Part shown: positions 1 through 13,936 of the stretch, one piece after another
How positions within the stretch are numbered: the stretch's first letter is position 1
Layout of the letters: the number at the start of each line of letters is the position of its first letter
Source of the DNA: a virus
Virus genome (UHGV): UHGV-0300571
DNA length: 13,936 bases
Reading direction: 5' to 3' (one strand)
The notes under the pieces: model-generated
What the model was told of the DNA's origin: nothing
The model's input: only the letters and a program-made list of their open reading frames with translations
The model's database searches: none
Program-made: the position numbers and the translations under genes

Positions 1-7903: not shown

Positions 7904-8151
7904 GCTGTCACCTCTCCGGTTTTAACGTTGATGGTTGTCACCTGTTCCGCTTCGGCAATCTCCCGTTCTGTCAGCGTGGCAAAGTTTGCCGCCGTCGTGG
8001 CCATGAATGCGCTTATCAGTTCGGGATGTGCTTTCGCGTATCCTTCCCCGGCGTGGCGGTCTATCGTTCTGATTGCCACCTTTAAGGCATGCTCTGTCAT
8101 GTCTAATGCGCGATATTTTGGCGCTGTTTTATCTCTGGTTTTTCTGTTCAT
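7900..8151 (-). CDS. Hypothetical protein (84 aa)
   Basis: ATG at 8149-8151 (MNRKTRDK...). Its RBS lies inside the first iteron. Translationally coupled to ssb. No motif I recognise. Confidence 0.45.
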   Translation of the reverse strand: MNRKTRDKTAPKYRALDMTEHALKVAIRTIDRHAGEGYAKAHPELISAFMATTAANFATLTEREIAEAEQVTTINVKTGEVTA

Positions 8152-8349
8152 TCCCCACCACTCCCCACTTTTGTTCCCCACTTTTTAAAATTCCCCACTT
8201 GCTCCCCACCTCGTTTTTTTGTGATTCTAACGTGATGTTTTTCAATGTGTTTTTTACTCCCCACTTTTTTGGGTATATACAGGTGGGAAAGTGGGGAGTA
8301 ACGTTGATTTTTTGTTAAATTCCCCACTCTCCCCACTTTTGTTCCCCAC
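8152..8349. repeat. Replication origin: TCCCCAC iteron clusters flanking an AT-rich segment
   Basis: Direct copies of TCCCCAC (often TCCCCACTTTT) at 8152, 8162, 8175, 8192, 8203, 8258, 8321, 8330 and 8343. An inverted copy GTGGGGAG is at 8291-8298. An AT-rich stretch at 8211-8256 sits between the clusters. The region is immediately 3' of the replication-initiator gene. Confidence 0.7.
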
Positions 8350-8352
8350 TTT

Positions 8353-9768
8353 TTACATCGGGTGAACAGCATCGCCGTCAATAGCGATTACGTCGTCACT
8401 TTCCAGCTTGCGTAACCAGCGACTAAAGTGCTTCATCTCATACCCCAGCTTTTTCATATCATCGCGCAACAACGGAATTGTGCATTTATCGCCGCGCTGT
8501 GTGCGTGAACGGATACAGCCCCATAGTGCGGCATGATTTTCCGTCTTGTTCCCGGCTTCCTCGATGCGTTCCAGTTCAACGGGTGGGCGCGGCTTATCCA
8601 CAACCACCAGTGACGTGATTAACTCCCCGTCAGTGTCGGTAAAAAGCTCCACCACGCGTAAATCATATGCAGCCTCTTTCAGTTCCTCCGCGTCCTTCAT
8701 TTTGGTGCAGGAGATAACCAGGGCTTCACTGTCTGCACCTTCACGGCGAATACGGTATTCAGCGTCCAGAGATGCACGAAATGCACTGGAACCACGCGCC
8801 CCCTTTGTTTCATCCTTGCCGGAATGGTGAACCACCAGTACCGTGGCCCCTGTGCGTCGTTTCAGTTCGTCACATCCACGGATAAACGCCCCCATATCCC
8901 GCGCGTCATTTTCATCATTACCGCCAAAGCAACGCGCCAGCGTATCCAGAATAATCATGCGTACCGGTTTACCCGTTTCCCGTTCAACCTGGCGGGAAGC
9001 GATGACCATTTCATCAACATCAAGCGGGGCTGCCGGAAAAATCGGGCGGTTTACCAGGTACAGATTTTTCACCCGTTCATCATTAACGATTTCCCATGCC
9101 TTGATACGGCGGGGGACACCAATGCCACCTTCACCGACAACATACATCACCGAACCATGCGCAACCCTGCGGCCTCCCCAGTGGCGCCCCGTGGCAACAT
9201 GACACGCCCAGGAACACGCGAGGAATGATTTATAGGAACCGCTCGCGCCGTATGTGCTGCACAACGAATTAGCCGGAATCACGCCCTTAACGACATAATC
9301 AAGCTGTGTGTCGTACCCTGTAGATCCAATACTCATTGGTAGCGTGGTTTTTCGCTGGCTGTATTGCTCGTCAGTAAGTATTTCCCCGCGCTCTGCCTGT
9401 TCGCGGATCCGTTGCAGGTAGTCGTGCCAGTTCTCCAGCTTCTGGCTGTGCATTCCCTCAGGGTAATAATTCGCATCCCGTACACCTGCCGCCGCCAGCT
9501 TTTGCCCGATGGCATTAATATTTGACGGCTTGATGTGGCCTGCCTTGTATAGCCGGACACAATAGCGACCATCGTCGATGATTTTCAGGTCTGCCAGTTC
9601 GTCAAGCTGGCTGTCTCCAAGCCATACAGGTGGCACGTTGTCGCCAGCAAGTCGTCCGTCCTGTTCCTGCCACTGTTTCGCGTGCGCCCAGGCATCACTA
9701 CCCGCAAAAATAATGACTTCGGTCATTTTGTCGTGTGGCTGTTTTTTTAAGTTCGGTGCCAGTTTCAT
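8353..9768 (-). CDS. Replication initiator: N-terminal primase/origin-binding-like region fused to a RecA/DnaB-like (AAA_25-type) ATPase
   Basis: 471 aa. Walker-A-like YGASGSYKSFLA, the motif ...VLVVHHSGKDETKG... and MIILDTLARCFGG, consistent with RepA/DnaB-like helicase loaders of satellite and PICI replication modules. ATG at 9766-9768 overlaps the upstream stop. The iteron origin is directly downstream. Confidence 0.8.
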   Translation of the reverse strand: MKLAPNLKKQPHDKMTEVIIFAGSDAWAHAKQWQEQDGRLAGDNVPPVWLGDSQLDELADLKIIDDGRYCVRLYKAGHIKPSNINAIGQKLAAAGVRDANYYPEGMHSQKLENWHDYLQRIREQAERGEILTDEQYSQRKTTLPMSIGSTGYDTQLDYVVKGVIPANSLCSTYGASGSYKSFLACSWACHVATGRHWGGRRVAHGSVMYVVGEGGIGVPRRIKAWEIVNDERVKNLYLVNRPIFPAAPLDVDEMVIASRQVERETGKPVRMIILDTLARCFGGNDENDARDMGAFIRGCDELKRRTGATVLVVHHSGKDETKGARGSSAFRASLDAEYRIRREGADSEALVISCTKMKDAEELKEAAYDLRVVELFTDTDGELITSLVVVDKPRPPVELERIEEAGNKTENHAALWGCIRSRTQRGDKCTIPLLRDDMKKLGYEMKHFSRWLRKLESDDVIAIDGDAVHPM

Positions 9769-10064
9769 TTTTTGCCCCTGAATGCGTTAATCATGTTTTT
9801 CATTTTCTGAATATTTGCCTGTGCCTTTGCGTTGCTGGTGGGCTGTTTGCGTGGTGTGGCCTGTATCAGTGAAAAATCACGCCGGAACTGATAAACAGGC
9901 ATCACACAGTCATAGCCGTACCCATCACGGCGGTAAGTAACGCACCGTCCTGCCACGCTTTTTATCGTTACCGTGCCGCCGTAGTTATCCCGGAAAATAT
10001 CGCCGGGGTGGATTTCAGGCCGAGCGGGGCCGCTGGCAGTAAAGCCAGAAATTTTCTGTTTCAT
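9765..10064 (-). CDS. Hypothetical protein, possibly DUF4222-like (99 aa)
   Basis: ATG at 10062-10064 with AGGA upstream. The motif ...GDIFRDNYGGTVTIKSVAGRCVTYRRDGYGYDCVMPVYQFRRDF resembles DUF4222 phage proteins from memory. Confidence 0.5.
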   Translation of the reverse strand: MKQKISGFTASGPARPEIHPGDIFRDNYGGTVTIKSVAGRCVTYRRDGYGYDCVMPVYQFRRDFSLIQATPRKQPTSNAKAQANIQKMKNMINAFRGKK

Positions 10065-10069
10065 GGTTT

Positions 10070-10279
10070 TTATTCCTCTGCGCGGGTCTTGTTGTGTATT
10101 TCCATAACCGCGTTTAATTCATCAATAACCGGGGTTAACAGAGTGCTGAAAGCAGAAAATAAATCCCCCCCCTGTTCGGCATGAACTTCGGTTAATTTAA
10201 TTAATACCGCTTTCATTTCCAGTGCCCGATTTAATGCATTCTCAGAATGAATAAGAACATCGAAAGGGATTTTATCCAT
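10070..10279 (-). CDS. Hypothetical small protein (69 aa)
   Basis: ATG at 10277-10279 with GGAGG 9 nt upstream. Contains a G8 homopolymer on the coding strand (plus 10165-10172). Overlaps the upstream gene by 8 nt. Confidence 0.5.
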   Translation of the reverse strand: MDKIPFDVLIHSENALNRALEMKAVLIKLTEVHAEQGGDLFSAFSTLLTPVIDELNAVMEIHNKTRAEE

Positions 10280-10505
10280 GGCTTACATCCTCCGTGAATT
10301 TTCTTCTGTACCGTGCCTCTGCCACATATTCAGCATAGTCCGACGCAATAATAAGAATATCGTTGCCGGTTCCTGAATGTTCAGCGGTTCCAATTAAAAA
10401 ACATGCGGCCTTTATCAGGTCATTAACAGCCAGCAACGCATCGCCTGTATCTTCCGGTGCGCCATCAAATTCCTGTTTCAGGGCATTAAAACGATCATCA
10501 CGCAT
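10272..10505 (-). CDS. Hypothetical small protein (77 aa)
   Basis: ATG at 10503-10505 preceded by a G-rich SD-like stretch. Overlaps the stop of the upstream gene by 8 nt. Weak resemblance to the adjacent 10498-10737 product, suggesting a possible tandem paralog. Confidence 0.45.
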   Translation of the reverse strand: MRDDRFNALKQEFDGAPEDTGDALLAVNDLIKAACFLIGTAEHSGTGNDILIIASDYAEYVAEARYRRKFTEDVSHG

Positions 10506-10737
10506 AACCCCCCCCATTTTCACAATCAGCAATCAGGATGGCTTTAGCCTCATTCAGTGCCATATCAGCACTAAGTTGCATTACAGCCAGTGAATGAGGA
10601 ACGAAAGCCCCGGCATATTCTGTTTCGCTGGTGGCGTGCTTATGCGCCTTGTCTGCGATAACAGAAATATCAATCAGCGCGTGCATCAGCGTTTTGATGG
10701 CTTCGGCGGCTGCGTCCGGACGGGTGTTATTGCACAT
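10498..10737 (-). CDS. Hypothetical small protein (79 aa)
   Basis: ATG at 10735-10737 overlapping the stop of the upstream gene (ATGTGCAATAA). A G8 run lies in its 3' end (plus 10508-10515). Confidence 0.45.
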   Translation of the reverse strand: MCNNTRPDAAAEAIKTLMHALIDISVIADKAHKHATSETEYAGAFVPHSLAVMQLSADMALNEAKAILIADCENGGGYA

Positions 10738-10933
10738 GGCGCACCCCCTGACGAATACGGGCGGCGAATACCATCACACAGCCAGCCGGGGATTGCTGGC
10801 GTGCTTCCTGTTCGCTGGTGGCCTCAATGGTAATCACGCGCGGCTGTGCCGTGCTCAGGGCGATAAAACGCCAGATGTATTTACTCAGGTTGTGCGAGTC
10901 CCGCCCTTGCGGGTGTGTGGTATGATTTAACAT
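10727..10933 (-). CDS. Hypothetical small protein (68 aa), first gene of the minus-strand early operon
   Basis: ATG at 10931-10933 with GAGGT 5 nt upstream. It is the only well-initiated portion of an otherwise implausible 394-aa track ORF. Confidence 0.4.
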   Translation of the reverse strand: MLNHTTHPQGRDSHNLSKYIWRFIALSTAQPRVITIEATSEQEARQQSPAGCVMVFAARIRQGVRHVQ

Positions 10934-11030
10934 AGCTACCTCGATACTTCTGCTATCGTTGGTGGTTAGAAGCCCCGTTACTGCTCCAACAGTGCGGGGT
11001 TTCGTCGTTTCTGTGCCTTGCATTAACAAG

Positions 11031-11111
11031 GTGTAAGACACAATGTAAAATACAAGTGTCTTACACGTCAAGCCTTCAAAATAATTTTTTTTCGTGTATA
11101 TTGTCTTACAC
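11031..11111. promoter_or_regulatory. Divergent promoter/operator region with three GTGT-N3-ACAC operator-like sites
   Basis: GTGTAAGACAC (11031-11041) and its exact reverse complement GTGTCTTACAC (11056-11066), plus TTGTCTTACAC (11101-11111) overlapping a putative -10 (TATATT, 11097-11102) of the plus-strand RHH-like gene. A candidate -35 TTCAAA is at 11075-11080. On the minus strand a possible TTGACG -35 lies at 11067-11072. Confidence 0.5.
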
Positions 11112-11132
11112 CAACAACATAAGGAGTTAGAC

Positions 11133-11312
11133 ATGGCAACAGGTCCAAAGAATGCAAAATCACAATCTGTAACTGCACGTATTGCCCATGAAATTATTGA
11201 AGGCATGGAAAACGTGAAAGAAGAAGGCGAAAGTACAGGGCAGTTTATAAGTGCAGCCATGCGCGGCGAGATCAAACGCCGCCAGCGCCGCAAGGCCAAA
11301 GAGCAGGAGTAA
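11133..11312 (+). CDS. Small DNA-binding protein, ribbon-helix-helix-like (candidate repressor)
   Basis: Strong RBS AAGGAG 7 nt upstream of ATG 11133. The 59-aa product has an RHH-like layout: a beta-strand segment (SQSVTARI), helix A, a G-x-S/T turn (GESTG), helix B, and a basic tail. It is divergent from the early operon and adjacent to the palindromic operators. Confidence 0.5.
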   Translation: MATGPKNAKSQSVTARIAHEIIEGMENVKEEGESTGQFISAAMRGEIKRRQRRKAKEQE

Positions 11313-11369
11313 CCATCACCAGCGCCGTGGTGCGGTGAACTGTGGCGCACAGGGTTACAGGTATCTACG

Positions 11370-11567
11370 ATGACTGACAAATCATTAAAGAAATTATCCT
11401 CATCCAGGAAAAAACAACGCAAAAACGCGGTAAGAGAACATGAACAGGAAAGATTCGCGCCATGTGCGTTTGTCCTTGAAAAGTTCCTTAAAGAGTACAG
11501 GCGCACAAAAATGGGATCGCATGCCTGGAAAACATCGCAGCATGGCGATACTAAAGAGCAGGAATAG
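11370..11567 (+). CDS. Hypothetical basic small protein (65 aa), uncertain
   Basis: ATG at 11370 with only a weak AGG upstream. Very basic product. Followed by an intrinsic terminator at 11670-11699. Confidence 0.3.
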   Translation: MTDKSLKKLSSSRKKQRKNAVREHEQERFAPCAFVLEKFLKEYRRTKMGSHAWKTSQHGDTKEQE

Positions 11568-11669
11568 CCCACCAGCAAGCCAGCGCACTGATCACATTGC
11601 CAACCGGATGTAATCACGGCATAGTAATCAGCGCTTATGCGTTGGGGATAACGTGTAGCTTGTGTTGAA

Positions 11670-11699
11670 GGGCCACCGTAGCGGGTGGCCTTTGTTTTG
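11670..11699 (+). terminator. Rho-independent terminator
   Basis: GGCCACC-GTAGCG-GGTGGCC followed by TTTGTTTTG. Confidence 0.65.
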
Positions 11700-11751
11700 C
11701 CTGTTATCCGGCAATTGTGGCGCTTCGCTACACGGTTGATATAATCCCCCT

Positions 11752-11822
11752 GCACTGATCCAATTTTTTCGCAGCAGGTTAATTGTTCAGAAAGGCGGCT
11801 CCATTTCGGGGCCGCTTTTTTT
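11752..11822 (+). ncRNA. Candidate small RNA (~70 nt), convergent with alpA
   Basis: Extended -10 TGATATAAT at 11737-11745 (with a weak -35 TTGTGG at 11715-11720), then about 45 nt, then a strong intrinsic terminator GGCGGCUCC-AUUU-CGGGGCCGC + U7 (11794-11822). No ORF with an RBS in this interval. Confidence 0.3.
11794..11822 (+). terminator. Rho-independent terminator, possibly bidirectional
   Basis: An 8-bp stem with one G-U pair plus TTTTTTT on the plus strand. On the minus strand the same hairpin is followed by CTTTC, so it could also end the alpA transcript. Confidence 0.7.
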
Positions 11823-11963
11823 ATGCCTGAAAAACCACAATTTTGTTGTTTTCCAGTCTCACCAGGACGAGCGAAGCCCCGCCCCTGTTCGGGCGTATAT
11901 CCAGTCTTCATGGTTAGATCTCTGTATTAGTGGATGGGTGGCGGCTGTGTGCCGCCAGCCTGA

Positions 11964-12152
11964 TTAGTGAACTGCCTCGCAGCTGTCTTTCCATGCCAGA
12001 ACTTCGGATAAAGACCAGCCAACGGAACGACCGCCGAGCTTACGCCGTGATGGGAATTGTCCGGTTTTTTCCAGGCGGTAGCGACATGAGCGGCTCAGGC
12101 CTGTAAGTTGTTGGCATTCTTTTTCACGAATAAAGCGATCTGTGCTTAACAC
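11964..12152 (-). CDS. alpA: AlpA-family (Xis/excisionase-like, winged-helix) transcriptional regulator
   Basis: 62 aa. The motif ...QQLTGLSRSCRYRLEKTGQFPSRRKLGGRSVGWSLSEVLAW... matches the AlpA/phage-excisionase signature. GTG start at 12150-12152 with GGGGGA 6 nt upstream; there is no internal Met. Confidence 0.85.
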   Translation of the reverse strand: MLSTDRFIREKECQQLTGLSRSCRYRLEKTGQFPSRRKLGGRSVGWSLSEVLAWKDSCEAVH

Positions 12153-12441
12153 AAGAATCCCCCTTTGTTGTTTCTTAAAGCGTCATTGGGTGGCTTATTG
12201 GGTTGAGTTGCGTCAGATTGTGTCAGGGGGATTGGGAGTTGGCAAACACTGGTGTGGTGTTCGTCGCTGAAACAGGAGTAATGAGAATAAAAACTCTTTT
12301 AATTCATTGTGATGTAGTAGCGTAAAATTCTGTTTTTACGCCTTTTTTACATGTTTTTAAGAGTGATTCGCCAATGTACAAAAAGCCAGTAAAACGACTG
12401 AAAATCAACTTTTTAGGGTGTCGGTCAGATGATAATCAAGT

Positions 12442-12497
12442 TTGTTCCAGATTGTTCGCCGTTGTTCGTCGTGGTGTCTCGTTGTTTCACGTTGTGT
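12442..12497 (+). promoter_or_regulatory. TTGTTC direct repeats phased at 10 bp (three perfect, two degenerate) in the int-alpA spacer
   Basis: TTGTTC at 12442-12447, 12452-12457 and 12462-12467, then TTGTTT at 12482 and TTGTGT at 12492 in the same phase. Located 30-80 bp from the int stop in a 370-bp intergenic region. Confidence 0.5.
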
Positions 12498-12522
12498 CCG
12501 TTCTGAAAAATCGCAAAAAAAA

Positions 12523-13752
12523 TTATATTTCTCTGGCTATTGGCAGTGTGGTTACGTTTTCGTGAGTACCTGCCAGTATCTCTAACCGCTCTGTCCACAT
12601 GTCCAGCGCATTACGTTTCGCATCGAGATAACGGGAGTGGTTATAGACTCGCTGCATCCCTGGCATCTGGTGAGCGGTGAGTTGTTCGACAATATGCGGA
12701 TCCACGCCTAAATCGTTCAGCATTGTGGTAAACGTGCGCCGTATATCGTGCAGGGACCAGTGAGGATGGTTTAATTTTTTGTGCGTAAATCTGCCGTATT
12801 GTGACACGCTGGCTTCCTGTTTCAGTTCCCCGAGTAATAACCCTGTGTGCCTGTTCTGCTCCACCAGCTGCGTGACGAACGGCAAAATGCTTTCCGGTAT
12901 TGGCCTGAATATGGCGACCTTCGTTTTGCTGTGTTCTTTCGGTACCGTCCAGAGCATTTCCTTAAAATCCCACTCCCTGATCTCCGACAGCCTCAGTTCT
13001 CCGGTTCGGCAGCCAAACACAATCAGGAGGCGGATTAGTGCGCTGTAGTAGGGCGGGAATATTTTTTTATCCAGCGCCTGTAATAATTCGCTCAGTTCTT
13101 TGTTGCTCAGCACGCGTTCGCTTATGCCCGGCTTTTTGCCAACGTCCACCACGTTGAGATCATCCAGAACGTTACTGACTGCGTAGCGACGTTTACGGCA
13201 GAACTTAAGCGCCTGTTTACACGCCTGCATCATGTGACCAGACGTTACGGGGGATTTTTTGCGTATCCGGTCAAAACAGGCCAGCCAGTGACGCAACTCG
13301 CATTTATCCAGTGGCATATTGCCAATATGCTGTATGACGTGATTATTCAGGCGGCTTTTCAGGGAGACGTAATCGACACGGTTTTCCTTTACGTGCATTT
13401 CCAGCCAGTAGCTGATCGCATCACCCACCGTTACCGGCTTTAGTGCTTCCTGTATGGAGTAATTAAGCTCATGGCGTGGATTTTTTCCCTCTGCCAGCCA
13501 TGCGCGACACTGTGCTGCTTTTTCTCTGGCTGCTTTCAGGCTCAGATCAGGATAATTTCCCAGCTTCAGGCGTTCCGGTGATACCTGGCGTCCTGTTCCT
13601 GCCCTGTAGGTGAAATACCAGGTTAACAGGCCGCTGGTGGAGTGTCTGATACTCAGGTTTCCACCGTCATTAAGAAATGTGGTTTTTGGGGCTGGTGTGC
13701 CGTTGATTTTTCTTAGCTGTGTATCGCTCAGTTTGTTAAGTGCTCTGCTCAT
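12523..13752 (-). CDS. int: Tyrosine site-specific integrase (P4-like family)
   Basis: Arm-binding-like N-terminal domain (...LSDTQLRKINGTPAPKTTFLNDGGNLSIRHSTSGLLTWYFTYR...) and a C-terminal catalytic region with ...HDIRRTF...HQMPGMQRVYNHSRY... (catalytic Tyr context). Start is uncertain: ATG at 13750-13752 is preferred, with in-frame ATG at 13770 and GTG at 13773 as alternatives. Confidence 0.9.
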   Translation of the reverse strand: MSRALNKLSDTQLRKINGTPAPKTTFLNDGGNLSIRHSTSGLLTWYFTYRAGTGRQVSPERLKLGNYPDLSLKAAREKAAQCRAWLAEGKNPRHELNYSIQEALKPVTVGDAISYWLEMHVKENRVDYVSLKSRLNNHVIQHIGNMPLDKCELRHWLACFDRIRKKSPVTSGHMMQACKQALKFCRKRRYAVSNVLDDLNVVDVGKKPGISERVLSNKELSELLQALDKKIFPPYYSALIRLLIVFGCRTGELRLSEIREWDFKEMLWTVPKEHSKTKVAIFRPIPESILPFVTQLVEQNRHTGLLLGELKQEASVSQYGRFTHKKLNHPHWSLHDIRRTFTTMLNDLGVDPHIVEQLTAHQMPGMQRVYNHSRYLDAKRNALDMWTERLEILAGTHENVTTLPIAREI

Positions 13753-13775
13753 AATTTTGAATCCGGTCATCACAA

Positions 13776-13842
13776 TTAACTACACCATTAACTACACCGA
13801 TCATTGCACAAGGGGGTACAACGTGGAACAAGTTGGAACAAG
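13776..13842. promoter_or_regulatory. int upstream region: tandem TTAACTACACC (x2) and tandem GGAACAAG (x2, 10-bp phase)
   Basis: TTAACTACACC at 13776-13786 and 13788-13798. GGAACAAG at 13825-13832 and 13835-13842, which reads CTTGTTCC on the minus strand and so matches the TTGTTC motif at 6807-6832 and 12442-12467. Confidence 0.45.
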
Positions 13843-13936
13843 AAAAATTGCAATGAGCTTAAAAATCAAAAACATAATGAACAACGTGGCACATTATGAA
13901 ACAGCAAAAAACACTAATTTATAAAAATCCGCTATT

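Follow-up and report, generated by a model that had tools for sequence, protein, structure and literature searches.

A repeat array directly 3' of rep as the probable replication origin of a capsid-forming PICI, and its co-variation with the Rep winged helix

According to Fillol-Salom et al. 2018 (PMC6092414), Gram-positive PICIs have their origin directly 3' of rep and Gram-negative PICIs are organised alike, the origins of the latter having two iteron sets around an AT-rich region. The same authors describe plasmid maintenance driven by the rep-ori segment of EcCICFT073, for which rep and ori were both needed, and report autonomous Rep-dependent replication of rep-ori for EcCICFT073, SaPIs and EfCIV583. 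In SaPIs, Rep is a helicase that loads itself, and its C-terminal winged helix reads iterons of 5-6 nt placed right after rep (Qiao et al. 2022, PMC9371898). The layout in which rep is followed by ori is already published for PICIs and SaPIs, and the type of origin described here is in itself ordinary.

Among the described islands, the Gram-negative PICI EcCI042 resembles the locus studied here in having its ori directly 3' of rep, in its iteron sets around an AT-rich stretch, in sharing the same ori architecture and in its island context (int, alpA, DUF4222, rep, small gene, ssb, perC). Since its Rep ('Pri-Rep' allele CBG34588) is 87% identical to the Rep described here and the layout is published, the kind of origin is already known. 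The two islands differ in their iterons, AAAGTGAGG in EcCI042 as against AAAGTGGGGA here, and at Rep residue 447, which is Asn in the former and His in the latter. EcCICFT073, the only allele tested experimentally, differs in its helicase module, which is unrelated and of SF3 type, and in its iterons, TCTACC; an N-terminal domain of 130 aa is all that it shares. The SaPI modules (Ubeda et al.; Qiao et al. 2022, PMC9371898) are alike in their C-terminal winged helix, in having 6-12 iterons (5-7 nt) directly after rep, in their AT-rich centre and in having no loader. Their Reps, however, are of the AAA+ SF3 or MCM-like SF6 kind (Rep1, PriRep5, Rep2), whereas the core here is RecA-fold and SF4-like, which would imply a translocation polarity opposite to that of the SaPI proteins; the other two E. 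coli PICI alleles are likewise of AAA+ SF3 or SF6 type, unlike the RSF1010 RepA-like core seen here. Moreover, SaPI iterons on the two sides oppose each other, whereas here both flanking arrays share one orientation and the inverted copies, one exact and one degenerate, are confined to the centre.

Outside the PICIs and SaPIs, phage P4, with its alpha protein and its ori and crr sites, is also mentioned in PMC6092414 and offers a parallel as a satellite replicon in which one multidomain protein combines a helicase with C-terminal origin binding at short direct and inverted octamers. P4 alpha comprises a primase and an SF3 helicase, the P4 repeats are TGTTCACC, and two separated sites (ori and crr) are needed; alpha has no sequence similarity to the present Rep beyond a general domain logic. 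In RSF1010 a separate protein, RepC, binds iterons of ~20 bp and loads RepA, and a dedicated primase, RepB, acts at ssi sites, whereas at our locus a single protein holds both the helicase and the DNA-binding domain, and the iterons measure 7-10 bp. An IncQ (RSF1010) replicon was rejected as an identity for the locus, just the helicase core being related and no RepC or RepB homologues being found among the island ORFs scanned. A classical iteron plasmid (Rep_3/pi/TrfA) was also discarded: the iterons are 7-10 bp long against 17-22, Rep is a helicase fusion against a WH-WH Rep, no DnaA box (up to two mismatches) was found in 8101-8400 and the origin DNA is absent from genuine plasmids.

Island context and the Rep protein

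Capsid-forming PICIs (cf-PICIs) are 10-18 kb long and carry an integrase, an alpA-type regulator, a replication module and head and packaging genes of their own, including HNH, TerS and TerL, with no tail or lysis genes. All of these characters are found in the window, by which we mean the whole stretch of 13,936 nucleotides analysed, tail and lysis genes being absent throughout it, and the gene order matches that of Sp7/EcCIEDL933. As judged from its genes, the window is a cf-PICI on the minus strand. The order on that strand is int, alpA, rep, repeats, ssb, perC, capsid, portal, terS, terL, with the following features outside the repeats:

13773-12523, minus strand: P4-type integrase
12152-11964, minus strand: AlpA-like regulator
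Between alpA and the DUF4222 gene, minus strand: small ORFs, one with an Icd-like end
10064-9765, minus strand: DUF4222 gene
8353..9768, minus strand: rep, predicted 471-aa initiator-helicase (Pfam AAA_25, E=6e-44; phrog_2850 over the full length)
7900..8151, minus strand: 83-aa gene (phrog_1231), downstream of the array and outside the origin proper
7478..7903, minus strand: ssb (Pfam SSB, E=2e-16)
7181-7474, minus strand: PerC-family transcriptional activator (Pfam, E=3e-35)
After perC, minus strand: HK97-type head and packaging module (major capsid, protease, portal, adaptor, HNH, TerS, TerL)

The island SSB probably assists the replication module. As for PerC, homologues carried by PICIs have been reported to switch on the LEE pathogenicity island in certain strains (PMC6092414).

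The closest complete genome is that of E. coli 2014C-3075, in which the origin is identical. There the island sits inside a prophage terminase large-subunit gene, split terL fragments being annotated on both sides of it (1-405 and 15472-16500 of locus L001). Both ends of the window are very AT-rich; comparison of the two (1-330 against 13737-13936) revealed no direct repeats of at least 10 nt and no tRNA gene, so that att sites are not evident within the window. Only the last ~90 residues of a 394-aa ORF (10727-11911, minus strand) have matches, these being to Icd-like cell-division inhibitor and 'transcriptional repressor' PHROGs. Icd-like genes in related islands are annotated at just 50-66 aa, and the ORF may be over-extended or a fusion.

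Three parts of the rep gene are referred to below:

9385-9768, minus strand: common Rep N-terminal domain (corresponding to 8242-8640 in locus L090 and 4601-5000 in locus L091)
8356..8547, minus strand: coding region of the predicted Rep C-terminal winged helix (about residues 408-471)
8428-8430, minus strand: codon of His447

The AAA_25 match spans Rep residues ~153-320. The nearest solved relative of this core is RSF1010 RepA (PDB code 1g8y), recovered with E=0.01 from a single sequence and 6e-5 from a profile, and by these comparisons the core is classed as RecA-fold, RSF1010 RepA-like and SF4-like. The Walker A sequence is unusual, reading GASGSYKS (residues 174-181; ~9226-9249, minus strand); Tyr here takes the place of the Gly that precedes Lys in the canonical P-loop. 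This deviant form is invariant across 11 homologues, and because of it the helicase activity of Rep is best regarded as presumed. No primase domain is recognisable in Rep, nor does it have Pfam matches to D5, DUF927 or MCM, unlike the Reps of EcCICFT073 and Sp7. A model of full-length Rep had a mean pLDDT of 60.6 and was poor in the helicase core, a fold search with it returning generic RecA/RadA/KaiC/T7 gp4 cores. Because of this low confidence, the C-terminal domain was remodelled alone; in the resulting model it is a winged helix with residue 447 at the start of helix 3, the recognition helix.

Over its N-terminal 130 aa, Rep shares 62% identity with the beginning of the EcCICFT073 Rep and 68% with that of the Sp7/EcCIEDL933 Rep. 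This common domain has no Pfam match and is modelled with an alpha/beta fold; residues E17 and D65 are conserved in it. Beyond it the three proteins continue with unrelated modules, AAA_25 here, D5_N + DUF5906 + Pox_D5 in EcCICFT073 and DUF927 plus a Cch-type HTH (HTH_56) in Sp7, and each Rep allele is followed by repeats of its own: GTGGGGA here, TCTACC in EcCICFT073 and TAACCCGCA in Sp7. The unit of helicase plus origin thus behaves as an exchangeable cassette. Full-length Rep is absent from 50,697 phage genome records, in which the helicase core alone finds matches.

Organisation of the repeats and its conservation among relatives

The heptamer TCCCCAC has ten exact matches in the window, nine on the plus strand and one on the minus strand, every one of them inside 8152-8349. 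For comparison, 200 dinucleotide-preserving shuffles gave an expectation of 1.75 copies (sd 1.26, maximum 5). The first-pass annotation had counted at least nine direct copies and one inverted copy, and had placed the start of the array 4 bp past the rep stop codon; both statements hold, the stop codon occupying 8353-8355 and the array opening 3 nt beyond it, i.e. at the fourth base. Read on the coding (minus) strand, the extended iteron is AAAGTGGGGA(g/a), with a length of ~10 bp. The copies and the elements that they form, taken outwards from rep, are:

8152, 8162, 8175, 8192, 8203, 8258, 8321, 8330 and 8343 (plus strand) and 8291 (minus strand): TCCCCAC copies, exact 7-mer matches
8321..8349, minus strand: rep-proximal array of three direct iterons GTGGGGA (8343-8349, 8330-8336, 8321-8327)
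8298..8320: AT-rich spacer of 23 bp, 78% AT
8254..8301: central palindrome, with perfectly complementary 14-nt arms
8291-8297, 8282-8288 and 8258-8264: parts of the central palindrome, namely the inverted iteron, a degenerate inverted half-site and a direct iteron
8273-8280: palindromic octamer GTATATAC, between the inverted and direct iterons of the central palindrome
8210..8257: AT-rich spacer of 48 bp, 71% AT, candidate unwinding region
8152..8209, minus strand: rep-distal array of five direct iterons (8203-8209, 8192-8198, 8175-8181, 8162-8168, 8152-8158)

The repeats had been described as two clusters around an AT-rich segment of 45 bp. The segment is real but measures 48 bp, and the copies are indeed clustered, though in three groups rather than two: five direct copies, the central palindromic pair and three direct copies. 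At 71% AT against 49% for the whole window, 8210-8257 belongs to the top 1.6% of 48-nt windows. In a nearest-neighbour profile this spacer lies ~1.7-2 sd below the window mean in stability, the least stable stretch being elsewhere; as the spacers are merely moderately unstable, no single unwinding element can be named. With ten exact 7-mers and one degenerate copy, the locus falls within the 6-12 short (5-7 nt) iterons of PICI/SaPI modules, and its arrays of five and three flank a core that contains both AT-rich spacers, which is the two-set arrangement of those modules.

Neither a DnaA box (up to two mismatches) nor an IHF consensus (up to one mismatch) was found in 8101-8400, and the same search found no GATC; a DnaA-dependent plasmid-type origin was rejected on these negative results. 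An Rfam scan of 7700-8700 yielded only sub-threshold chance matches to miRNA hairpins (22-23 bits against gathering scores of 60-76), attributable to the palindrome.

Conservation of this organisation was assessed in 80 loci from one-genome-per-species Enterobacterales, seven loci of homologues at 60-86% identity and EcCI042, with an additional sample of 17 viral-contig loci found through the iteron pattern. A regular expression for the central unit 'inverted - TATAYA - direct' matched after rep at 73 of the 86 related loci, which come from many genera of Enterobacterales, and in none of 5770 control windows drawn from both strands of the same loci. The conserved order, over ~200 bp, begins with 1-4 direct iterons, ~20 bp, one inverted iteron at +42 to +67, TATAYA and one direct iteron, and continues with a spacer, of 50-80 bp overall but mostly 50-60 bp and in some loci ~78 bp, after which 1-8 direct iterons, as a rule 2-5, reach ~+176 to +200. 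Spacing is conserved too, at ~16 nt from the inverted iteron to TATAYA and ~14 nt from TATAYA to the direct iteron; the TATAYA centre of the window is the octamer GTATATAC. In most loci a short motif recurs directly after rep: the top 6-mer is generally counted 4-11 times, and 2-3 times in a minority, whereas the mean for other 260-nt windows taken from these loci is ~2.8. When 12 distinct oris of the GTGGGGA type from E. coli are compared, 91% of iteron columns are invariant as compared to 67% of the other ori columns. AT-richness of the spacer is not universal among lineages.

The origin DNA is present in 372 of 5426 complete E. coli genomes (~7%), always on the chromosome, and is absent from genuine plasmids; among the matches listed (12 records) it overlaps a RepA-family helicase gene. 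A reverse search for three GTGGGGA copies in viral contigs returned 120 stretches, 17 of them beside a Rep and 101 with no Rep homologue, so the GTGGGGA motif alone does not define the element.

Additional arrays were seen in some relatives. In Xenorhabdus beddingii (L004, ~3745-3860), a complete origin of the GTGAGGA type is followed directly by a second array of GTGGGGA/ATGGGGA copies which has its own inverted copy and a TATATAT centre, giving what appear to be two tandem origins of different specificity. Three E. coli/Salmonella PICIs that have no 83-aa and ssb genes (L083, L085, L086) contain a second partial palindrome, CCTCACTTT - TATATATA - AAAGTGAG, at ~+280 to +400 past the rep stop, along with an AT-rich stretch and 1-2 more iterons. 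Pantoea dispersa S68 has two Rep-ori modules (L032, L048) with different iterons, GTGGGGA and TGGGGGC, and Xenorhabdus bakwenae has three (L010, L012, L080), all of the GTGAGGA/ATGAGGA type.

Co-variation of the iteron with Rep residue 447

For 94 loci, classed by their repeat motif, the last 85 Rep residues were aligned. The column of highest normalised mutual information with iteron class (0.94) is residue 447, the X of K-X-F-x-R-W-L. Its distribution over the classes is:

G class (GTGGGGA): His447 in 26/26; this window, other E. coli, Pantoea, Kosakonia, Trabulsiella, Kluyvera
A class (GTGAGG(A)): Asn447 in 31/31; Xenorhabdus, Rosenbergiella, many E. coli including EcCI042
C class (GTGCGG(C)): Ser447 in 8/9; Kosakonia, Enterobacter, Kluyvera, Phytobacter, Citrobacter
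GG class (GTGGGGG(A/C)): Lys447 in 26/28; Pectobacterium, Serratia, Morganella, Erwinia, some Pantoea

His447 is likewise present in all 17 Rep-adjacent loci recovered by the GTGGGGA-triplet search (49-98% overall identity). These counts overstate the independent events, the sequences being related; a clean change between His and Asn occurs in no fewer than two backbones, one of E. coli type and one of Pantoea/Xenorhabdus type, and the number of independent switches of residue 447 and iteron is small. Iteron class does not go with overall similarity, C-terminal domains being 89% identical in the closest G/A pair and down to 29% identical within a class. For example, the Rep of L087, only 62% identical to the query, has His447 and is followed by GTGGGGA iterons, and the Reps of L082 and EcCI042, 86-87% identical to the query, have Asn447 and GTGAGG iterons. 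Pairing of Asn with A, and of His or Lys with G, corresponds to the usual protein-DNA preferences.

That the iteron class tracks residue 447 argues that Rep binds the repeats and that the repeats form its origin. The first-pass annotation had expected iterons to co-vary with Rep specificity among related islands, and when the islands were compared iteron sequence did co-vary with this residue of the winged helix. These data show the Rep winged helix and the repeats evolving together; a pattern of this kind would speak to recognition of the repeats by Rep, not to initiation over regulation. We propose that the identity of residue 447 sets the iteron variant recognised, which would give replicons of different specificity in otherwise similar islands. 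We found no literature on this iteron, on the residue-447 correlation or on the conserved central palindrome, the iterons drawn in Fig. 2a of PMC6092414 lying outside the search.

Origin or other role, and a proposed mechanism

The segment 8152-8349 is very probably the Rep-dependent replication origin of this cf-PICI, an identification made from its position and from analogy with published PICI and SaPI oris. The conserved origin-like build, the co-variation, the cf-PICI context and the published layout support this reading, and with it the earlier proposal of an iteron origin directly 3' of rep in the PICI/SaPI manner.

The alternative that survives best, although we consider it unlikely, is that the repeats are Rep operators which mainly regulate transcription, through autoregulation or as a roadblock to the 83-aa gene, ssb, perC and the head genes, the origin lying elsewhere or the regulatory role being an additional one. 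The array does lie within a unidirectional operon, and a scan of 7800-8500 predicted neither a promoter nor a terminator; a promoter or terminator role for the region itself was dropped on that result. It also touches the next gene. The 83-aa gene has its start codon, ATG at 8151-8149, directly against the iteron at 8152, which had been called the first although, the genes being on the minus strand, it is the one farthest from rep, and an SD-like GGGGAG (8166-8161), plausibly the SD of that gene, lies almost wholly within the next iteron (8162). Within the GTGGGGA lineage of E. coli this junction is kept, although the proteins encoded downstream have three different N-termini. In other iteron classes, however, the next gene begins 21-340 nt past the array and has an SD of its own, so that the overlap looks like compaction in one lineage and not a conserved regulatory device. 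The suggestion that Rep represses the 83-aa gene through the overlapping RBS accordingly finds no support as a general feature, the abutting ATG being confined to the E. coli GTGGGGA lineage; it is further weakened by the fact that Rep binds DNA whereas an RBS acts in RNA, and Rep binding at the junction could at most be a transcriptional roadblock. A regulatory reading also has to contend with an array that is 3' of rep and not at the rep promoter, with a build of multiple arrays, palindrome and AT-rich DNA that matches origins, and with the functional ori found at the same position in EcCICFT073 and SaPIs.

A packaging site, whether cos/pac or a TerS-binding array for the island HNH-TerS-TerL, is very improbable. 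The island does have its own terminase, and TerS proteins often bind repeated sites, but terS is ~5.4 kb distant, the motif co-varies with Rep and not with packaging genes, and the same rep-ori is found in islands with another terminase or none of their own (EcCI042, L083 and L085, in gpE-type capsid or ProQ/PerC contexts). We give as little credence to the idea that the repeats are sites for some regulator other than Rep. AlpA-like and PerC proteins are encoded by the island and host DnaA or IHF might also be considered; yet the motif tracks a Rep residue across backbones, islands that share DUF4222, the 83-85-aa gene, ssb and perC but have another Rep allele carry completely different iterons, and the 8101-8400 search found neither DnaA box nor IHF consensus. 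Finally, that the region is chance low-complexity DNA, a small ORF (77-81 aa) or a structured RNA is scarcely credible in view of ten copies against 1.75 expected, Rfam matches below threshold and an architecture that stays conserved while the repeat sequence changes, even if ORFs at 8148-8381 (minus strand) and 8073-8318 (plus strand) are listed mechanically and the palindrome gives weak hairpin matches.

Taking 8152-8349 as the origin, a course of initiation may be outlined. After induction and excision, expression of the island operon would yield the 471-aa Rep, whose C-terminal winged helix would bind the ~10-bp iterons AAAGTGGGGA, as the co-variation suggests. The flanking direct arrays, of three and five sites, would concentrate Rep protomers, and the central inverted/direct pair, ~3 helical turns apart, would place Rep on either side of GTATATAC. 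By analogy with SaPI Reps, the DNA could then open at the centre or in the neighbouring AT-rich spacers, and the RecA-fold helicase domain of Rep could form a ring on it unaided by any loader protein. Replication would be finished by the host replisome together with the island SSB; host DnaG probably primes, because Rep has no recognisable primase domain.

A more specific scheme combines a self-loading RecA-fold (SF4-like) helicase-initiator, a code of one residue to one base (His-G, Asn-A, Ser-C, Lys-GG) and two rings placed head-to-head at the GTATATAC pair. We offer this combination tentatively, as possible though somewhat short of probable. If it is true, a self-loading initiator of SF4-like type would be a class not described among SaPI/PICI Reps, and one substitution together with iteron drift would create orthogonal satellite replicons. 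It predicts that a Rep with Asn in place of His447 should act on GTGAGG origins instead of GTGGGGA ones.

By analogy with the published oris, the array would mark the site at which replication begins in a very common family of phage satellites of E. coli, and islands of this family carry virulence regulators such as PerC. The comparison of alleles indicates that E. coli PICIs swap three unrelated helicase-origin cassettes behind a common N-terminal domain, and residue 447 would offer a simple handle on the replicon specificity and the compatibility of co-resident satellites.

Follow-up and report, generated by a model that had tools for sequence, protein, structure and literature searches.

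Two runs of eight guanines lie among the small genes upstream of the replication helicase gene in UHGV virus genome UHGV-0300571, which raises the question of what these runs do to the genes that carry them and whether changes in their length are real, inherited, and selected. The window is the whole 13,936-nucleotide stretch analyzed. Both runs read as C8 on the plus strand and sit where the initial annotation had placed them, one within a coding sequence (10165..10172; tract 2) and the other at a gene junction (10508..10515; tract 1). They are the only G/C runs of at least seven bases in the window. By composition alone, two G8 runs are not striking (0.45 expected per window; two or more in 24 of 200 shuffles). 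It is the comparison with relatives that makes them significant. Only two other G/C runs of at least seven bases are found in ~480 kb of related islands.

The satellite and its leftward early operon

The element is a capsid-forming PICI (cf-PICI) of E. coli, and the satellite setting proposed in the initial annotation agrees with its gene set. A tyrosine recombinase ORF (12523-13773) and an AlpA-type regulator (11964-12152; PF05930 Phage_AlpA, E = 3e-18) lie at one end. The replication module comprises a RepA-family helicase, or replicase (8353..9768, minus strand; PF13481 AAA_25, E = 6e-44; phrog_2850), which is the last cluster gene analyzed, together with SSB (7478-7903) and iteron-like repeats (8140-8355). 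The element carries its own capsid and packaging genes, without tail or lysis genes, at the size of a ~10-17 kb island; Pfam matches were obtained for all six of the major capsid, protease, portal, connector, TerS, and TerL proteins. Fragments of Fic and Mg-chelatase genes flank the island in the closest complete genome, where no tail genes are annotated for it. Helper-phage-dependent induction and the use of helper tails are putative features of the element. Rfam searches at permissive thresholds returned only two spurious miRNA-like matches, both on the iteron region, and no tRNA or tmRNA was found.

The minus-strand ORFs g1-g5 lie nearest the promoter in the probable leftward early (replication) operon. 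They encode proteins of 68, 79, 77, 69, and 99 aa. All five are conserved as coding sequences and already have database entries (Icd-like, three hypothetical proteins, and DUF4222). The operon would run from the Icd-like g1 through g2, g3, g4, and the DUF4222 gene g5 to the RepA helicase. The small genes had been described as overlapping one another, which is true of g1/g2 (11 nt), g2/g3 (8 nt), and g3/g4 (8 nt) but not of g4 and g5, which are separated by a 5-nt spacer. The g5 stop overlaps the repA start by 4 nt (ATGA). Co-oriented genes, a promoter-like site, three operator-like repeats, and the lack of a terminator between the genes are consistent with the earlier proposal of one operator-controlled early transcript, on which g1-g5 and the helicase gene are probably carried together.

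A promoter scan places the leftward promoter-like site, TTGACG-18-TACATT, at 11071-11042. The three 11-bp operator-like repeats found by repeat search, GTGTAAGACA(C)/TGTCTTACAC (11030-11041, 11056-11066, and 11102-11112; span 11030..11112), flank or overlap divergent promoter-like sites between g1 and the divergent gene of a 59-aa YlcI/YnfO-family protein (11133..11312, plus strand; NF041551, 66.8 bits vs. a cutoff of 30). Across loci, the repeat sequence co-varies with the variant of the YlcI-like protein, which is a likely candidate for the operator-binding regulator. A 394-aa ORF at 10727-11911 was dismissed as a mechanical artefact, since its upstream in-frame ATG reads antisense through the YlcI-like gene.

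The first gene, g1 (10727..10933, minus strand), encodes a 68-aa Icd-like protein that scores 69.8 bits against NCBIfam NF033153 phage_ICD_like (curated cutoff 25) and matches phrog_6196 (E = 1e-44). A GAGGT Shine-Dalgarno lies upstream, the exact protein is present in public databases, and dN/dS is ~0.19, a value based on few sequences. PHROGs labels this family 'transcriptional repressor'. The 99-aa product of g5 (9765..10064, minus strand) belongs to DUF4222 (Pfam PF13973; 85.2 bits vs. a gathering score of 27) and combines an SH3/Tudor/KOW-like beta-barrel with a basic C-terminal helix. PDB sequence searches with g1 and g5 gave no match, and g2, g3, and g4 had no matches in Pfam, NCBIfam, or PADLOC. 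The roles in helper interference, derepression, or anti-defence once suggested for these genes received no support from any homology or fold search.

One protein or two: g2 and g3

In the G8 allele, g2 (10498..10737, minus strand) encodes a 79-aa helical hairpin that matches phrog_5146 and positions 1-76 of the 154 in phrog_2512. Its neighbor g3 (10272..10505, minus strand) encodes 77 aa from the ATG at 10505, with other in-frame starts at 10517 and 10532, and matches phrog_24341 and positions 75-153 of phrog_2512. The initial annotation overlooked that g2 and g3 are the halves of one 154/155-aa protein in many strains, with the junction G run as the switch. It had instead considered two adjacent products weakly similar and possibly tandem duplicates, a suggestion that is not supported: g2 vs. 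g3 gives a BLASTP E of 12, and hhalign comparison of family profiles gives a probability below 1% for all ten pairs among g1-g5.

Tract 1 encodes the terminal Gly residues of g2 and probably serves as the G-rich Shine-Dalgarno of g3. G-rich Shine-Dalgarno sequences also precede g2 (AGGGGG), g4 (GGAGGA), g5 (GAGGAA), and rep (AGGGG), and islands with other downstream genes have a G-rich stretch before the ATG of that gene. An in silico length series shows that the run sets the frame relation of the two genes: g3 is in the +1 frame of g2 at G8 and in the -1 frame at G9, and the two are fused into 154/155 aa at G7 or G10. With G8, as in the window, or G11, two proteins would be made, translationally coupled through ATGCGTGA, in which the g3 ATG overlaps the g2 stop. 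With G7 or G10, the product would be a single tethered two-domain protein. With G9, g2 would gain a nine-residue tail and g3 would have to start on its own; we assume that g3 is translated from this frame.

Fused and separate forms are both represented among relatives. The best 120 database matches are nearly all 154/155 aa, with a joint that reads ..ENGG(G)VMRDD.., and relatives at no more than 55% identity are all stand-alone halves, whose C halves begin at the same Met as g3. These comparisons show a split ancestry for g2 and g3. A seemingly distant fused homologue of 141 aa (P0126) proved to be a differently frameshifted ORF, not a true fusion. The fused protein had no tblastn match in GenBank phages and no relatives in a scan of one genome per species. 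The identities of g2 and g3 vary independently between loci. Their occurrence as tethered modules in some alleles and as separate proteins in others argues that they work as a pair; they are probably physical partners whose products presumably form a joint helical complex. AF2 models the fused form, with moderate confidence (pLDDT 68, pTM 0.46), as two helical hairpins joined at tract 1, with g2 helices at 9-37 and 39-73. Foldseek of this model against the PDB found only generic helical hairpins (best E 1.5).

The full-length homologues could also mean that g2 and g3 are pseudogene fragments of a single 154-aa gene that carries a frameshift mutation or was misread in sequencing. This account draws on the length of the best-scoring matches to the fused translation, on the homopolymer errors that exist in some assemblies (EcN_Sk), and on the neighboring slot gene, which PGAP marks as frameshifted in the closest complete genome. 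However, it does not fit the stand-alone halves of distant relatives or the canonical coupled junction that G8 creates. The same junction is seen where the tract is interrupted and stable: in 'locked' split alleles carrying GGGGGTGG, both ORFs are intact at 66% amino-acid identity. G8 is found in 57 independent assemblies and is the most frequent length among metagenome contigs, and the exact 79-aa g2 and 77-aa g3 proteins are present on 53 and 8 contigs, respectively. Both halves are intact in 57 of 57 tract-bearing loci. dN/dS is 0.23 for g2 and 0.21 for g3, with the same values for in-frame and out-of-frame alleles, and the 32 out-of-frame loci show neither relaxed dN/dS nor secondary lesions. 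A broken gene is a most improbable explanation.

Recoding at the level of expression could likewise join the two frames. Tract 1 would then be a programmed slippery site (+1 at G8, -1 at G9) or a site of RNA polymerase stuttering, so that every allele would yield both the fused and the separate products at a fixed ratio, as in the IS1/IS3 transposases and dnaX. The frame geometry fits, tRNA-Gly can re-pair in any frame on a G run, and the 39 nt downstream of tract 1 are almost invariant. However, relatives share the same run length at programmed sites, whereas tract 1 ranges from G7 to G12 overall. Despite the conserved downstream sequence, no conserved stimulatory RNA structure (116-nt region fold, z = -0.86) or internal Shine-Dalgarno at a suitable distance was found, and no significant RNA structure surrounds either tract. 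The efficient sites of ribosomal slippage or polymerase stuttering known from E. coli are A/T-rich. Variation in the DNA already yields both forms, and programmed recoding is very unlikely to be the explanation.

Run length, inheritance, and selection

The tract 1 junction is present in 737 of 5,426 complete E. coli genomes, with G7, G8, G9, and G10 in 383, 204, 182, and 28 records, counts that are inflated by clonal lineages. IMG/VR loci have G7 (21), G8 (15), G9 (14), G10 (4), and G11 (2), and metagenome contigs, most with SPAdes-style names, have G7 (9), G8 (25), G9 (12), and G10 (1). By unique haplotype, the series is 13, 12, 10, 3, and 2, without three-base periodicity. Run length is inherited: identical 1.2-kb haplotypes have equal lengths, and all 57 assemblies of the Nissle/ATCC 25922 lineage, many of them laboratory derivatives, are identical with G8, although as consensus assemblies they place no useful bound on switching in subpopulations. 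One genome with two islands has G7 in one and G9 in the other. Among coding haplotypes with several members (identical 453-nt g2+g3), four of seven are mixed in length, and two of these four span a fused and an unfused frame; tract 1 thus changes faster than point substitutions accumulate. The identical 1.2-kb haplotypes, the 57 G8 assemblies, and the metagenome contigs rule out sequencing error as the general cause of the variation. The EcN_Sk assembly has three single-base deletions in 2 kb, which are homopolymer sequencing errors.

Tract 2 lies in g4 (10070..10279, minus strand; phrog_2196), whose 69-aa product is intact (ON) in the window and occupies a variable slot that holds another gene in most related islands. 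The run encodes a Gly-Gly loop between two predicted helices, and lengths other than 5, 8, or 11 truncate the protein. By alignment span, the ten complete genomes with this context divide into three with G9, three with G7, two with G8 (one of them exact, the other with a mismatch), and one each with G6 and G5, and database peptides extend the range to G5-G12. Individual loci have G7 (L013), a frameshifting G9 (L045), and a G9 that resulted from an A-to-G substitution and leaves the frame intact (L026). The 67 database clusters of g4 include in-frame forms of 68, 69, and 70 aa and frameshifted forms of 46-52 aa, and ~40% of tract-bearing alleles are truncated (OFF). Slippage at tract 2 would act as an ON/OFF switch between full-length and truncated g4.

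These comparisons establish the anatomy of the locus, its length polymorphism, its heritability, and purifying selection on its genes. At both G8 runs, the DNA has a genuine slipped-strand hot spot whose length is inherited, in line with the initial annotation, which had proposed comparing homopolymer length across isolates; this length varies widely in complete genomes, IMG/VR, and metagenomes. With dN/dS of ~0.2 and a variable run length, neither of the two outcomes named in advance as contrary, missing purifying selection and an invariant homopolymer, was observed.

Tract 1 also stands out in its surroundings. It sits in a nearly invariant block of ~90 nt (10468..10557, minus strand), which is a recombination breakpoint between g2 and g3 allele families. 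Column conservation is 0.93-1.00 in this block and 0.73-0.88 elsewhere, synonymous diversity (pS) is 0.009 in the first 13 codons of g3 vs. 0.42 in the rest, and the run is uninterrupted in >90% of copies. The uninterrupted run and the frozen synonymous sites beside it suggest additional selection at the nucleotide level, which neutral drift does not explain.

One alternative is that the G runs are contingency loci kept by selection, through which a satellite population would always include variants with g2-g3 fused, split, or uncoupled and g4 on or off, as a hedge against changes in helper phages or host defences. Adjacent genes hold the two hypermutable runs, in islands with only two other such runs in ~480 kb, and tract 1 has remained unbroken even between allele families whose protein sequences differ by as much as 50%, with its three frames at nearly equal frequency. 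The OFF fraction of g4 and the frozen synonymous sites point the same way, and homopolymer switches are an established mechanism (PMC2831843). However, G8 is constant throughout the 57 assemblies of one lineage, and the conservation near tract 1 can be explained by translation initiation or recombination. E. coli is proficient in mismatch repair, and slippage rates at G8 are modest. Moreover, tract 1 abolishes neither ORF, so its 'phases' may be functionally equivalent. Adaptive phase variation is possible but rather unlikely. A more specific version, in which the two runs are selected switches whose continual slippage leaves g2-g3 fused, split, or uncoupled and g4 on or off and so tunes the response to, or interference with, helpers or host defences, is a speculative and unlikely proposal; if true, it would be the first simple-sequence phase variation described in a satellite, and a rare case for E. 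coli.

The explanation that we favor, and regard as probable, is that the runs are heritable slipped-strand hot spots, with the tract 1 frames tolerated and drifting and tract 2 switching g4 ON and OFF. Since g3 retains a start codon and a probable ribosome-binding site of its own, and its product presumably works with that of g2, all three frames seem tolerated and tract 1 length would drift. Tolerance is what the equal dN/dS in all frames suggests, but rapid switching may also produce this equality.

About one in seven E. coli genomes has the tract 1 junction, including Nissle 1917, ATCC 25922, O157:H7, and strain 042. Annotation pipelines disagree on g2/g3, calling one gene in some cases, two in others, and a frameshifted pseudogene in still others; a rule based on run length would settle this. 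The alleles form a natural series in which the proteins are tethered or separate, providing ready-made constructs for studying what they contribute to satellite replication or helper interaction. Were the variation in length adaptive, contingency-locus biology would extend to phage satellites and E. coli. If it is neutral, the locus is a clean example of a G-rich ribosome-binding site in a coding region that has grown into a mutational hot spot for gene fusion and splitting.

Comparison with known systems

In type and layout, the element is the same as the EcCIEDL933-type cf-PICIs of Enterobacteria, with int, alpA, a divergent YlcI/YnfO-like gene, an Icd-like gene, small genes, primase/helicase, capsid, protease, portal, connector, TerS, and TerL (bioRxiv 10.1101/2025.02.11.637232; PMC13612085). 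Icd-like and YlcI/YnfO genes are described there as accessory genes of cf-PICIs, and the region downstream of alpA is termed variable and of unknown function; the two sources contain no description of the small genes g2-g5 or of the G runs (bioRxiv 10.1101/2025.02.11.637232; PMC13612085). The Icd-like domain match of g1 suggests a likeness, at the family level, to Icd of phage P1, a cell-division inhibitor from the immI operon. Both icd and g1 are the first small gene of an operon with immunity-type control. Unlike P1 immI, the window has no c4/CI-type antisense RNA by Rfam and no ant gene.

As in Rosetta-stone pairs, the two modules of g2/g3 are fused in some genomes and encoded by adjacent genes in others, a pattern commonly taken to point to physical or functional partnership. 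Unlike the usual pairs, both states of g2/g3 occur within one species. IS1 InsA/InsAB', IS3 OrfA/OrfAB, and dnaX tau/gamma are two-ORF genes joined by frameshifting. They resemble g2/g3 in having overlapping frames that are separate or fused by a one-base shift at a homopolymer-like run. In those genes, it is the ribosome or RNA polymerase that shifts, at a conserved site that is often accompanied by a stimulatory structure, whereas in g2/g3 the shift is written in the DNA, at a run whose length is not conserved and for which no stimulator was found.

Phase-variable or hypermutable genes with homopolymeric tracts include poly-G contingency loci in Neisseria, Campylobacter, and Haemophilus, as well as inlA of Listeria with its poly(A) tract (PMC2831843). 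Here too, a mononucleotide run lies within coding sequence, and slippage shifts the reading frame, as seen in the in silico length series and the frameshifted g4 peptides. Run length is likewise polymorphic between isolates and outpaces point substitutions in the flanking sequence. The locus is a variant of homopolymer slippage polymorphism. It differs from the Neisseria-type loci in its setting, a phage satellite of E. coli rather than a surface or virulence gene. Tract 2 in g4 would act as a classical ON/OFF tract, as in the poly-G loci, whereas tract 1 switches no gene off and would instead convert coupled genes into a fused protein and back, with an uncoupled third frame.

A probable early operon of conserved genes with two G runs

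Judged by its gene content, the window is a capsid-forming PICI: integrase, AlpA, a divergent YlcI/YnfO-like gene (11133-11312), five small genes, a RepA helicase and SSB are followed by the major capsid protein, prohead protease, portal, connector, HNH, TerS and TerL. The closest island, from E. coli TUM9757, is 96.8% identical across 92% of the window length, and about 1,950 of 5,426 complete E. coli genomes contain related islands. The five small genes lie on the minus strand: g1 (10727-10933, 68 aa), g2 (10498-10737, 79 aa), g3 (10272-10505, 77 aa, with extra in-frame starts at 10517 and 10532), g4 (10070-10279, 69 aa) and g5 (9765-10064, 99 aa), ahead of the RepA-type helicase on the same strand (8353-9768, 471 aa). 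The chain of overlapping genes described in the initial annotation holds for g1/g2 (11 nt), g2/g3 (8 nt), g3/g4 (8 nt) and g5/rep (4 nt), whereas g4 and g5 are separated by a 5-nt gap. No terminator-like site is found on the coding strand within the five genes. A 394-aa ORF in the mechanical ORF list (10727-11911) is g1 stretched upstream across the intergenic gap, antisense to the YlcI-like gene, and is not a gene.

The five genes are real. The exact sequences of all five proteins are already in public databases, and dN/dS is 0.23 for g2, 0.21 for g3, 0.37 for g5 and about 0.19 for g1 (few sequences); g4 belongs to a conserved protein family of 67 clusters, with too few close DNA relatives for dN/dS. 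The product of g1 is Icd-like (NF033153, 69.8 bits) and g5 is DUF4222; the sole matches of g2, g3 and g4 are PHROG families of unknown function, with no defence, anti-defence or structural homology found. No two of the five proteins resemble each other, which leaves the suspected tandem duplication unsupported. The common layout of 80 related IMG/VR loci is ylcI, g1, g2, g3, a variable slot, g5 and a replicase, with either a RepA helicase or a P4-type primase in the last position. Another gene replaces g3 behind g2 in about 18 of these loci, and four stop before g5.

The 200-nt gap between g1 and the YlcI-like gene contains divergent promoter-like sites and three copies of GTGTAAGACA(C) that flank or overlap them (11030-11112). 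Across 57 islands this 10-mer, present in two to three copies and fitting a GTG-N5-CA frame, changes in step with the variant of the YlcI-like protein rather than with g1; three GTGTAAGACA copies are present in every locus whose YlcI is at least 98% identical. This co-variation suggests that the YlcI-like protein is likely an operator-binding regulator with several specificity types, and it lends indirect support to the operator-controlled promoter proposed earlier.

Two other features adjoin the replicase gene. The DUF4222 product is modelled as an SH3/Tudor/KOW-like beta-barrel carrying a basic helix at its C terminus; its gene adjoins the replicase gene in 76 of the 80 loci, the remaining four ending before g5. 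In the window, Nissle 1917 and TUM9757, the g5 stop overlaps the start of the replicase gene, with RepA helicase and P4-type primase alike. The stretch just beyond the repA stop (8140-8355) contains some ten copies of (T)TCCCCAC(TTT), facing both ways and grouped into two 48-nt blocks that are 168 nt apart; it is a candidate replication origin of the iteron type. Two miRNA-like Rfam matches there are spurious and accounted for by these repeats.

Length polymorphism of the junction run

The two C8 runs (G8 on the coding strand) noted initially are present at 10165-10172, inside g4, and 10508-10515, where g2 and g3 meet, and are the sole G/C runs of at least 7 nt in the window. Their presence is not significant in itself, since two such runs are expected from composition in about 12% of shuffles. 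The length of the junction run varies between isolates in three collections. IMG/VR contigs comprise G7 (21), G8 (15), G9 (14), G10 (4) and G11 (2), and all but two tract-bearing loci share the flanks GATTGTGAAAAT and TTATGCGTGA, the exceptions reading TTATGCTTGA. Among complete E. coli genomes, the junction occurs in 737 of 5,426, at 883 places; exact-match records, in a census covering G7-G10, number 383, 204, 182 and 28, with O157:H7 among G7, Nissle 1917 among G8 and strain 042 among G10. Metagenome contigs, most with SPAdes-style NODE names, give 9, 25, 12, 1 and 0 for G7 to G11, and the run is interrupted in two of these contigs. The invariant length that would have refuted the initial annotation is clearly not what is seen.

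The initial annotation left open whether the runs are slipped-strand sites or sequencing-error hotspots. A sequencing artefact is ruled out by three observations: 57 assemblies of the Nissle 1917/ATCC 25922 lineage, produced in many laboratories, agree at every position of a 2,001-nt stretch that spans the G8 run, identical 1.2-kb flanks carry the same run length, and genome E2865 has two islands, one G7 and one G9. The lengths are heritable. Errors are real, although erroneous assemblies are a small minority: compared with more than ten other Nissle assemblies, EcN_Sk has three single-base deletions within 2 kb, all in homopolymers (G5, A8 and G8), that look like long-read homopolymer error. 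They are a warning for assembly-based censuses of run length.

The run changes faster than point substitutions. Among the g2+g3 coding haplotypes, seven recur and four of these are mixed in length, and pairs only 1-3 nt apart in 1,200 nt differ in run length. Counted by unique haplotype, G7 to G11 number 13, 12, 10, 3 and 2, a smooth fall-off without three-base periodicity that speaks against selection for a particular frame.

Fused and split forms of g2 and g3

Removing one G from the junction run or adding two yields a single ORF of 154 or 155 aa. Of the 154 residues in the PHROG 2512 profile, g2 accounts for positions 1-76 and g3 for positions 75-153. With the fusion as query, 476 proteins are found; almost all of the 120 best-scoring ones have 154 or 155 aa, the joint reading ENGGVMRDD in the shorter form and ENGGGVMRDD in the longer. 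Therefore, relative to g2, g3 is in frame +1 at G8 and -1 at G9, and many strains encode the pair as a single gene. Neither the fused nor the split state is broken: both halves are intact in 57 of 57 tract-bearing loci in any frame (74 codons; 77 or 73 codons), and dN/dS is equal for in-frame and out-of-frame alleles. The polymorphism is well established, and so is the fused/split architecture. That the same pair exists fused and split implies that g2 and g3 act together. The AF2 model of the fusion has two helical hairpins joined at the run by a low-confidence linker (pLDDT 68).

An exhaustive search of 1.84 billion cluster representatives finds only 48 relatives, and every one at 55% identity or below is a stand-alone N half or C half, the C halves starting at the same Met directly after the run. 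In some islands the run is interrupted (GGGGGTGG) and the frame split, with g3 only 66% identical but intact; in others a different gene follows g2, or a short G4 keeps the two in the fused frame. The ancestral design is thus two coupled genes, and the fusion is derived from it and can arise by slippage.

In the G8 form, the stop of g2 and the start of g3 overlap (ATGCGTGA), and only 2 nt separate the run from the g3 ATG downstream. Direct sequence reading gives G-rich Shine-Dalgarno sequences for g2 (AGGGGG), g4 (GGAGGA), g5 (GAGGAA) and rep (AGGGG), and islands with other downstream genes retain a G-rich stretch at the run position. Because G-rich sequence precedes the ATG across islands, the run could serve as the g3 Shine-Dalgarno, g3 would be translated in every frame, and the frame would only set whether g3 is tethered to g2. 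All frames may thus be tolerated.

About 90 nt around the junction run (10468-10557) are nearly invariant, compared with 73-88% conservation per column in the remainder of g2 and g3. Synonymous diversity is 0.009 in the first 13 codons of g3, about 45-fold lower than in the rest of the gene, 0.17 in the last 14 codons of g2 and 0.40-0.42 elsewhere in both genes. The block coincides with the recombination breakpoint that separates the g2 from the g3 allele families, across which alleles recombine freely, and no significant RNA fold is found around the run. Translation-initiation constraint, homogenisation at a recombination hinge and overlapping-frame constraint are three candidate causes.

In the Nissle/ATCC 25922 island, an A8 lies at the junction of an extra small gene and g2 (2283-2290 of the Nissle 1917 locus, L081). 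Laboratory strain 25DN has A7 there, which fuses both ORFs into one 441-nt CDS; homopolymer-driven fusion of adjacent small genes is therefore not unique to the G run.

The g4 run and comparison with known systems

The second run encodes a Gly-Gly loop between two predicted helices of g4. Database proteins include in-frame forms with EQGDL (68 aa), EQGGDL (69 aa) and EQGGGDL (70 aa) and frameshifted forms of 46-52 aa; together these peptides imply lengths from G5 to G12, in keeping with the slippage initially suspected. About 40% of member sequences in tract-bearing g4 clusters are truncated (tallied by cluster size). This allele context is present in only ten complete genomes, whose alignment spans fit G8 in two (an exact match and one with a mismatch), G9 and G7 in three each, and G6 and G5 in one each. 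In more remote 75-aa homologues the loop is acidic and lacks the run. Slippage here acts as a simple ON/OFF switch of an accessory gene, which is ON in the window. The slot between g3 and g5 holds unrelated small genes in different islands (L001-L080 and L133), and its TUM9757 occupant is annotated as a frameshifted pseudogene.

Two cf-PICI papers list Icd-like and YlcI/YnfO only as accessory genes and do not mention the G runs (bioRxiv 10.1101/2025.02.11.637232; PMC13612085). A full-text literature search for satellites or prophages with homopolymer phase variation likewise returned no report of them. Unlike programmed frameshift sites, the junction run is not conserved in length and has no stimulator. 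The g2-g4 runs instead share their mechanism, homopolymer slippage, with contingency loci and the Listeria inlA tract (PMC2831843), and they have the structural and population features of a slipped-strand contingency locus.

Follow-up and report, generated by a model that had tools for sequence, protein, structure and literature searches.

A ribbon-helix-helix (RHH) protein of 59 aa, encoded between alpA and the early operon of a phage-inducible chromosomal island, is probably an autoregulated repressor of the island's early promoter—an immunity-like control that, judging from sequence comparison, would act through three GTG-N5-CAC sites and be combined with a P4-like bypass. Our computational analysis establishes the fold of the protein, the layout of the sites, the covariation between protein and sites, and selection on a long reading frame that runs antisense through the entire arrangement. 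The protein is very probably the repressor that Gram-negative islands were thought to lack.

The island, its early operon and the divergent RHH gene

Pfam matches together with the ORF list identify the window—the whole stretch of 13,936 nt analysed here—as a capsid-forming phage-inducible chromosomal island. One strand carries the integrase, AlpA and the replication protein along with the island's own capsid, protease, portal, connector and terminase, with Pfam matches for all of them; after the early operon, the minus-strand genes encode SSB, PerC, the major capsid protein, the prohead protease and the portal, and the same run continues with the connector, an HNH protein, and the small and large terminase subunits. 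No tail genes were seen among the ORFs or Pfam matches of the 13.9-kb window. The gene alpA lies upstream of the early operon on the same strand, and between the two are found the sole plus-strand genes of the stretch, namely the RHH gene and a 65-aa ORF (orf65). A first-pass annotation, made from the letters and the ORF list, had described a 59-aa gene with a strong ribosome-binding site, divergent from a minus-strand operon of five small genes followed by rep; we recovered every element of this description, the annotated interval (11031-11312) starting at the first operator, O1. The features needed for the argument are given below, from the integrase end, with the operators listed without strand.

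12523-13773, minus strand: integrase (Pfam)
11964-12152, minus strand: alpA, the known activator of Gram-negative islands of this kind (Pfam Phage_AlpA, 2.7e-18)
10727-11911, minus strand: eta-like open frame of 394 codons, in frame with the Icd-like gene; first ATG at 11911, 52 nt after the alpA stop codon
11791-11826, plus strand: second terminator-like hairpin with a T run
11668-11693, plus strand: terminator-like hairpin whose T run is confined to the plus strand; the RHH transcript probably ends here
11370-11567, plus strand: orf65, the 65-aa ORF 3' of the RHH gene (phrog_21027, 3.8e-46)
11133-11312, plus strand: candidate repressor, a 59-aa ribbon-helix-helix protein of the YlcI/YnfO family; ATG at 11133, stop codon ending at 11312
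11120-11126, plus strand: Shine-Dalgarno sequence TAAGGAG of the RHH gene, read from the sequence, with the ATG six bases on
11101-11111: O3, TTGTCTTACAC, matching at 10 of 11 positions; overlaps the last 2 nt of the P_R -10 and the P_R start region
11075-11102, plus strand: predicted promoter of the RHH gene, P_R; weak -35 TTCAAA, -10 TATATT at 11097-11102 (consensus scan)
11056-11066: O2, GTGTCTTACAC, in the P_L spacer, abutting the P_L -35
11042-11071, minus strand: predicted early promoter P_L; -35 TTGACG at 11071-11066, 18-nt spacer, -10 TACATT at 11047-11042 (consensus scan)
11031-11041: O1, GTGTAAGACAC, directly after the -10 of P_L, covering the P_L start region
10942-11003, minus strand: structured leader of the early transcript, with hairpins at 10969-11003 and 10942-10958, just 5' of the Icd-like start codon
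10727-10933, minus strand: Icd-like (Kil-like) gene, first in the early operon (NF033153, 1.5e-19)
8353-10737, minus strand: remainder of the early operon, comprising four small ORFs (one DUF4222) and an AAA_25 replication protein
8353-9768, minus strand: the AAA_25 replication protein, last gene of the early operon

The 200-bp gap between the two divergent units had been reported to hold a site, its exact reverse complement 25 bp away, and a near-copy on the -10 of the RHH gene, and all three were located there: O2 is the exact reverse complement of O1, 25 bp from start to start, and O3 lies across the end of the P_R -10. The 10-mer TGTCTTACAC occurs in three exact copies inside 81 bp and nowhere else in the 13.9 kb, the chance level being 0.64 copies with up to one mismatch over the whole window. 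The earlier description of the operators as GTGT-N3-ACAC survives only in part: the sites stand, but we rejected the pattern, since it is not enriched (8 matches with up to one mismatch in the whole window against 5.3 expected) and relatives keep GTG-N5-CAC, which is the invariant part of the site among them. Both P_L and P_R are predictions from consensus, and the -35 of P_R is weak.

The structured leader of the early transcript was written out by hand and its pairs were counted. Compensatory changes occur in 15 of its 18 pairs, and pairing holds in 90% of the cells of the alignment, falling to 30-41% once the partners are slid; applied to the same alignment, RNAalifold gave mere fragments of the hairpins. 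Scans of the whole window, of 10600-12400 and of 10900-11060 returned no Rfam family at threshold for either the leader or the window. The only match, a weak one, was to R1162 antisense RNA, at 17 bits against a threshold of 55.

The 59-aa protein matches the curated model NF041551 (YlcI_YnfO_N) over residues 9-50 with 66.8 bits (curated cut-off 30; 1.2e-18), in agreement with the RefSeq naming of its homologues as members of the YlcI/YnfO family. Two PHROG families of no assigned function also match; no Pfam model does at E up to 1, and this includes DUF3950, after which RefSeq names the K-12 YlcI product. We recovered 113 homologues across Enterobacterales, nearly all of 59-64 aa, and none in 50,697 phage records. 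An AlphaFold2 model of a single chain, built from a 52-sequence alignment, bears out the first-pass reading of the protein as RHH-like: with a pLDDT of 90.4, it predicts an extended N-terminal segment and two helices in strand-helix-helix order, the RHH fold of about 45 residues. Because searching PDB sequences with a profile of the family brought no useful match, we relied on fold comparison instead, in which the PDB matches included the RHH proteins TraM, PcfF and ParB-like proteins as well as many antitoxins (HicB, TacA, MazE, VapB, RelB). The family alignment has S10 and R16 unchanged throughout and much variation at residues 12 and 14, and polar residues at 10, 12, 14 and 16 alternate with hydrophobic ones at 13, 15 and 17, the pattern expected for a predicted RHH strand that turns one face to DNA. 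The C-terminal part of the protein is a conserved basic helix.

Conservation of the layout and covariation with the strand residues

A scan for related loci, taking one genome per species, yielded 80 loci from Escherichia, Enterobacter, Citrobacter, Serratia, Yersinia, Pectobacterium, Xenorhabdus, Proteus, Morganella and other genera. In most loci with enough flanking DNA, the region lies between int and alpA at one end and an Icd-like gene and Rep at the other, and in 80 loci the RHH gene is divergent from the replication operon. Three related 11-mers could be placed in 68 loci, at about 100-112, 77 and 32 bp 5' of the start codon; when anchored on a neighbouring TCAA, the equivalent of O2 lies about 77 bp before the ATG (-76 to -80) in 74 loci. 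Among 66 distinct regions, the spacing from O2 to O3 is 45 bp in 58, the P_L -35 that abuts O2 reads TTGA[CA]G in 47 and begins with TTGA in all 66, and the P_R -10 that abuts O3 is TATACT in 49; the P_R -35 is poorly conserved among the same regions. The spacing from O1 to O2 is variable (22, 23, 25, 28 and 34-36 bp) and does not fit a single fixed cooperative geometry. O1 is inverted relative to O2 and O3 in 29 loci and not inverted in 35, either orientation being tolerable for a two-fold symmetric binder.

While the sites share the form GTG-N5-CAC (CTG...CAG in a few loci), their 5-bp core falls into 22 classes, among which are TCTTA in the window and, elsewhere, TCAGC, AAATA, AACAC, TGGCC, AATCG, AATGC and TCGGA. 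The expectation that the palindromes would be conserved in related elements is thus borne out for the three-site layout, kept in the 68 loci, but not for the sequence of the site, which varies in step with residues 12 and 14 of the protein—stronger support than conservation by itself would have given. Mutual information with the core class peaks at exactly these two residues (MI/H of 0.98 and 1.00; z of 16.5 and 17.4). Nearly all protein columns have high mutual information with the class, and some of the association between protein and operators, which lie 30-100 bp apart, is plain linkage; the argument therefore rests on stratified comparisons and on the contrast between core and flank.

As relatedness inflates mutual information, we compared pairs of similar identity over the remainder of the protein. 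In the 0.7-0.8 stratum, pairs that agree at residues 12 and 14 (n=107) have 0.36 mismatches in the 7 core positions, against 2.8-3.4 for pairs in which one or both residues are different. Core identity is 92% with matching residues at these positions and 28%, the chance level, with differing ones; the corresponding values are 76% and 66% for the 34-nt spacer, and 0.96 and 0.93 for the GTG/CAC flanks. The three cores inside one element are 94% identical. Judged on these comparisons, linkage alone cannot yield the pattern of core against flank, which would need a single binding specificity shared by all three sites and changing in step with the strand residues. One E. coli locus separates the module from its surroundings: the RHH-operator module is 99.7% identical, with AlpA at just 61%, a Rep that is shared only over its first 130 residues and then continues into another catalytic domain, and an insertion elsewhere in the chromosome, beside cspD. 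The operator set therefore travels with the RHH gene and not with AlpA, Rep or Int. Avoidance of a shared operator class between co-resident elements was not significant, with 1 of 24 pairs sharing a class against 3.0 expected (P = 0.18). The lone class-sharing pair looks like one element split over two contigs.

The antisense frame and a proposed switch

The eta-like frame of 394 codons runs antisense through orf65, the RHH gene, both predicted promoters and the operators. Its Icd-like domain is confined to residues 345-388, and no domain was found in the N-terminal extension. We assessed its openness by counting stops frame by frame across the 185-nt intergenic region plus the RHH gene in 78 distinct loci. 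One minus frame, whose first base pairs with codon position 2 of the RHH gene, is stop-free in 64 of the loci and closed in 14; the other two minus frames hold on average 8.4 and 9.0 stops and are never open, and shuffling the intergenic region leaves a given frame free of stops in 1.7% of cases. The register is such that a T-ending codon followed by a CAN codon creates a TGA on the antisense strand. Over the 78 distinct RHH genes, 0 of 372 codons preceding Gln or His (CAN) end in T, versus 23.9% of other codons, with a Fisher P of ~1e-42 that overstates independence, the sequences being related. Such codon usage demonstrates, at the level of sequence, selection on the long antisense frame to stay open. 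The RHH gene and the antisense frame share their wobble positions, the most permissive form of overlap, so that one can be kept without loss of the other.

Of 51 loci, 21 have the top of the frame overlapping alpA or no more than 60 nt away from its stop. Two E. coli islands are among these; there the alpA stop codon itself forms the upper limit of the frame, and a Met follows three codons on. Other DNA intervenes between alpA and the frame top in the remaining 30 of 51, so direct coupling to alpA is not universal. The NCBI pipeline (PGAP) sometimes calls the long frame in place of the RHH gene, as in strain Ecol_316, where the call is a 310-aa 'Icd-like protein' spanning the region.

From these computed features we infer DNA binding, repression and a bypass, which would combine into a switch as follows. 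The earlier suggestion of an autoregulated repressor that also controls the replication operon gains support from the positions of the sites on P_L and P_R and from the covariation, and we regard it as likely that the 59-aa protein is a sequence-specific repressor of both promoters. Going by the site positions, occupancy of O1 and O2 would cover the start region and spacer of P_L, which is predicted to drive the Icd-like gene, the four small genes and the replication protein, and occupancy of O3 would cover the start of the repressor's own promoter. With sites on both promoters, the resting island would hence keep replication and the toxic Icd-like gene off while the repressor limits its own level. 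The covariation suggests that the variable 5-bp core is recognised by residues 12 and 14, which point outward from the N-terminal strand, with the invariant S10 and R16 and the invariant GTG/CAC flanks providing a common grip; many mutually distinct specificities may result, as in phage immunity groups. On entry into a naive cell, the early promoter would fire until the repressor builds up.

For induction, a mechanism that bypasses the repressor is our tentative proposal, to which we give slightly less than even weight. By analogy with P4, induction might proceed without removal of the repressor. Helper-induced transcription of alpA—self-activating and sufficient for the island cycle—would start upstream and read through on the minus strand, sustained by translation of the long frame that ends in the Icd-like gene. 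Such read-through would bypass the repressed P_L and collide with the convergent transcription of the repressor gene, and the plus-strand T-run hairpins (11668-11693 and 11791-11826) would end the repressor transcript while leaving minus-strand transcription unhindered. In published work AlpA is sufficient for induction and no repressor was noticed (PMC6092414), so the contribution of the RHH protein could be small under laboratory conditions.

The sites themselves might instead belong to another island protein, as an AlpA activation site, Rep iterons, or integrase/excisionase arm sites, with the RHH protein doing a different job. AlpA is a known DNA-binding activator of these genes (PMC6092414), and short repeats near replication genes are often iterons. 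We nevertheless consider this very unlikely, since the 99.7% identical module sits beside a 61% AlpA, another Rep catalytic domain and another insertion site, and the core tracks RHH residues 12 and 14 at matched background divergence; moreover, the sites lie on predicted promoter elements away from rep, their 10-mer occurs nowhere else in the window, and the published origins of these islands lie downstream of the primase gene (PMC10111431). It is also highly improbable that the long minus-strand ORF is the real gene and the 59-aa ORF an antisense by-product, even though the PGAP call of a 310-aa 'Icd-like protein' and no RHH gene in Ecol_316, as well as the selection on the long frame, point in that direction. 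The 59-aa ORF has a strong ribosome-binding site, a curated family model, a confident RHH fold prediction with residues invariant across genera, and strand residues that covary with the operators, whereas the long ORF of the window has an N-terminal extension devoid of domains, and the shared wobble positions let both frames persist.

An antitoxin that autoregulates, with orf65 as its toxin or with the Icd-like protein neutralised directly, would accord with the many antitoxins among the RHH matches (HicB, TacA, MazE, VapB, RelB), with the autoregulation of RHH antitoxins via palindromes, and with the annotation of Icd-like proteins as cell-division inhibitors. We see scant prospect for it: orf65, although 55% identical to the same-position gene in EcCICFT073, is not conserved across the family, having no homologue in the 80 loci of other species or in two E. 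coli islands (L081 and L082), and it matches no toxin family in family-model searches; in addition, the C-terminus of the RHH protein is a conserved basic helix with no variable toxin-binding tail, and two of the three sites are on the opposite promoter. A further reading has the RHH protein bind the sites without being the maintenance repressor: it would act in late or Cro-like shut-off, activate P_L or P_R, or serve as a structural accessory in excision, replication or packaging (TraY/MobC-type, cos-adjacent). RHH proteins fill all such roles (PDB matches TraM, PcfF and ParB-like), P22 Mnt is both repressor and activator, and the namesake YlcI adjoins cos and the small terminase gene in prophage DLP12. 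However, O1 and O2 on the start region and spacer of P_L and O3 on the start of P_R occupy repressing, not activating, positions; a lone gene on its strand with its own predicted promoter suits expression in the resting state; and K-12 YlcI is too distant for a BLASTP alignment and is without such sites. We judge this reading unlikely and prefer an autoregulated repressor of P_L and P_R.

Distribution and comparison with known systems

At least 877 of 5426 complete E. coli genomes carry the module, a single genome having as many as five copies, and a classical O157:H7 island has it too. The prototype EcCICFT073 carries a YlcI/YnfO gene at NC_004431.1 1380473-1380652, accompanied by the sites GTGTGGCCCAC, twice, and CTGTCCCCCAC, and by an antisense frame of 433 codons. 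In the literature on EcCICFT073, and on these islands with RHH, we found no description of it, with coverage incomplete and an earlier description elsewhere possible; a recent survey of islands lists a 'YlcI/YnfO family protein' among island genes and says no more. The founding paper calls a global repressor 'unclear', presents Gram-negative islands as unidirectionally transcribed, and calls the reason for the difference between Gram-negative and Gram-positive islands 'a mystery' (PMC6092414). Since 2018 the Gram-negative islands have been taken to differ from the Gram-positive ones in having no known master repressor and in their one-way transcription, and the first-pass remark that accounts of AlpA-dependent islands lack such a repressor is accurate.

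A broader proposal, on which we are evenly divided, is that many Gram-negative islands, EcCICFT073 included, have an unrecognised master repressor and immunity system: RHH proteins of 59-62 aa that form a family with no fewer than 14-22 distinct operator specificities, governed mainly by two residues, and that are encoded antisense in a translated read-through frame from alpA to replication, the convergent units forming a bistable switch as the protein counterpart of P4 RNA immunity. If this is true, the repressor exists and was overlooked because small genes were unannotated in the prototype, and the view of these islands as unidirectional and repressor-less would be overturned. P4 satellites and these islands would then share one regulatory design, with RNA or protein as the determinant, and satellite immunity classes would be predictable from two residues. 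The family could also serve as a source of very small, apparently orthogonal repressor-operator pairs, and the locus would be a clear example from nature of a working gene that lies antisense within a translated frame. EcCICFT073 allows direct tests; genetic tools for it already exist.

The arrangement recalls the Stl and Rpr systems of staphylococcal and other Gram-positive islands, in which a repressor gene divergent from the excision/replication operon keeps the island quiescent (PMC6092414). Stl, however, is a large helix-turn-helix protein removed by helper-phage proteins, whereas the protein here is a 59-aa RHH without sequence relation to it; furthermore, the RHH gene is not co-directional with int, and the islands here are induced via AlpA. 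Among established repressors, Arc and Mnt (P22 immI) and CopG and omega (plasmids) are very small RHH proteins that read DNA with the N-terminal strand. Their targets are short sites, repeated or pseudo-palindromic, that overlap promoters, and they regulate both themselves and an antirepressor or replication gene, with Mnt and Arc acting at a divergent promoter pair. The window protein differs from them in having no detectable sequence similarity (PDB profile search) and in the GTG-N5-CAC form and three-site layout, which are specific to its family, and none of them is nested antisense in a translated frame. By its score above the curated cut-off, the window protein resembles the YlcI/YnfO family (NF041551; K-12 prophage ylcI and ynfO), a family of no assigned function that one paper lists as 'prophage-associated protein'. 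K-12 YlcI differs in lying beside cos/nohD and in giving no BLASTP alignment to the window protein, and the region upstream of K-12 ylcI contains no GTG-N5-CAC triplet; being too distant and in another context, it was set aside as a model.

P4 shares with the window the order, on one strand, of an AlpA-family gene, a long ORF ending in an Icd-like (Kil) domain, small genes, and a primase/replication gene. On the P4 record (X51522), eta is an ORF of 214 aa (8168-8812) whose start falls within the 3' end of ORF88, the AlpA homologue, and whose C-terminal part is an Icd-like domain; this domain was confirmed on the record itself, a tblastn search of the phage collection with the Icd-like protein not having recovered P4. 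From a constitutive promoter inside eta, P4 makes transcripts that end early through the CI immunity RNA, while full-length eta is translated solely from the upstream late promoter, and its translation keeps transcripts from that promoter from terminating (PMC10111431). The likeness to this system (vis/eta-kil/CI RNA; P_LE and P_LL) extends to an internal early promoter before the Icd-like part with a second promoter upstream of the AlpA homologue, and to a long ORF that spans the immunity determinant, the open frame of the window being under comparable selection. The determinant itself is different: P4 immunity is exerted by a same-strand CI RNA through premature termination, whereas the candidate determinant in the window is a protein gene on the opposite strand, with operators on the internal promoter. 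No C4/isrK immunity RNA was found here at the gathering threshold or at E up to 10, P4 eta has a Phage_ASH domain that the extension in the window does not, and the RHH homologue is missing from P4. We would describe the region as a P4-type immunity region in which a probable protein repressor is nested antisense.

Leader of the early transcript and C-terminus of the RHH protein

Two elements lie at the start of the minus-strand early transcript, whose first gene is Icd-like and which later includes the replication gene:

10942-11003 (-): leader separating the predicted early promoter from the start codon of the Icd-like gene
11016-11031: palindrome CCTTG-N6-CAAGG, directly adjoining O1, the first putative operator of the RHH protein (a candidate repressor), at the early transcript's 5' end

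The leader holds two hairpins that are kept across relatives, and 15 of their 18 pairs show compensatory changes. This stretch matched no Rfam family; its one weak resemblance there was to the antisense RNA of plasmid R1162 (17 bits, where the threshold is 55). The paired arms of the palindrome likewise change together in related loci (CCTTGA...TCAAGG, CCATA...TATGG and ACCAA...TTGGT), and it could represent either an RNA hairpin or the site of another protein.

Within the 59-aa RHH protein itself, the C-terminal motif EIKRRQR (residues 46-52; 11268-11288) is near-invariant across all specificity classes, in contrast to the predicted operator-reading residues, which vary between them. The motif may serve a common function, such as contacts with the DNA backbone, dimer-dimer contacts or the binding of a partner protein.

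DNA between the RHH gene and alpA, and its annotation

Downstream of the RHH gene, four features were recovered on the way to alpA:

11370-11567 (+): basic 65-aa ORF (phrog_21027), 3' of the RHH gene
11668-11693: hairpin with a T run on the plus strand only
11791-11826: hairpin with a T run on the plus strand only
11930-11960 (-): GC-rich hairpin GGCGGC-ACACA-GCCGCC, directly past the alpA stop codon and ahead of the long frame's first ATG

Like the RHH gene, the 65-aa ORF lies antisense within the long frame, a 394-codon minus-strand open frame (10727-11911). It is 55% identical to its positional counterpart in the prototype island EcCICFT073; islands of other genera lack it, as do some of those in E. 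coli. The first two hairpins also fall inside the long frame and look like one-way terminators of the repressor transcript; the third has no T run.

RefSeq treats this region inconsistently (locus L087 from NZ_CP018957.1, 1524-2456 and 1930-2109; locus L085 from NC_004431.1): some genomes carry the RHH gene and a short Icd-like gene, and others a 310-aa 'Icd-like protein' that takes in the RHH gene. In CFT073, the locus tags of the RHH and Icd-like genes (C_RS30120 and C_RS30125) are numbered far later than those of their neighbors, which would fit their subsequent addition to the annotation and may be why they were overlooked.

Replication proteins, co-resident islands and the K-12 namesake

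The replication proteins of the window (8353-9768) and of an E. coli island (L081, 472-2595) are 75% identical over their N-terminal 130 residues, beyond which their catalytic parts are unrelated (AAA_25 and DUF927, respectively), a combination that hints at an exchange of domains within the replication module.

Islands sharing one genome differ in operator class (L003/L024/L051/L055, L021/L043/L062/L067 and other multi-copy genomes), and two Xenorhabdus genomes hold four classes each. Avoidance of the same class among co-resident islands was not significant at this sample size: of the 24 pairs, 1 had a class in common, where 3.0 would be expected (P = 0.18).

The namesake of the family lies in E. 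coli K-12:

L086, 6252-6446: ylcI, pointing away from nohD, the small terminase gene, with the cos region of prophage DLP12 in between

No repeated GTG-N5-CAC sites were found at this locus. K-12 YlcI appears RHH-like on inspection by eye, and its role may be unrelated.

Follow-up and report, generated by a model that had tools for sequence, protein, structure and literature searches.

A probable short transcription unit convergent with alpA in a phage satellite of E. coli, and its possible action as a cis-antisense RNA on an eta-like open reading frame

Does the short interval facing the 3′ end of alpA in a satellite of E. coli encode an RNA of its own, and if it does, what would that RNA regulate? 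The DNA analysed here (the window) is 13,936 nt long and, on the evidence of its gene content, is judged to be a capsid-forming PICI (cf-PICI), a phage satellite, of E. coli. Its minus strand encodes a tyrosine integrase (12523-13773), the PICI activator AlpA (11964-12152; PF05930, E = 2.7e-18), a RepA-like helicase (8353-9768) and further Icd-like, DUF4222, SSB, PerC, capsid, protease, portal, HNH and terminase genes. In contigs with an identical helicase the element adjoins ilvL/ilvG, and the nearest E. coli chromosomes are 83-93% identical across the stretch from alpA to the Icd-like gene, in a mosaic pattern. The plus strand carries a small unit whose first gene is a 59-codon member of the YlcI/YnfO family (ylcI, 11133-11312; NF041551, E = 1.2e-18), divergent from the Icd-like operon and provided with an AAGGAG ribosome-binding site 6 nt ahead of its ATG. 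This gene is followed by a 65-codon ORF (orf65, 11370-11567, plus strand) that has no family match and is missing from some relatives; its homologue stops just ahead of the promoter of the type B units described below. orf65 is called as a gene in contigs with the same element. A preliminary description of this DNA, made from the letters alone, had placed a candidate small RNA between RHH-like genes and the 3′ end of alpA, and these flanking genes are present.

The control of such elements gives the question its interest. alpA is needed for PICI induction in Gram-negative bacteria; the word "repressor" is absent from the paper describing cf-PICIs, and the EcCIMP1 paper yielded no mention of an island repressor.

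The predicted unit is compact. Its promoter element, P2, is a perfect extended −10, TGATATAAT, read directly on the plus strand at 11737-11745; TGNTATAAT occurs once in the window when both strands are scanned, with 0.28 occurrences expected by chance. From an inferred start at G11752, an RNA of about 65-71 nt is predicted (11752-11822, plus strand) that would end inside a run of seven Ts. The perfect extended −10 lies 49 nt from the hairpin of the terminator, T2 (11795-11822, plus strand), in which the arms GCGGCTCC (11795-11802) and GGGGCCGC (11808-11815) form 8 pairs, one of them U·G, around the loop ATTTC (11803-11807), and the T7 run follows at 11816-11822. The arrangement originally proposed, an extended −10 followed about 45 nt later by an 8-bp GC stem and U7, is therefore present in the sequence. 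We found that the 71-nt RNA folds at −25.4 kcal/mol, compared with −14.5 ± 2.6 for shuffled sequences (z = −4.25). The 11795-11822 hairpin was missing from the output of a consensus terminator scan, although it is evident from the sequence and RNAfold; the scan probably lengthened the stem into the A/T runs, consuming the T tail of T2. Between promoter and hairpin lies a 3′ body, CGCAGCAGGTTAATTGTTCAGAAA (11770-11793, plus strand), that is common to the type A and type B (O157) units described below.

Other features that might have been read into this interval were set aside. By sequence reading, the 11752-11822 body holds no plausible plus-strand ORF, and a small plus-strand peptide was rejected on the ground that ATG-led frames disagree among variants. 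No conserved 5′ hairpin is claimed, because the minimum free energy folds of the body vary among variants. An operator-like palindrome upstream of the −10, GTGGCG-CTT-CGCCAC, is not kept as a palindrome in relatives and was rejected.

A second unit, or the relic of one, lies just upstream (11597-11701, plus strand) and consists, in the promoter and terminator scan, of a promoter, a body of about 40 nt and a terminator, T1. The promoter is weak (TTGCCA-17-CATAGT, 11597-11625). T1 has its stem at 11668-11693, followed by TTTGTTTTG to 11701, and the fold of 11632-11701 has a z-score of −3.25; the separate upstream terminator noticed in the preliminary description is this one. T1 also terminates the ylcI-orf65 transcript. 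On reading the sequences, T1 and its GCTTATG..TTGGGGAT body look like the units of distant elements and like the type B 5′ body.

To follow the unit through its relatives, homologous loci were gathered from RNA-body pattern matches (46 IMG/VR loci), from AlpA protein alone (69 loci) and from YlcI protein alone (80 loci). The pattern-derived set is biased toward the RNA body used as the pattern, and sampling is mostly from Escherichia/Shigella. The units fall into a type A and a type B with unrelated 5′ bodies and a common 3′ body and terminator; in the pattern-derived set, the apparent constancy of the 3′ body is in part a product of ascertainment, but the AlpA-anchored set shows it as well. 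By motif, the unit was found in 67 of the 70 AlpA-anchored loci (the 69 plus the window). The remaining three are AntA-type loci with a near-identical 266-aa AntA antirepressor ORF after alpA, and in the one inspected as their representative (L184) the promoter and terminator scan placed a unit with the same hairpin directly after full-length antA. In type B, which includes Sakai Sp7, a TTGCCC-17-TATCAT promoter occupies the same aligned place as the extended −10. Sp7 matches the description of the prototype cf-PICI EcCIEDL933, and its homologue lies at NC_002695.2 1596820-1596902 on the minus strand, inside ECs_1576.

Several patterns of variation point to selection on promoter and terminator. 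Among 39 distinct type A units, the extended −10 varies at 0.006 per site, compared with 0.131 in the 40 nt upstream and 0.141 in the 23 nt downstream, making it about 20-fold less variable than its flanks. The preliminary description had named covariation of the terminator stem in homologues as a check, and the stem does covary: the T2 hairpin occurs as three alleles with two compensatory double changes (C-G to U-A and C-G to A-U) and U·G intermediates, and 227 of 232 cells pair on the plus strand as against 197 of 232 on the minus strand, all counted without phylogenetic correction. The minus-strand reading has fewer pairs because the constant U·G turns into C/A. A T-tract stands 3′ of the hairpin on the plus strand in every homologue, and this polarity never flips. 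Directly past the T-tract the sequence alternates among at least four unrelated modules, with the junction at the exact end of the terminator, so that the unit behaves as a discrete module. On reading the alignments, the variants of the 3′ body (GCAGCGGGTTATCTGTTC, GCAGTAGG.. and ..AATCGTTC) are mostly non-synonymous in the minus-strand frame, which places its conservation at the nucleotide level.

The same organization reaches beyond the close relatives. Distant elements, with AlpA proteins 57-67% identical, have units of the same architecture in the same place with unrelated bodies of 30-80 nt. These units consist of a −35 of the form TTG[ACT]CCACCAGC, a 17-nt spacer, a −10, the body, and a GC hairpin followed by TTTGTTTT. 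The units of L256 and L287 were, like that of L184, picked up by the promoter and terminator scan, and in these two loci the unit promoter is the sole promoter-like site in the 600-750 nt scanned around the ylcI-alpA interval. A scan of species-representative genomes with the degenerate pattern CGCAGYRGGTTANNTGTTC gave just one species, Shigella flexneri, that matched the window by BLAST, with the other loci chance-like; this pattern is too degenerate, and the range beyond Escherichia/Shigella is therefore poorly sampled. Four E. coli matches in a plasmid collection add nothing to this picture.

We consider it probable that 11737-11822 is a genuine short transcription unit under selection. Units of this kind form a family found in AlpA-type PICIs of Escherichia/Shigella and in more distant elements that carry AlpA and YlcI. 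The preliminary description had also raised the possibility that the region is simply the 3′ UTR of the upstream genes; this is half true of O157-type units, where no terminator parts the upstream ORF from the unit, and it falls short since the unit keeps its own promoter there.

What, then, does the unit face on the other strand? The earlier proposal of a self-contained small RNA convergent with alpA is strongly supported by the selection on the −10, the hairpin covariation, the fixed T polarity and the recurrence of the architecture with unrelated bodies in distant elements, but it had missed the antisense context. Its statement that no credible ORF is present holds for the plus strand and fails for the minus strand, where a 394-codon ORF (10727-11911) crosses the unit. 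This frame has no stops, compared with 16-18 in the other two frames; it begins 52 nt past the stop codon of alpA and on its way is antisense to the RNA unit, T1, orf65 and ylcI. Its 3′ end contains, in the same frame, a nested Icd-like (kil-like) gene of 68 codons (10727-10933, minus strand; NF033153, E = 2.6e-18), the Icd-like domain forming residues 345-388. The Icd-like gene is annotated as a separate CDS of 68-69 residues in E. coli relatives and in contigs with the same element.

The open frame is a general property of these elements. In 65 distinct relatives it is in most cases free of stops as far as the Icd-like gene, with 12-28 stops in the other two frames, and neither the mosaic modules nor indels of 12 and 156 nt interrupt it. 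About two thirds of the loci with an Icd-like match have that gene in frame; in most of the rest the ORF ends 20-35 nt short of the Icd-like start. We observed the same long-ORF pattern across AlpA classes of 35-98% identity. A profile search found no family match for the product outside its Icd-like C-terminus, and the product is not conserved as a protein between classes. The openness of the frame is what selection keeps in this ORF.

The position of the RNA relative to this ORF differs between the window and other classes. In the window, the candidate RNA is antisense to codons 30-53, and its pairing site is 89 nt past the start codon. In every case the units are antisense to the 5′-proximal portion of the long ORF downstream of alpA, or downstream of antA in elements that have this gene. 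Four other architectures have the unit nearer the start of the ORF, with 5-25 nt between T-tract and ATG and with codons 1 to 20-25 opposite the RNA. The long ORF starts with MNITKSAPLPERP in L236, with MTNTKKAAP in L292, and with MAHKTKAT or MAQKTKAT behind a strong GGGGGAG Shine-Dalgarno sequence in L287 and L256; in L184 it overlaps the stop of full-length antA. The first ~17 codons of the long ORF of the window (MKTGYTPEQGRGF...) are the N-terminus of antA, and the "IKKAAPKWSRLSEQ" that comes next agrees with the beginning of the L292 ORF. The window thus appears to be a deletion derivative in which a remnant of antA was fused ahead of the eta-like ORF, and this fusion in front would account for the RNA lying at codons 30-53.

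A close precedent for this layout is satellite P4. Forti et al. (1999) reportedly found that translation of P4 eta prevents termination and so gives read-through from the late promoter. As in P4, an alpA/vis homologue in the window is followed by a long ORF that ends in frame with an Icd/kil-like gene, and an RNA is encoded inside that ORF; the eta/kil layout is found in most of the 65 distinct relatives and in several AlpA classes as well. We propose a further likeness, that the long ORF must be translated for read-through and that the inner RNA decides whether transcripts continue. P4 CI differs in being encoded on the same strand as the operon, processed from a leader transcript and directed at seqA/seqC. 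The candidate RNA would target transcripts of the alpA promoter, a late-type promoter whose transcripts are immune to CI in P4. P4 eta comes after the alpA homologue, encloses the immunity region and shares the frame of kil at its end (PMC10111431), and the zone has been termed the "Bro zone" and can hold CI-type immunity RNAs (PMC10111431).

By analogy with eta, we infer an anti-polarity role for the eta-like ORF in PICIs. The reading we favour, tentatively, is that a cis-antisense RNA limits translation of the eta-like ORF and hence read-through from the alpA promoter. The RNA would be transcribed on the plus strand from the extended −10, a sigma-70 promoter expected to be constitutive, and would stop at the intrinsic terminator of the unit. 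Transcription starting at the alpA promoter would reach the operon of icd, replication and packaging genes only if the eta-like ORF were translated, shielding the transcript from Rho. The antisense RNA would pair with the early part of the ORF, no more than a few codons in for most classes and at codons 30-53 here, and this pairing would either block initiation or trigger cleavage of the mRNA. A direct block of initiation is ruled out in the window because the pairing site lies 89 nt downstream, where ribosomes can unwind duplexes, and for this reason cleavage or transcriptional interference, by collision with the convergent polymerase, is invoked there, with an initiation block envisaged for most classes. 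With translation uncoupled from transcription, leaky alpA-promoter transcripts would terminate, presumably by Rho. The Icd, replication and packaging genes would then remain off until transcription, induced by the helper and amplified by AlpA, overcomes the RNA and shuts down the promoter facing it by occlusion. The minus-strand RNA beyond the pairing site contains C-rich, G-poor stretches (11719-11603 and 11277-11174) that are compatible with rut sites, which is weak evidence for the Rho step. The proposed target is the eta-like ORF, whose mRNA is presumed both to exist and to matter. A point against the mechanism is that T2 would also be needed simply to halt plus-strand transcription ahead of alpA. 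The wider claim, that constitutive cis-antisense RNAs of this family provide the negative control ("immunity") of Gram-negative PICIs and cf-PICIs of the AlpA type, with the eta-like ORF needed only for being translated, is possible but doubtful.

The general kind is familiar from temperate elements: lambda OOP and P22 sar are both short cis-antisense RNAs that have a promoter and a terminator of their own. OOP is a 77-nt RNA antisense to the cII mRNA and presumably acts by pairing that leads to cleavage. Like OOP, the candidate is a short RNA with its own (predicted) constitutive promoter and a strong intrinsic terminator, convergent to and fully complementary with the transcript of a developmental regulator; unlike OOP, it is located on a satellite rather than a phage, has no sequence relation to OOP, and overlaps the 5′ part of the ORF after alpA, whereas OOP overlaps the 3′ end of cII. 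The P22 sar RNA of immI is antisense to the arc-ant junction and the ant ribosome-binding site. The candidate resembles it as a small cis-antisense RNA in an immunity region with small (here putative) ribbon-helix-helix repressors and an antirepressor gene, and in having as its target the translation start of the next ORF, where relatives of the window have antA. It is not homologous to sar, and its target is an eta-like ORF with a product that is probably irrelevant rather than an antirepressor. At this locus, as for RNAs of the OOP and sar type, we find a predicted sigma-70 promoter, an intrinsic terminator that would yield an RNA of 50-90 nt, and full complementarity to an ORF on the opposite strand.

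We regard as unlikely the alternative that this is a trans-acting sRNA of the Hfq type, whose single-stranded 3′ body GCAGCAGGUUAAUUGUUCA pairs with host or helper mRNAs, for example to tune the helper, and whose antisense position is incidental. Its anatomy is that of an Hfq-dependent sRNA: the body is short and unstructured, a stretch rich in U is present, and the GC hairpin is preceded by an ARN-like AGAAAG and followed by seven or more U residues; the 3′ body is common to type A and type B units despite their differing 5′ bodies, and the literature describes prophage-encoded trans-acting sRNAs as frequent in pathogenic E. coli. The AgvB, AsxR, Esr41 and Pas RNAs are such Hfq-dependent sRNAs, encoded in lambdoid prophages or SpLE1 of pathogenic E. 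coli and acting in trans. They share with the candidate a length of 50-80 nt, a Rho-independent terminator and location on an E. coli mobile element; unlike the candidate, none of them maps to the cf-PICI. Two known RNAs were considered and rejected as identities by location, Esr41 (on SpLE1) and EcOnc33 (about 71 nt, in the lambdoid Sp6). Complementarity argues against action in trans: the best non-self duplex in the 13.9-kb element falls within the range of shuffled sequences, and exact 9-12-mers occur at the chance level. The suggested search for complementarity thus found nothing above shuffled controls elsewhere in the element, and a phage collection contains no match to the RNA sequence. 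Additionally, the list of orphan sRNAs bound by Hfq in Sakai does not include the RNA. The units of distant elements retain position and architecture and not the body sequence, which favours a cis target because such a target co-evolves automatically.

We likewise give a low probability to the alternative that the locus is a boundary element, in which T1 and T2 are tandem terminators guarding alpA and int from transcription of the ylcI operon, the RNA is a by-product, and any regulation occurs by polymerase collision or promoter occlusion. Two serial plus-strand terminators do stand just ahead of a convergent gene, the type B unit doubles as the 3′ end of the upstream ORF transcript, the mosaic junction falls exactly at the terminator, and the pairing site in the window is far from the ribosome-binding site. 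However, a terminator serving as backup would not require a promoter of its own 45-60 nt upstream, and a promoter is present in every architecture, with the extended −10 under strong purifying selection. Nor would a role confined to termination lead one to expect the RNA to end beside the start codon of the long ORF, as it consistently does in other classes.

It is very improbable that the conservation reflects a minus-strand feature, either the protein of the 394-codon ORF or a hairpin in its mRNA, with the plus-strand promoter and terminator arising by coincidence. The long ORF is a real, conserved open frame that is annotated in part by PGAP and as ECs_1576. Against this, its protein lacks a family match outside the Icd-like C-terminus and is not conserved between classes, most variants within the conserved core change the amino acid, the hairpin has more pairs on the plus strand, the polarity of the T run is fixed, and the 9-nt extended −10 is far more conserved than the adjacent codons.

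We dismiss as the least probable of all that the RNA is a diverged homologue of the P4 CI or P1 C4 immunity RNA: it does lie in the zone between alpA and the replication genes where P4 encodes CI, and relatives carry C4/isrK matches, but those matches are elsewhere and on the other strand, the window has no C4/isrK covariance match, and the unit has its own promoter and terminator rather than being processed from an operon leader. The models for C4 (RF01695, clan CL00128) and isrK/seqA (RF01394) gave no match at the gathering score in the whole window and none at E ≤ 10 in 10900-12600. Other Rfam matches were to the terminators and at chance level (ctRNA_p42d, isrD and P34), and STnc50 scored 20 bits against a cutoff of 55. 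In two relatives, L236 and L312, the C4/isrK models do give matches of 69-80 bits, located at another site. The candidate unit is on the plus strand, opposite alpA, icd and rep, whereas C4 and CI are same-strand and leader-processed, and no complementarity resembling seqA/seqC target boxes exceeded shuffled controls elsewhere in the window. The analogy to P4 CI drawn at the outset is sound in its regulatory logic and in the place of the RNA, within the zone of the P4 immunity RNA, and does not extend to kinship. Some relatives carry C4/isrK-type immunity RNAs between ylcI and icd, so that the antisense RNA would not be the sole RNA regulator in this family.

The literature searched on PICIs, cf-PICIs, EHEC sRNAs and YlcI/YnfO, together with Rfam, yielded no description of this RNA. 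The list of orphan sRNAs (EcOnc) from Hfq-CRAC in O157 Sakai has no entry for the type B homologue or the Sp7 coordinates, a list that may omit sites antisense to annotated ORFs, and the RNase E-CLASH supplements have no entry for the RNA. A conserved, apparently constitutive antisense RNA that alpA transcripts meet on their way to replication and packaging genes could be the missing PICI brake. Should the anti-read-through mechanism hold, P4-type immunity would gain a new form, an RNA immunity evolved convergently in antisense and directed at the class of transcripts that escapes CI in P4. EcCIEDL933 (Sakai Sp7) carries a homologue and therefore offers an established test system with the known helper phages HK106 and HK446. 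cf-PICIs are capable of moving between species. For genome annotation, ORFs recorded as "hypothetical" or as an "Icd-like pseudogene" are a conserved open frame that overlaps opposite-strand genes and the RNA gene; PGAP annotates parts of the long ORF as an Icd-like pseudogene or hypothetical protein, and in Sakai it is ECs_1576.

The minus strand of this region carries a 394-codon ORF (10727-11911) that is a counterpart of P4 eta/kil. It shares its reading frame with the Icd-like gene. Antisense to it, on the plus strand, lie two real genes, a pair of terminators and the RNA unit, a predicted small-RNA gene. In most relatives this frame contains no stop codons, with 12-28 in the other frames. 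PGAP annotates pieces of the ORF as "Icd-like pseudogene" or "hypothetical protein", and in Sakai it is annotated as ECs_1576.

The RNA unit ends in a strong hairpin followed by T7 at 11795-11822, which a consensus terminator scan of the window did not report. We infer that the scan let the stem run on into the A/T tracts on either side, leaving too few T residues, and its silence at this site is therefore not evidence of absence. The stretch from this terminator to the start codon (ATG) of the long ORF contains an imperfect inverted repeat, CTGAAAAACCACAA/TTGTTGTTTTCCAG (11828-11857), found as a reverse BLAST match; relatives of the same class share it.

The second terminator of the preliminary description is present on the plus strand, and a weak promoter-like site, TTGCCA-17-CATAGT, lies upstream of it, the two together occupying 11597-11701. 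Taken together, they are similar to RNA units seen in distant elements. The O157-type unit, the variant found in Sakai Sp7, looks like a fusion: its promoter and 5′ body would come from the 11597-11701 unit, its 3′ body and terminator from the downstream one. Such a make-up suggests a history of tandem duplication or deletion. The -35 region of the distant RNA units contains the motif TTG[ACT]CCACCAGC (for example, at 2573-2584 in L256 and 2417-2428 in L287, two loci with distant elements), a relic of which is found in the window at 11597-11607. The motif is kept across element classes while the surrounding sequence is not conserved, and its translation in the antisense ORF is "AGGQ". Its role may go beyond that of a -35 hexamer; a regulator could bind there, for instance.

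The divergent promoter region that separates ylcI from the Icd-like gene holds three copies of the 11-bp motif GTGTAAGACAC (11030-11041, 11056-11066 and 11102-11112); two of them, 14 nt from each other, make up a perfect inverted repeat. The copies overlap promoter-like sites of the plus strand (11023-11051 and 11075-11102) and of the minus strand (11071-11042). Judged from sequence, they look like candidate operators of a switch, perhaps bound by the YlcI-family protein or AlpA. Some relatives carry Rfam C4 and isrK (P4 CI/seqA-type) RNAs between these two genes, alongside the antisense unit, with clear minus-strand matches at 1433-1618 in the related locus L236 and 1494-1678 in L312; the window has no C4/isrK RNA in this interval.

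Eight nucleotides past the alpA stop codon is a perfect 6-bp hairpin, GGCGGC-TGTGT-GCCGCC (11940-11956), which is followed by no T-run on either strand and is unchanged in five aligned relatives.
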